Assembly: GCA_038496445.1 (NCBI GenBank)
Contig: JALMLS010000289.1
Span: forward strand, 1-64,000
DNA: 64,000 nucleotides
Source of the DNA: Trichosphaerium sp. ATCC 40318
Lineage: Eukaryota > Protista > Tubulinea
Direction of reading: 5' to 3'
The notes beneath the pieces were generated by a model that saw nothing but the letters and a program-made list of their open reading frames with translations, searched no databases and was not told the origin of the DNA. Both the position numbers and the translations under genes were made by a program. How positions within the stretch are numbered: the stretch's first letter is position 1; the number at the start of each line of letters is the position of its first letter. Below, piece after piece: positions 1 through 64,000 of this stretch.

Positions 1-379
1 TTAACCAACTTACTATGGTTGTTGAGGTCATATGCTTTCAAAAAAAATATTTTATGTTTTCTCGTTATTAACTCTTACAGGCTTGCAGCGCTTTGCAAAT
101 GCGCTGGTATAATAACAGGTGGAGCACAGAGAGAAAAGTACGTTAATACAGTTATGTACTCATGAGTGTTTCTAATTCAAAATAGTTGTGCCGCTGCAAG
201 TAGTACTGGTCGCGAAAAGTTGATTTACTCTTCTTATTACATGAAGGTATATTTATTTTTATTCTTCTTTGATTCATTGCTTATGTTTTTTTTAGGAATA
301 TCATAGACCTACGCTTAGAGTAGCCACCAGATGTGAAAGCGATGAATGTGAATACCATAGATCCATATGGGATTGCTAA
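1..379 (+). CDS. 3' end of an unidentified spliced gene (partial, Cys-containing C-terminus)
   Basis: Short exons bounded by GT..AG read ...ACSALQMRWYNNRWSTERK / CAAASSTGREKLIYSSYYMK / EYHRPTLRVATRCESDECEYHRSIWDC* (TAA 377-379). Confidence 0.55.
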
Positions 380-1538
380 GGAATGAACTTTGAAGATAAA
401 AAAAAAACTGCTGTTATTTTGTTAGCAATGAAAATAACGTTCTATAAACACGTGTTAGTAAATTAAAATCTCATCATTTTACAATTTTCCCTTGCAACCA
501 TAAAATAGTGCTTAAAAGATGAGACACAAGTAGTAATTCAAATCAAGAACAACATTCTGAAACCGAAATTTCTACAGAAGATTTCCAAAAACTCATTAAA
601 CCGAAAAAAAACATTTTGTTTGGAAAAAAGTTGACAAGTCGAAACCGTTTTTGTGACATCTACTCAGGTTTGTGAGCATGTGGAGCACAAGTTAAACTTT
701 GTTTTGGGATACGCCTATGTCTCATTGTTTGGGCACTAAGTAATCCATTCTCATGCAAGTAGGTGTATTTGTTTACCAAACAATCGATGTTTTCATGCTA
801 CATCGATATTTATTGGGTGTACTATCTTCTTATTATTTTACGATCTTTGATGTGCCGCTTTTATACCACTTATTCACCTTCTTGCCACACTTTAACTATT
901 TCTGTGCCTCTCTTGTACGCTCCAGTCGGTTTGCCATGTATACATCCACTTAAAAGTTTCCGCTTTTCGGCTATGAAGCCTAAAATTGTGCGACTTTCCT
1001 GTCATTGGGAGCATTTTGTTTACTACTTTAATACTGATTACCATCGAACTCTTGTAGTACTCCACCTTTACTATTGTTAATCCTTATTTGATTCAATAGA
1101 TTACAAGGATAGAAGTCGGATAACCAAATTTGACAAGCTTGTTGCAATGCAAATGAAAGACAATCCAAAAAATGAGTACTATCAATTGTATTCACAATGT
1201 AATAACTCACAAACGCTAGCTCTGCGCTAGACTGTCTTACAATAACTTATAATTCTTCTCCTAGCGTAGTTCCTTTGGCTGGACACTAGAAGCCTTATAC
1301 TCAAATAAGGCAATCTTACTTTCAAATTGGGAAACTTACTAATTTCGAACTCACAACACAAAACCGCTACTCCTTCGATTTCGTAGGTTTTTTTCGAACA
1401 AATATTGTACGTACACGCGTATCTTTCTATCAAAACTGTATGCAGTTCTACAGTCAAACTCGCTGTATACGCTTTCGTATAAGAAAAAACAAACACTACT
1501 GTCGTTTAACACATCTAAGTACTACTTTCAGGCTCAAA

Positions 1539-4500
1539 ATGAACTCTGCAGTTTGTGGTCTCGCATTCTTCCTTATCGTTCTCGTAACTCGCTCGAACTG
1601 CGCTTCAAACGCTAGTCCAAGTACTGTTTTCTTATGTAACGCGACCTCAACAAAATGGGGATGTGCACTGGAAGACTGGACTCTAAAACGACAAAAATTA
1701 GATGACGACACATTCATTATGGTTCCAAACCGATTGAAATGTACAACAGTACCAGAACAATATATGAGTTGGGCGACAAAAACTGTTCGTACTGACAGAT
1801 ACCTTCTCTTTGCTGGCGAAGAATCATCCCCACAACAAGAGTATATACCTGGGAGTATTGTACAAGTATCATTAATCGCGACAAAGTACTCGGCAAAGTA
1901 CAGAGGTCTACTGTTGTGCGTACATTGACAACTTTAGTCCGGAGATCATTGTTTTTTTTTTTGATTGTTACAGAAAAAATCACTTTCTTGATGTGTCTTC
2001 GTATTAACTTACTAACAATATTCGTTTTAGATACGCAGAAGATGATAATAATAACCATGTCGGAGAGTGGAAGCTATCTACAACTGAATCTCCTCGTAAG
2101 AACACCTTTTTTGGAAAACGCTTTTGCGTTTTGCCGGTTTTCTTGGATATTTTCCGTCAATGTCATCCTTTTAACATGTTTCTTGTAGCATTGTTCCAAT
2201 TACCTTGGGGAAATGGATCGTTTTGCAGACAATCTGTAATGCACTCAACAGCAGAATTGAAGCCTTTAAAATATACCTTTACTTTTATCGCTCCTCCAAT
2301 GGGTACTGGAAAGATCACTTTCAGAGCTCTTGTAAAGAGCGGTGATGCAAATACTGGCGACTTTTGGTGGCCTAACTTGGAAGGAGATGTCACCTTGACA
2401 GAATCGTCGGAATCCCTTCCAAACACAGGATGGTTCCAAACTCAAGTACGCTTTTTTCCTCTCATGTTGTTTTCGTAAGTTGTCACATACTTATTCTCTA
2501 CCAAGCTTGGACAATCATGCGCTGATAGATGTGAGGCTGAGAGCCTCAAATGTGATACTGTTTCAATGGAAGTATCAACAGCATCAGTAAAGTTGAATCT
2601 GAATTATCGCCAGCAGGCTTTATTTGCGAAAAACCAATCTTGAGCGGTTGTAGCTCTATTGGTGCTTCTCAAAGTGCTGATGGATTTTGCTACTTTGACG
2701 ACACAAAATGCGAATCTCAAGGTCGTACAGATGAAGCTGTTTCATGTGAGGCTAAAACCACAGATGAAGAAGACGGGTATGCTCCTTTTTTTCAGGAAAC
2801 TGTTTTTCTCAAACTAACTCTTTCACTGTAGTCTTCGCTTCTGTAAATGTATTGAAGTCACTCAAGCACCTGTAGAGCCAGAAAACACCACAGTTCCAAC
2901 AAATGCTCCTCCAACAACTGATGCGCCTACTGTTGCTCCTACTGTTACTGCTATTGAAGTACTTGCTCCTTCAAACGAAACCTCCTTTTTGTCACCATCA
3001 TCGCGACCAACGGTTTCAGTATTGTTCCTCTGTTTGTGCACACTTGGCTTGGCTTTCTTCAAAGGAGGTCGTTCATCAACACCCATGCTACTTGTAGTTG
3101 TACTAGTTGCTCTTATTGCTATGCCATCCGTACAAGGACATAACTGGATGTTCAGTCTTAGTAGACGTCCATACGCAAGTACAGAAACACCTTGTCCTCC
3201 GGTAAATCAAGAATATCCTCATGTTCAAGTTGGACCGAATCAAGAGTTCGAGATGGAGTGGGCTCAAGGCCACAGCAGTACATCTTACTTTATTATCATG
3301 CACCAGAAGTACGAGGACAAGTTGAAGCTAAACAACCAAGCTCTATTTGCAAAGTACTTTAATGACGCACCTGCCGGAGCTGTAAAGACACTTGAAGTCC
3401 TTCACAGACGTTTCGCTTATCGTGAACCTAATGCAGTAAAAGACGCTCCACTTGGTGACGAGATCTTAAGCACAGATGGAGACTTTATTCCTAGACCAGA
3501 AGCTTTTGGTGGTTGGGGTGTTAACGCAACGTTATTCAAATACAAGGAAAACCTTCACGAGAATAACTACGCTGAATATGAACATCCAGATATGCCTTGG
3601 GTTGAAGCCATCTTTAAAGCAGAACATCTCACAGGACAACCTAGAGATGCTGATATGGCTAAATTTACTATACCTGGCCGAGCTGGTACAGGTAGATACA
3701 TCGTTCATTGGCTATGGAGAGGTTACAGGGATTGTATTGATGTTGATTACGTTGAAGAAAATGTTGAAGAGATCTATGGTGTTGCAGACGAATCAGAATC
3801 TTACGCGTACGATAGCATACGTTTTAGTGCCTTTTTTTTTTGACTAGTTTTGGTCGTTTTCGTGACCTCATTTTATGTAAATCTACTGGTTTAGACTTGA
3901 ATCACGTGATCGTAGTGTTCGAAAACTTATTTTATTTTAGACGCGTAGATCATTGTTATTTCCCAGAATACCGTTCGGCAGGAGGTAAGCGTATATGATT
4001 AATACAAACGAATCTTTGTTGACACCTTTTTGTAGATTGCAGTCGCTTAGTCTCTAACGATTTGGCCTACTGCCAAAGAAGGTGTACAACCAACTGTGCT
4101 GGTGTGGCTGTTATGCCTTTATCAGTAGCAAATTTCTACAGCGAAGAAGCTGGTCTTGTTGACCCTTCGTGCATGAACCTATTCAATATGACAATAGAAA
4201 CTGAAGCACCAGAGGATATTAATGTTTGCTTTTATGTTAGAGCTAGACTGCCTTCTGATACTTTTGGTGTCAACGAAATTGTATATCCAGATGACCCAGC
4301 ATATCAAGCAACTTGCTTCATGAAAACCCCAGGGCGTATATTCCCTGGGTACGTACCACCAACGACAAAACACATTCCATGGAAACACGGAGACAAATGC
4401 ATTGATTGTGACACTGTTAAATTGAATAGTGTTTTATCAGTAATCCCAAAATGGCCTCTTTCTGACGATTGTGTTAATTGTGACCGCGAGCCGAGCACAA

Positions 4501-4883
4501 TTGAACTACCCAAGGTACCTACACTTACAAATGAAAGGGTAAACTCTACCTGTAATGGAGCAAACGGCCTCTGGAGAAATGTCAATGGATCAAAATATCA
4601 TACTTGTAATGGTACAAACGCAGAAGTTGGTGAACTATGTCACAAGCAACTTTCTATCAACGGACGTTCGCTAAATGTCCAATTCTTCCCTTCAGAGTGC
4701 GCAGCAGCTGCAGCTAGGGATCCTGAATGTGCAGGCCATGTATCAATATACGGAGGTAGTCTATATGTTGGCTCTAAACGAAGTGGAAAATGCTACTGCC
4801 AAACAAAGGTAGAGTGTTGTAATGGGTGTCATCGCATATCTAGAAATGAACGTTGGACATTATTCGATGTTGAATACTTGTAA
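1539..4883 (+). CDS. Secreted/membrane multidomain protein: signal peptide, Reeler domain, Cys-rich region, Pro/Thr stalk, TM segment, internal signal peptide, LPMO-like His-brace domain, Cys-rich C-terminus
   Basis: ATG 1539 with signal peptide. Reeler motifs YIPGSIVQVSL..KYRGLLLYAED...VGEW and HSTAELK..YTFTFIAPPMGTGKITFRALVK across GT-AG introns. Exon 2832-3806 is open from the stalk through VQG|HNW to GRYIVHWLWRGYRDCIDV. Last exon ends TAA 4883. An apparent 1-nt frameshift lies near 2587-2592. Confidence 0.75.
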
Positions 4884-5343
4884 ACCTATAACAATAAAAC
4901 CATCCTTGTGATTTAAGAGTACACTAAATCGTTGAGTCTTGTGATCTGCGACAAACATTACTTTTATTGGAAAAAACCAAGAATCAAACAATGACACTGA
5001 TTCAATTTTTCCTACGCCTAGGACGCGTTTGGAGAACTCTCAAGTATTTGTGTATAATTAATTGTTTAGTTTGTCATATATGAAGACGTATGCTTCTTAA
5101 AATAGTGAGGAACTATGTGTTTGAACACAACAACTAGTTGTTTATTACAAATCAGAACTAGTTCTTAAACGCTTGCTAGTATAGATCAACCAATACACTA
5201 ATCAAAGATGCTGTCATTAACGTATTACAGCGGGGCGAAAACTCCTAACGTTCTCCCCATACAGCCTCGAAATTTCTATTAATAAGCTACAAAAGACATA
5301 TGAGTTTGTTTTTGTGAAATGGTCGAGCACTTTATTTGATGTT

Positions 5344-6901
5344 TTACAAAATAGTTACAATGTTAGTAAATGTTTGTTCTTGTGTTGCATCATTATCGAA
5401 TATATTATCATCATAAAGAACTGCTTGCTGGTCAATAACAGTATTAATATGAGGAGTGAAAGTATCACCAAAATCAAGACCAACAAGAACACCATAACGA
5501 CTAACAAGAAGGTTTGTTAAAACAGTTTCCAATGTAAGTTCATCAACAATAACACCTTGAGCATGTACAGAAAGTCTTTGTAACCTTGGTACCATACTAC
5601 TATTAGCTAGAGACTCAAAGAAGTTTACTTTATCAGATATTGATGCATCAGCATAACCAAGAGTAGTAATAGAAGAATTAGGGTTGTTAAGAGCATCTAA
5701 GAAAAGCTTGTTGTAACTTTCTTCGAATCCAGGAATTTCATGGCTAAATCACGTGTAAGTGTCAAATGTCAAACCAAAAAAAATCAAAAATTCGAGAAAA
5801 CTACGATCACATTTATCACGTGTGTTTTGTGAAACGTCGGGTTTTAATCCTCAAGGCATGTAAAACTAATTTACATCATAATATAACGTAAATGATGTTG
5901 TAACGAAGCTGTAGCATTAGCAGAATAAAATTTCTTTTTAAAAAAAAAAAAAAGAATTTCACGACAGGTTTGGAAGCGCTTGACAACAAACATATCCAAA
6001 TATCTAAACGACTGTGTTACGTACTTATTACAGAACCTTATGAGAAGAGTCTTCAATGATGAATTATACTTTATAGACTTCATCAATACATAGAAAGTCT
6101 CCTTTCTGAAAACAACACCATCCAAACATAAATACGTTAAAACATTTCTTTCAAGCCTATAAGTCATAGCTTTTGTTATAGCCATATCGATAACATATCC
6201 ATTATTACTCAACCTTGTAGCTTTTGTAATATTCCTACAAAGTATTTTCTTTATAAGGTCAAAAGAGAGGAACTGAAAGAGACCATCTTGCTTGTATTTC
6301 GAGATAAGGATCAATCTAACTTCTGACCATGTGAAATCACTTGATACCTTATTTATAGTAGATACACGCCAACCAGATGCTTGTTCCGAGTTTACGAAAA
6401 CGTTTATAGCGTTTATAGTAATATTGCCGTTATACCTTTTAATAAATACGTTAATTAATGCGCTACACGATAAACAGCGAAAATGGCGTCGTTGTGGTGT
6501 ATTTGCTAAAAACCGACAACTTTTTATTAAAATCATAATTTGAAGCCTTTTTCTAGTCTGTGATGGTGTATAGTATAAAATAGCGAATGTTTGACGCCGA
6601 CGTACAAATCTGGATGATAATCAACTTGATACGGCGTTAAACGCCCTAAACGCTTTGTGAACTCTGCAACCACCTCTTTTAACTTGTGTACACGCGTCTT
6701 CGGTATTAGATAATTTAGAACATTCTTGCGATCCCATACTGACATACAAAAGCACTCTGGTTTGGATCCAGAGTCACGAAATATGAATGTTTTGCCTTTT
6801 GCTTTTTTACCATGTACAAGAAGGCTTTGCGCATCTTCTTCCCTTAGTATTGGAAGGTAGAAACCCATAATGCCACCCCAGAGTTGTTTACGCAACCGCA
6901 A
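5344..6901 (-). CDS. SH2-domain protein with RNI/LRR-like C-terminal region (at least 3 exons; start unresolved)
   Basis: SH2 signature REEDAQSLL...GKTFIFRDSGSKPECFCMSV...VLNYLI (FLVRES-like Arg kept). A GTACGT..TAG intron joins it in frame to LKRLQIMILIKS. A second GTACGT intron joins to HEIPGFEESYNKLFLDALNNPNSSITTL. The NSSLKTL/NSSITTL repeats look RNI-like. Confidence 0.7.
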
Positions 6902-7166
6902 CTGTAGGCTGAAGAAAATACAAGACTTCCATTGTGACTTTTCAAAGTTATTATTTTTTTTTATTGAGATGACTTTTTAACCTTCGAAGACCTCTTCAAC
7001 AGAATAACAAAATGAGTCAGCTCAGTTACTACGGACTTGAGTCAAACTACAAGGACTAAGACAGCCATAACACGTGCTATGTTTGCATCAAGTAGAAATA
7101 CTGCTGTGATTTGAACTATTCATTTAACTACAATTTGCCATTCATGTTTCTCAACTAATGAGTTGT

Positions 7167-7982
7167 TTATTTGACTGAAAAAGTCCACTGTGTACTTCCT
7201 ATGGTTTCAGGCATATTACCAGTATGCTTTAGTGATGAATCATTAAAAACAACAGAGTACATTCCGGCAAGAATATTATCAGAAACCCACACAATCGTTG
7301 GGCGTTTTTGTTTAGTCCACTTTCCTTTACGACTCTCAATACATCCTGGAACGATTTCTCCATGTTCATTCTTTACTATAAAGTCAGTACCAGATACTAT
7401 CTTGTCCAACAAGATCGTAAAAAAGTCATCTCCACCAGGGTACGAGAAACGTTTGAATTGCAAAGATATCTCCACTTGTGACTCATAAGGACAATCAGGT
7501 ATCTCGTGATGCTGTAGTACAGCCTTGCAGTATGGTAGCCTACCGCAGTGCTTACAAACATCCTCAGATCTCTTGTCGTGTCTTGTTGTAGGGCACTTTT
7601 GTTCAAACGTGAAACGTTCGCTGTGAGTATGAATCTTATCCCCAGATGCTCTTGTTTCGTATTTCACTCGTGTGAGGAGTGTTGTAGGAGGTGCTAGGCC
7701 TGCTCCAAGAGCGAAGACGATGAAAACCTCATTCTTCTCACCTGGAACGAAACCAAGCTCTGATACTCTTGCGAGAGGACAAAGCAGTTGTCTTTTGAAT
7801 ACACAACGGTCCAATGAGGAAACGTTAACAGTTTCTATTGTATTGCCGCTGTAAGAAGGGTTTTTAACCAAAATAAGGCGTTTTGCGTATTCCCAGAGCA
7901 TTTCAGGTTGTTTGCTCAACTCCAGGGTTACTTTGTAGCTAGAACCGCTTAAAGCCTTTATAGTGATTGTAATATCAGTCAT
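7167..7982 (-). CDS. Intronless protein with N-terminal ubiquitin-like domain
   Basis: 271-aa ORF. MTDITITIKALSGSSYKVTLE...AKRLI...VFIVFALGAG follows the ubiquitin-fold pattern, ending LGAG where ubiquitin has LRGG. A CxxC (CKHC) follows. Confidence 0.6.
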   Translation of the reverse strand: MTDITITIKALSGSSYKVTLELSKQPEMLWEYAKRLILVKNPSYSGNTIETVNVSSLDRCVFKRQLLCPLARVSELGFVPGEKNEVFIVFALGAGLAPPTTLLTRVKYETRASGDKIHTHSERFTFEQKCPTTRHDKRSEDVCKHCGRLPYCKAVLQHHEIPDCPYESQVEISLQFKRFSYPGGDDFFTILLDKIVSGTDFIVKNEHGEIVPGCIESRKGKWTKQKRPTIVWVSDNILAGMYSVVFNDSSLKHTGNMPETIGSTQWTFSVK

Positions 7983-8226
7983 TGCTTGTGTTGTATTGCT
8001 TTATTAGTTTGTTTCGAAGGTTAAAAGGAAATCATGAGAACTTTTCGTAGTATTCAATGAAAAAACAACTTTCTAGAAATGACGGTTGGTTTTCGTACAT
8101 TAGAAGTATGTGAGCGAAGATACCCATGTATTCTAAGTAGGCGTTGATAACAAAGTTCAAGAACACATGAAACATTTTCAAATAAACCCGTATGTGTATT
8201 GTATATTCACGTGAAGTTGCATTCTC

Positions 8227-11200
8227 TTAAATCTTCAAAACATCCTGAGCTTTGTTTGTGATAAAAACCTTCTTGTATTTTTTTTTCAAGTAAGCTACCT
8301 TTGCTGTATCTCCTACCAAAGGTTATTTATAAAACCCAAAACAACATGATCAAGTAATTATAAACCACGTACTGCAATAAACAAGAATAGGTGTTTTAGC
8401 ACATGTTTTAATCTTTCTTATACTTTTCACTAACTTTTCTGCTGCAAGCTCATCTCCATCACCCTTACGATAACTGTTTGTGATAATACGTAACCTGTTG
8501 TTACAAAACCCTTTAAACTTTTGAATCCATGCCAAAATCTCAGATGATGACTTCATGCTCAATACCTTTTTTTTGAAGTGTTTTTGTTAAACAGAGCCAC
8601 ATGTCTCAGTTATTTTGTTGAAGTACCTCTGTTTTCTTCTGTCGTTTTCTTAATAGCTCCACTAGCTTCATATTTTCATTTGATAGATTGTTGTCAACCC
8701 ATAATACAAGGCACTTTGCATCTCTGTACTTGAGCTTATATGCCTTCATATTAGCACTGTCTATTGCTTTATAATACACAAGATATCGTGGAAGAATCTA
8801 CTGCCAGTAAACAAGTACTCAAAGAGTGTCGATTTGCAGGTACTTGGTTTTTTGAAAAGACAACAATCTCATTTTGGTCTATTTTGTCATCATAACCGCA
8901 TGGGAATCCATTTGATTTAGTGATAACATAGTGAGAATCGTATCCTTTCTAGAAAATGCTCAGTAGTGAACCATCAATCTACAAGCTGAAGTCTACCAGC
9001 AGTGCTTCTATAGTACCTTGCATTTCTTTCCTAAAAGGCTTTTGGGATCATTCACTACAGGTTTCTCTGTTGCAGGGTATGGGTTTCCCATCATTACCCA
9101 TGATATTAACATGCACGGGTTCGTACTTTGACCCCATTCAGCATATTTCCTCCCTATACCAGTTGTTACACATTTATCAAACAAATTCCTATGTACCACA
9201 ATCAGGGTATTGAGTAAAGTAAATGCCATCACCTATGTCATTATTAGCTAATGTATTTTCATTCAACATCCTGTCCTTACCATAATACCCTGGATCTTTC
9301 TTGTTTGAGTTTTCATGTGGTTCTCTAAAGTTACTACATGCAATCTTATAGCTAGTTTCCTACTCAAGCATAAGTTAGTACAACGCTACTTCCGGATTGA
9401 TTTATTGCATGCCTCTGATGTGCCATGTAATCCAGGTATAAGGTTGATTTGCTCATTTCCAGAAACGTGCATCACATAATTCTTCAAATGATTAAGAGTT
9501 CTTTCTTGTGATTTACTTATACTATCCACTGTGACACTGTCCTTTGAACCTAAAGCAATTAAACAACAAATCCAAATAACAAATGAACATATTGTTTATC
9601 TGGCTCACTTGATTGATCTGATTGAAGTACTTTTTTCACAAAAACTTGGTACTGTTTTTTAAAGTTGGCTTCAAGTTTCGGATTGTCCAAGAATGCAATC
9701 TTTTCTAATTTATAGAAAGATTCGCTTTCTGTTCCCATAAACTTATAAAAAATATTACAAGCCCTCAGGTATTCATCATAACGTTCCTTTTGTCAATATT
9801 TTCAGTGAGAAAGCAAAGATATATATAGGGGTTATACCTTGTTCTTTTCAGTTTTTGTAAGAAAGGTAATCCGTAACCCAGGACAATTCTTAGGTGTACT
9901 CCAGTCGCCTGCTTTTAAGAAATCTTCACCATGCAAGCTACTCCAGAGGTGATGCCTCCCATCTTTCAGCATGGGATAACCTTGTTTCAAATGAGATGTA
10001 GTGATAATATGTTCTATACACGTCAGGTTATATGTGTTGTGTTTTACTATGGTGACACTTACTTGTTTTCTTGCACTGATATGGGCATTTCATAACCTTC
10101 AAAAACTGTCCACTTTGTATTCTAACCGGACATAGTTGAGATGGTACTATATTTAATGGGTTTAAGTAAGGGTCAAGACATTCCTAACAAATAAGCTGTT
10201 AATAAATGTTCTTTCTTTTTCTATTGTTGTACCGTCCATAACCACGGTGCTATGCCTCTAATAACAACTTTGATTGTATTATCAATATAGTACAATACAA
10301 TGAGATTGCCATAAAAATCAGACAGTATGATCAAGTTTGAAAATAAGTGGAACTCTTTGTTTTGGAACTCTATTAATTTTAAGTGTTAGTTTTTGGTGGT
10401 ACAGTTGATGACGTACTTCGCAATCTTCTTTGCAAATCATTAAAGACATCTACTGATAGATCTTGTGATTTGAATTCGAACGCCAAGAACTTTGAATTGT
10501 GTGGCACATGCTCATAGTTAGTAGGAAGCGCCTTAGGATTCATTAATGCTTGTCTTAATAATCGACATACTATTTGTTTATGCTTCTTGTTTATGGCGAC
10601 TGTCTTGATCACCTTTTGTATGACTTTGCTGCCTGTTGTAGGTACATATGATAATAACTTCCACTCTTTTGGTGACTTGGACAAACAAAATACTTGAGGC
10701 GACACAGATGGTTTTTTGTTCTCTTTAGTCTGAACTAACATGATTTTTTGCTCCTTGTTGGTCAATGGAGGCAAGTAAAGCATATCCACTTTAGGCAATA
10801 ATGAGATTATGATGTATCCACCGGTACCGTAAATTGCCTATATGTTGTTATGCTGGCCACAAAAAACAGTTACCTTCTCTTCTTTTGTCAAGCAAACACA
10901 AAACAACATCTGCACTAAGAAGTTCATCACTTGTTTTACTTGACGTGAAGTGCAGTTTGGATACAGCTTAGAGATTCGGGATTTAACCTCTGAATTGGTG
11001 AATACAGCACAATGACTATGACTGTTGCTTTCCATTAATCTATTCAAATGTTCTCTCGGTGCTAAAAAAGCGCTCATGATGCTAGATAGAATAGGAGGAT
11101 GTAAACACACCATATAAGATGACTAAAGAAAGAAATTACTTTGATGTTTGTGAGAAGAAATGTACCTCATCAAACATGATACTACCAATAGAATGAAGGT

Positions 11201-13389
11201 AATTCAAAGCGGCAACCAACTCTATAGGAGCCATTACGCAACTTGGAGGTAGCAACTTCATCACTTGCTTGCTGTGTAAAGTTTTTTCAGAATGAATTGG
11301 CATGCTAGTAAATAAGAACATACATTGATAAGATGTTACCTTTTAGGCTATCTTTGTTGGTGATACTATTCTTCAGTGCTGTTTTTATATCAACGTTCAT
11401 CAATAATACTCGTGGATAATAAGACTTCATAAACTTTGCTTGATTCTCTAGTATTTTGACAAGAGCTTTAACACCTAAGAAAATCTAGCTTAGCGAAAAT
11501 TTCCAAATGTGTGGGCAATACCGTCCAAGCATTGATATTGTACAAGTGATATTCCAGTATACTGTAGGACTTTTTTACTAGTTTCTAGATCGCCTGAGCA
11601 GATGTCCAGTTTGGATCCAAATACAATGACTGAATACAATTTTGAATCTTTTTCATGCAGAACCTTAGATAGAGTATGACACCAGTACTTGAGGTGTGCT
11701 TGCTGTGTTTTAATTGGTAATGATAAGTCAATCTATAAATAGTATTAATTGAACGACTGTGATGACACCATTGACGTACAACAATAATGTAAATGGCAAG
11801 TTGTTTTGTGAAAAAATACTTATGTAACCCTTTATATTCTATCTGGCCGGCAAAGTCCAATACTGTGAATGATATGCCATTGAATCTAAATCATGTTAAA
11901 CCAACGCCAGCACAAAAAAGCTAACTTGAGATTGGAGGTATCAAACCCAATTGTAGAATCAGCTATTGTATCTGTTTCTTTTGCCAATTTCCTCACCAAT
12001 GTTGTCTTTCCTAGTAAATCAATAGAATTTAGTAACATCCAATAGAGTATGTGGTCACCTGAACCTTCATGACCCACAATCATTATTTTTGCTTCAAATT
12101 GGTCAATAAATGTATAGTTGGTATAATTTGCTCCTTCAACAATATGTGGTGTGTTGACGGCAGGTTTGTTAAGGCCATCCCAATACGTTGTTTGGAACTG
12201 TTTAACTGCTAATTCATTCATTTTTAAGGGGATCACACGTGCCCTTGGTAACATACGTGCCAGAGTTGTAACTAAACAATTTTAATAAGTTTGAAATTCC
12301 TAATTAGAAAGTACCCTCGTGCAATGACATTCTAGGATCTTTACGGCTAAGATCATAAACGAATATAATATCAATTAGTCCATTAAAACAGTCTAGATTG
12401 GATATTAAACTTTTTTTTACTTCTATATGTTTGTGTAAATGCATTTGTAATACTATTGATTTCTTACACCCGTTTGGTATTTTAATGCCTTCACCATCTT
12501 TAATTTCAATACACGTTGAGTCTGTAAACATACTGTTGAGCTTTTTATAGTATTCTAAATCCTCAGAATACACTAGTGCTGATATTTCTTTGTATGAATG
12601 CTCATTGGTGGGCACAGATATTATTTTATCTCTGTTTTTAACAAAAGCATCTTGGTCCGGAATTCCAGCTACAGGTCGTATTCTATCATTGGTTTTAATC
12701 TTATTATTAACAAATTCCCCTTTTTGTTTGTGTCCATCTGGCATATACTTCTCTCCAGTGCCATAAGGAATATTATTCAAAAACTGACCTTTGTATTTCG
12801 TGCCATCTTTCCAAAAGAAAACTCCCATACCATTAAACTTATTGAACTTAAACTCTCCTTTATACTTGATACTACCGTTTGGCCAATACATCTCTCCACT
12901 TCCATGAAACTCGTTGTTTACAAAGCTCCCTTTATATTGCAGAGACCCATTTGCACTATACTTCTCTCCTACACCGTGATACTTATTGTTCTCAAGCTCA
13001 CCTGAGTATTTTATTGTACCGTCCGACCAGTACACTTTTCCAGTACTACGCGCTGTAATATTTTCAACTGATATAAGCGTATCATTGTAAACTTCATCTT
13101 GGTTTGATGGCTGGTTGTAGGCGCCTCCAACTTTTGAATTATTCGCTGATTTGGAAGTTCTTTTTAAATCGCTTTGAACAAGACTGTGGACAACGGTCTC
13201 TACTGCGTCAGCGTTTTCACCCCTTTTCTGATTATTTAATTCTTGATAAACGCAGTCTGCGTTATTTCGTATCATATCGCGTAGGAAATGGTTTGATTGT
13301 TGTAACGAAGATAAATCTTGCCATGACAAGTCGTTTCCAACTAAAATACTCAACAGTATCTCTGTAGGTAACGAAAATATGTTAGTCAT
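8227..13389 (-). CDS. Roco-family protein: F-box, MORN repeats, Roc GTPase, COR, PARP-type ADP-ribosyltransferase, receiver-like domain (multi-exon)
   Basis: F-box IFSLPTEILLSIL. MORN repeats YxGxFxNNxxHGxG. Roc KIMIVGHEGSG|KTTL, STIGFD, DFAGQIEYKGLHKYF, GSKLD. COR ALNYLHSIGSI, VCLHP, VFNDLQRRL. PARP LHGTS, DPGYYGDGIYFTQ, KYA, YDSHY, NEIVVF, ILPRYLVYY. Tail LVLWVDNN. The junctions I traced splice in frame; stop TAA 8227-8229. Confidence 0.8.
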
Positions 13390-13756
13390 ATTTGTGGTTA
13401 AACCGTAAACAGTAACATGATCATTGAAACGTTTTTGCGAATCGTGACTTGCGGTCCACGGCTTAACCAGCTACAAAAATCTGGACCTGGTTCTTGCCAA
13501 GTAGGTTCAATGCCTATGTTGCACGCCTGACACTAGTCAGGTTTTCATAGAGTAACTGGAGAAACAGCTCACCATTCATACGGACGGTGCCTTTTTATTT
13601 ACCACTTTTACAATTTATACCATTTTGTTGACTTTGTTTGTTTCCAATGAAGAGAAGAAAGATATAGAGAGTGGTTTTGAAATAAAAATAAAACTTGCTT
13701 GTGGTTTTTTTTTCTTTTTGAACACGTGTTTTTACGCGTGTTGTGGGTTTTTTGGT

Positions 13757-16373
13757 TTACTCTTCCAAGTAACGTTTCTGCATTTCAGGTGTATCCATCC
13801 TTGCTAGTTGTCTATGTAATCCAATCTTATCAGATTTAGAGTTATCACTCCAAATATAAATTGTAGCACCCAACCAGTCACCAACTTTAACAACAAATTC
13901 TTGAGATGCAAAATCAGGGTACTTGATCTAATAATAAATATAAGCACATGCCGCCTTGAGAGTACTTTACCTCAATTTTTGATTCACTCAAGTCTTCAGT
14001 AGTAATAACACGATCAACTGAAACAGTATCTAAAAACCCAAGTAAGTACTAGAAGGCATGACATTGAAAGAAAAATTAAAAGAAAAAAAAAAAGGTTTTA
14101 TCCAAAAAACAAAGAAATATTGGATGGGTTTTGCTCCAATGTGTCTATACGCTGTAAAACGTATAGCTGCAAAAGTGTTTCCCGCACCACCGCCGTTTGG
14201 ATTCTCGAACACAAATTCTAAGACATTTCCACTCTTCAGTTTAGGTTCTGAAATTCTCTTAAAAATACTGATTTTAAGTGAGAATTCTTCCTCGTTAAGC
14301 TTAGCCCAGTGCGTTTGCATGTATTGAGATGCTGTATGAGGGAAATATGCATCGGCGGATATTGATTTGAGGAGTTCCTCATATGATCTACGAGAAAAAC
14401 AATGAGCAGGTCTTGGAATAATTAAAGCAAAAACGGTTTATCCGAGAGCTAGAAACGTCACATACTCTGCTTCTTCTATTTTTTTAAGCTCCCAGCATAT
14501 ATTTATAATAGATGTAAGAATTGAATTTGCAAGTTGTTGCAAGGCACGGTGTTGTTGACCTGCAGCTGTTATGAGGGATTTGTAAGCATCATCAAACATT
14601 TCTAGAGCTTTGATGCTATCTCCTGATTGGTAGTATACGTTTGCCAATGCTTGCTTATAAACTGCTGTAGAACCTCTTCCAGCAGCTATTCATAATAAAA
14701 ATTAGTACACACAGACACAAGAGAAGGAAGAAAATGTACTGGAAGGCAAAAAAAAAAATCAAAAAGGTGAGAATCAAAGGACGCTCTAAATAACATACAG
14801 CTGGACTTGACAAATTCAAGTTCCTTCTTCAATAGTGCAATAGCTTCATTGTTTCTACCTATACATTCAAAGTGAGTTTATTGCTGAGTTTAGTGTTTCT
14901 TTCAATGAATTTTGAAAAAAAAAAAAAGAAGTGTACCGCATTCAACCAACATTTCTGAAACAGCCGTTACATGTTTGTAATACAATACATCAATGGCGTT
15001 ATTTTTTTTCAAGATTCTCAAGCAATTAGTGAAGTGTTCTTCTGCCTAAATTACAATTGTTAAGATCAACCACAATATAGAACTAAAGTCATTTTATAGA
15101 ATCCAATTAAAAATCATTCAAATCATTGCCCCATAAAAAGACTTTATGTTACTCTATTGAAAAAAATGCCACATTTCACGTGGAAAGAAGTGAACGATTT
15201 GAACCGACTCATACACAAAAAATACGTTTTAGTTTTTGTACCTTCTCGTAATCCTCAAGTTTCCACATGGTATGCGCAAGTTGACCGCTTGCATAACCGA
15301 TATTAGCATGATCAGGTGTAGCAAATACTTGTTTAGCAATAGATAACTGCTCATCACAAAGACCTTTTGCTTCGTTGTAGCGTTCCTTACAAATAGGTTA
15401 ATTAGGTCCGTAAAAACTGATACAATGCGAGTGTATAATAAAATGTCTCTTTCGAAATTATCTCAGAGGATTTTCTGGTGTTTTTTTTTGGGAGCGCGTA
15501 CTTTGTCAATATAGAAGTCTGCTAGCGCAGATAGTACAATAACTGAACTGGCGGCTGGAGAAGTTGCTTTGCGTACTACTTCAACAGCACTATAAGCACG
15601 TTAGAGATCTTAATATAAAAGAGTAATTGAAGCAAAAATAGAAAAGCAAAAACAATTAATCAATCTTTCAAAAAAAAACAAGAAAATGACACTTATGACG
15701 TACAGTAGAAGCTTTTCTTCGCGCTTATCATCTTGCTTTGTTGTAGCATACAAAGTACTCCATAAGTAGTACACAATAACTATAACAGCAAGTCAGTAGT
15801 GCCCAAAAAAAGTCTTTTTTTGAAATACGGAAAAATAACAATAAGAAAAACCGTACGTGTCTCATTATCACCAAGCACTTTTTGCACTGCTTTTAGTGCC
15901 TTTTCATAATACTTTTCAGATTTTGTAAAATCATTGGCCTTTTGAGCCTTTTTGGCCTCCTGGAGCAAAATTTTGTAGACATCTTTGTCTTGTGAGGCAC
16001 TAATACGAGTGTGAGGTTCAGTAGTACAATTATTATTGTCATTTCATGCCTTTGTCCGCTAGACTTGGTTTTTTTGTTTGACGGTTGTTTCCCTTTAGCT
16101 TTTACCTTAGATGCTTCACCTTCGCCTTCTCCACCAATAAAGAGAGCAGCGACGCCAAGAACTCTAAAAATTGTTAAAGAACGAAAAGTAAGTTCAGTAC
16201 AATTACGTTACGCCCACAGCGATGGCTATCGCGCCGTGCCACCATTCGAGCCTATCAAACAATCCTCCTTGTGCTCCACTGCCACTACCAGATGATTGTG
16301 GGGTTCCTGCGCTTCTATTTGGTGGTGCGCGAGAGTTTTGTCTCATACCAAATTGTTGTCTTGGTTCTGCCAT
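13757..16373 (-). CDS. TPR-repeat protein with N-terminal transmembrane anchor (multi-exon)
   Basis: MAEPRQ... then TM WWHGAIAIAVG|VLGVAALFIG. TPR-like helices KSEKYYEKALKAVQKVLG, LANVYYQSGDSIKALEMFDDAYK, EAKGLCDEQLSIAKQVF. 3' end approximate. Confidence 0.7.
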
Positions 16374-16578
16374 ATCTGTAGTATGTACGCTAGTATTGAT
16401 CGGTGATAGGCTAGATGAAAGCAAAACCACTATGATTAAGACAGCGACCGTGCTTAACAACTTTCATCTTCCCTCCTTACTACAACACCTTTTCCATCAC
16501 CGCGGTGTTATCTTTACAACCGTAGTACTCTTAGGCTTATTTATTACAAAAGTTTTTTACCGTTACATTTTACACAAC

Positions 16579-17055
16579 ATGCAAGCAACTGATAGCCCAC
16601 CTCGCACGCCTCGTACACCTCGTATGGATGTTAAGAAGCGCAAACGGAAGCAGGAGCCAAACTCTCCACGATTTTTTAACGGTAGGGACATCAAAAACAG
16701 AACAGCAAGTCCTATAGCAAGGTGAGTACGCTTTTAACGGTTATTGATCGTTGACTAACAATTGTACAACAGCAAGCGAAGAACTATGCGTACATACCGC
16801 AAAAGAACGCCAAAGAGAAGCAAGTACCGTACTAACACGCGGCAAATTCAAATAAATGTTCTCGCTGATGCCTTTGATCGCACAGCCAAGACAAGCAACA
16901 ACTTCGAGACGGAGCACGTTATCACCAAGCAAAAAAAGCTTGAACGTGTACTTGCGGTTGAAACTGACGCAAGCGATTATCTCACAGAACTAGACGATTT
17001 CCCAATGTGCGAACATGTATTTACGCCTGTCAAAAAGACAAAAAAAAAGAGGTGA
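16579..17055 (+). CDS. Small basic nuclear protein, possibly sororin-like (2 exons)
   Basis: ATG 16579; intron GTGAGT..CAG at ~16722-16772. NLS KKRKRK and several S/T-P sites. C-terminal DYLTELDDFPMCEH resembles the sororin C-terminal motif. Confidence 0.5.
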
Positions 17056-17251
17056 CGAGTTCCACGTTTAACGTTTAGACGCTGCTAAAAACCCTTCCAA
17101 ACTTGTAAATAGAACCATAAATAGTATCAATAGAGTTTTGCGTATGTACTGATGAGTGTGAACTACAAAAACGAGTAAGTTGTCGGGAGATTAAGCGAGC
17201 CAGCTGATTTTCGCTCTAAGAAAAGGATATAAGAGCTAAACAAAGCGCATT

Positions 17252-18794
17252 ATGTACAAGGGACATAAACTGCGAAGTGATAGTAGTCGTTTTACCGTCA
17301 AGAAGCTGTTAATATTTGTTGGGGTTTGCGTTCTTTTTACTCTCGCATATAAGTTTGGTACTGATAATGGAGCATTGTTGAATATTTAACGATGTTTAGG
17401 ACAAGCATCTACTGTAAGCGCCGCTGATAAACCAGTGAGTGTGTCGGTGATAGACCAGCAGATTAAAAGGCAAATTGAGGAATCTGGCGAAAAAGTTCCA
17501 GAGATTGAAGTATTGTCGTGGAAACCACGCATATTCGTGTACCACAACTTCATTTCCGACGAGGATTGCGACCACATTGTCGAAATAGGTAAGTGTCACA
17601 CGCGATACCATTAATGCACCTCGAGTATAATCTCTGCCACGAGTAATGCCTTTTGAGCACTTTGTAAAACAACGACGTGGCGAAGTTACTTTTTTGCTAA
17701 AAATGCATACAAACCATCGCTATATATTCTAGACGCTTCAGAGCGCTTGATTTGCTTATTACAAAAATACATAACCTGCATTGAAGGGTTTTATTTCTTT
17801 TATTTTTTTCGTTTCAATTTTTCGTTTTCCTTCATTTTTAACACGTTGTAGGCACTGAAGAGGTTATCAAAGGCGGTAAAAAAAATGCTGGAGGTCAAGC
17901 AGCAGGTGGATACTTGATACAAACTCAAAAGGATCACGTGTTGATGTGTAAGTTGTATCGGTTTTTTTTTTCTTCTTGAAATGCATTTTTTTTTTTCGCA
18001 TGTTTTGCGCTTGTATGAGTTATCGAGATGACTAAAAAAGCTCGTGTATTTTTTTTACGGTATTTCTTATTGTTTTTATCTTCTAGCCGTAGAAAAGAAG
18101 ATTGCTGATTGGACTATGCTTCCTGAAGTCAACGGTGAAGTGTTTTATATGAGTAAATTCGAAAAAGGCCAAGGATATGGTAGTCATGTTGATTTCTTCC
18201 ATGGAGATGATGTACGTATTATAAGTTGGTAAAAGGCATCGCTCTATTGATGTTTTGATTTATTGTTTTTGTTTTGACTGGTTTTTTGGTTTTTTTAGGC
18301 TAAGCGATTTATCGGTGAACAAGGTCAACGTATGGCATCTGTTGTTGTGTTTTTGAGTACTCCAGAAGGAGGAGAATTAATTTTCGAGGATGTCAAGGTT
18401 AAAGTCGCTCCTGTAAAGGTATAACTTAGCACACTTCAAAAATTTGATTTATCAAAACTTCTATTTTTAATATGTTCTTACCTTTATTAGGGAACAGCTG
18501 TATTGTACTACAATTTGATTGCTGATGGTAAAGACGAACCTTTAAGTAAACATGAGGTGCGTGAATGATTTTAAATTGATTTGCAATTTCACGCGTGCAA
18601 AGACGCTAATACGTTCTGTATACGTATATCTTTGTACTAATCAAGCTATTTAGGATGCTCGTGTTACATCTGGCACTAAGTACACGATTACAAAATGGTT
18701 GCGACAAAACGCTGCCTCCAGGTACTGATACTTCATTTATGCTTTTTATTTGTGTTTCTTATTGCTGATTACATGTTATAGACCTGAGATTTAA
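17252..18794 (+). CDS. P4H: Prolyl 4-hydroxylase alpha-like 2OG-Fe(II) dioxygenase, type II membrane anchored
   Basis: Signal-anchor; EVLSWKPRIFVYHNFISDEDCDHI; HxD motif YGSHVDFF; GQRMASVVVFLS..EGGELIF; GTAVLYYN; SKHE; GTKYTITKW. GT-AG introns. Confidence 0.9.
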
Positions 18795-18989
18795 AATCTA
18801 GCTTTGATTGAAAAGAAGTTTTACGCATTTTTTGTCTTAAAAGCGTTATCCCCTTGTAACTATTTCTTTACTTGGTTTATTAACAATAAAATATAAATAC
18901 AAGTTATATAGTTGTCCACATGAGTTTTTCACTGAGTGTTAAGTGAGTGACTGCAAAAAGACTTCCAAATACAAACTACAGCGTTGACA

Positions 18990-19478
18990 ATGGCAAGAGC
19001 TGCTTTGCTACTTTGCGCTCTTGTAGTGCTATCACTTGTAAGAGCTAAACAGTATATTCCACTGAATACAATCGAAAATACCAAAGGAGCTAGCGCACAC
19101 ACATTTGTGATCTACCCAACTGGAAAACCGCTAACTGCGGTGCTAACTATCGAAAAACCGAAACATTTCGTTTTCCTCACTGTAACGACTGTAGACGATG
19201 AAGGAAAGACTAGTACCAATGAAGCACATTATCTACCAGGTGTTTCTACGATTAATTACAACTTTTTGGAACTTAAGAAGTGGAGAACAATAGAATTCAA
19301 GTTAGAGTCGTTTAATGGTGTAACTTGGACTTGGGATGATCAACAAGAATTCTACGATACTCCTATATTCCCTTCAACACTTTCCATAACTTACGAGCCT
19401 AAGACAAAACCTCGTCGTGTATCACGGGGTCGTAGACACCATTGGCAGGCAGATAGAGTCAAAGGCTTCTGGAGCTAA
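18990..19478 (+). CDS. Intronless small secreted protein, unknown function
   Basis: Signal peptide MARAALLLCALVVLSLVRA, beta-strand-like body, basic tail. Confidence 0.65.
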   Translation: MARAALLLCALVVLSLVRAKQYIPLNTIENTKGASAHTFVIYPTGKPLTAVLTIEKPKHFVFLTVTTVDDEGKTSTNEAHYLPGVSTINYNFLELKKWRTIEFKLESFNGVTWTWDDQQEFYDTPIFPSTLSITYEPKTKPRRVSRGRRHHWQADRVKGFWS

Positions 19479-19539
19479 ATAAACATACCTTTTCACATTC
19501 CGCTTTCAATTTTTGTTGAGACGCTTCTACGTTAGGTAG

Positions 19540-20120
19540 GTACGAGTCATTTCACTATCACGTGTACACTTTGCCTCTGAGACTGATATCAGATGCTGTC
19601 TCTACAGTAAAATGTTCCATCTCAATGTATTCAACTACAACACGTTTACACTTGTACGAGTCACTTATGAGTTATTTCACTAAGTGATCACGCATACACG
19701 TTGTCTCTGAGATTCATGCCAATGCTGGCTTGTCTTCTAGAATACTACTGTGCCAAACTGTTTTATAGTTATGAAGATAAGCACATAGATGAGGAACGAC
19801 AAGTGAACAATGCACAAATACTAAGTAAAAACAAATTACAATATTACAAACCAAATACTTTAAGGGCCTTTAATAGCTGTTGCATGTTCTACGCTTACAG
19901 TAACAGCAAGTTGGCTGCAGGCAGTCAAATATTTGGTGTATCAATATTTACAGAACGGCCAATAAGGTATCGTTAACTACCTAAATAGTTGAATGTTATT
20001 GACTTTTTGTCAACAAAGCTATTGTTATTCTCAGCAGAGCATTACAATATCTCAAGCAGAGTTGGCTTAGTTTTTAGGTAATACTAGCAATTGTACCTCC
20101 TCGCATTTTCAAGTGCTAAT
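19540..20120 (+). pseudogene. Probable decayed LRR-gene remnant with two paralogous introns
   Basis: Two mutually similar GTACGA..AG segments (~19541-19607, ~19654-19740) flank a 46-nt exon-like piece. LRR-like fragments LSKNKLQYYKPNTL and LQYLKQSWLSF*VILAIVPPRIF are broken by stops and frameshifts. Confidence 0.35.
19608..19653 (+). repeat. 46-bp direct repeat, copy 1 (copy 2 at 21337-21382)
   Basis: TAAAATGTTCCATCTC(A/G)ATGTATTCAACTACAA(C/A)ACGTTTACACTT, 2 mismatches between copies. Confidence 0.9.
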
Positions 20121-20298
20121 TATAACAAATGTGCGTATTATTTATGTTTAGAGTACGCTCACTTCTCACAGTTTTTTTGGTATTTCTTTCACGTGTTTTG
20201 TTGTTCAGGCTCCAGTGCATCTCGTTTACCTGTAAACGGGTTTGTAGAGGTAATTTTAATACCCACAGTCGAAACCTTACCAAAATGCAATTGTAGAC

Positions 20299-21300
20299 AT
20301 GTTGCCACGTGGTCACTTACGAAAACGACACGAAACTAAAATGCCAAAAACTATAGTGCTGGATCAAGATGAAACATCTTCTTGTAAACATCTTCTCCAT
20401 CTTCCAACAGAAATTCAGAACTATATCTGTTCCTTCAACGTTGAAGCATTCACAAAGTTCCACACACTCTCAAAGAGAGCTGCAGTCAACACACATTTCA
20501 CTGATAATTTACAACGTGTCGGTAAATGGTTGAGATGGTTCAAAACTGGTCAACTTTTAGAACAAAGTTTCTGGTTTGATGATAAACAGATTGGCGAGAA
20601 TAAAGTGTGGTATAAAAACGGCCAAATTGAGTACCATATTGTATGGGTGGATGGTAAACTGCACGGTGAGGCTAGGCAGTGGTATAAACGAGGTCAAATT
20701 GCAATAAGAGCCACGTGGGTTAATGGTAAACAAAATGGCATTACACGTGTGTGGCATAAACGTGGACAGCTTATTTCACAAACCACCTGGGTCAATGGTA
20801 AACAGCATGGTGAAGCAACAGAATGGTACAAAAGAGGACAAATTAGATCGCATACCACGTGGGTTGAAGGAAAAAAAAATGGTGAATTAAAGGAGTGGTT
20901 TAAAAGCGGACGGCTTTTTACACAAGGCATGTTTGTCAATGGTAAACCAAATGGCAAATGGAGAGTGTTCTTTACAAATGGACAACTAAGGTTGCAAGTC
21001 ACAATGGTTAATGGGGAACTAACAGGAGAGATAATACGGTGGTATGCGAATGGTAGACGTAGCAACCAAACCATGTTGTTAAACAGCGAGAAAAACGGTC
21101 TACATAGAGAATGGTACAAAGATGGACAACTTCATATACAAAGTATGTGGGATAATGGTAAGCAACATGGTGAAGAAAAAATTTGGCATGAAAACGGACA
21201 GCTGAACATACATGCAATGTGGGTTAATGGTGGAGTAATTGAGTACAAAGAGTGGAATGAAAATGGACATCTTTTTAGAATGCACAAAGTAAAAAACTAA
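20299..21300 (+). CDS. Intronless F-box-like + MORN-variant (YwqK-type) repeat protein
   Basis: LLHLPTEIQNYICSF followed by about ten 24-aa repeats WYxxGQxxxxxxWVNGKxHG. Confidence 0.85.
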   Translation: MLPRGHLRKRHETKMPKTIVLDQDETSSCKHLLHLPTEIQNYICSFNVEAFTKFHTLSKRAAVNTHFTDNLQRVGKWLRWFKTGQLLEQSFWFDDKQIGENKVWYKNGQIEYHIVWVDGKLHGEARQWYKRGQIAIRATWVNGKQNGITRVWHKRGQLISQTTWVNGKQHGEATEWYKRGQIRSHTTWVEGKKNGELKEWFKSGRLFTQGMFVNGKPNGKWRVFFTNGQLRLQVTMVNGELTGEIIRWYANGRRSNQTMLLNSEKNGLHREWYKDGQLHIQSMWDNGKQHGEEKIWHENGQLNIHAMWVNGGVIEYKEWNENGHLFRMHKVKN

Positions 21301-21336
21301 AGAATTCAAGCAGCCATGTATTTATTTGATACATGA

Positions 21337-21382
21337 TAAAATGTTCCATCTCGATGTATTCAACTACAAAACGTTTACACTT
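21337..21382 (+). repeat. 46-bp direct repeat, copy 2
   Basis: Matches 19608-19653; followed by an intron-like GTAACT...TTACAG segment. Confidence 0.9.
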
Positions 21383-21419
21383 TGGTAACTGTGTTGTCTG
21401 TCTTGTTTTTTCTGTTACA

Positions 21420-21840
21420 GCAAGTCACATGAACAGTAAAACAGTGCAAAAATTGCATGTTGCAGGATTCGAACTTGCGAGGGCCCCAACGGACTTAAAC
21501 CGTTCACCATAAACCACTCGGTCAAACATGCGTATGTTACATATACAGAGGTTTTGGTGAGGAACGCTTGCCAATAATCGAGGCTGTAGAACAAAAATTG
21601 TTTTTACAATGAAATAGAAAAAAACAAGAAATACCTTTCGTTACAAAACAACATTTCCTTTTCAGTGCATTTCCAGTGCAAGTTTGTACAGAGAATCCAG
21701 AAATAAATATGTAGTTGCCAGTGTAGTTACGTTAAGAAACAACTAAAAAGCGATTAGAGAAAACAAGATAAATAAGACGGTCTTACCCTTTGAACTGCCA
21801 AGATGACAACCTCAACCTTTTGTTAATGGCAACCATGTGA
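21420..21840 (-). repeat. ~420-bp dispersed repeat containing a tRNA, copy A (inverted relative to ~29235-29660)
   Basis: The reverse complement aligns with copy B: near-identical over TTGTTCTACAGCCTCGATTATTGGCAAGCG..CCTCACCAAAACCTCTGTATATGTAACATAC-tRNA-ATTTTTGCACTGTTTTACTGTTCA, more diverged toward the 5' end. Confidence 0.85.
21454..21531 (-). tRNA. trnL-UAA: tRNA-Leu(UAA), possibly a pseudogene (shortened variable arm, A-C mismatch in T-stem)
   Basis: GCATGTT/AACATGC acceptor stem, discriminator A, D-arm ACCGAGTGGTTTATGGT, anticodon arm AACGG-TTTAAGT-CCGTT, T-loop TTCGAAT, T5 terminator just downstream. Confidence 0.75.
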
Positions 21841-21933
21841 TCAAGAGAGGGCGATAAGCGACTAAGCCTCATACCAAGTGCCTAACAATAAACTTAGTCA
21901 ACTTGAATCTGAAATTAAGCGATATAAGTGTTA

Positions 21934-23395
21934 ATGGCAGAACCTCGCTTTAACGGTATTGTAAACCAAGGTAATGTAGTATTTTGGCAAGTTTATTTTA
22001 GCTGAATATTCAACAAGGCGTAACCGACACCATTGGTTGTGTCGTACAATGTCTCTTCATGACACCAGAGATACGCTCCATTGTGTACATCTTTTTGTAA
22101 AAAAATAACGCAACTGACGCTGTAAAGGTACTCATGGGTTTACGATGCTCGCAGGCATGGTCCTGAGCATTTGTGTGTGATGCGGCAACTTCAACTATTG
22201 TTTGGCACTCTACAGCTAAGTAAAGGTCCAGTAAGACCAAAAGGGATATGTATAGCACTCGGTGGCACCGCTGAGGGACGTCAGAGTCAGAGTTACAGTT
22301 TCTAAAGTTGCTTAGGGATTGAACTGGACACAATACGACTTGGAATCTATTTGGGCGGAATTTGTTTCCGTAGAGCCACTACCGTATGTTTTAAGTTATG
22401 AATTATCCACGTGTCTGCGCCTTATATCACGTGGTTTTATGACAGTTCAAAAAAGTTATTTTCACTCATCTACGTCAGTTGTTGTTGATTCCTAGCTAAA
22501 CACAGCTTTAGAGCAATGCAAAAGATAGTCAACGTCATCTGTTCGTGCTATAATTTATGCAAGACGTGTAAGACTAAAAGAGCCCGTCCAGACGCACTCT
22601 CACACTTAAATTTGGTACAAACATAAGGCGACGATTGTACAATTAACAGGTCTTTAACTTTAAGCGCGCTGAACATCCATCGATTGAAGCTGCTTTGCAG
22701 GCTTATTTGACAGCTGAATTACTAACAGATAAAAACCAATACAAGTGTAGTACTTGTAAAGCTCTGAGAGATGTATATTTAGGGGTCATGATAACAGAAC
22801 TGCCAACAATTTTATTGATACAAATGGACAGATTTGTTTTTGACTTCGATTCAATGAGTATTAATAAGCGAAACAATTGCGTAACTTTTCCTCTTGAGTT
22901 AGATATGACACCATTCATTAACACATCGTTTATTGAAGAACCAATGAAAACAACAAGTCAGCGTGAGACTAGAGAACCTGAAGATGACTGTGAGATTGAA
23001 GATACAAAGGTAACATCAATGCAAATAGTTCACAAAAGACTTGTAACTTCTGTTTTAGGATGAAAATGTTTATTCACTGTATGGTGTAATATGCCATGTT
23101 GGTTTGGCCAATTCAGGATGCCATTTTGCTTGTATAAAAGACATAGCTAGTGGTGATTGGTACAAATTTGATGATAGTTACGGTATGAACTTCCCTCTTA
23201 TTTTTGCTTGTTTTTTATACTAACAATGTCGTAGTTTCAAGAATAGATGTACAGGTCGTACAGGAAATGTATGGAAAGGAAGGATCCTCAAAGAATGCAA
23301 TGATGCTATTTTATAGACGTAAAAGTTGTTCTTCAAATGTGTCATTCAGTGACGTACCAAAACGTTTACTATCTGATTTAAATTTAACCAAGTAA
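21934..23395 (+). CDS. USP (peptidase C19) family pseudo-deubiquitinase, or a decaying USP paralogue
   Basis: Cys box GIVNQG|VTDTIGCVVQCLFMTPEIR (catalytic Cys replaced by Asp); NQYKCSTC; LPTILLIQMDRF; VTFPLELDM; His box VICHVGLANSGCHFAC..DWYKFDD (GHY replaced by GCH); AMMLFYRR. Middle exons not fully resolved. Confidence 0.8.
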
Positions 23396-23426
23396 AAAAA
23401 AAAGCCACAAAAAACAGAAAGTAGTT

Positions 23427-24632
23427 TTATTGTTGATATTCAGCATCAAAGATTTTATCCATGTCAAATACAAGAGAAGGAGAGAAACATCCTTGATCAG
23501 CAGCGATTGATACAATGTATTGGAGAAGCTCTGGAGGTATGTAAGCTTGAATAGCGCGATTGAGACAAAGCATCAAGAAGAACACTTGATCTCTGAAAAC
23601 ACGAGGAAAATGAAGATGTAATCTCGGATGCCATCTGTGCTTAAGTGCAAGCTTCTTCAATTCTTTAAGCTCTTCATCTTGTTTTAGACCATCGATAATT
23701 TCCATACAACTTGTAAGTTCAGAATCTTTGATCAAGGGCGCCTTGATGCTTGCTCCATACATTCTGAGAATAAGTACTTTACTCAACTCTTTTTGTTCAA
23801 GAGCAATATTGAGTGGTGTTGCCATGACTCGTACATTACGAAGTCCTGAGTGGTAGCCGTCTTCACGTGGATCATCAATACCAATAGATGCTTCAGGTTT
23901 AGGTATTTCTACTTGTTCTATGTATTGTTTTCTCAACTCAACATCAGCGCCATGATGTAACAGAAGTAAAAGCGAAAGTGCTTTGTAATTCTCTCCACTT
24001 GACACCAATACACAGTGTAATGCTGTGCTCTTTGTATCCTCCATGTACCCATACTCATTGTCCACACGCTTTCGATTGAATGCATTGGGATCAGCTGAAG
24101 CAGCAAGTAGTATTTGTAATACTCTTGGGTTACTCGAAGCTCTTGTTAAAAGTGTTACTTTTGAGCTACTGTCTGTCCTCATAGTTGATCCCCCAGTTGA
24201 AATCGTGCCGTTAGGATTAGCACCTTTCTGTAGAGCGTATTTGAATAGGTCGTAGAGCTCTTGAGTCGGACTGGCAAAGAGACGGTCGATAATAACCTGG
24301 AAAGCACTTTTTGTAACTCCACGAAGCATCCAGCCACCCTGGGAATAAGTGCTATTTATATCAGCACCATGTTCAAGAAGTAGAGTGATTAATTGATAGT
24401 TTAATTCCTTGTTTGTGGAGGTTTGTACTTTTTCCTTTGTACCAAGCGCTAAGTGAAGCACATTGTAGCTAAACAACGTTAAATTAACTATTTTGTGCCT
24501 GTTATTGTCTTACGCGCAAGAATCCCATCCTTCACTGTCGTCTATTCGTTCGTTGGCGTTAGCTCCTTTTTTTAGCAGCTTTTTTACTTCCTCTATATCG
24601 TTTGAGGCAATAGCTGTTTTTAAAGACGTCAT
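23427..24632 (-). CDS. Ankyrin-repeat protein with C-terminal F-box/SOCS-like motif (2 exons)
   Basis: IEEVKKLLKKGANAN, LLLEHGADIN, TALHCV..LLLHHGADV, TPLNIAL. C-terminus WHPRLHLHFPRVFRDQVFFLMLC...IPPELLQYIVS. Confidence 0.85.
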
Positions 24633-25471
24633 TTCAGTAGTTGTTCGGTGGTTGCGTTTGAGAAGAAAATAGTATAAATAGATTTTATTCTCAAAAATTG
24701 TTTGACTTTGTTAGACGTTGTTAACTTTGTTTAACTGAATACAATACTCACGTGGCTTGGGTTCACAAATATTATTTTATCAAATGTCAGTTGCTATTGG
24801 TAGAAATGTAAGCCACGTATTACCGCCAAAGAACATTTGTGTCTCTTACACTACGAATTTTGGCGAAATACCAATAACAAACCACATGTGCGGCAGTTTG
24901 AGTGTGACTGTGCAAAAGCTAAGGTAGGGGCCAGCACAGTTTTTGCACAAAGTTTACAATTTGTCAAAATGGCAATTTGCTACTTTTACTGCATTTTATG
25001 GAATCTTTACAATGCTATTTATCACTGCAATCATTGTTGTACTATTTTTTGTGTCTCATAGTATACAATATACTATAGAGTACTGTGAAGTAGTGAGAAA
25101 TTATTTCGTTAATGCAGTGGTGAGAAAAAGTATTGCCAGCGCTGCCAATTTATTTTCTACCTTGTAATTTTAGGTATTTTCGCAAATTCTCTAATTTTAG
25201 GCAAATTGTACAAATTACACAAAAACTGTGCTGCCCCTAGGATAAAAGCGCACTATTATTCAAAAGATGGCTTCACATGTCGCTATCGAATAGATTTACC
25301 TGTTATTGGACTGGGTAGATTCAAAACTTACCCCAAAAAGCAAAAAAAAAAAACAGTTTATTTCATTTTGACAGACATTTTACTAACATGTATTTTTGTG
25401 TACAAACAGAAAAAAATAAGAGCGAAAGGGCAACTTCATTAAAGTTCTCCAAGTGTGTTCTTTAAGATGAT

Positions 25472-27088
25472 TCAATCTAATGGTTCGTCCATTGAAGGTT
25501 CAGGAGGCAATGCAGATCTTTCTGATAAACTGGATATTGTAGGTGATTTCTTTTGCTTTCTAGGTGACTTTGGAGAAGTAGGAAGAGGTCGAAGACTATT
25601 CGGTGAATGTTTTCTTGGTTGCTTTGGAGGTGATCCGCCAATACCTGGTAAAACAAGCTCTTTTGGGCTTGCTATAGGTTTGAGTACAGCTGCTTGTGTA
25701 TGTAGAGTAGAACCAGGCATCATTGTATGTCTTGAGTACTTTCTTTTTCTTTCCCAAGGAAAGATTGTCGGTGATGATTTTGTTGGTGCTTCTACTGATT
25801 TATTTATTATTGGTTTTGCTGTAGTTTTTTTTGTTTTTGAAACACCAACTTTTGACGGTTGTTTGCTGCTATTGGTGTTGAAAGACGACTTTGTTGTCAA
25901 CTTTGGTGATGATTCTTCAGCGATTGGTTCTGAGCGCTCTGGTTGCATTGTTCTTCTTCTGTTGGGTGTCGCTTTTGAGGGCTTTAAACCAGTAACACTA
26001 GAACAAAAATGTAAGAAAATGTTGTTTGACATTTTTAATTCGAAAAAGTAGCAAAAAAGGGAAAGCTTACTTCATCAATGGTGCAGTGTCTGATCTATTA
26101 AATAACTTAGTCAGCGGAGGTGGAGCATCATAGCTCATGCTAGAAGGGCGTGACCTTGGTGGTGTCGGATCTCTATTAGTTTCCTTCGCATTAGGTCCAG
26201 TGCTTATCGTTTCATGTTGTGTTTTAATTACAGGCATTGAAGAAGACGACACTTTTCCTGTTGTTGCTCCCTTTCCTGCGCTTACAAGACCCTTTTTCTT
26301 TCCTGGCCTAGGAGGTCTTGGTGTTGACTTGTGTTTCTTGTGCTTCTTAGTGTTAAATAGGTTCGCTCCAAAGCTTGTTGTGTCGTGTTTGATGACTTCA
26401 ATCGACGGTCTTTCAGGTGTCGCTGCTGAAGCTGATTGATATCCGCTCTTACGCCCATTAGCACCATTTTCTCTTTTTGGCGATTTGCTTCTCTTCGAAA
26501 GAGTGTAAGCGAGGAAATTATTCGTAGTTGTAGATTGCGAGAAGGAAACAAAAAAGACAATATTAAACTGTTCTTTCTATATTAGGGCTCGTCCAAATTA
26601 AAAAAAACAAATCCAAAAAATAGTGTTTTTTAAATCTTACCTTACAGCTTATAAGATCAATATTCGGCCAAACCCTTCTTATCTCATGTAGAGCCCTATA
26701 ATTAATCGTTTTAATTTAAAAGTTGTGCGTTGGTAAAAACAAAAAACACGAAAAATTTTCCAACAAGAGGATTTCTCTTCACTTGAAGCCTAAAATCATA
26801 TCACGTGCACAAGGCAGATACTTTTCTCGGTTTTCAAAAAAAAAATTACTGTTTCGCATTACAACCTTCTAAACCTACGTACTGTTTCTTTGTCCATATG
26901 TGGGGTAGCGTTAAAGACAACGACACGCACGTGCTCATATTTTTATTGTTGTTTGGCATTAATTTGAAGGCTTGAATCGGCAACAAGCTCACCATAGGCG
27001 CAAGAATCAATCTGTTAAAGAGGAACGGTGAATTTGGTCCTTCCTCTTGGTATGGCACGCTATTCACTTTTATCTCAAGCGTCGTCAT
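25472..27088 (-). CDS. Low-complexity Ser/Pro/Lys/Thr-rich protein (multi-exon, structure uncertain)
   Basis: Open disordered exons at 25472-~25998 and ~26070-26440 bounded by splice-like signals; possible first exon at 27088. Confidence 0.5.
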
Positions 27089-27469
27089 TGTACACGTGTT
27101 TTAGAGCGGTTTGTATTTTTGTTTTCGTTAGAATCAAACCAACTATGTTTGGGGTTTTGTTTGGGCTTTGATTGGGTGCCTGTCTTACGCACTTGAGGGT
27201 TTCTCGCTGTGAAATTTAGTATTGTGATATTCAATACCAGTCTAGCGCTACCACGTGATTCTAGCTAGTTGCGCATGTCAAGTGTACGTGTCGTTCACGT
27301 ATATGTAGATCAGTGTCGATAGGAGTCGGTCGTGATTGTACTGGTATTTTTTTATGCTAGCGCAAGTGTTGTTATACGCTTTGCAATGTTTGTGACGGTC
27401 CAATGATCGCTTGTACGCACTTTAGTAAATCCCTAAAGCAGAAAAGCTTGTTAGCTCATATTTCTTTTG

Positions 27470-28831
27470 TTAGCTAATCACGTGCCGCTGAATGGCGCGT
27501 TTATTAGGTTTCTCAAGTGTCCATAATTGCCATTTCATATTTGGATGAAGAACTTTAAGTACAGCTGGGTAATAGCGTAGGATACCTGCTCCACCTAGAT
27601 TTTCAATCTCTACCCTTGCAACGCGATACCTATATTTAACAAATATTACTAAATAAGAAAGCTAAAAATGACACATGCCACAGTTCTGGTGTATGTATAT
27701 TTAGCTTTCTTTCGACTTCTTTTAGGAATGTTATGCAGTTTTTCTCTGACTCCCAATACCCTCTAGGTTTTGGTTCGTGCCTTTGATATATAAATAAGAC
27801 TAGGTATTACTTGACCTAAGTATCGTACTTTTTGGTATGTTCAAGCCATTCAAAATGAGGGTAAATTCGTTTCAATGCCTTTGACAATGTATTATTGAAC
27901 CTTCAATAAGTAAGCATGCTTGCGACCTTGTAAGGATATTACTTATTCATTATTCCTCCTGCACCTAGAGATATAACAGCTGTGATTGATACATCATACC
28001 AATCATCAAACGTATGGATACCAAGTTCTTCAGCAACATGTTCAAACTTTTCTCTTTGCGTATTTTTGTTATCCCAACATCCTTTAGGGACATTCCTGTT
28101 CTTTACTTAGAATCTCACTCACTTCCCTAGCACGTACAAAAACCTCCATACTTTCCAGTCGTAATGTGGGTATACATGTTTCATCAATTCCATTATAGAC
28201 CTTCTAACAAGACGCTTAGAAAAAAAAAGGGTAAAATAGAAAAAAGTAAACAACACTCACCTATTTATGAGTTTTCTACCACCGTACTTAACGATGGTAT
28301 TGCTAGTCATAGAATACCAATCCTCTAGTATCTTGACACCTGCCTTGTCAGCTATTTTGTTCACTTTAAGCGCCAATTCTGACATCTCCTGAGTACGAAT
28401 CGGAGCCAGAAGGCCAGACCTTGTTGGTAATGAGTTTTCATTCGAAAAAATGTACACGTGCTTGAAGCGCCAAGAAAACCATCTGTAGTACGGGTAGGTG
28501 GTTGATAATAGTTTAGAGAGTGAATTTTGATGGCTAGTACGAACAGTTGGTGGTTTGTTGGCGTTTTTTCGTTTTTTGCATATAACTTGCCTTTTGAGTA
28601 TTGAAACATGTCCTCTATCTCGTATTAAGTTGCACGGTACGCTGTACCAGTCGTCTAGTGTTTTCAGAGCCAAATTTTGTCCAATACCGTCAATTTTAGA
28701 TTTTAACGCATTCACGTAGTCATAGCGCATAGTAGCCTTCACTCTAGAGATGTATTAGTGAAACCAAATAGATATCTGCAAACAAATGCTTTAATAATCC
28801 CATACGCAACAAAATCCACTGCAAGCGACAT
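27470..28831 (-). CDS. Protein of tandem Trp-rich helical repeats (L-x-D-W-Y...GG..LL...SL...L...YP...W..W.F)
   Basis: At least three or four repeats across exons: LKTLDDWYSV..RG..ILK..SLSKLLSTTYPYYRWFSWRF; ILEDWYSM..YGGRKLI; IHTFDDWYDV; WYRV..LGGAGIL..HPNMKWQLW. Confidence 0.65.
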
Positions 28832-29234
28832 TGTGAGGTGGTAGAGGACGAAATCTAAACAAGACTTAATATAATGTCGGTTTCAGTCAAGTTAGCCAAC
28901 GTAGTGTCGTGCTTCTGAACAGCAGGTTCTCCAAAACACTCCAAGCTTTACTCAAAGAATCAACTTTTGCCGCTGGATTTGACCCTAAATAACGCTATTG
29001 TTTTAGCGCTACGCCTGATTTTTCAGGATGGTTTGTGAGCATAGGTAACCTTGTGCAACTCTGCAAGCTACACCGTTAGTGTAACCTTATGAAGTACTTC
29101 ACGTGAGTATAAAAGCAGAAAGTCACGTGCGTGCTACAAATCGAAAGTGGCCTTTTACAAAGTAGGCTTAGCGCTACAATATAATAGCGGATTTGACTAC
29201 TAGCTTGTAAGTCAAGTACTGATCCACTTGTGTG

Positions 29235-29660
29235 CACATAGTTGTCACCAACAAACTGGCTGTTTGTTGCTCTCTTGACAATTCAATAACGCTTTTCTCA
29301 TATTTATCTTGCTTGCTCTCATTGCTCTTTGTTGTTTTTTATGTAACAACTCTAGTGTTTACGCGCCTGTTTCTGGATTTTCGTACAATCCATGGTGGAG
29401 AAGAATGCACTGAAAAAACAAATTTGTTTTGTAGCGAAGGTATTTCTTGTTTTTCTTTTGTTTCATTGTACATATAACTTTTGTTCTACAGCCTCGATTA
29501 TTGGCAAGCGGTCCTCACCAAAACCTCTGTATATGTAACATACGCATGTTTGACCGAGTGGTTTATGGTGAATGGTATGAGTCTATTTGGGAGAGATCCC
29601 TCGCGGGTTCGAATCCTGCAACATGCAATTTTTGCACTGTTTTACTGTTCACGTGGCTTA
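29235..29660 (+). repeat. ~420-bp dispersed repeat containing a tRNA, copy B
   Basis: Inverted homolog of 21420-21840. Confidence 0.85.
29544..29627 (+). tRNA. tRNA-Leu-derived gene with altered anticodon loop (anticodon UGA = Ser; A at position 33), probably a pseudogene or alloacceptor
   Basis: Same acceptor and D arms as copy A; AATGG-TATGAGT-CTATT; intact variable arm GGGA-GAGA-TCCC; GCGGG-TTCGAAT-CCTGC; discriminator A; T5 downstream. Confidence 0.7.
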
Positions 29661-29931
29661 CGCAAACAGAAAATATTTACTTCAATAAAACATGTGTAGT
29701 TGAAGACAACCGATGAGCCTTTTGACTAGATCCAAAAACCACCACCATAACTTTTCACCTACAGGGTTTGCACTACATTCTGCGAAATTAGGCGGCATGT
29801 TGTATTTCTTCCAAGTCCGTTCTGTTGGAGGCTTCTTGTACAACATTTTTGCAGAAAATAGCTGCCATTTTTCAGTCAATTGTGGCTCTTCTCAATTTCG
29901 CAAAAAAGTAGTGCAAACCCACAGTCAAACG

Positions 29932-31383
29932 ATGAATGAGGATATCTTTGACACCACAAGCGACAATGGAATTATTTATAAACAATTTGAAGACATGAAT
30001 CTAAAACAGACAACTTTAAGGTTTAATTTGAGCTTTACCACAATACAACTCTCTTACTACTCTACAAGAGGGCTATATGATACTGGTATTACAACACCAA
30101 CGCTCATTCAACGCTCTGTAATTGTACATATCAACGCTGGTGCGTTTGTAGTATTTGTGTATTTGTTGCTCACTTCACAATGCTGTACAGGCACTGATGT
30201 TATTATTACCTCGACTGGTACTTCGACATCTATTGCTTATATTGTTGGTGTTATAAATCAGATTGATTCATCTCAAAACGTGCTTCAAGGTGTTATTCTA
30301 GTTGAAGAAGACAACATTGCAAGCCACGTTTATAGTCTGGTCAACAAAATATCACGTCACACGCCAATAAAAACTCAACTTTTGTTGAACAAATATACAT
30401 CACGTGATACCCAAAAGTCATTCACAAATGCACATGTTATTATTGGTACTCCTTCAATTGTACTATTCGCAATTCCTGTGTGTAATTGTTGTTATTAGTA
30501 TAAGCTCATCATTTTCTGTAGTTTATTGATGTCTCTTCTGTAAAGGTTCTGTGTTTAGATGACTTACTGTCTACAGAAAATTATAAAGACACAATGGAGA
30601 TATACTCAATTCTACCACCGAATATTCAAGTATCTTTGTGCAACGGCTATCCAAATTTAATATACAAAGACTTTTCTAAACGCACAACAAGAAATGCAAT
30701 AGAATCACCAGACTGTCATTACCCTTTTTGCAGTGTACAGAAATATTCATATTGAGTTTCTATTAAATGTCACTGTTTTGACTTTTACCAATAGGATATA
30801 CCACAATATTATATTGATACAAGCATAGATGATTACAAGTTTGATACACTAAAAGATTTATTAGATGAAGTGACATACGACACTATTGTTTTTTGTAACA
30901 ATGACACAAACAGAAGAACAGTATATAACAGCCTCATTAATGATTATGGCCGAGTACTGCTTTAAATAAGCTAATGTTTATATAAATTAATAACAGCACA
31001 TAGGTGAATACAATCAATGACTCTATGGATGAGGAAGAGATGTATCAATCAGTAACGGTAAGTCATGATATCAACATTTACTTTTAACTTTATCTTAGAA
31101 GTTCAATACTGGATATTATTCTGTTATTGTTCTATCCACAAACTTCAAAAGAAGACTCCTTGATATAAGAAATACATCCTTTGTTGTGTTTTATGATATC
31201 CCTCAAACTGCCAAGGAATACTGTAAATGCATTGGAAGATATGGTCGTTTTGATAGAAGGAGATTTTCAGTAGTATTAGTAACAGAAAAGAATATTCATC
31301 AAATGCACTCTATTGAAAATCAAAGTAACAACCGCATATATGATTTTCCTGCTCACTACCCGTTTACTACAAATGAATCTTAA
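29932..31383 (+). CDS. eIF4A-like DEAD-box pseudo-helicase (catalytic motifs degenerate)
   Basis: Q-motif region FEDMNLKQTTLRGLYDTGITTPTLIQ. Motif I changed to TSTGTST; Ia to VEEDNIA; HVIIGTP kept; DEAD to DDLL; IVFCN kept; VI to KCIGRYGRFDRR. Length and domain order match eIF4A; introns splice GT-AG. Confidence 0.8.
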
Positions 31384-32131
31384 TTGTAAATAAAAAGATG
31401 TTTGAATTCTTCCACTTAGATACCAGTATTGTTCTTCACAATATTGGTTATCATTAGCTGGAAGTTTCAAAAAACAAAGGTGTTGTGAAACTATTTTTTA
31501 CCCAAGCGCAGCCACAAACAGCTACTAGACGTCTTTAAAAATAGCTATTCTTGATTGGGTGATCGTGGATTCATCAATATGGCTAGTTTCTGGTATGTTT
31601 TTTTGCTTTTATTGTTAGTTATCACCTAGTTTGTTGCCTGTTGGCAAGTATAAACTTGAGGTATGTGACGGTTTCCATCTTTAGTCATACTGCAGCTTCC
31701 TAAGACCACCTAGTAGTGCCCAACCGATGGTTCCTAAGTCACGTGGATGTGATTGTCAATTTATGGCGTGTAGAATATGTATGTTTGAAGATACAACCGC
31801 TTGTCCTCGACAAAGTGGTGGCGGAAATAGTACGAAATAAATAGCCACTCTTTCGACTTTGTTGATGTTTACATAGTTTTATAGTACCTCTTGGCATAGA
31901 TTGTTGTTGTTGATGTGAGGTTTGCACAAAGTGTCGTTCGTATTTAATTAGTGTAATTACACTGCGTATTCAATTGGCTAAGGGATGCCATTGCTTGTAT
32001 TCTCCTTCTCGTTTACCAAATTTAGCATAAAGTCAACTTTGGTCCTTCTTTTAGCGTTTACAGTTTCGTTTTCAAAGAGAGCGTTGACAATTGTTGTCAG
32101 ACCAAAATCACAAGAAATTATAGCGCTACTA

Positions 32132-33365
32132 ATGAGGTAAGCTGGTTTTTTCCCTTGTTAACGACCAAAACTAACGCTAAATAGCTGCTCAATTCTTACT
32201 ATGCCGCCTGAATTACAATTTATGGTGTTTGAGAAGGATTGCGAGCTTTACACGTTTTGGCCGCTTCTATGTCGTCAATTCGCGTTTTGTTCGCGATACG
32301 ATACAGCCATGAACAAACACGGCCACTTTAAATCCTATAACGCTGATGGGAAGCTGTTACAACAAGTAAAGTTCATACACGGCCTGAAACATGGTGAATA
32401 CAAATCGTACAACGAACACTGGGTATCATGTACTTACAATCAAGGAAAATTGGAAGGAAAGTTTACAGCACAGTACTATGACACGTATGTGAAAAGAAAC
32501 TTGTTTCTAAGAAATCACGTGTTTTGTCTAACATTCTTGTTTAAACAACTACTTGAGAATTGAGGGCTTACTAATATTTAGGCGCTTTTTGTGTGACTGT
32601 ACACTTGAGTGTAATTATGAGAATGGCATGCGTGAAGGATCAAGTCAGGTTTCTCATAAGCGTGGTGATAAAAAGTGTTTACTTCAACAGGATTTTTATG
32701 TACATGATTTGAAACATGGCAAATCAACTTCTTGGAGCACAAAGTATGATCTTAAAGTTGGTGAATGCTTCTACAAGAATGGATTACATCATGGCAGTTA
32801 TACAAAATGGGATATTTTTGGAAATACCTCAATGAGAGGTAATTACATAGACGGGAAAATGGATGGTACTTTTGAGACTTTTATTTATGGAAGACTTGAA
32901 GATGTTTGTCACTTCAAGAATGGTCTTAGACATGGTCTTCATGAAAGATTTGATCATCTTAATAAGCGTCTCCTTTGTTGCGAATACAAAGATGGCGAAC
33001 TACATGGAGAGTATAGAAAGTGGATTTCAAATCCAACAGTACACGCTTTAGTAGAATGTGGTGTTTACTTGAATGGCAAAAAAAATGGAGTTTACAAGAT
33101 ATTCCATGAACCACTCTTGTATATAAGGCCGCCTCTTCCTACCACAATATCCAAGATATGGGAGAAGATAACATATGTTGATGGCGTTAAACATGGATTG
33201 TATGAGCGCTTTAGTAAAAAAGGATCATTGGTTATGACTTGTAATTATGTTAATGGTGTTATTCATGGTGAGGTAAAAAGATGGAAATGTAGGTATGGCG
33301 CAAGACGTCAAAGTCACTTTTATTCTCATGGAGTACTAATTAAAAAAACCAAATTACAAAACTAA
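32132..33365 (+). CDS. F-box-like + MORN-variant repeat protein (3 exons)
   Basis: ATG AG|GTAAGC..TAG|C gives MSCSILTMPPELQFMVF; repeats YKNGLHHG, FKNGLRHG, YKDGELHG, YVDGVKHG, YVNGVIHG. Confidence 0.85.
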
Positions 33366-33827
33366 AGCAAGTGTTAAGCCCTACCTTATTTATGTCTCAT
33401 AATGTAACTGCAAATACAATTTTCTTCAATTGATACAATAAAATATTCTGTTATTCTTGTTGTCCTCATAACTTTCTTATTTTCGCCGTCGTTTATCAGC
33501 GACCCATCCCTTACATTCACCATTTAGTTTACTGTCGGCCACTTAATCTGGTACACAAGTTGTGCATTCTCATACCATTGTTTACTCACCCCATGTCAAG
33601 TTTTGCCAATAAAACAGCATTCCATCGAGACTGTTGTAAACAAAGAAATCTGGTTTATTTTATTTTTTTAATGTACATTGTAATTTACAACAAATTGAAT
33701 GGTATCCACTTTTTTTTTGCTTGTGTCTTCTTGTTTACGATTTTCTTTTGTATATGTGTTACTTAGACACTTCTTTTATGCATTTATGCATGTAGATAAC
33801 GATCAAGAAAAAAAAACTTTCTTCTTT

Positions 33828-36800
33828 CTACTTTCTGTTCCGTTTCTTCCTTAAGAATGCATCTCCTTCTTGCTTAGTCTCTAATACACGAGATAAAGCA
33901 AAAGCAGCATTATCTGCTAAAAAATCTGGTCCATCAGAGAAAAACGAGTAAATAGTATCTACACGCTGAAAATGGTATGGTGTATTCTGAAAGTTCTGAA
34001 TATCACAGATAACTTTAGCAACACGTCTCATTTTCTCAAAGTTGATGATATTAGGCTCTTGTGTCTTTACACGAAGATTAGGTGGGTTACCATGCTCAAT
34101 AAATGTCAAATCTGATAAGAAAAGACCTGATAAGGGAGTAAGGATACAACAATCACAAAGTTGAGAAACTGTTTTTGTTTCGAAAAAAATTTAGTTCTTT
34201 TGTGGAAAAACGTACCAAGAAATGGAAGGCAAGGTGGGTTTGAGTTTACTAAGCAACGTCTATACGTTGCAAAGTTTGTACCCTCAGGAGAATCCCTTGA
34301 CATGAAATGTTTCAATTCAATGTATGTATCAAAAACACGTTTCTCTGATGTTTCGAGTTTCTAATTACAAAAAGAGTTTAAGTATGATTTATCGTCTTAT
34401 GTAGTGTGCAAATAAAAGAAGCTATTTGACGTACGTTCCAAGTGAGATGTAATCGAGAAACTGAGGCTTTAGATAGTCCCAAAATAATCTCATTCAGTGT
34501 ATTAAAATTATTCAATTCGCGACATTTCTACCCAACTTTTTTAATACAATAAATTCAAAACCAAAAAAAAAAACTAAATGTGACTCACCTGTGCAATCTT
34601 GATCATCTTTTTAATAACTTTTACTCTTCCTTTCTTTGATGTTTTACTCAATACTTGAGTAGCCACCCAACTGGTCATACCTAAAAAAGATGATTAACAA
34701 TCAATAACAGAATGAAAGCCAAACTTTTCAATTTTTGCAAAAAGTAAGAAAAAAATCTGTAGATGGTATGACATAACGTACAATTACACCAGTCAATTAG
34801 TTTTGATATATTTGGTGCTTTGACTTTATACTTATTCCAGTTATCTGAATCTAGCACCTCCTTAGGATGAATATCCCTAGATAGGTTTATCAGCATCCAA
34901 AAACAAAAATGCGATTGATAAACTTTTATGCTTGACACTAACCTGTAAATAGCTTGCTCCAATAGAGATAACTGCCTTGCAACCTCGGTTTCATCAAAAT
35001 CATCAAAATTATCACTCTTAGGTTTAACAGACATAGGTGCTTCTTTACGCCAAATAGTAACTGTTTGGCTCTTACTCTACAAAAACGAATGTTAAAGCAC
35101 TGCTTTCCAAAAAAAAAAATTATTCTTCCTTCCGCTTTAAAATCAGCAGTACCGCATCAAATTGACGCAATGTAAACCGACAGCATTTAAAAATTTTGTG
35201 GTGTCAATGAGTTTCAAGAGAATCAAATGTTTCAATTCACGTACATGTGCTTCCATTTGGTCTTTAAGGGATTTACCTAGTTGTTTACCCCATTGCTGAA
35301 ATCCTTCTGTAGCAAATATTTCTTTTGTGCAATTTTGAATGTATTGTATACAAGAAGGATCGTTCTCAAAGTCATGAAAGTGCTCATTAAGCCAACGCCT
35401 TAGAACGTTTACAACTCTTAATCGAACAATTTTAGTTTTTTTCTCATCATCACCTTCTCCTATCTCTTTGAAACGTTTAAAAATAGTATTCAAAAGAGCG
35501 TATGGAGATATATGAGATCTGTAGGTCAACAAGAAAGTATCCAAGTAGCTGTTATCTACGTGGAACTACATTAGTTTGAAAATAAGAGAAAGAGCTAAAG
35601 CTTATTACTGTGATACGTACCAATGTAAAAATCATGCGTCATACGCTCAATAAGCTTTTCTAAAGTGCCTCCCTTGATGACAATTACGAAGTTTTTAGAC
35701 ATCCAAACCAATCCTTCTTTTACTTCATCAGTAGATTGTCCTGCTGTTCGAGATCCTTTTACAGCCTCTCCAGGCCGAAAATGAAGTACAGACGCAGGTG
35801 CATGATTAACAGGAGATCTAGGAGAGGCAGAAGGACTACGTGACGCCTGTTTGGGATGTTAATAAAAGTTGTAATAAAAAAAACGTTATGCGTACGCCAG
35901 GAAGAAGCTTGTTTGTTGATGTATCACCTATGTCCTTTGGTATGATATGATTGCCATCACTACCCACAGACTTGCTTGGTTTTCTATTAGGTCCTGTCGC
36001 TGAAAAACTTGCTCTTGTAGCTTCGTAGTCACCTTTATGATGATTAAGTCTATAACCAAGTTAAGTAAGAATAAACGCACTGTTTGTAACTGTAGTTGCA
36101 CGTCTCCTTCGCACAGGAAGGTTCCCATCACCTGAGGCATTTTGGTTACTATCCATAGACCGCGTGTAAGTAGAACTAGAGGCGATTTGGTTAAAAAAAA
36201 AAGGACAAAAAGGTGCGTACTCCAACTCATGATCAGTTTCGTTTAGTTGTGATATAAAAGGTGGAGTAGGTGTTGTAGGTGCAAGATTTGTTTCAAGAGT
36301 TACGATATCACTCGATAAAACCTCAATAGAGTCATTTGGTGCGATACTAACGCCTAGAGAGAATATAAATTAGCTACAGCTTGGGAAAAAGTAAAAAAGA
36401 AAAAACGCATAGATGACAGATGTCTACGCGAAATTGTAAAAACCCTAACCTGCAATGTGAGTGAGCTGGGATGTCTTTAAATTCCATCGAAGATCCCAGT
36501 AAGCGCCCAAAGGCGATTTTGCAACTACAGAGTCGCCTTGTATCTCTAAAACAGAAATATGCCATTTCATAAACTCCTTCTTTAATAAAGGTAACTTAGA
36601 CTTTACTAGATCAGCCTTGGCTTGGAATTGAAGCTTAAACTGTATCATAGTAGAATTCAATGACTTGCAGAACTTTTCATCCTAAAGAGACATAAATAAG
36701 AGCACAACATAGCCACCAACTGCATGGAACGAATTAAAGGACATACCTCAAATAAAAAGTGAAGTAAATAATTAGCGAGGCCAAAATGTTCACATTTTGT

Positions 36801-37919
36801 AGCAACACTTGCTTCAGCGCAATAAATAGCAATAGGAACAGTATTTTGAACTTTTTGCGTTGCTTGTAGAAGCAAGTACCCATATTTATCAGCAACACCC
36901 AACATTTTATCAGGCTGGAATGTAGATGTAACAAAAGGTATAGAAGCAAACTTTACAGCAGCATCATTGACTACACCAACTTTTTTCTGATTCGATTCAT
37001 CCCATAACCATTCTCTACTAGTACTTTAGTTTACAGCTTCAAGAATACCCTTTTGGGTATAGTTTTTTGTGTACCTCAGCCTAGCATACGCAAGTGGTAA
37101 TGCGCGTAAAGCACGTTTATCTAGAAACAAAGGTCCTGCGCCTGTTGTACTGTACTTCTCTTCAAGTACATCCGGAATTAAGATATTGCCTTCTAATTCT
37201 AACGCTTTTGCAACACCGACGTATATTACTACTTGTGGCACCCATTTTGCAATCAATACGCTTACAGAGTCTCCAATAGAGCGTAACTAGCGAAAGTATG
37301 AGTTGTACTGAAAATTTACCAAAATGGCATTTCGTGGACAGTTGTATGTTCTATTTACCTCGTCTGATGTATCAAATTGAAGTACAAGTATTGTCCATAA
37401 ACACTAAATGCGTATTTTAGATTAATTCTTTTTTCAGAAGCAAAACGCTCTGCGTACCTTTCCGTTTGATGCACACATACTCACAAGCGCTCCCTACCAA
37501 TTTCGTAAATTTGCAACACCGTACAAGTTCTTTAATTACCTCTTTTGTTCTCCAACTGTGAGTCACTTCATCCGCACCAACGGATTCAAGGATGTCACTC
37601 AGAGATAAATTGGCATTTGGCGAAACAACTAGCCCATAGTTTGTTGTGTCGTTTGGGCGATATAGCGGTTCTGTGGTGACTGCCCTGGGCGATTGTTTGG
37701 CGTTATGGTTGCCATTTTGATCTAAACAGCAGATTAGCTTACAAAGCGTTAAATGATGGCAAGAGAACAATATCACGTTAGTATTTACTAAAAACACTAA
37801 TCAAGCTCAAAAATAACAATTGCAGTCTGTATGGTAAATACAGCTTGCTTGACAATCAACGAATTGACTAAAACGTTATTTGCGCGTTTAACAACAAACT
37901 TACCCACAAATCGACTCAT
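33828..37919 (-). CDS. RasGEF (REM + CDC25 domains) with an N-terminal degenerate phosphorylase-like domain (multi-exon)
   Basis: REM IKGGTLEKLIERM, YLDTFLLTYR, RLRVVNVLRRWLNEHFHDF. CDC25 EVARQLSLLE, LNNFNTLNEI, NFATYR..NPPCLPFLG, DLTFIEHGNP, INFEKMR. 5' exons approximate. Confidence 0.9.
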
Positions 37920-38526
37920 TCTACGCGTTTAAGATCAGTCGAGTAACAACCACCAACGCAATATAGAGTGTACAGGAAGTTACTTTTAATATAAATGTTT
38001 TCCGGTTTTGGTCAACAAAACTGTACAAGCGAAGCTATTTTGGCGTCGGAACAAACTTTTGCGTCCCAAACGTATGATCTTGTCCTACTTTTTCAAACCA
38101 AGCACTTAAATTTGACAAACAACGCTAGTGTCAACTACATCACGTATCTTGGTAGTTTGACATGAACGTGACTATATTTCGCGTGAAATGGACTATAGCA
38201 GGCTCAAATTTGACATTGCTCTATCTTGTTTTATCCACAACTTTTAGTAAGTACAGTTTTTGCTGTTTTAGAGCGCATAAAAAGAGTTGCTGGGCGCTAC
38301 ACCTCTTTCGGTTAAATCTTATACAAACAAACGTTTACACCTATTTAATGGAAGTGAATTACAATCACACGTGATTAATTTAATATTATTTAATGCTGTG
38401 TATTTATTTTCGACCGTTAACGGACAATTTTACAACCCAATAAGCTTGAGCTCATTTCCGAATAACAACTATCGTACCAAGCCTTTTTCTTCCCACCTAC
38501 GGAAATACTATTCTTATTACTTATCA

Positions 38527-40466
38527 ATGATGGGTAGTATTTTCGCAAGCGAGTAGGGAAACTGAAAGTAATTGCTAATGTTGTTTTTTTTTTCTAGTAG
38601 TTCAAAGCTTCGATTTACGTTTTAATCCTGGAGTTACCAACTTGCAAGACATGGTATGGGTGAATAGTAGCACAGCATTACTTTGCATATCGGACATACG
38701 TAATGGGAGTATAGTTGCTATTGATGTCAGCGGTGAGAATCAAACCAACAGATATTAACATTTTACTTAACATTGTAAGGTACCTTCGCTACAGAACTGG
38801 AGCTGTGGCCCAACAGAAGTTCTATGTTCCATGATAATCACCCGCAAGGCAAGAGCTAAAAAAAAAAAACTACGTGCACTTAATTTATTTATCTTTAGGG
38901 ATTGCAACACGTGGAGGTATAGTATACACTGGCGCTAGTACTGAGTTCTCAGTGGTATGCTAACTCATGCTCCAACAACCTTCTTTGTTGATTTGTACCT
39001 TGTACCAGGTATTGTTCAGTGTGTCATCTTTCGAGTACCTTGATGGATTTAATGTACCAGAAATTGGCTACCAATCTAATCTAAGACAGCTCGCTTTTAA
39101 TCCAAGTGGGACATACCTAGCAATTGGAAGATCAATTGAGAACGAAGACGGTTTAATGACAAGTGGACCAGTGATATATGAGTTTACTTCTTTAAATGAT
39201 ACTATTCCAAGGTATTACAATACAATCAACAGAACAGATTGGTCTACTAATTGGGGAGGTCAGGTACGTATGAGCTTAAAATATACTTTATTAACTATCA
39301 ACAGGGATGTACATTCATATCAGAGTATGACTTGCTTATCAGTAATGGTCATGAGATAATACGATATACTGATTTTCGTGCGTGATTGTTTCTTTCTTTA
39401 TAAAAAATCACGTGCTGCGATTGTGTTTTAAGCTTATTTTTTTTTCTAGGTGATACCTCTTCGTACTTAATCTTTGTATCCTTACCAGATAATAAGGCAC
39501 AAAGGCTGAGCTTCTCGTATAATGTAATCGCAGTTGCATCATTAGATTTTGTTCGTGTTATCAACATGACAGGTATGTAGTAGTTTGCTGTATTGTTATA
39601 ATGGTCTAGGTGTTGTTATCTTTGAGAAAAAAGAGCTATTTAAAGCTCAATCAGCCGAAATAAGCCCAGACCTTAAGCTATGGTATATCAGTAACCGAGA
39701 ACTGGTGAGAGAGGATATTTCGTATCTACCCCTCTGTGATTCTGGCGGTCAGATAAATGTTAATGTCGAGCAAGAATGTATTAATGGAACTTGGACTATA
39801 ATAGGGGACTACAAACTACCACCGTCCTTGATCATTGACACAGGAACTATTACTGTACAAGGTACGCTGAACGGAAACTAATGTTTGTTATTTGATGGTA
39901 TGGTAACTCGTTTGATTGTACAAGGTGACTTGATTTGGACAGATGGAAGTACAGTCGTTGCCAATGGCGCTATAACGTTCAATGTAAAAGGATGTGTCGA
40001 AATTAAAGGTATGTGTGAATAAATAATAAGAAAGCTCTGAAGTGTTGTCCTTCAAGACGCCAAGATGATCATAAGTGAGTCAGCAAACCTTCCCAGAAAC
40101 TCAACATTGATCAACTACAATGATACCAACTGCGTTGTTGATTCAGTTCCCACTGTTGAGATTGATGGATGTCGTACTGCAACAATAAAGAAAGGTGCTT
40201 ATTGGTATTATATAGCGTTTTCCTAACACTTGATTTTAATAGAAACAAGTGCTTTGTTTTTGATTGTTGATGACGCTGAATGCAATACTGATGAGTCATC
40301 GGGAACAAGTACAACAAAATACTTTATTGGAGCATTTGTAGGATTAATTATATTGATAACTATCATTGTCCTTGTTGTACTACTGATACTAAGACCGAAT
40401 TGGCTGTTTCCATTTCGAATAAGGAATAGTATACGCTCAGGTGAACTTGTAACAGAAGCAATATAG
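38527..40466 (+). CDS. Type I membrane protein with beta-propeller-like ectodomain (multi-exon; start unresolved)
   Basis: LAFNPSGTYLAIG-type blades, Cys-containing juxtamembrane domain (CINGTW), C-terminal TM FIGAFVGLIILITIIVLVVLLIL, stop 40466. Confidence 0.65.
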
Positions 40467-40737
40467 AGTTCGAAATAGTCTTTTAGATGTAAACTTTCGA
40501 CATTTTAAATAAACAGTCAAAGCCATGGTTGATCCATACAGTATTTGTAAAACCAAGTTACCATAGATAATGCAGAACATTCATAAGAGTCAAGATATTC
40601 AAAAAACGTCAGATAAGTGCACAACATTTTCTTTAAGTCTCATTGAGTACTGGACTGTGGGAACTTAAAAGTCTGGACGATTTTCATAACAGTTTACATT
40701 TCTTTTGGTTTTTTTTTTTACAATTGTGAAGACTTTT

Positions 40738-42846
40738 CTACTCTTCCATAGTCGCTGACTGTGTTAAAGAGTTCTTGAACTTCTCAACCTCTATAAAATA
40801 GAAACATTACTATTAATATAATCCATAAAAGCGAGAAAACCAAACAATAGAGGTACTGTACCTTCTTCCAAGTCTAGTTCTTCATCTTCTTCTGTTGTTA
40901 CACTGTTCACTTGCGATCTACAACAATCAGTTTGTAAATACAACCACTACAACGTACTCATTTGTTTCTTCATTATACCTAATAAACATAAAAGTATTAT
41001 CATGCCTATATATCCTCACACTATCATCTTTATAATCCAGTTAGATACTAAACAGAAAACAAACTAATAAAAAAGTTACCAAATGGAACCCTAGTCCATT
41101 CCCTTGGGTCCTCCCAAGGCGGTGGTATGTCATTCACCTTTGATGATACTACATCACGTAGGTTCTCAAGAGATATTGATTCTTGACTACTAGACTGCGA
41201 ATACAGTTGTTGAACCTGATCAACAAAAATACTTTAGCAACAAAGTAGGTTGGATAATGTTCTAAGCATACCCAACTTGTTAAACCCGTTAATTTAGTTC
41301 GCTGTGAATTCTCAACAATACCTTGAATCCAATATCTTCTACTTTCACGCGATGTATTATCAACAATATGTCTATACGTCCTCATCGCCTCTCTAAACTT
41401 TTTAGAAAAATTCAAAAAAGAAAATGGCGACTTAAAGCCGAACAACTAATTGCCTTAGAACGTACGTTTTATCTATTTTTCTACATGACATCATTGCATA
41501 AATAACTGATATTATGTGAATTCGTTGGTCAAAGAATGAATGACCAGTAGCTGTCTTATATTCATCTGGTATATTTCCATCATTTTCTATTAGCTCAGCC
41601 ATCAAGGATTTTAAGAATCTGATAAGTTTCACTATCATGAAATTTTTTGTAAAATAGTCGACTTCTTCCAAGTCTACATCCTTAGATTCAGCAAAATCGT
41701 GTATCCAAGAATCAGCCCTAAGAAAAAAACGAATATCAGATTACCACAATATCAAGAAAAAGTGACAAATAGTTCTGACAGAATGTGTCAGAAAAAAATG
41801 AGAAAATAAGGGTTTGTTTCTTCAAAAATGCCTCGTACAATGAACGCATTTTAATTACGTGTTTCATGTCTGCTTCTACATCATCAACAATACGATCATT
41901 ATTTAGTTGCCATTGTAACCAGAAATCATTTGTTTTTACTTGCTTGCTATCAACAAAGTCTTCAATACTTACAGCTGATTCATCTTTCAAAAAAAATTAG
42001 GTTAGCACTATCAATAAAGAAGTGATAGTTATGTAAACTTTTGTGTGAGGTGAATAAGTTTGAAAGACGTTAAAAAAGAGGATGAAGATTACAAAAACCT
42101 TGGATAACGATGAAATAAATGTACTTTTTTCTTCTATAAATTAAAAAAACACATTGCATTTTTTGACATGTGTCAAACATTTACTTACCAAATAATCCTT
42201 TATTCTGCTTGTAATCAATATTGTCTAATTATTAATGTTAGAACTGTTTTAAAATGAAATTGTTCAAAAAAAAAAAAAATTCGGTTTTTCAAAAATACTC
42301 GTTTCATTGTAACGACCAAATTGAGTTGGAAAAGACATAAATTTAGCTTACTTATGAACAAGTTCTACCGCCTCTGCGCTGTTTCATTGTAAGCCGATAT
42401 TATTGATTAAAGCATACGCATCATCGTCTAAAGACATAAATTTAGCTTGTGACTTGGCTCTGAACCCTTTTAACCGTTCTACCGCCTCTGCGCTGTTTCA
42501 TTAAAGTAAGCCGATATTATTGGTATTAAAGCATACGCATCATCGTCTACAAGGGAATGTAGTAGTTTAAAGTATGTATTAGATTCTTTTGAGCTTGCTT
42601 CTTTCTTTTTTTTCGCTCTTTTTCGTTTATTATCCTCAATCTGTAGCTTTCGCTTCTTAGCTACGTTTTCTTTCATTTTTTGGTCCTCTACATAGCGCTT
42701 CGACAAAGTCACCTATAAAACGTCGTCAATGCGTATTAATACGCATAAGCAGTAGTATTACTGCTTATTCAAAAGTTTGACAGCAAAGCGCTCTTTACCC
42801 TAGACCTTCGTCTTGCTATGGCGGCTGCGCGTTCTTGGTCTGCCAT
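40738..42846 (-). CDS. Hypothetical multi-exon protein with basic coiled-coil N-terminus
   Basis: MADQERAAAIARRRSR..., KKRKLQIEDNKRKRAKKKK; further open exons at 41149-41990; no family recognised. Confidence 0.45.
42332..42549. repeat. Imperfect tandem duplication of an exon end and intron
   Basis: GTTCTACCGCCTCTGCGCTGTTTCATT..GTAAGCCGATATTATTG..ATTAAAGCATACGCATCATCGTCTA occurs at ~42362 and ~42476; AAAGACATAAATTTAGCTT at 42332 and 42430. Confidence 0.9.
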
Positions 42847-43120
42847 TTCAATAGATCTAGATGTATTTGATGCCTATTTGATGCTATGACAACAATCTCT
42901 GAATACCAAGTCAAGACAGTTCCAGTTCGAAGGTCAAAAAAAAAAAGCACTTTCCACCGTCATTTCTTATTTGTGTATTGTATTTGTCTGTACAGCATTT
43001 CTATCTTTACATTGTTTTAAACCAAACTAATGAGTTAATTGCTCTTAAGAAGGTATCCTAAAAGAGCAAATAACCTAGTTTTTCGAAGTTTTGTGTTTCA
43101 TATTTTTTTCTTACAGTTAG

Positions 43121-45552
43121 TCACGGAGAAGGTTCTTCCTCGTCATCTGCTTCCAAATCTCCAGGTAGATCTGGAAGTGACTTGATACCAGCTGGATCAC
43201 TATCATAGCTTTCAGTTACCAACTTGTGCTTTTTAATCTTGTCAGCGAGCTCTAAACACTTCTTTGTGAATACTGGAGAAGCTATAAAAAAACATGTCAG
43301 CAAGATCATTACAGAAGTCGTTAGGTACAAAATGCAAAGAAAGCAGATATAAGGCCACCAAAGGGTAAAGAAATTGCAGCAAGCATAGACGTCCAAGGTC
43401 CAACAGTTGTAAGATGCTCTAAAAAGAGAATAAATAAACCAATTTCCATTTTTTTGCTTACCTTGAGCACACAATCCGCCAGGATTAGCGGCTTCACAAA
43501 AAGCGTATCTAACCTCTCTTTCAGTAGCTTTGGCTATTGGAATCGTTGTGAATTGTATAAACAGTACAATCTCAGCAGTACACAAGAGCCATACCTGTAG
43601 CAAAAACTTAGAACAAAAACAAGAAAAAAAAAATATCTCGTACCATAATGAGGTAGCCCATATGTATAACTTTAAGTTTAGCATACGCATTCTTACTGCT
43701 TTCAGATATTGCTTTATTTTTGCTTGCCTAGTAAATACATTAGGACCCTTTACGAAGACTTTTTAATTTACCTTGTGAAATTTCCACGCAATTAGCAAGA
43801 TGTTCACAGACTGTATCAAAAGGGGTATCACTACCGGTATGACGTAAAATAGAGTATTCAGTATAGTATACATAGTACTGAACCTATCGACCTTCCAAAA
43901 CGCTACACAAAGATATTAGAGCAACTACTACTATACAACTGCAAAAAAAACAGCTTTAGAGGACTTATCGTACCAAAGCAACCACGAACACAACCAGAAA
44001 AAACTGAATATTTGTCATTAATTAAGAATGCTGCAGTAGCACCCAATGGAAGTATTAATCCAGAAGCAAACGCGATGTTTCTGGTTGTTACAATTAGCTC
44101 AATTGGTACAGTTTAAACTTGAATGTACCTATGCCATTTTTGCCACTTAAAGTGTGGTTTCTTTGAATACATGGCAATGACAACTGCTGTTCCATATATG
44201 GCCCAGTAGTTTAAGAAAAGTTCCAGTGGGAGGAATGTGATAATAGCTAGAAAAAACACTTAAGTAAAAAAGTACGACAACAAAAAGGAAACTAAACTAA
44301 AGGTACCTGAAATAGCACATGGCAATTTTTCATACCAGTCTCGAGATGACTGTCTAAATCTACTATTAACACACGCTAATCCATCAAAAGCTCCCGGTAA
44401 ATTTGTCATTGAGGTAAGTGTAGCCATCCTAAGCAATAAAACAAAATAAACAAATTGGAATGAAATATAATGCTTACCAAAGAGACAATAGAAGTATGTT
44501 AGACGGAAACGTTGTTCTGAATTTTTTTGATAGACTCAATATAGCGCAAGCTAAGGTACCAAGAACACTACCAGATATCCCAATAACCAAGTACGTCTTA
44601 AAAGAAATACTCAATTGGCGCAACAAGAAAAAAAAAAAGTATTCGGAGAAACTTTGACATACCCGTTTTTCCGCCGTACAATGTTGTCCTGGGTGAGGAC
44701 ATTTTAATTGACACTCATTAGCCTTGTCATAGTATAAAGTAGGATGAAAACAATCATCAGGTCCCCACTCTATAGCATAGTCGTTGCAAGTTGAGGCGTC
44801 AGAAAAGGTATCCGTAAAAATATCTAAAACACTCATTAGCCACTAGATTAAGGCGTTTCTCTTCTTGAAAATAAAGAACGGTCCCCTCTGCTTTAATTAT
44901 TCTTGAAAACGCACTTGGAAGTATCTCTTCTTTGCCAGTACAGTTTGGTTTATATTCCGCTGTAAGAGATGCAAAGTTAGCAAACTCGAATTCGCAATCT
45001 GCAAGAACACGCTGACAGGTCGATACACATGGTACAGAAGGAAGCAAAGAAACTCCACATTCTGCTGGCCTACAATTAGGAAGTTTAGAAGTCGCTTTTA
45101 GGCAAAAAATAAAACAATTTCTTTACCTGAATATCCGTTTACATGAGAGTTCTTTTAGCGCTGGCGCGCATCTAAACACAATATAAATACGTATGCTGAC
45201 GCGATCAATTATTTTTCCGCTAGAAAAAGTAGTAGTGAACGATTAGACATGTCTATTATCGTTCTCATGGTATGGTGCTCTGTTTTTGTGGTTTTACGGT
45301 TAGAAATGTGTTCACATACCTTGGACTGGGACTAAAGTGAGAGAAAAGCGCTATAGGCAGCGATAAATTGGCATAGAGTTCGTCTTGCTGAAGACCGTCC
45401 ACTGACGCATACGTATCATTGACTGGAGCACCAGAAGCTCTATCAACGTATCTACACACGTTCTCTACTGGAAATGGATCGCAACTATAGAAGCCCTGTG
45501 CTTTTATTATGCCAATAGTTGCAATTAAGAGCAATAACACCCGCAAGCGCAT
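43121..45552 (-). CDS. Frizzled/Smoothened-like 7TM receptor with N-terminal cysteine-rich domain (Fsl-like)
   Basis: Signal peptide; CRD Cys spacing (CAPALKELSCKRIF, PCVSTCQRVLADC); CQLKCPHP linker; TM region with FPSNILL, CAIS..TFLPLE..NYWAIY, FSGLCSWC; acidic C-terminal tail. Confidence 0.8.
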
Positions 45553-45639
45553 TGAGGGACCCAAATAATCCTGAAGCGCCGGAGTGCGTTTAAAAATGTT
45601 CCAAAAAGGATTTCGGAGTTCGCTTAACTAATTATTACC

Positions 45640-46070
45640 TGTCAAAGTTAGACACAAAACACACTGTTAAGCAGTGCGAAGAACTAGGATATGCCAGCGC
45701 ATACATCAAAGAGAAACTAACTAGTATTCAAGGAACTGCAATCAAAGGATTGCAGGACATCTACAAACCAGATGCGACCTCCACCAAGAGTGGTGGAACA
45801 GACACAAAAAACAATTAGACACGGCCTCAGAGTTGGACATTCAGAACAATCTGGATGACACGATAGGACACATTACTTAATTCATTATTGAAGCCAGCTG
45901 GATATATGTACCAGACTGGAAGTGGTAAGACAAGGAGCCAGGCCCAAGGGCCTGGAGGCAACCTACGGTTACCTGCTTTAAGCCAGACTCCGAATGGAGC
46001 TCCTTGGACAAGACAGGAATGTACTTGACCACACAGATAGAATAGAATAGAAGAATAGACAAACACTAAA
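45640..46070 (+). mobile_element. Possible 3' fragment of a non-LTR retrotransposon
   Basis: Purine-rich, intron-free segment; short frame ELGYASAYIKEKLTSIQGTAIKGLQDIYK resembles the last helix of REL-endonuclease LINE ORFs; ends in an (ATAGA)n-like tract at ~46036-46059. Weak. Confidence 0.25.
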
Positions 46071-46506
46071 CGTACAAAAGCAAAAGGTTTCAAGCCATGA
46101 AAATTTGATTTTAACCTTAGCTGTGGAATTGATACGGCTTTAAGTATTTTTTTTTTTATTGGTCATCTCATTTTCAGCGGCATGTTGTGGTTCGCTATGA
46201 AACTGTAGATTCATGTAATAGTATGCTATTCGTGCCGAAAACTGATTATACCCATGACGTTACTCTATAGCTCATAGAAGATGTCTCAATCATGTGCCAC
46301 TAAAAATTGAGATTACGGAAAAATTGTACCTAAAATCCATATCAAGTTGCTATATTTCGGTACGAAGACCTGCAGCTAAGCAAGTCAAACAACAATTTTT
46401 TTTTGACAAAAAACTTGACGCTCAGTTACTATTTCTAGTGTTTATTTGTTTGATAAGTGATACACGCGAATGTGTTTAATATGCAGTTAAAAGGGTAGAA
46501 AGGTAT

Positions 46507-47378
46507 TCATGGCCTGAATTTCTTGAGAAGAGCAAAGAAGGGCTTGTGAACTTCAACAAACGTTTCGTTCTTTTGCACTGCTTCCCAGAACTTTGCAACT
46601 TTTTCAGGAAGAGGCACATCATACAAAGCGACATGGATAACTTGAGCAAGAGCTATAGCCAAAGCAACATCACCAAGAGACATTGACTTACCAACAAGCC
46701 ATACAGAATCTTTAAAGTACGTATCATTGCAAAACTTGAACTGTAAAACAAACCATAAGAACTAACGCCAAAACACGTGATTTTTTTGTTTACTTACTTG
46801 TTCGGTCATTTGAACTTTGAGCGCAGCAGTCTTGGTCTTGTCTTCGTCTTTCTTGAGGACAATAGGAATGAAGAATGTTTCAAAAGCGTATTTGTTGCAC
46901 GTGTCAGCGATATTGTTCCTTACTGACTCGAATACAGTGTCAACCTGTAGATTAGATTAATGACCGTTTTTGGATGCAAAATGATATCTACTTACCTTTG
47001 CAAGTTGCGCAGCGTTATCAACAGGATACAAAGAAGACTTGCCCTTAATGCAAAAGTACCTATGGTCAGATTAGACATTGTCCTTTTTTCTCAATCAATT
47101 CAGTCGCACCTGGCAATAGCAGCAGAGTCACATACTATGGTACCGTCAGCTTCTTTGATAGCTGGTACTTTGCCAAGAGGATTGATTGCTAAATACTCAG
47201 GCTTCTTTTGTTCATTTTCAAGAAGAGCAACAAGCTATAGAAGTATCAATACCAAGAACTTTGACTTACTTGCGACAATAGTCACCTGTAATTTTATGTC
47301 AACTCCTGAAAGTGCACCTGCCATATGTGCAATACGGCATGGTGCAGACATTGGGATTTGGTACAGGGTTGTTGCCAT
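46507..47378 (-). CDS. GST: Glutathione S-transferase (theta-like), 5 exons
   Basis: TLYQIPMSAPCR, EQKKPEYLAINPLGKVPAI, YDSAAIARY, WLVGKSMSLGDV. Confidence 0.92.
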
Positions 47379-48120
47379 TGAGAAGTGCTTTCGTTGATAT
47401 TGTTGTTTGTCTATTCTGATTGCAGCATTTCTAAGTACACATTTGAAACCAACTAAACTATTGGCCGGTCCCGAGGAAAACGCCACGTTCGTATAGAGGT
47501 ATTTAATACCTAGAATAGGTTCGTGTCAATCACATAATGTTGTTGATATACTTTTCAGTATCTTTAAGACGGCAAAATATTTAGCCGGATATCTCATTAT
47601 TTTGAGACTTGTCACCCCTTCAATTTTGTGTATGGACTATCACCACTTTGGTTATCACCAATCTTGTAAACAGAAACGGATAAATATAAGAAGAAGTGAT
47701 AGCCAAGTGCTGAGTCATTGGTGGAGAATATAGCGGAACAAATCACATTTCACAAACGACACGTGTCAAGATGCGAGCTCACTGCAAGTTGCTCATCACA
47801 AAACAAAATGCAAGCAAACTTATCGAGTTCGTATGCAAGCTATCGATGTTTGGCAAAGACGGTGAAGGATTAAAGTCGCAACTAAAAGAAACACAACCTC
47901 AAAAAATGACAGGTTCTTTAAAGATGTAAAGATCTGAGTAATCCAAGAAAGAAAGAAGCGCGAACAAGAATAATTCAACGGTTTTTTTTGTTTATTGTAC
48001 AAATGACTTAATTCAACCCTACAAAATTGGTGTTTATAAGCATAACAACAAAAACCATCAAGAAAAAAAACCGCCGAATAAATGCGTGTGAGTTTACTGC
48101 TAAAATACTTTTTATTATTG

Positions 48121-49926
48121 TCAAAGTTTCGATTGCCAACGCCAAGTGTTCAGGTCAATATTTCCTCCTACAATGGTTTTAGCGTGCAGCCATTGTCAAA
48201 AAAAACAAAAAAAATCATACCTGACAAGATCAGGCCAACACGTGATATACCCGTTTTTGATTTAAATTCGTCGCTCAATACAACAGCTAATGGTATAGCA
48301 CCACTAGGCTCGACAACCTTTTATACTTGTTAGACAACCTCAAGACAAATTCAAAAAAAAAATCAAAAAAAAGAGTTAGAGTATCGAGCGCACAATTTTC
48401 ATCCTCTCCCATATCAATCTCATTGCAGCCCTGACTTGATCATCGTTTACAGTAATAATATCTTCCAAGTGAGTCTTTTAGTCGTTAGCAAAATGTCATA
48501 ACCTTAGTGAATGATAGTTCTTGGCACGTGCAAACAATCACGGTTGTACGTACATGCATAATAGGGAAAGTGTTACTACCCAAGTTTGTCCTAACAAAAG
48601 TGTCAACAATACACCAGTTGTAGGGTACTAACCTCAACCCATCACAAATAGTATCAACAGTTTCATTTTCTATTATACGACCACCTTTGATAGATCTTTT
48701 TGCGTCATTAGCACCTTAAAGAGAATAAGCAATTTACTTTCCTCAAAGGGTTTCTCTTGAAGTAAGGACTTACCTTCTGGCTCTGCACCAAAAATACGAA
48801 TGGATGGATTGACGCCTTTGGCGGCAATACATACACCAGACATCATACCACCACCTCCCGTAGGAGCAATAATAGCATCAAGATCTTAACAACCACGTGA
48901 ACATAAAAATATAATGATATTATTACCTTTTGCTTGTTCTAGCAATTCAAGCGCCATTGTACCTAAAACCGCTTAGCGCTGCGCAAAGGAAAACGTTTCA
49001 ATGATAGCATTTCGTTAAGGGCTAGAAGCATTGGAGAAATGAAGAGAAAAAAATGATGTTGTTGTAAATTCAATAATAAAAAAATACGTTACCTTGTCCT
49101 GCTATTACTCTAACGTCATTTGATGGGTGTATAAACGTAGCTCCAGTATCTTTAAGAACCTTTTCACATACTTGTTCTCTTGCTACGGGTGAGCTTGGTG
49201 CTGTAGTAATAATACCACCTTAAAAACAAAGTCAAAAGAAACCAAAACCCAAAAAACAAAGTAGATACCATATCCTTTTACTGCCCTTCTCTTGACTTAA
49301 AACAAAGATACATTAGTACAACATATATACAAATATAACAGTACCGGCTGGTGCATTTTCTGGCATAACGATGTGAGCAGCTACAACGCAAAATGTCAGG
49401 TACACAATTCAAAAGGGTAAAAAAAAAAAGTCACTTACCAATGCCTCTAACTCTAGCTGCAAGCGCTACTGCTTGCGCATGATTGCCAGAACTTGATCAC
49501 GTGTTAAAACATAAATTGATCACGTGCTAAAATCGAGGTCACCTGTGAGTTGCTACGCCTTTGGAGGCCGCCTCTTCTGAAAGCGAGAAAACCGCGTTAC
49601 AAGCACCACGAAATTTAAAAGCGCCAATCTATCTTGTATTTGTACTCATTACAACAATACTGATTTAAACATACCTTTTGGAAGTTCTCACACTAAATGA
49701 GAATATGTTAAACAGATATTACAACAGTTAGGGCGTTTTTACCTTAAAAAATAATTTACGTCCAGCCATGGCATCCAATGTAGAACTAGTAAGAACTGGC
49801 GTGCATTTAATGCTTAAAAACGATTATTGATGTCAAAGCGCTAAACTGCTATCCGTACAGACTTTTTATGCGTTCACGCGCATCTAGAACATCCTGATAG
49901 GACACAGGCAACTTTCCAGAACTCAT
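48121..49926 (-). CDS. SRR: Serine racemase / threo-3-hydroxyaspartate ammonia-lyase (PLP fold type II), many short introns
   Basis: TPVLTSSTLD, FKCENFQKIGAFKFRGA (PLP Lys), HSSGNHAQAVA, HPSNDVRVIAGQGT, PTGGGGM, DTICDGL, VVEPSGA, LSGGNID. Confidence 0.93.
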
Positions 49927-50150
49927 ACTAGCACTTTAAAAGCGAGATTCAGAAAAACAAAAAGCGACTTAACAAAATGCATACATAAGTAACTCTTTTT
50001 GTTTACTTTCGTTTTCTTGATCTACTATACAATTCACTGCGCACTAGTGTACACTATAAGCTTGTTTACAATGATAATTGCATGAAGCTTGCGTTTTAAA
50101 CAGTGTGGGTTTAAGTTCTTCCACAATTTGTCCTCAAGTAACATTGGACA

Positions 50151-51234
50151 TTAATCCAAGTCCATTGGTTCCGGTTCTTGTCGCCGTGTGCGTGTTGGTT
50201 GTCCATTTGGCACACCTCTAGGCGAATTTTGTACACCTCTAGGTGAATTCTGAGGTGAGTTCCCAGGAGACACATTAAGCGGTACAGGAAGCTGCATGTA
50301 GTTTCCAACGACCTTCTTAATGGACGGTAAAGCGACTTGGCCATCGTCAAAGTCACCTATGAATGGTGCAAGTAACTTGGGCTCAGTAGGCTTTTTTGGC
50401 TGCCAATACATCTGTCCTTGACGAGGAGACTATTTTTAAACGTGTAAGTTCAGAAACCACGAAAACATGGGGCAAAGAAAACGCCCAGAAAGGATTCTGA
50501 CTTTTAGGAAAATCCCGAAAATACGAAAAAAAAAACTTACTTGGTATGGAGATGGTGTATCTACAGGTGGCCTATGTGGAGGACCAGCTCTAGGAGAGTA
50601 TGGCGTCCTTGGAGACGGATGAGAACGGGGAGAAGGGTGAATACGAGGCGAATGTACATCTAAGTGGCTATTATTAATACACAACTAGAGATATCGCGGT
50701 AAACTGAAAAATCAAACATTAAACTCAGATTTTTGTGAAAAGTTGGGAGAAAAATAGGCACAAAACAAAAAAGATTAAAAAACGTACTTGACGCCATACG
50801 AGGTGAGTATCTATCCCTAGGAGAACCTCCCCTAGAAGGGGACGGTTGGGAAAAGTATGGAAATGGGGGCTGTTGTTGCTGTGACGAAGCGGAATTTGGC
50901 TGACTGTTTGGAGAACCTCTACCGCTTCCTGAGCTGCTACCACTCCTTGGAGACTCCACGCGTGTAAATGCAGAGCCACTTCCCGGCGCTTTGAGGGGTT
51001 AGCATTCGAATATGGAATGTGTCGGTGTTTTAATTCAAAAAAAAATTTTACAGTTTTCGTACTTTTTTTGTATTTACCAATGGGTAACATTGGAATTTTT
51101 GGTTTTTGTGCTTGATGAGTGAGTTGTCCGCTTTTGCGCACGTTATTTGTAAATTGTTTTATTTCAGGAGGAATCACCGTTCTTGATAACCTCCAGTTAT
51201 TGACCATTGAACGAGGTGGATTTGCGGGGTTCAT
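50151..51234 (-). CDS. Low-complexity Ser/Pro-rich protein with SPR repeats (5' end unresolved)
   Basis: Exons with repeated SPR motifs (HSPRIHPSPRSHPSPRTPYSPR; NSPRGVQNSPRGV) joined by GT-AG introns. Confidence 0.55.
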
Positions 51235-52473
51235 TAGCCTAGAAAATTAAAGCGTAAGGCAATGGATGACGTAAGTTATTAAATTACACGATAATACACT
51301 TGTATAATACGCTATTATAAGAGCATAGAATAACGCTAAGGCGAAGAAGGTAAAATTGGCTCATTATTTTTTTTTTTGTTGCTTTTTTGTTTTTTTCATA
51401 ACTTGGAAGCTAAACTATTTATTTGGTTGTTTTAGAAAATAGGCACTTTGCTTGAAAACCAAAAAAAAAAAATCATACAATTGTTGTATTTGCGGTGTTT
51501 GTAAACAAGACGAGTTTATAGAAACTTTTATCGGGTGGCTGTGTAAAAGGTATTGTTGTATAAATATGTAAAAGTATGAATTAGCGCTAATTAAAGTGAT
51601 CCCTTCACAGGAGGCGAACTGATCAACAAAAAGAGCGCTAATTATGCGTAAAGTGCTTGAAAAGTGCTATGGATATACGTACCAGCTTGTAATACAAGAT
51701 CTGGCGACAACTCGCAAAGAGTAGTCCTAGAAAGCGCAAGCGTTGCACCAAAAGGTTTGTGAGCGCCCTTGAAAGGACCTAAACTAGTGTACCGGTGAGC
51801 CCAATGTCGAGCTGCGAGGTAAACCGGCTGTTTGGGAAATAAAATGTAAGAAAATAGATTTTCTGAAAAATGAACATGTGAAGTGTTGCAGTTATGTTCA
51901 ATGCACAAAAACCAATAAGATACAAGTAAGGGCGTTTAATTTCGTAACACAAATGCGGAATTGTCGTGTCTTAAAATAGTGTCCCAGGGACTTTGTTTTC
52001 CGTTTGTCATTCAAATGATATAATAACACATGTGTAGTGTCCCGCATTCTCTTGGTATTTCAGTGACCTTGGCGTGACCTTGGCGGGTGTCTTAGGTATT
52101 ACCTCACGAATTAACTTTGGGCGGTGTTTTCATAACTTACAAAGGCAGAATACAGCACAATATCGCGTTCTTAGTAATAGAATGTAGGTGCCTTTTATGT
52201 AATCTTTTTTATCTATGACATATATTGAAGCTTGATCTTTAACATTGTTACGAACATATTTGTGCAACACCACACGACGTGTCATAGTCAGTATCGTGGC
52301 TAGCAATAAAGCGAAGCTTGCAGGTTTCTTTCTCGAGCGTTTTAGGAACGTAGGAAGGCTGAACAAGGCCTTAATGTCTTTAAGTGTTTGTAGCTCACAG
52401 AAAATAAGCGTTGTGTCTATACTTTGTGCTGAGTGTTTCGTAAACACTAGTTGAGCATTTACTTTGGTAAATC

Positions 52474-53755
52474 ATGCAAACAGCCAAGCCTAAATCACAT
52501 GTTGAGTATGTATCGAGCCCTAGTTTGACAAACGGCACCTTCAGCCCGGGATGGAGCGAACTTGATGTCAATATTCTCAAGTTAGGTATTAAAAAGTTTG
52601 GAGTGGGCCGGTGGACTGAGTTAATGGCGTCGGGCTGTTTGCCAGGTAAAACGAAAAATCAACTGATGTTACAACTGCAACGGATAATGGGTCAGCAATC
52701 CCTATCAGGTACGTAGAGTGTAAATTACGCGTCTACAGAAGTTATAAGTCAAAATCAACTCTAAAACGGTTCAGAATACATGGGTATTCATCTAGATCCA
52801 GAAGCAGTGGGCAGAGCGAACGCAGCAAACAAGTATGCTAAACGTAAAAAGCCTGGCGGTATCATTATCAACGATGGAGGTACGCATACAACAAATAAGG
52901 GTTCAGTTGTAACACCTACTATAGCGCCAATTAATAAGGACGAGAATGCCAAAAAAGTTGAGGAAAACACTGAAAAGTACGTGTACAATGTTTACTTCCG
53001 CGTGAACTACGCGAAGAAGGTGTTTAGAAACTACAAAATAAAATTCGTATTTTTCAAACTTACAATTTGCCTGTTTAGGTATGGCCTTCCTTTAGAAGAG
53101 ATTGAAGGTATTGATTTACCTGATAGGCGTAATGAATATAACGCTGTCTTCGACAGAGCATTAAAGAAACGTCGCTTGGCAATGCTACAAGCTCGATTAC
53201 AAACGTACCAAACGCGTTTGGTTTCATTGGCTGATGAAGGCGCAAATAAGGAAACAAAAAATTCTGAAGACAAAGGAGCTGTCTTAGCTGATTGTAAAGA
53301 CGACCAAACTACTGGTGTATTGATGGCAAACGCAGAGGAGAATAAAGTAAAGGTTCTAAAGAGGAAACGTGGAAGGAAGAAAGGACATACGAATGCTTCT
53401 GTTTACAAGCACTTTTATCCAGATGAGAAAGCTCCAGTTGAGCATGACGAAGATAGTGATAGAAAGCTTGCTATGGCTTTAGCAAAAGAGGAACAATTAA
53501 GAGCGTTATATTATCAATCGGAGATAGTACATACAAGCGACTACGAGTATAGTGATGATGTTAATGCAGACTCAGACTTTCAGGTATTTACTCTTTTTTT
53601 TTTTAATGTTGTTCATTTTTTTTTGTGCTTACTGTTGCCTCTAGTTGCCAAAAACAAAGAAACAACGCAGGCGCGGGCGTAAGGAATCTGTAGAAATAGT
53701 ACAAGAACGTGTTTTTTCTACACAAGCCCCAACACCGTCACGTAGGTACCTATGA
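52474..53755 (+). CDS. Myb/homeobox-like HTH protein similar to the p1 subunit of the MTA1c/AMT1 DNA 6mA methyltransferase complex
   Basis: SPGWSELDVNILKLGIKKFGVGRWTELMASGCLPGKTKNQLMLQLQRIMGQQSLS|EYMGIHLD...N...KRK...IIINDG matches the conserved core I recall for p1; spliced; acidic/basic tail. Confidence 0.8.
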
Positions 53756-53870
53756 GGAAATGAACATGGTAGAGGGATATTTTTGTACAATACAATTAAC
53801 TTGTTATATTAACTGAAACGTTTTTGTTTTATTTTGAACGCGTAACGTGTTTTTGTTTACTCGCTAAAGG

Positions 53871-55142
53871 TTATCTCATTGTTATAATATTGCCAAGTGT
53901 ATTTGAGGGTTGTAATGAATATTGTGGTTTGGATGGTTTATAGTAATTCAGTATCTTTTGCAAATCTTGGTTTAGAGACAAACCATGAGTCTCTAAGCTC
54001 ACATACTTTGTTTAAAGGGAAGTGAGTAAGAGTATGGTCATTGAAAGCCATTAAATTATCCTCTCCAGCTTGGAAGTATGCTGATTGTAATACTGGTAAA
54101 ACCTACACAAAGTTATAAGCAACTTAGTGGAAATTGGATGAGTATGTGTACGCGTTTAATAGCGTTCCCTTTTTCAAGCTTCTTAATCATGTCATAGCGG
54201 TGTAAATCGTTACCCAAAATAATCACCTTTGTGAGACGGACAGGACTCCAATTGCTCACAAGTAGATTATGATACAAACTCTAAAGAGTAGTTTATAGTA
54301 AGTCTTTTAGCTCTTTTCGTTGTTTCATAGTTGTCTCCTACCTTTGGACAATGAGGCATGTAGAATAATACAGGCTCAGCAGATTCAATAATAAACTTTC
54401 CTTGATCGTTATTTTCCAGAACAGTGCATCCATTCCTTGATACAACAGTTGAAAAAAACACGTTTTTTGAATATTTGATTTTGCTTGTTTTTTAACTTAC
54501 TGGCTGATTATTCTCTTATCGAGTTGTGTTAAAGCTGGATCAAATACGCTCACGTTTTTTACCTACAAAATATAAGTTGAACAAGGCACTATGGAATAGA
54601 GAGGTGAATTTGTGAAAAAAATAAGAAAGTTTGTTTGGACGTCCAAACCGGATAATGCTGGTCTATGTATACCTTTAGTGTTGTCCTTATCTTCAAGAGT
54701 AACGCGAATTGGTTTCTGGCATTGAGTGAGTGTTGTAGGGAGCCAAGACCGTAGCAGACGATTTCTGATAATTTCGGCTTTGAAATATCAATTAATAGCG
54801 TAGATATTGTTTCTATAGCAATTTCGTGAGTCTTTTAGTGCGTCGAAGAGCTATCTTACTTGTAATAGACCTAGTTATTGGTGCATTGTTTATTTCTGCT
54901 CTAATCACTTTTAATTACGCTTTAATTTAATCCTTATCGTACTTGACACGCTTTAAAGCAGCAAACAAGTCACTGTGCTTTGAAGTGTTTATTAGTGACC
55001 CAGCAATATTCCTACTCGCTTCTATTGCCTCATCATAGCGATTTTGGGACCTATTCGCTCCTTTCTTCAATCAAATCAGAACAAACCGTTACAACCACGG
55101 CAATACTTTACGTTTCACAACAGTAAACCCTCCTTCTTCCAT
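53871..55142 (-). CDS. SRR1: SRR1-domain protein (sensitivity to red light reduced 1-like)
   Basis: GFTVV N-terminus; IVCYGLGS, ARNQFALLL, VFDP, NDQGK, LFYMPHCPKSLYHNLLVSNW, ILGN, AFND. Confidence 0.9.
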
Positions 55143-55298
55143 CCTATTAGCGTGGGCCATTGTATCTTGGCTTCAAATATCAAATTGTTACGTCTTACTT
55201 CGTGAACTTCGTGAAATTTTGTGGCGCACATTTTTAGGAACTTAAGTCAGCCGTGGTCATCATAACTCACAAAATACAACTGGTGTGCACAAAACATC

Positions 55299-55851
55299 AT
55301 GAGTTTAGAACGTATGAAAGAATTCTTCAATGCTCTCGACTCTGGCAAAGGATACGATGCAATTAAGAAGTACGCTGTTCCAAATGCTACATTTGATAGC
55401 CAAACAAAGCTACTTGCCGACACCAAAACTCTAGAAGCATACGCTGAATGGGCAAAATGTACGACCATTTTTTTGTGTTTGAAATAAAACAAGATTCTCA
55501 ACTTCAAAAAAAAAGTCAAGAATTCCCTTCTATGTTCCTTAAAAAAAAAGCAAAGTAGTTCTCGCTGACGTCTTTACAGTTGGATCTGAGCAAATAATGC
55601 CTGATTGCAGACATGAGCTTCTTTCTATGTCTTGCAATGGTGATATTTACATGGCTTATGCTCGGTTTTATGGTACTCATACAGGTCCTGCTGGACCAGT
55701 GCCACCAACAAACAAAAAGGCAGTATTTGACTATGTGTATGTTATTTACACAAAAGATGATAAGATTACACATCTGACAAAGGTTTGGAATGACCATCAT
55801 ACAGCATTACAGCTGGGATGGGAAAAAGAACCAGAACATCAAAAGAAATAA
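55299..55851 (+). CDS. SnoaL-like / ester cyclase (NTF2-fold) protein, 2 exons
   Basis: FFNALDSGKGY..ATFDSQ..TLEAYAEW|..PD..FYGTHTGPAGPVPPTNK...DYVYVI...DKITHLTKVWND...QLGW; the GTACGA..CAG intron keeps the frame. Confidence 0.85.
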
Positions 55852-57394
55852 ATAATTGTTTTTAAAGTTCTTTGCAACTGCTTACCTCTTTCGACTCGCT
55901 TACCTAAATGACTGATCACACAGATAGCTATTACTAACATGTAGATGTGCTGCCAAGTTATATGGTGTTAACAATACTTTGTTCTGCTGCATGCACGACA
56001 TAGTTTTTTACAAGCCTTAACCAACAAAAAAGTGCCCGTGTCCAACAAATCGTTTGGTAATTACAAAAGTACAATTCGCGACCACGTTTTCTTTTGAAGT
56101 TCGGTTCACAAAGACAAATTCATAATATAAAGAGTTAGTGGTACATTTTTCGGGTCTTGATAAAAACAAGCTTGTGTTTACTGTGGCAAGATGATAAGCT
56201 TGTAGTACAACTCTTTTTGTGAAAGAAGAACGGACGTGAACAAATTTACTAAACGGGATGAAACAACCTGATACCAACCGGTTTTTTTTAAACGTCGTTA
56301 CTACACCGAGTTTGTTAACGAATTAACATAACAGAAAACCCGTTAACGACAAAGCGTTCCGAATTCCTCCAATGGAAATTCCTAAGCAGTTTTGGTATTT
56401 TTATTTTATTGGTTAGCATTCAGGGTAATTATAGTGCTTTTCTACGCTGTCATTGTACTGTTTTATTTACAAAAAACTACGTTTAACTTGCAAAACAAAA
56501 CGTTATTCCAATATCGTCTTTAAAGCAAAGAATGATATTCCAAACATCTCTTAAAAGGTAAAACAGTGTATGGTGTAACTAAAACAGCTTTTTACGCTTA
56601 TGCGTTAACGGTTTCGTAATTCGTAACTTCCTATTTGTACCCACTATTAACCTTCATGAATACCCCACGACCTTCCCACTACTCTAATAAACGTAACCAA
56701 CACATCAAAAACGCCTTTCGCGCATTTGTAGACACGTGGTAGCATTGTGCAGTTTTTCCCGAAATAGGTGCCAACGTGCTACATTAATAGCGTAGTGTAG
56801 CGCTTCGCGATCCTACCAGTGTTCATGCTTAGCTATAACAGGCGAACATAGCTAAGCAGTAGAGTTTTCTAGTATTCCAGCACTAGATACTACGACGTAT
56901 GAACGCGTTATGTTGTGCTGGTACATTTAATACGCTTTGACATGCTTGACATGTAAAAAACGGAAACTGGCGTCTGCAAGGCGAGAAAATAAACAAAACC
57001 GCAGGCGTTAATTGTATAGCGTTTGTTGAACTTATATGAATTCTAGATTGATTATAAGCTATGTCAGAGTGATAATAATAGCATGATTGATCTCCTGTAG
57101 CCTTTAAAAAGAAACAGTTGCAATCTTGTAGATCAACGGAGAATAAAACGTACGTAACTACAACAGCGATGGCGTTTCTAGATGGTATAGTTATGTAAAT
57201 CCAAACACGCGTTCTAGTATTGGTTTATTTTCACATTTTATGGCATCATGAGGTGTTTTTTTCTTGAATTCTATGATGCTTGTAATAATGTTTTAAAACC
57301 TTTTATAATAGCACTGCGGACACCGGAGTAGATTCTCCTCAAAAACTACCAGTTTAAGATTCCTTTAAGTTCCATAAAATTATAAATTCTACAG

Positions 57395-59934
57395 AACAAC
57401 CCACTCTTCTACAAAGCTAATATGAGCAAAACAAAGACTAAAGTTATAATGTCAACAGCTTGCGTTGATCAATACAAAGCGTGCGTAGTTGCTTTTAGTG
57501 TAAAGAGTTGAAAAACATCTTTGTGGTTTCACTTGTTGAAGTGGGACTGCCTTGGTAGTTCACAACACGCTTTCCGTGTATTCAAAGAGCTAACTGGAAT
57601 TTAGAATCGTTGGAGAACATGAACAAGAACGTTGTTTCCTTATCTACAAGATAGAAAAGAGAGACGGAAAGAACGCTGTGACCTTAGAGCGTTTGATTCT
57701 ATCAAAGGATGAACAACAACATATTTTTGCCCAACTACCTCAAACGAACCACGTATTGTTATTGTGAACTATGGAACGGATAAAAAGAAGCTACCTGCAC
57801 TTATCTTTTGGTACGCTCATTGTTTTGTTTTAAAAACACTCTCTCACTCCAAACCAACCGCTTGACTTTTGTTTTCTCTATAAAAAGAGCGCTCTCTCTT
57901 TCTGCGTGAAGTTTATTGTTTTCTAAAAAGTATCGGCATTTTTTTTCGGCACAAATAGCTGTATTTCTATTATAAAACAACAAGGAATTCAGACAAGTGT
58001 TCCTAAACCACTAGCAAATTTTTCCAAAATGGTTTCTGTCTTATTTTGTGAATTGGGTCTTTTTTTGCTTATTTGTCATCTCAAGGTGCCCAGCAAGCTC
58101 TATAGATAAGAAAAAAGAACTATATAGCGGAATCAGGTCTGTTATGGCAGAATCACTTGACGTACGATCTAAAAACCTCAAAACAGTTTTTTTATTTTAA
58201 ATGAAACAATCTTTGTTAAACGTTTACTCATTGACTACTCAGGCGTCAATATCTTTTGAAGCATTTACAAAACATCCTGATGCACATAAAAAACACGACC
58301 GATTTGAAGAATACTTGAACTCTATGCCTTTAGACTGCGAAGTAGAACCATATCCTTTCTCAAAGTGAGTAGAAAGAGATAAGCTCCCAATCAAGAGCTC
58401 ACCACTCAAATGAGAAAAAGCCCGCTAGATGGCTTTCATCATTTGGTCCTTTAGAACCTCTCTGCCTTGCTCATCAAGGTTTTTTCATTTAAGAGAGACA
58501 TACTAGTAGTAATCGATTGTAAATTAGCAAAATGTACATAAAGCTGTCACATATTCCCTCAAATACCTGCCAACGTTGAGCTGTAGCGGATGAATTAATG
58601 TTTGGGTATTCTACTATGACTTCTACCGGAATTAGTTAGACCGGAGAGGTCTTTATTGTCGACAACGAGCGATGGATGAGTACTTGAATGGTGAATTCAC
58701 GTTTTCAATACAGTTGACTCCTGTACTGCGACATTGCGTCATTTTTTCGTTAATAAGTATAAAAGAAGTAAGTGGTTGTCACAAGTGACTAAATGTGTTT
58801 GGTACGATGGTAGTTCACGTTTGCGAAACACGAGACTATTGAAGAAAAATAGCAAAAAAGCGTACACTGTTGTTTTTTCCAATAGTTGCAGCATCTTGGT
58901 TGGCTATCATTGGGCGTGCGGCACTATCAATTGGCGTAATATAATGTCACAAATATACCATATTTATGTTTCTGGGTTGTATACTATCAAAACAATTGGC
59001 GACTCATTCGTTAAAACACCTCTAGATGATCCAGACAGCACTTTTCGACTTGATGTAGGAGGTAGGTCGTTTTACTGCCTTCAATAACTACAGAAAGATC
59101 GCTTGTAGAGCCATAATACTCTCATTGCGTATCATTTGCTATAATAAGATAGTAATTGTTATTTACTCTGATGATTGGATAGGAACGCGGTATAACCTAG
59201 AAGCTAACCCATCAACGTCTTCTAAACGTGCAATAACTATGCAAGTATTTCAAAATGTGTTTTGGCCGAAACGATCTGCAGGCATACTAGTTATAAACTC
59301 TAACGCACGTACACCTTTCTTTACGTAAAAAAAACACAGATACCACATTCCTTTACTAGCAAACAAAAACATCTCAAAACAAACGCTAACGCTGTCCTAG
59401 GGTAATGACTTCACTTTAACACTATCTAAAGCGATACACAAGTTTTCGTCAAAATTGAACACATATGCGCTTTCTAAATCTAAAAAGAATACCACAATAA
59501 ACCTAGACATAAGCTTTGAGAAGATTGGAGGTCTTACGCTACGAAGACGTAAAAAATCGGATTCGCCAAAACATACGAGAAAACACTCAGATTCACCAAA
59601 ACACACAAGAAAACGATCAGAGTCAGCTAGACATACACGTACAAAGTCACTATTACGTTCTCCAAGGCATAGAAAGAAAAAAAGGGCAGAATCAGCCTCT
59701 CCTAGAGCTCGTAGAGCTACTATATCTCGTTCGAGTTCAGATAGAAGTACTGATCCTGAATTACAGAACTTTTGGTCTTATCTCGATGTACTCGTTGATG
59801 AAGATCATAAAAAGAGACAACGGATACCAGAGCAAGCAGAGGCACCTGTTATATTACCTACCTTGATGGATTTTATAGCTGCTTCAAAGTCACCTAGAGA
59901 GAAAAAGAATAGGTCGTTGACTGATACACTTTAG
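57395..59934 (+). CDS. Hypothetical multi-exon protein with basic Ser/Arg/His-rich C-terminal repeats (5' end unresolved)
   Basis: In-frame spliced exons around 58086-58364 and 59180-59304; last exon 59401-59934 carries 10-aa repeats SDSPKHTRKH/SDSPKHTRKR/SESARHTRTK. Confidence 0.45.
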
Positions 59935-60474
59935 TTTTTGCTCTTCAACGCTGTAAAAAAAAAACTATCAGCTCACCATGTATTATAATAATAAAGTCGA
60001 ATTCGATTTTTCCCGAACTTGAAGCAAGGTATGTAGTCCCTATTTGCTTGAACTGAAGTACTTATGCCACGGTACCGTCTGAGGCCCATTAATTATGAGA
60101 AGGATGCTTCCTGGATTTATCAACGCCCTCTTCTTTGTGTATTGTTTTTTACAATAAAAGCGTCATATGCTGGAGTTACTACTTTGGGATTGGATTTTAT
60201 TTTCTTGAACTACAACGCTCTACTTCTTTAAGTTCACCATGTCATATTATTCCCGCAGGATGTACGCTATCACATCAGCCTCAATCACTTCTACACACGG
60301 TTATATAAAATAAACCCGAAAGATCTTTTCACTTGAATTTTACGTCTTCACAACATCATCATTGGGCGGATAGTAACTATCCCATGATCAAGGCTAATCT
60401 TTGGAATTAATGTGATTTTATTTTTATCCTCAGACTTGAATGTTCAACAATCGTTTCATTTCATTTGTACAAAC

Positions 60475-63077
60475 TCATTTTTTGTCCTTACTTTTTTTAT
60501 CTTTTTTATGTTTCTTTCTCTTGTGCTTACGCTCTTCTTTACCACTACTAGAATCTCGTCTTTTACGTTTTTTATCCTTTTTATGTTTTTTATGTTTTTT
60601 ATCCTTTTTATCCTTTCCTTTCTTGCCATTTGAGGATACAACATCCTCATCATCACCGCCATCATCATCATTACTATCACCACTATTTTTATCTAATTCT
60701 TTCGAAACACTACCGAGTTTGGTAGACTTTTGTTTTTCTTCAACTTTTTCGTCCTTTTCGGACCCACTATCATTTTGAGACTCTTCATCTTCATTCTTTT
60801 CAACACTGTCTCCTTTATCTTCCTCTACAGAAGGCGTAGAAGCATTGTCTCCTTTATCATCTTCAAGAACTTTCGAATTATTTTTTTCATCGACGACAGC
60901 GATGGTATCAAATGTGGGTATGACTATGTGACTGTATTTATCTTCTCGTACTGTATTAAACTTGAAACCAGCAACTTTTTTTCTCTTGAAAAAAAAGTTA
61001 CCAGACATCATTTTCTTCAGTTGTATTGGATCAAATGATGCTCCTACAACCTCTTCTGGCTTCTCGTCAACAACATCAAAGTGATCTATCTCTGGTTTTG
61101 GCGTTTTAACGACTTTTGAGAAGACATTCTTAATAAACTTTTCTGAGTATCTAAGAGGAACTTGAAGCTCGTTGTCTTTTGATACTACATCATTAACACC
61201 CGATTCAAGTCGCTCATATATTGCGCTACTACTATTTACAGTACCAGGGATAGCGTTTCTATACATAAAGAAGTCAGGAAAGTCCCAGTCACGGAAGAAA
61301 TAGAAAGAGTCTCAAATTTTGTGTAAACAAAGATGTGCATACCGTAGCCATACACGAGCATCCATAGCACTTCTAACTAAGCATTTGAACCATACAAAAG
61401 ATTCTCCGTATGGTTTATCATCAAGGCAAGGATTTCGTTCATTCAGAGTCTTGAAAACAAACGTTAACAGGTAGAAAGTAAGCAAAAAAAAAAAAAGGGG
61501 GAACAAACAGAATGTTCAACAATGTGCGAAAGCCATTTTTTTGTGACATGTGATACGTTACAGAAATAAATCACGGGGTATTCGAAAACATAGAATTAGG
61601 CTACACTTTCGACGTGTTATGGAACAAAACAAAGTTAAAGAACGAAGCCATGAAGCAAATGAATGTAGGTTTTTTCTGGTTTTTGATTTTTTTTGACGTA
61701 CTTGAAGAAGTTTTAGATATCTTCCTTGTATTAATCTCCGCGGTTTTAATTCATTGCTCACGCGAGAGAAATTAGACTGTTTATGAGATGCATAAGTTAC
61801 TTGAAGACAAGGGTCATCTGTTATACGAGCATTACTCGTACACAAAGCACCACATGCTGTCCAAACAGCCTATAAAAATATTTGTTAGAAATAACAATGT
61901 GAAAAAAAAAACTACTTCAAGAAGTTCTTCTCTTCAAGTTAGAATATCTTCGGAGTCTCAAAAGAAAAAAAAGTATTTTCGATTTTTTTATCAAAAGTCA
62001 GTTTCGTTTGTTGTATGCTTGTGTACCTTTTTCTTGACTTCAATACGACTTTTGCCCTGGGTTGAAGATATTTCTGCTCCGTTTGCAGATACAACACATT
62101 TCCATCGCTTTATCAAGGTATAAGAACAATTGCAAGTCGAAACAAAAACGAATAGAAACTTTGTAAAATCAAAAACTTCAATGACCCTAACTAAGGCACT
62201 CTATACGCACACCGTCACTCCCTGTGCATTTCAATTTCGGTTCACTACAATCTAAAACCTTTGTGCAATAATCGTTCAAGAAGGTAGTAGCATCACTAGA
62301 CAGTGTTTAGCCCAAGGTTGTAAAGAAAGTCCTGTTGAATGCATTTCTTCAAAAAACAAAACAATTCTCAGTTGAGTGCTACCCAACCGCTTATCCTTTT
62401 TGATGGTTTGATGGCTTACCTGCTGTCACAAGATAATATAGATGATATCAACACGAATCTATGAGGTATATCACGCCCAGCAGCGCGTAACAGAGATATC
62501 GCCTTATCAGTCATTCTGTCAAAAATGTCATAATCTTCCCACCCTTTTCTGTGTTTTTCTTGCTTTGCGGCCAATACTTCTCGCTTTTGACGTTCTTCTA
62601 CTTCGCTTGGATCCTCTTTCTTGGGTGCTATGCTTCCCAGACTCTTTACTGTCGTTTTTCTTCTTTTGAAAGGTCGTTTCACTGTTTTTGTTGGTTGTGA
62701 CGCTGTTTCCGTGGTCGAGAACAGTGAGCTTGCCCAATCTTCGCTACAAAGTGGTGTCAAAGACAAAAGTAAAAGAAAACGCTGTAAAACGCCACGAATA
62801 TGAAAGTTAACGCGTAGGTTTGCATTGTTTTCGCGTTTCTTAAATTTGGTTATGTTATTTTGAATTAAAACGCGCAACGTACATCTTATCGTCTGTAAAA
62901 TTAGTATCGCGAGCTAATGCTTCCTCTGCACGTCTTTTCTTCCATCTAACTATTTAATTTCCATGCAATACGTTGTATAACGTACTTTCCCACGCCTTTC
63001 TGGTTTGCTAGAGTATAATGCTTTTTCTTGGCTGCTTCCCTTTGTCTAACACTATCTTTCCAGTGTTTACCCTGCAT
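60475..63077 (-). CDS. Nuclear protein with a dsRNA-binding-like domain and an acidic/Lys-rich C-terminus (multi-exon)
   Basis: EPKLKCTGSDG|LIKRWKCVVSANGAEISSTQGKSRIEVKKK|AVWTACGAL resembles a dsRBM; tail KKDKKHKKHKKDKKRKRR. Confidence 0.55.
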
Positions 63078-63414
63078 TATAGGTCTACAATTTGAACAGC
63101 AACGACAACCACAACGAACTTAATCGTGGGCACCTTTTTTGCTCCTAAGCCGCGAATTACTCGGTCAACAAACTTCGGACTTGCCCTTTTTCTCCGAGAT
63201 ACAAAGCCATTTCGTTTGTGCACTTTGTTATTGTCCTTTGAGTGATTCGTAATTGCTTCTTGTTTAGAAAGCATGTCACAAAGAGAAAATGATACCGCGA
63301 TTAAATTATTAGCATGTTTAATGAATCTCTGCAAAACTACAAACAACCCTTTTGTAACACACATTTCGAATGTTCTTTTTTTTAAATACCACAGAGTACA
63401 CCTAACCAGCGGAG

Positions 63415-64000
63415 ATGAAACTACTACTGCTGTTATTCCTGGCTTTATTTGTTACAACGACGAAGAGTCAAAGTGTCATTGACAGTTTGGCTGTATTTCA
63501 GCCTGTTATACGCGCTGAAGGTACACTAGCTGGTACCACCATAGAAAATCAGAGTCCAGCGCCTGTACCGGATCCTTCATACTTGGGAAGTCGTCTTCTC
63601 TACGCGCGAGCAGATAATGCCAACCAAGGAGACGAAGTAGCTACCAGAGCACCAACAGGTGGCTTACAATGTAACGTTGGGTCTGGATCTAGTGGTATTT
63701 GCGAATGGCGTTATAGCTCTATTGCTAATGTAGACTTACTCGCAAATGGCTGTGGTACGCTTACTTTGTATTTGCGTAAAGGTCTAAGCGCTATTCAATA
63801 TTTATTTCACTTTAAACAACAAAATTCAAGTTTGTTTGCTTATAATTAATATCTACAGCCTATTTGTTTTTAATTTAAAACGCTTTCACACGTCTACCGC
63901 GAGAAACATATCGTATGCTAATCTTTTTTTTTTTTCTCTAAACAGGTTGCTTCGCACTGACAGAAGATGGTCCTGATCAAATTCATAGACTACAAGTCAC
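63415..64000 (+). CDS. Secreted protein, truncated by window end
   Basis: Signal peptide MKLLLLLFLALFVTTTKS; exon ends near TLTL|GTATTT; next exon after ...AAACAG at ~63945. Confidence 0.7.

Follow-up and report, generated by a model that had tools for sequence, protein, structure and literature searches.

Within the window, the whole 64,000-nucleotide stretch of Trichosphaerium DNA analysed here, the forward strand carries a multi-exon gene whose six introns are all of the GT..AG type and 51-134 nt in length. Its parts, each with the evidence on which it was placed, are as follows.

1539-1915, forward strand: exon 1, with the start codon, an N-terminal signal peptide (MNSAVCGLAFFLIVLVTRSNC...) and the beginning of the Reeler module (open reading frame, translation)
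2031-2095, forward strand: exon 2, continuation of the Reeler module (in-frame GT..AG splicing)
2189-2445, forward strand: exon 3, Reeler core (..HSTAELKPLKYTFTFIAPPMGTGKITF..), homologous to the Pfam Reeler-matching stretch of relatives P0008 and P0016
2506-2776, forward strand: exon 4, a Cys-rich module conserved in relatives, in which the frame breaks by one base (consensus Cys pattern built from 86 relatives, three-frame alignments)
about 2557-2621, forward strand: interval holding the frame break, from frame 1 to frame 0 (three-frame alignments, GT/AG enumeration)
2832-3012, forward strand: first part of exon 2832-3806, in which the Cys module ends (LRFCKC) and a Pro/Thr-rich stalk follows (translation)
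3013-3060, forward strand: h1, a 16-residue hydrophobic segment, VSVLFLCLCTLGLAFF (translation)
3061-3084, forward strand: short basic loop KGGRSSTP, probably cytosolic (translation, charge of the loops in the family)
3085-3138, forward strand: h2, an internal signal-peptide-like segment, MLLVVVLVALIAMPSVQG, ending in VQG (translation, -3 and -1 residues of the family)
3139-3806, forward strand: HNW domain, a predicted LPMO-like beta-sandwich (alignment A1, AlphaFold2, VIA-align)
3941-3984, forward strand: short linker exon (in-frame splicing, stop-free)
4036-4883, forward strand: last exon, which encodes the C-terminal Cys-rich modules up to the stop codon and lacks a hydrophobic tail (open reading frame, collinearity)

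The initial annotation had read exon 2832-3806 as a single stop-free exon encoding a stalk, a hydrophobic segment, a basic loop, a second signal peptide and then a His at 3139, and the translation agrees with this description; the frame 2833-3843 stays open until a stop at 3841. The predicted signal-peptidase cut in h2 lies after the Gly at 3136-3138, that is, between Gly and His of VQG-H (3136-3141). With the His at 3139 counted as residue 1 of the HNW domain, His45 in EWAQGH is encoded at 3271 and Tyr196 in RGYRDCIDV at 3724. In the window copy a Met, and thus a candidate start codon, stands exactly at the first residue of h2 (ATG 3085). The N-termini of P0001, P0004 and P0016 map onto positions 1551-1916 of the window by tblastn, and the last exon is collinear with residues 597-880 of P0001, its Cys-rich modules giving no match in a Pfam search. 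No second copy of the gene was found within the 64-kb window, and nothing relevant came from scanning it against Rfam and for tRNAs.

For the upstream half, the earlier designation as a Reeler gene is borne out by Pfam matches in relatives and by a fold match. P0008 and P0016 match Pfam Reeler (PF02014) at 34.9 and 37.3 bits, respectively (cutoff 21), as do 31 of the 86 upstream parts of relatives, and a model of the P0001 N-terminus matches the F-spondin reeler (2zot) with an E-value of 1.5e-9 and a target TM-score of 0.73. Single upstream exons of the window have no Pfam match, though they are collinear with the Reeler-matching relatives. Judged by its predicted structure, the upstream half has a genuine Reeler fold.

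For the downstream half, the domain behind the junction is highly conserved, and its three proposed copper ligands (His1, the second His and the Tyr) all fall on invariant or near-invariant positions of alignment A1, which comprises 79 sequences. W3, H45 and Y73 are invariant, His1 is kept in 78 of the 79 sequences, and Tyr196, which is conserved in at least 90% of them, starts the last strand (E196-204) of the model. The AlphaFold2 model of the domain is confident (pLDDT 92.2, pTM 0.90). LPMO and X325 entries head the list of its VIA-align matches, with Z-scores of 7.9 for LaX325, 7.6 for AA15 (TdAA15) and 6.7 for AA13 (AoAA13), and of 5.5-6.2 for AA9, AA10, AA11 and AA16, values below 8 being common according to the tool; LPMOs make up about 15-20 of each best 50. 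The nearest neighbours of the domain in a protein language model are likewise LPMO-type clusters. In Foldseek searches, whether of the PDB, the AFDB clusters or the ESM Atlas, the matches were weak or generically Ig-like, the best PDB match being a weak one to CjAA10B (E 8e-3, TM 0.23). Neither the window domain nor any of the 79 members matches Pfam families (LPMO_10, Glyco_hydro_61, BIM1-like and others), even at an E-value of 5; the NCBIfam search of the domain gave no match, and a search of PDB sequences with the HNW profile gave nothing relevant. The modelled likeness of the HNW domain to LPMO and X325 proteins is only moderate.

Relatives of the precursor were drawn from a library of 1.84 billion proteins, of which 434 were retrieved at E<1e-3. 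The same junction of transmembrane segment, loop, signal peptide and His, which the initial annotation had proposed to seek in other protists, is present in 92 of 136 relatives, where the HNW domain is internal and preceded by h1, loop and h2 in every case; such recurrence among diverged proteins places the junction far beyond chance. A further 34 relatives in this set carry the HNW domain directly behind an ordinary N-terminal signal peptide, and none of the relatives has two HNW domains. The two forms are interleaved on the tree, with at least nine changes forced by well-supported branches. Two hydrophobic segments separated by a short, mostly basic loop are recognizable in 78 of the 92 internal forms, the net charge of the loop averaging +1.27 and being at least +1 in 73% of them. 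Ahead of the His, which is invariant in these forms, position -1 is occupied by Ala (74), Gly (11) or Ser (7), and position -3 exclusively by Ala, Val, Thr, Ser, Cys or Gly in all 92 internal forms. Taken with the basic loop and the N-terminal signal-peptide equivalents, this adherence to the -3/-1 rule favors the earlier suggestion of a cleavable second signal, as far as the family sequences can indicate it. No transmembrane segment follows the junction in 64 of 72 downstream halves. The family medians are 17 uncharged residues for h1 (interquartile range 14-20), 16 for h2 and 5 for the loop; both h1 and h2 are short for complete membrane spans, which counts against the mechanism outlined below.

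That both halves belong to one open reading frame, as had been supposed, is supported in relatives by transcripts as well as by genomic sequence, the transcript sources being Trinity and MMETSP transcriptomes and metatranscriptome contigs of open-reading-frame length. One open reading frame extends over both halves in transcripts of Flabellula baltica, Rhizamoeba saxonica and Mataza and in MMETSP0206 and MMETSP0437. The same is true of a 2994-nt metatranscriptome contig (open reading frame at 46-2976) and of an intronless frame of 1276 codons on a 182-kb genomic contig. These single-frame relatives are collinear with window positions 1551-4871, and the frame is open over the junction in about 90 relatives, each with less than 50% identity. 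Nor is an own translation start for the second half a general feature. A Met at -30 to -14, suited to start the second half alone, occurs in only 35 of the 92 internal forms and is missing from the other 57; internal initiation therefore fails as a general explanation.

It is probable, on these grounds, that the locus encodes one secretory precursor, which is cut at an internal signal peptide into a Reeler protein and a histidine-brace protein. The precursor would have about 945 residues and would comprise, in order, a signal peptide, the Reeler module, a Cys-rich module, the Pro/Thr stalk, h1, the loop, h2, the HNW domain and further Cys-rich modules. The first signal peptide would open translocation into the endoplasmic reticulum, and h1 would then halt it as a stop-transfer anchor spanning the membrane from lumen to cytosol. 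The basic loop KGGRSSTP would remain cytosolic, h2 would re-enter the membrane from cytosol to lumen so that translocation resumes, and signal peptidase would cleave behind VQG. Two products would thus arise in a 1:1 ratio. One would be a Reeler protein held at the membrane on the h1-h2 hairpin, perhaps with trimming by signal peptide peptidase or an exchange for a GPI anchor, and the other a soluble protein of 519 residues with His as its first residue. In the latter, His1, His45 and Tyr196 may constitute a putative histidine brace for copper, borne by an LPMO-like beta-sandwich. By means of the internal signal peptide, a domain whose N-terminal His has to be free could therefore follow another domain in one gene.

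For the window copy itself, the claim that exon 2832-3806 is joined in frame to the upstream Cys-rich exons holds only in part, as the splice from 2776 to 2832 is in frame (gg + t = Gly), whereas the frame breaks farther upstream, at about 2557-2621. Exon 2506-2776 is one base short of an in-frame length, and conserved Cys that lie 22-23 residues apart in relatives are 68 nt apart in the window, as expected if one base is missing; the runs TTT at 2561-2563 and AAA at 2588-2590 are candidate sites. Removal of the break by splicing was considered and rejected, as no pair of GT and AG within 2554-2624 encloses an intron whose length is 2 mod 3 (GT at 2560, 2572, 2587 and 2592; AG ends at 2572, 2581, 2587, 2592, 2613 and 2616). 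An intron of 83 or 86 nt starting from GTGAGG at 2531 would restore the frame but would remove two near-invariant Cys, and was likewise rejected. The break may be either an assembly error or real; if it is real, the upstream open reading frame would stop at TGA 2641 and the two halves would be uncoupled. This one-base break, which splicing does not remove, would fit a window copy that is a recently disabled pseudogene within an otherwise functional multigene family, a rather unlikely case, since all other exons are open, the conserved residues are kept and the break adjoins short base runs.

A variant of the main model, in our view rather unlikely, takes h1 to be a GPI-attachment signal, so that the Reeler half would be GPI-anchored and a hairpin peptide of about 40 residues, from the omega site to the signal-peptidase site, would be discarded. 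In effect, and with the same low probability, the gene would then join a GPI-anchored protein head to tail with a secreted one, each with its own signals. The shortness of h1 would fit such a signal, as would the abundance of Ser, Gly, Ala and Asn ahead of it, although this enrichment is weak (small-residue fraction 0.52 versus 0.41 in the body), h1 is internal rather than C-terminal, and the basic residues behind it suit a stop-transfer anchor equally well. X325 proteins are GPI-anchored, which also counts for the variant. As the DAF-hGH chimera demonstrates (PMC2288913), a GPI signal can function at an internal position. Against the variant, unfused Reeler proteins that end at h1 were sought, but only five short fragments came up.

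It is improbable that the precursor stays uncut, with h1 and h2 as a permanent two-helix hairpin, both domains extracellular on one chain and the His an ordinary internal residue. The similar lengths of h1 and h2 and the tight loop would suit a hairpin of this kind, and AlphaFold makes helices of both segments, with low confidence. However, signal-peptidase-type residues at -1 and -3 stand right ahead of the conserved His in all 92 internal forms, and the same His follows a normal N-terminal signal peptide in 34 relatives, the two forms interconverting repeatedly on the tree; a plain anchor needs neither. Least probable of all is that the halves are independent products, the second arising from its own transcript or from ATG 3085 with the open frame over the junction incidental, since the Met at the exact start of h2, the existence of stand-alone HNW forms and the upstream frame break, which would leave an own start as the sole route for the window copy, are outweighed by the 57 internal forms without a suitably placed Met, the frame kept open in so many diverged relatives and the transcript-derived and intronless genomic frames over both halves.

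The reading of one precursor cut at an internal signal peptide has its closest cellular precedent in IGSF1. As a paper citing Robakis 2008 relates, signal peptidase and, after it, signal peptide peptidase act on IGSF1 cotranslationally and yield two proteins of different fates (PMC5841168). According to the same paper, its internal signal peptide follows the first transmembrane segment, as at the h1-h2 junction. IGSF1 differs in that it is one vertebrate gene, that Ig loops lie to either side and that its new N-terminus has no chemical role, whereas in the Reeler-HNW precursor the cut would itself create a catalytic or metal-binding residue, and a large protist family retains the layout. Viral glycoprotein polyproteins (flavivirus, pestivirus, bunyavirus GPC) similarly alternate stop-transfer and internal signal segments and are cut by host signal peptidase; they are, however, products of viral genomes with several cuts, while the Reeler-HNW precursor is a cellular gene product with one junction.

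With LPMOs (AA9-AA17) and X325/Bim1 proteins the HNW domain shares a His as residue 1 after the signal peptide (by predicted cleavage), a second conserved His, a conserved Tyr in a late strand with C-x-D-V after it and, going by the moderate similarity of its model, probably an Ig-like beta-sandwich. It differs from them in the absence of a sequence match, in its distinct HNW N-terminal motif and in about 100 extra residues, two helices among them. Reeler proteins such as F-spondin, FRRS1/SDR2 and the insect defence proteins Hdd11/noduler share the Reeler fold of the upstream half, but in the precursor a Cys-rich module specific to the family and the hairpin junction come after the Reeler. Sub-threshold DOMON matches in two relatives recall the Reeler-DOMON-cytochrome b561 layout of FRRS1. 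A literature search over a library with few subscription journals found no work in which LPMO is combined with an internal signal peptide, or a histidine brace with Reeler.

As the HNW domain is constantly found together with a Reeler domain, the latter may act as its functional partner, for electrons or copper or in binding the substrate. Tentatively, the two products may constitute an obligate two-component extracellular copper/redox system, made in equal amounts at one membrane site, in which the tethered Reeler protein hands electrons or copper to its released partner, a histidine-brace protein belonging to a new family. This speculative reading draws on the relationship of the Reeler module to that of ferric-chelate reductase 1 and on the DOMON- or cupredoxin-like extensions of some relatives. 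It would also, with equal reserve, make the internal signal peptide an evolved device that frees such domains from their bond to the N-terminus, in at least Amoebozoa and Rhizaria.

Since the first residue of histidine-brace copper proteins must be His, an N-terminal position of the domain in the gene product is regarded in the field as obligatory (PMC10154629). The Reeler-HNW genes would represent a conserved genetic route around this rule, and LPMO searches that demand an N-terminal domain position would miss all of them. Next to IGSF1 they would be a second case among cellular genes of a precursor divided at an internal signal peptide, and the cut would have a clear chemical purpose; the histidine-brace-like proteins would also gain a large family from protists, so far unannotated.

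Translation of 2833-3843 of the window, which has a G+C content of ~37% and short GT..AG introns, yields one open frame. Its elements follow the order proposed in the initial annotation (stalk, hydrophobic segment h1, basic loop, signal-peptide-like segment h2 and His), and the second His and the Tyr also lie where they had been placed. The features of the locus, obtained by translation or, for exons, from the derived gene model, are:

Start of frame 2833-3843, plus strand: end of the Cys-rich module, LRFCKC
Between LRFCKC and h1, plus strand: Pro/Thr-rich stalk
3013-3060, plus strand: h1, 16-residue hydrophobic segment VSVLFLCLCTLGLAFF
3061-3084, plus strand: basic loop KGGRSSTP
3085-3138, plus strand: h2, hydrophobic with signal-peptide shape, MLLVVVLVALIAMPSVQG
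3139, plus strand: His directly after h2
3271, plus strand: second His
3724, plus strand: Tyr of RGYRDCIDV
1539-1915, plus strand: exon 1
2031-2095, plus strand: exon 2
2189-2445, plus strand: exon 3
2506-2776, plus strand: exon 4
2832-3806, plus strand: exon 6
3941-3984, plus strand: exon 7
4036-4883, plus strand: exon 8

The labels contain no exon 5, as 2506-2776 is counted as a single exon. The six introns, all GT..AG, measure 115, 93, 60, 55, 134 and 51 nt in gene order, and from His 3139 to the stop there are 519 residues without a hydrophobic tail.

With the 3085-3804 product as query, HMMER searched 1.84 billion cluster representatives exhaustively and retrieved 434 relatives (E<1e-3), of which the best shares only 42% identity. 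The residue aligned with His 3139 could be mapped in 136 of the best 150 of these, and it is His in 135 of them. The domain beginning at this His (the HNW domain) is internal in 92 of the 136, with the His at positions 88-921; in 34 others, which begin with Met, it comes after an ordinary N-terminal signal peptide. One open reading frame spanning both halves, as the initial annotation had proposed, is seen in relatives. Named internal forms occur in Trinity transcriptomes of the Amoebozoa Flabellula baltica (two paralogues) and Rhizamoeba saxonica, and further ones in MMETSP transcriptomes, including Mataza sp. (Cercozoa), MMETSP0206 and MMETSP0437; many others are metatranscriptome contigs barely exceeding the ORF in length, such as that of P0001 (ORF 46-2976 of 2994 nt). 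Four relatives (P0001, P0004, P0008, P0016) are collinear with window 1551-4871, and P0175 is an uninterrupted 1276-codon ORF on a 182-kb genomic contig with eukaryotic genes on both sides, having a Pfam Reeler match and the same h1-loop-h2-His junction. In Amorphochlora amoebiformis, the annotated NCBI protein (P0120) begins with an apparent h1-loop-h2 junction, MAVAGGMLGGLSLLVLRKSG...PVSA followed by HNW, and the upstream Reeler exons are probably missing from this public gene model.

Independent expression of the second half fails as an explanation for most relatives: a Met lies between -30 and -14 in only 35 of the 92 internal forms, so independent initiation is not the general mechanism. 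It may apply to the copy in the window if a frame break in the upstream half is real. The initial annotation had exon 2832-3806 spliced in frame to upstream Cys-rich exons, and 2776 does join 2832 in frame, but a one-base frame break interrupts the conserved Cys-rich exon 2506-2776 of the Reeler half at 2557-2621. Within this exon, the frame homologous to relatives switches from frame 1, with a conserved G-x-S-C-x3-C-x6-C-D pattern up to ~2590, to frame 0, with the next conserved C-x-x-P-x4-C pattern from ~2560 onward. The flanking conserved Cys codons are 68 nt apart, versus 22-23 residues in relatives, and the exon is one base short of in-frame overall; all other exons of the locus are intact. 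Among all GT and AG dinucleotides in 2554-2624, no pair of suitable length for a frame-correcting intron was found. The loss of a single base, perhaps from the short run TTT 2561-2563 or AAA 2588-2590, would explain this most simply; it may reflect an assembly error in such a run or a real frameshift in this copy.

Elsewhere in the window, 5871-6901 on the minus strand holds two adjacent ORFs in different frames with a 4-nt overlap, the upstream of which (6533-6901, minus strand) resembles an SH2 domain (..TFIFRDSGSKPECFCMSVW..); the frame change may mark an intron or a further single-base frame break. An Rfam scan of the whole window gave no matches at gathering score, and ARAGORN reported two tRNAs:

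21454-21531, minus strand: tRNA-Leu(taa)
29544-29627, plus strand: tRNA-Ser(tga)

The junction described in the initial annotation recurs in other protists, in the 92 internal relatives, with small residues at -1 (Ala 74, Gly 11, Ser 7) and a -3 residue limited to A, V, T, S, C and G. Two separate hydrophobic segments lie within 60 residues upstream of the His in 78 of these forms (median uncharged residues 17 in h1 and 16 in h2), and the loop between them has a median of 5 residues and a mean net charge of +1.27, being at least +1 in 73% and negative in 4%. Judged from its sequence, the junction is built like a stop-transfer segment followed by a turn in the cytosol and a re-entry signal that can be cleaved. 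In a maximum-likelihood phylogeny built from 79 domains, internal forms are intermingled with N-terminal ones, with at least nine state changes forced by well-supported branches; h2 and the usual kind of signal peptide have therefore repeatedly replaced each other, as would be expected if both share one function.

Because signal peptidase cuts on the lumenal face of the membrane, the orientation of h2 must be cytosol to lumen, and that of h1 consequently lumen to cytosol. Thus h1 would span the membrane as a stop-transfer segment, the short basic loop would be cytosolic, in agreement with the positive-inside rule, and h2 would re-enter towards the lumen and be cleavable before the His. As a variant, h1 could be a GPI signal, since an internal GPI signal was functional in a published case (PMC2288913), but the composition test for this was weak and no unfused relatives ending at h1 were found. 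An uncut precursor with h1 and h2 as a hairpin leaves both the -3/-1 rule and the exchange with N-terminal signal peptides unexplained. Comparative evidence supports the interpretation of the initial annotation, and we lean towards a self-splitting precursor, for which we infer the cleavage and copper chemistry.

For the upstream half, the identification as Reeler was confirmed by Pfam matches in 31 of 86 upstream parts and by the AlphaFold model computed for residues 1-376 of P0001 (pLDDT 87.7), whose matches include the F-spondin reeler domain (E 1.5e-9, target TM 0.73) and the Reeler domains found in ferric-chelate reductase 1 and insect defence proteins. A family-specific Cys-rich module follows. 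In four relatives (e.g. P0009:213-298, P0039:197-291), this conserved module has a sub-threshold match to the C-terminal end of Pfam Glyco_transf_18 (GnT-V), with which it may share a common fold. Sub-threshold Pfam DOMON matches (cutoff 32.7 bits) occur after the Reeler module and before the junction in P0039:339-436 (20.9 bits) and P0028:512-558 (28.1 bits), and two other upstream parts match the plastocyanin/azurin copper-binding (cupredoxin) family, a weak hint that the upstream half may be a redox partner.

Searches of Pfam, NCBIfam and PDB sequences gave no match to the HNW domain, and a test of CAZy membership did not place it in a family; its sequence defines a new family. Across 79 aligned sequences, W3, H45 and Y73 do not vary and positions at least 90% conserved include H1, N2, R9, Y196, D198 and D201, so that the three residues singled out initially (His1, His45, Tyr196) all fall on these conserved positions. 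AlphaFold modelled the domain with confidence, at a pLDDT of 92.2 and pTM of 0.90. In a structural search independent of Foldseek (48,161 chains; Z<8 is common, by the tool's own warning), the best-ranked matches were LaX325 (Z 7.9), Thermobia AA15 (7.6) and AA13 (6.7), followed by AA9, AA10, AA11 and AA16 at Z 5.5-6.2 among other Ig-like sandwiches. A protein-language-model search placed LPMO-type clusters nearest, with scores <0.9. The proposed LPMO-like nature agrees with the top structural neighbours, but Z does not exceed 7.9, Foldseek matches are weak and LPMO-family sequence matches are absent; from its model, the domain is read as LPMO- or X325-like in design.

The closest cellular precedent for such a split is IGSF1, in which, according to the published account, a second TM segment serves as internal signal peptide and cutting by signal peptidase, then signal peptide peptidase, gives two proteins with different fates (PMC5841168); viral glycoprotein polyproteins follow the same processing logic. 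According to reviews, the catalytic domain of multimodular LPMOs is always N-terminal because of the N-terminal His (PMC10154629). A literature search, with most subscription journals outside its scope, found no paper on an internal signal peptide in connection with an LPMO, nor one connecting a Reeler domain to a histidine brace. The mechanism is known in kind (IGSF1, viral polyproteins), and the histidine brace is an established domain design; the apparent novelty lies in combining the two, in the new sequence family and in how broadly conservation extends.

Two long relatives, P0022 (1542 aa) and P0024 (1616 aa), carry a WW domain at the end. WW domains are usually cytosolic, and the HNW product released from these two precursors would itself sit in the membrane and have a cytosolic tail.

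What the first reader, a model, noticed from the sequence alone, without database searches (positions are those of the whole stretch)
8227..13389. Roco protein with a PARP-type ADP-ribosyltransferase effector and N-terminal F-box/MORN
Seen: order F-box, MORN repeats, Roc, COR, PARP catalytic domain with intact H-Y-E triad (LHGT, GIYF, NEIVV), then a WVDNN receiver-like domain. Known: characterised Roco proteins (LRRK2, Dictyostelium Rocos, DAPK1, MFHAS1) usually pair Roc-COR with LRRs and kinase or death domains. Inference: a GTP-gated ADP-ribosylating, SCF-linked protein with a sensor-switch-effector layout like an immune receptor, possibly for defence against intracellular bacteria or giant viruses.
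Basis: partly seen in the sequence, partly recalled or inferred. Interest (0 to 1): 0.8.

Follow-up and report, generated by a model that had tools for sequence, protein, structure and literature searches.

The report
Roco GTPase with a PARP output
A 21-exon gene in an unidentified eukaryote appears to encode a 1400-residue Roco-type GTPase (the LRRK2 family) whose output domain is a PARP-type ADP-ribosyltransferase instead of a kinase; I did not find this combination in the surveys I read, and its expression and function are untested.

Summary
The observation largely holds. On the minus strand, 13389 to 8227, I could splice one open reading frame of 21 exons. No RNA run was listed, so splicing is inferred.

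- **MORN repeats:** clear (Pfam 1.7e-15).
- **Roc plus COR-A:** strongly supported. A profile of 70 Pfam-checked prokaryotic Roc-COR proteins scores 69.3 bits, E 3e-20; hhalign gives 99.2%.
- **PARP catalytic domain:** supported. hhalign against 19 Pfam-confirmed PARP domains gives 95%, E 3.6e-8. H1123, Y1163 and E1243 fall on that alignment's invariant H, Y and E columns.
- **F-box:** below Pfam's cut-off.
- **COR-B:** not significant.
- **"Receiver-like" C-terminus:** no support.

No relatives turned up in the protein, viral or metagenome collections, within the limits of what could be searched.

The Roco review and the PARP family survey I read do not describe this pairing. A 2021 survey of prokaryotic Roc-COR "conflict" proteins lists COR+TIR 581 times and COR+PARP never.

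I read it as a new variant of a known kind: a repeat-sensor, Roc-COR switch and NAD+-using effector. GTP gating, the SCF link and an immune role are inference.

The parts
8227..13389 (-). Whole predicted gene: 21 exons, 20 GT-AG introns (36-68 nt, median 47), 1400 codons plus TAA. Exons (high-low): 13389-12315; 12271-12059; 12010-11926; 11885-11780; 11732-11522; 11474-11324; 11271-11166; 11122-10874; 10837-10417; 10369-10233; 10183-10063; 10013-9838; 9786-9581; 9536-9390; 9351-9281; 9232-9197; 9153-9017; 8948-8844; 8797-8627; 8565-8373; 8312-8227.
   Evidence: Hand-curated from three-frame reading and refined; statistics. Retaining an intron would break the frame or add a stop in 18 of 20 cases. 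Spliced profile scores (69.3 and 21 bits) far exceed those of unspliced fragments (at most 9.6 and 4.7 bits). No RNA evidence.
13261..13377 (-). F-box-like N-terminus (residues 5-43, LPxEIL motif)
   Evidence: Pfam F-box-like E 0.016, 15.4 bits, below the 24.3 cut-off. No PDB sequence hit. AF2 gives low-confidence helices. Tentative.
12694..13047 (-). About five MORN repeats (residues 115-232)
   Evidence: Pfam MORN 1.7e-15 and MORN_2 5.3e-5. 31,218 MORN-type hits in the exhaustive search. Paired strands 115-232 in the AF2 model, pLDDT 50-75.
12102..12693 (-). Unassigned region between MORN and Roc (residues 233-415; spans intron 1)
   Evidence: No Pfam hit. hhalign against Roc-COR gives Prob 0.1. 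No match to N-terminal parts of bacterial Roco proteins. AF2 pLDDT below 35.
11440..12101 (-). Roc GTPase domain (residues 416-575): G1 GHEGSGKT (K431 at 12008-12006; the P-loop is split by a 48-nt intron), G3 DFAGQ (D468 at 11857-11855), G4 variant SKLD (D536 at 11606-11604)
   Evidence: Local Roc-COR HMM 69.3 bits, E 3e-20. hhalign Prob 99.2. Pfam Roc 5.2e-4 and Arf 0.013 on single exon pieces.
10787..11439 (-). COR-A (residues 576-749), including the LNYLHSIG and YIIISLLP motifs
   Evidence: Same hhalign alignment runs without a break from Roc to template column 322, the 'yliP.lLP' motif. Seeds are COR-A positive 30/30 in Pfam.
9838..10786 (-). COR-B-like region and Cys-containing linker (residues 750-1017)
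   Evidence: Collinear second hhalign hit over residues 846-918, but Prob 0.4. A COR-B-only HMM found no domain. Assigned by position only.
8765..9786 (-). PARP-type ADP-ribosyltransferase domain (residues 1018-1262). H1123 codon 9427-9425; Y1163 codon 9221-9219; second Tyr Y1174 codon 9145-9143; E1243 codon 8870-8868
   Evidence: hhalign against A1 (19 sequences, all PF00644) gives Prob 95.0, E 3.6e-8, 126 columns, residues 1117-1261. Local HMM 21.0 bits on the full protein and 25.7 bits on the domain alone, against at most 10.9 and 6.5 for shuffles. Residues 1018-1116 are assigned only by resemblance to the usual start of PARP domains, from my own knowledge.
8230..8764 (-). C-terminal domain of about 138 residues with an alternating strand/helix pattern (LVLWVDNN ... 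RIITN ... PILVYC ... KVFITN); identity unknown
   Evidence: No Pfam hit on its exons. Receiver profile Prob 0.2. No match to tails of bacterial Roco proteins. No homologue in protein, viral or metagenome searches. Exon 19 (8797-8627) encodes both the last PARP strand and the first strand of this domain, so these two parts share one exon.

Best explanation
One intron-rich gene encodes a 1400-residue Roco-family protein. Its order is: F-box-like N-terminus, about five MORN repeats, an unassigned 180-residue region, Roc GTPase, COR, a PARP-type ADP-ribosyltransferase with an H-Y-E triad, and a small unassigned alpha/beta domain.

By analogy with characterised Roco proteins, the Roc-COR module would act as a nucleotide-dependent, dimerisation-linked switch that controls the C-terminal enzyme. 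Here that enzyme would transfer ADP-ribose from NAD+ instead of phosphorylating. The MORN array would supply target or membrane recognition.

Shown: the domains and their order in a consistent splice model, and the presence of nucleotide-binding and catalytic residues.

Inferred: that it is one transcript; that GTP state gates the transferase; that the protein is active; and that it works in defence or conflict.
For: - The frame chain from 13389 to 8227 is continuous, with 20 canonical short introns.
- Exon 13, where the PARP domain appears to start (placement from my own knowledge of PARP domains), has no in-frame ATG before it. Its open stretch starts only two codons upstream of 9786, just after a stop. 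It therefore cannot be a first coding exon containing the whole domain.
- Roc plus COR-A: 69.3 bits, E 3e-20, and hhalign Prob 99.2. G1, G3 and G4 motifs are present.
- PARP: Prob 95.0, E 3.6e-8, with H, Y and E on invariant columns. The result is robust to masking the seed motif.
- Joining exons raises profile scores about seven-fold for Roc and more than four-fold for PARP over any unspliced fragment.
- Codon usage favours the model's frame in 21 of 21 exons. This test is weak, because off-frames contain stops.
- Published frame of reference: Roc-COR as a switch between a repeat sensor and a variable effector (PMC8195603). TIR follows COR in 7 of my 30 bacterial seeds.
Against: - No transcript evidence; no RNA run was listed.
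- No orthologue or paralogue could be retrieved, so there is no conservation support for the fusion.
- Several junctions are uncertain: intron 13, and the acceptor of intron 14. Intron 15 (48 nt, in frame) was chosen because it improves the PARP alignment.
- COR-B, the usual dimerisation part, is not detectable by sequence.
- G4 is SKLD rather than NKxD.
- The spliced protein could not be scored against Pfam's own PARP, Roc or COR models, or folded, because it has no reference. All profile evidence comes from home-made profiles.
- Nothing tests activity or regulation.
Confidence: 0.6

Rival explanations
1. The stretch holds two or three adjacent genes that only look fused: an F-box/MORN gene (exon 1, ending at the TAA just past the first donor), a Roc-COR gene, and a PARP-plus-C-terminal-domain gene.
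For: Exon 1 read through its donor ends after 361 codons, and an ATG-started open frame begins 50 nt further on at 12254. Reading through the donor of intron 12 gives a stop after one codon. There is no RNA evidence.
Against: - The gaps between the putative genes would be 50 and about 90 nt. The real downstream intergenic gap is 245 nt (stop at 8227 to the next ATG at 7982).
- Nearly every intron gives a stop when read through (18 of 20), so these stops are not special.
- The PARP domain appears to start upstream of the only ATG in exon 13 (the placement of the start rests on my own knowledge of PARP domains).
- All junctions use the same short GT-AG intron style.
- Unverified scan notes report the same order at other loci of this genome.
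Confidence: 0.12
2. It is one gene with this architecture, but it is an ordinary signalling Roco (cytoskeleton, membrane traffic, chemotaxis) rather than an immune-type receptor. MORN repeats would serve as a membrane or lipid anchor, and ADP-ribosylation would be a regulatory modification.
For: Characterised Dictyostelium and animal Roco proteins act in signalling and trafficking (PMC6337361). MORN repeats are common in non-immune proteins. No hypervariability, clustering with defence genes or induction data were available here.
Against: The layout of repeat array, NTPase switch and NAD+-using enzyme is the one predicted for conflict systems (PMC8195603). Scan notes describe several paralogues and many other repeat-PARP fusions in this genome (unverified), which suggests lineage-specific expansion.
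Confidence: 0.3
3. The locus is a decaying or non-functional copy (pseudogene), or the PARP domain is a pseudo-enzyme.
For: No expression evidence. COR-B is undetectable, G4 is atypical, and the His-to-Tyr spacing (40 residues) looks longer than I recall for typical PARPs.
Against: No in-frame stop or frameshift in 4.2 kb of coding sequence across 21 exons. All splice sites are canonical. The P-loop, switch II and H-Y-E residues are intact.
Confidence: 0.08

Closest known systems
Prokaryotic LRR + AP-GTPase (Roc) + COR + variable effector proteins, predicted counter-invader systems (Kaur, Iyer, Burroughs, Aravind 2021, eLife 10:e70394, PMC8195603)
   Same: A repeat array at the N-terminus, a Roc-COR switch in the middle and an enzymatic effector at the C-terminus. 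The commonest bacterial effector, TIR, also uses NAD+. TIR follows COR in 7 of my 30 seeds, and 'COR+TIR' occurs 581 times in the paper's table.
   Different: This gene is eukaryotic and intron-rich. The sensor repeats are MORN, not LRR. The effector is PARP-type: 'COR+PARP' and 'COR+ART' occur 0 times in that table. It has an extra F-box-like N-terminus and an unassigned C-terminal domain. None of my 120 prokaryotic Roc loci has a PARP hit.
LRRK1/LRRK2 and Dictyostelium Roco kinases (group 2 Roco proteins; PMC6337361)
   Same: Roc-COR tandem followed directly by a catalytic output domain, with protein-interaction repeats N-terminal. Roc plus COR-A homology was shown here.
   Different: The output is an ADP-ribosyltransferase, not a kinase. 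No LRR, ankyrin, armadillo or WD40 domains were detected. COR-B is not detectable by sequence.
DAPK1 and sponge/brachiopod AP-GTPase + COR + death-fold (+ caspase) proteins (PMC6337361; PMC8195603 supplement)
   Same: Eukaryotic Roc-COR without the LRR-kinase arrangement, coupled to cell-death or immunity modules.
   Different: No death-fold, TRADD-N or caspase domain was found here; a PARP domain is present instead.
Repeat-array PARPs such as tankyrases (ankyrin + SAM + PARP)
   Same: A repeat-based recognition module joined to an H-Y-E PARP catalytic domain. This comparison rests on established knowledge of the family, not on a test here.
   Different: Tankyrases have no NTPase switch between the repeats and the catalytic domain. 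Here MORN replaces ankyrin, and Roc-COR lies in between.
Phage and bacterial WGR-PARP proteins (the seeds used here)
   Same: Homologous catalytic core, with H, Y and E aligned.
   Different: They are about 400-residue PARP1-like proteins with WGR, and sometimes PARP regulatory domains. Identity to the window's domain is only about 22% over 126 columns.

Membership tests
Roco proteins | Ras-like Roc G domain with G1-G5 motifs | tested here: met
   Residues 416-575 align to a profile of Pfam-verified Roc-COR proteins (69.3 bits, E 3e-20; Prob 99.2). GHEGSGKT, DFAGQ and SKLD are present. Pfam Roc scores 5.2e-4 on one exon piece.
Roco proteins | COR domain directly C-terminal of Roc (COR-A) | tested here: met
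   The same hhalign alignment continues through residues 576-749 to the 'yliP.lLP' motif. Seeds are COR-A positive 30/30.
Roco proteins | C-terminal half of COR (COR-B, dimerisation part) | tested here: inconclusive
   Collinear alignment of residues 846-918 but Prob 0.4. The COR-B-only HMM found no domain, and the best shuffle scored 11.1 bits.
Roco proteins | N-terminal LRR (usual, not defining; absent in DAPK1) | tested here: not met
   Pfam on exon 1 finds MORN and F-box-like, and no LRR.
PARP / ARTD ADP-ribosyltransferases | Homology to the PARP catalytic domain | tested here: met
   hhalign against 19 PF00644-positive sequences gives Prob 95.0, E 3.6e-8. HMM 25.7 bits on the domain, against 6.5 for the best of 2000 shuffles. 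With the seed motif masked, 18.0 bits.
PARP / ARTD ADP-ribosyltransferases | H-Y-E catalytic triad | tested here: met
   H1123, Y1163 and E1243 align with the invariant H284, Y322 and E417 columns of alignment A1.
PARP / ARTD ADP-ribosyltransferases | Score above Pfam PF00644 gathering threshold on the full domain | not testable with these tools
   The domain is split over seven exons (13-19). The spliced protein has no reference and was not typed. Single exons give no hit.
F-box proteins | F-box motif recognised by a curated profile | tested here: inconclusive
   Pfam F-box-like scores 15.4 bits, E 0.016, against a cut-off of 24.3. No PDB sequence match.
MORN-repeat proteins | Tandem MORN repeats | tested here: met
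   Pfam MORN 1.7e-15, 56.3 bits, against a cut-off of 22.5.
Response-regulator receiver (CheY-like) domains | Sequence homology to receiver domains and a phospho-acceptor Asp after strand 3 | tested here: not met
   hhalign against a 7-seed receiver profile gives Prob 0.2. The HMM score ranks 104th among 1000 shuffles. No Pfam hit. The position after the third hydrophobic strand reads T-N, not D (my own placement of the strands). The profile was small and its seeds were not Pfam-checked, so this test is limited.
Roc-COR conflict / NLR-like receptors (as predicted in PMC8195603) | Repeat sensor + NTPase switch + C-terminal effector in one polypeptide | tested here: met
   The order MORN, Roc-COR, PARP holds in the splice model.
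Roc-COR conflict / NLR-like receptors (as predicted in PMC8195603) | Several paralogues per genome with varying sensors or effectors; role in defence | not tested
   Only unverified first-stage notes point to paralogues. There are no expression or infection data.

The most novel reading that the evidence does not exclude
This gene represents a eukaryotic family of Roc-COR-based, NLR-like intracellular receptors. MORN arrays would sense a pathogen or danger signal. GTP-dependent Roc-COR dimerisation would then switch on a PARP-type effector that ADP-ribosylates targets or depletes NAD+. That would make it a eukaryotic counterpart of bacterial Roc-COR-TIR systems, with an F-box tying the receptor to SCF-dependent turnover.
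Probability: 0.22. Interest if true: 0.85.

Novelty: new variant of a known kind. Interest (0 to 1): 0.62.

Why it matters
Roco proteins matter because of LRRK2, and how Roc-COR controls an attached enzyme is still debated. A natural Roco whose output is an ADP-ribosyltransferase would offer two things:
- an independent, easily assayed read-out (NAD+ consumption or auto-modification) for Roc-COR switching;
- an extension of the "repeat sensor, NTPase switch, NAD+-using effector" scheme, predicted for bacterial Roc-COR-TIR proteins, to a eukaryote with a PARP effector.

If the family is expanded in this genome, as unverified scan notes suggest, it could be a lineage-specific innate-immunity or conflict system. 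If it is an ordinary signalling protein, it still adds a regulated PARP type with no described counterpart in the surveys read here.

Tried and rejected
**Transcript evidence**
- RNA evidence: the look-up of sequencing runs listed no run.

**Gene modelling**
- Automatic splice modelling by codon log-odds stopped after two exons.
- A length-maximising version chose wrong frames in Roc and PARP. I replaced it with hand curation.

**Searches for relatives**
- Exhaustive protein search with exon 1 returned only generic MORN proteins and no orthologue. None of these carries a Roc or PARP domain.
- The search for homologous proteins with exon 9 and exon 20 found nothing. With the viral PARP alignment it returned only phage and bacterial WGR-PARP proteins.

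**Domain and structure searches on single pieces**
- Pfam and PDB sequence searches on single exons gave no PARP or COR hit.
- ESM Atlas on a PARP exon was uninformative.
- AF2 on exon 1 without an alignment gave pLDDT 38.9 and was not used for a fold search.

**Tests of the unassigned parts**
- A pseudo-GTPase in residues 233-415: no support.
- A receiver or TIR-like C-terminal domain: no support.
- Other Roc or PARP genes in the window: none.
- Bacterial Roc-COR loci with PARP, or viral PARP loci with Roc: none.

Pfam, HHpred, AlphaFold and database searches with the spliced 1400-residue protein or its PARP and C-terminal domains were left out. A spliced sequence has no reference, and long sequences must not be typed.


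Full report
**What is in the sequence**

The window is eukaryotic-looking DNA of about 36% G+C. On the minus strand between 13389 and 8227 the three frames hold a chain of open stretches, separated by short pieces that start with GT and end with AG.

I curated a splice model by hand and refined it once. It has 21 exons and 20 GT-AG introns of 36-68 nt (median 47). Donors are mostly GTA and acceptors mostly TAG. It encodes 1400 codons, from ATG 13389 to TAA 8229-8227.

Retaining an intron would break the frame or add a stop in 18 of 20 cases. The next open frame downstream starts 245 nt after the stop. No public RNA run was listed for this stretch, so splicing is inferred and read laying was not used.

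**How the domains were tested**

A spliced protein has no reference, and long sequences must not be typed, so remote profile, structure and database tools could only see single exons. Single exons gave:
- MORN 1.7e-15;
- F-box-like 0.016, below the cut-off;
- Roc 5.2e-4 and Arf 0.013;
- nothing for COR, PARP or the C-terminus;
- no PDB sequence matches.

I therefore collected natural seed families by degenerate DNA motif scans, checked them with Pfam by reference, built profiles locally, and scored the spliced model in scripts.

**Roc-COR**

A scan of prokaryotic genomes for the switch II motif WDFGGQE gave 70 long open frames with an upstream P-loop. I checked 30 of them with Pfam: all 30 have Roc and COR-A, 26 have COR-B, and 7 have a TIR domain after COR.
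- Their HMM hits the model at residues 416-649 with 69.3 bits, E 3e-20. The best of 2000 shuffles scored 6.4 bits.
- hhalign gives Prob 99.2, E 1.1e-19. The alignment runs unbroken from the P-loop (GHEGSGKT, split by a 48-nt intron) through DFAGQ and SKLD, then COR-A to the YIIISLLP motif at residue 749.
- The COR-B region aligns in the right order but not significantly.

**PARP**

A scan of viral contigs for FGxGIYFA gave 65 open frames that also had an upstream HG[STA] and a downstream acidic strand. Nineteen diverse ones (alignment A1) are all PF00644 positive in Pfam, with a best E-value of 6e-50.
- Against my first model the profile matched only the C-terminal half: 19.5 bits, and hhalign Prob 94.2.
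- Removing a further in-frame 48-nt GTAAGG...ATAG intron (9280-9233) gives YYGDGIYF. The alignment then covers residues 1117-1261 (Prob 95.0, E 3.6e-8, 126 columns).
- H1123 (LHGT), Y1163 (GIYF) and E1243 (NEIVV) fall on A1's invariant H284, Y322 and E417 columns.
- The seeds were chosen by the GIYF motif, so I masked that motif in the query. The rest still scores 18.0 bits, against 6.5 for the best of 2000 shuffles, and hhalign E 7.3e-5. Forty shuffled queries reached at best E 0.006.
- Residues 1018-1116 are not covered by this PARP1-like profile. Their assignment rests on resemblance to the usual N-terminal part of PARP domains, from my own knowledge.

**Support for the splice model and for one gene**

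- In a six-frame scan of the whole window, the best unspliced fragments reach only 9.6 and 8.9 bits for Roc and under 5 bits for PARP. The spliced protein reaches 69.3 and 21 bits. Joining the exons therefore produces collinear, additive matches.
- Exon 13, where the PARP domain appears to start (placement from my own knowledge of PARP domains), opens only two codons after a stop. It has no ATG before the domain start, so it is not a first exon.
- Exon 19 encodes both the last PARP strand and the first strand of the C-terminal domain.
- Codon usage favours the model's frame in all 21 exons. This test is weak, because off-frames contain stops.
- The weakest link is exon 1 to exon 2. Unspliced, exon 1 would give a 361-residue F-box/MORN protein, and an ATG lies 50 nt further on.
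- Junctions at introns 13-15 are uncertain.

**What failed**

- The F-box stays below threshold.
- The region 233-415 has no detectable relative.
- The C-terminal 138 residues show an alternating strand/helix pattern. They have no similarity to a small receiver profile (Prob 0.2), to the tails of bacterial Roco proteins or to anything in Pfam.
- AF2 on exon 1 alone was poor (pLDDT 38.9) apart from the MORN hairpins.
- No relatives of the gene were found in any of the following:
  - the exhaustive search with exon 1, which returned only generic MORN proteins;
  - the word-indexed protein search;
  - viral contigs;
  - metagenomes.
- These searches are limited to exon-sized queries or near-identical peptides, so absence is weak evidence.

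**Comparison with what is known**

- The Roco review (PMC6337361) describes three groups: LRR-Roc-COR; LRR-Roc-COR-kinase with extra domains; and DAPK1. It never mentions ADP-ribosylation.
- The 2010 survey of eukaryotic PARPs (PMC2964712) mentions no Roc, GTPase, MORN or F-box partner.
- Kaur et al. 2021 (PMC8195603) describe prokaryotic LRR + AP-GTPase (Roc) + COR proteins. Their C-terminal position holds at least 24 different predicted effector domains (TIR, caspase, trypsin, GT4 and others), and the authors interpret them as counter-invader systems.
- In that paper's supplementary tables 'COR+TIR' occurs 581 times, while 'COR+PARP', 'COR+ART' and 'COR+Macro' occur 0 times.
- The same tables list sponge AP-GTPase + COR + DED + TRADD-N + caspase proteins.
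- PADLOC recognises only the TIR part of my bacterial seeds.

The general scheme is therefore known as a prediction. The MORN sensor and PARP effector in a eukaryote are, as far as I could check, not described.

**Interpretation**

Most likely this is one gene for a Roco protein in which the Roc-COR switch controls a PARP-type transferase. The nucleotide-binding and catalytic residues are intact, so activity is plausible.

A defence or conflict role is suggested only by the layout. First-stage notes also report several similar genes and other repeat-PARP fusions in this genome, but I could not verify them. An ordinary signalling role is equally open.

**Scan history**

The scan noted the same architecture at other loci of this genome (s1-372446, s1-372494, s1-372705). 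I used these notes as leads only.

Noticed in passing
window 20299-21297 (+): A 333-residue open frame made of MORN_2 repeats (Pfam 1.2e-31). It is a second MORN-repeat gene 7 kb from the finding. No Roc or PARP signal lies near it in the six-frame scan.
   Followed up: partly
window 23430-24476 (-): A 349-residue open frame with ankyrin repeats (Pfam Ank 4.5e-9). Scan notes mention ankyrin-PARP genes elsewhere in this genome, but no PARP signal was found in this window outside the finding.
   Followed up: partly
window 29713-30495 (+): An open frame with the N-terminal part of a DEAD-box helicase (Pfam 1.2e-5). Its Atlas look-alikes are eukaryotic helicases from many phyla, so it gives no lineage clue.
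   Followed up: partly
window 7167-7982 (-): A 271-residue single-exon open frame starting 245 nt downstream of the finding's stop codon. It has no Pfam family.
   Followed up: no
window 9389-9352 and 10416-10370 (-): Two of the short introns contain yeast-like branch-point sequences (TACTAAC and ACTAAC). Donors are mostly GTAC/GTAA and acceptors mostly TAG. This could help to train a splice model for this genome.
   Followed up: no
L001-L120 (IMG/VR contigs): 65 of 121 viral-contig open frames matching FGxGIYFA also carry the upstream HG[STA] and the downstream acidic strand; the 19 checked are all PARP catalytic domains in Pfam. They are about 400-440 residues long. Nine of the 19 also have a WGR domain. 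Close relatives occur in bacteria such as Paenibacillus.
   Followed up: partly
L121-L240 (prokaryotic genomes): The Roc switch II motif WDFGGQE is found in many cyanobacteria, Bacteroidota and Chloroflexota, and in several Asgard archaea MAGs (Promethearchaeota, Hodarchaeum, Thorarchaeota, Hermodarchaeota). Seven of 30 sampled Roc-COR proteins end in a ThsB-like TIR domain.
   Followed up: partly
P0004, P0069, P0037, P0041 (database proteins): The best MORN matches include long proteins that combine MORN arrays with a kinase plus a STAND-type NTPase (NB-ARC/nSTAND), or with AAA ATPases. So MORN arrays next to NTPase switches occur elsewhere.
   Followed up: no
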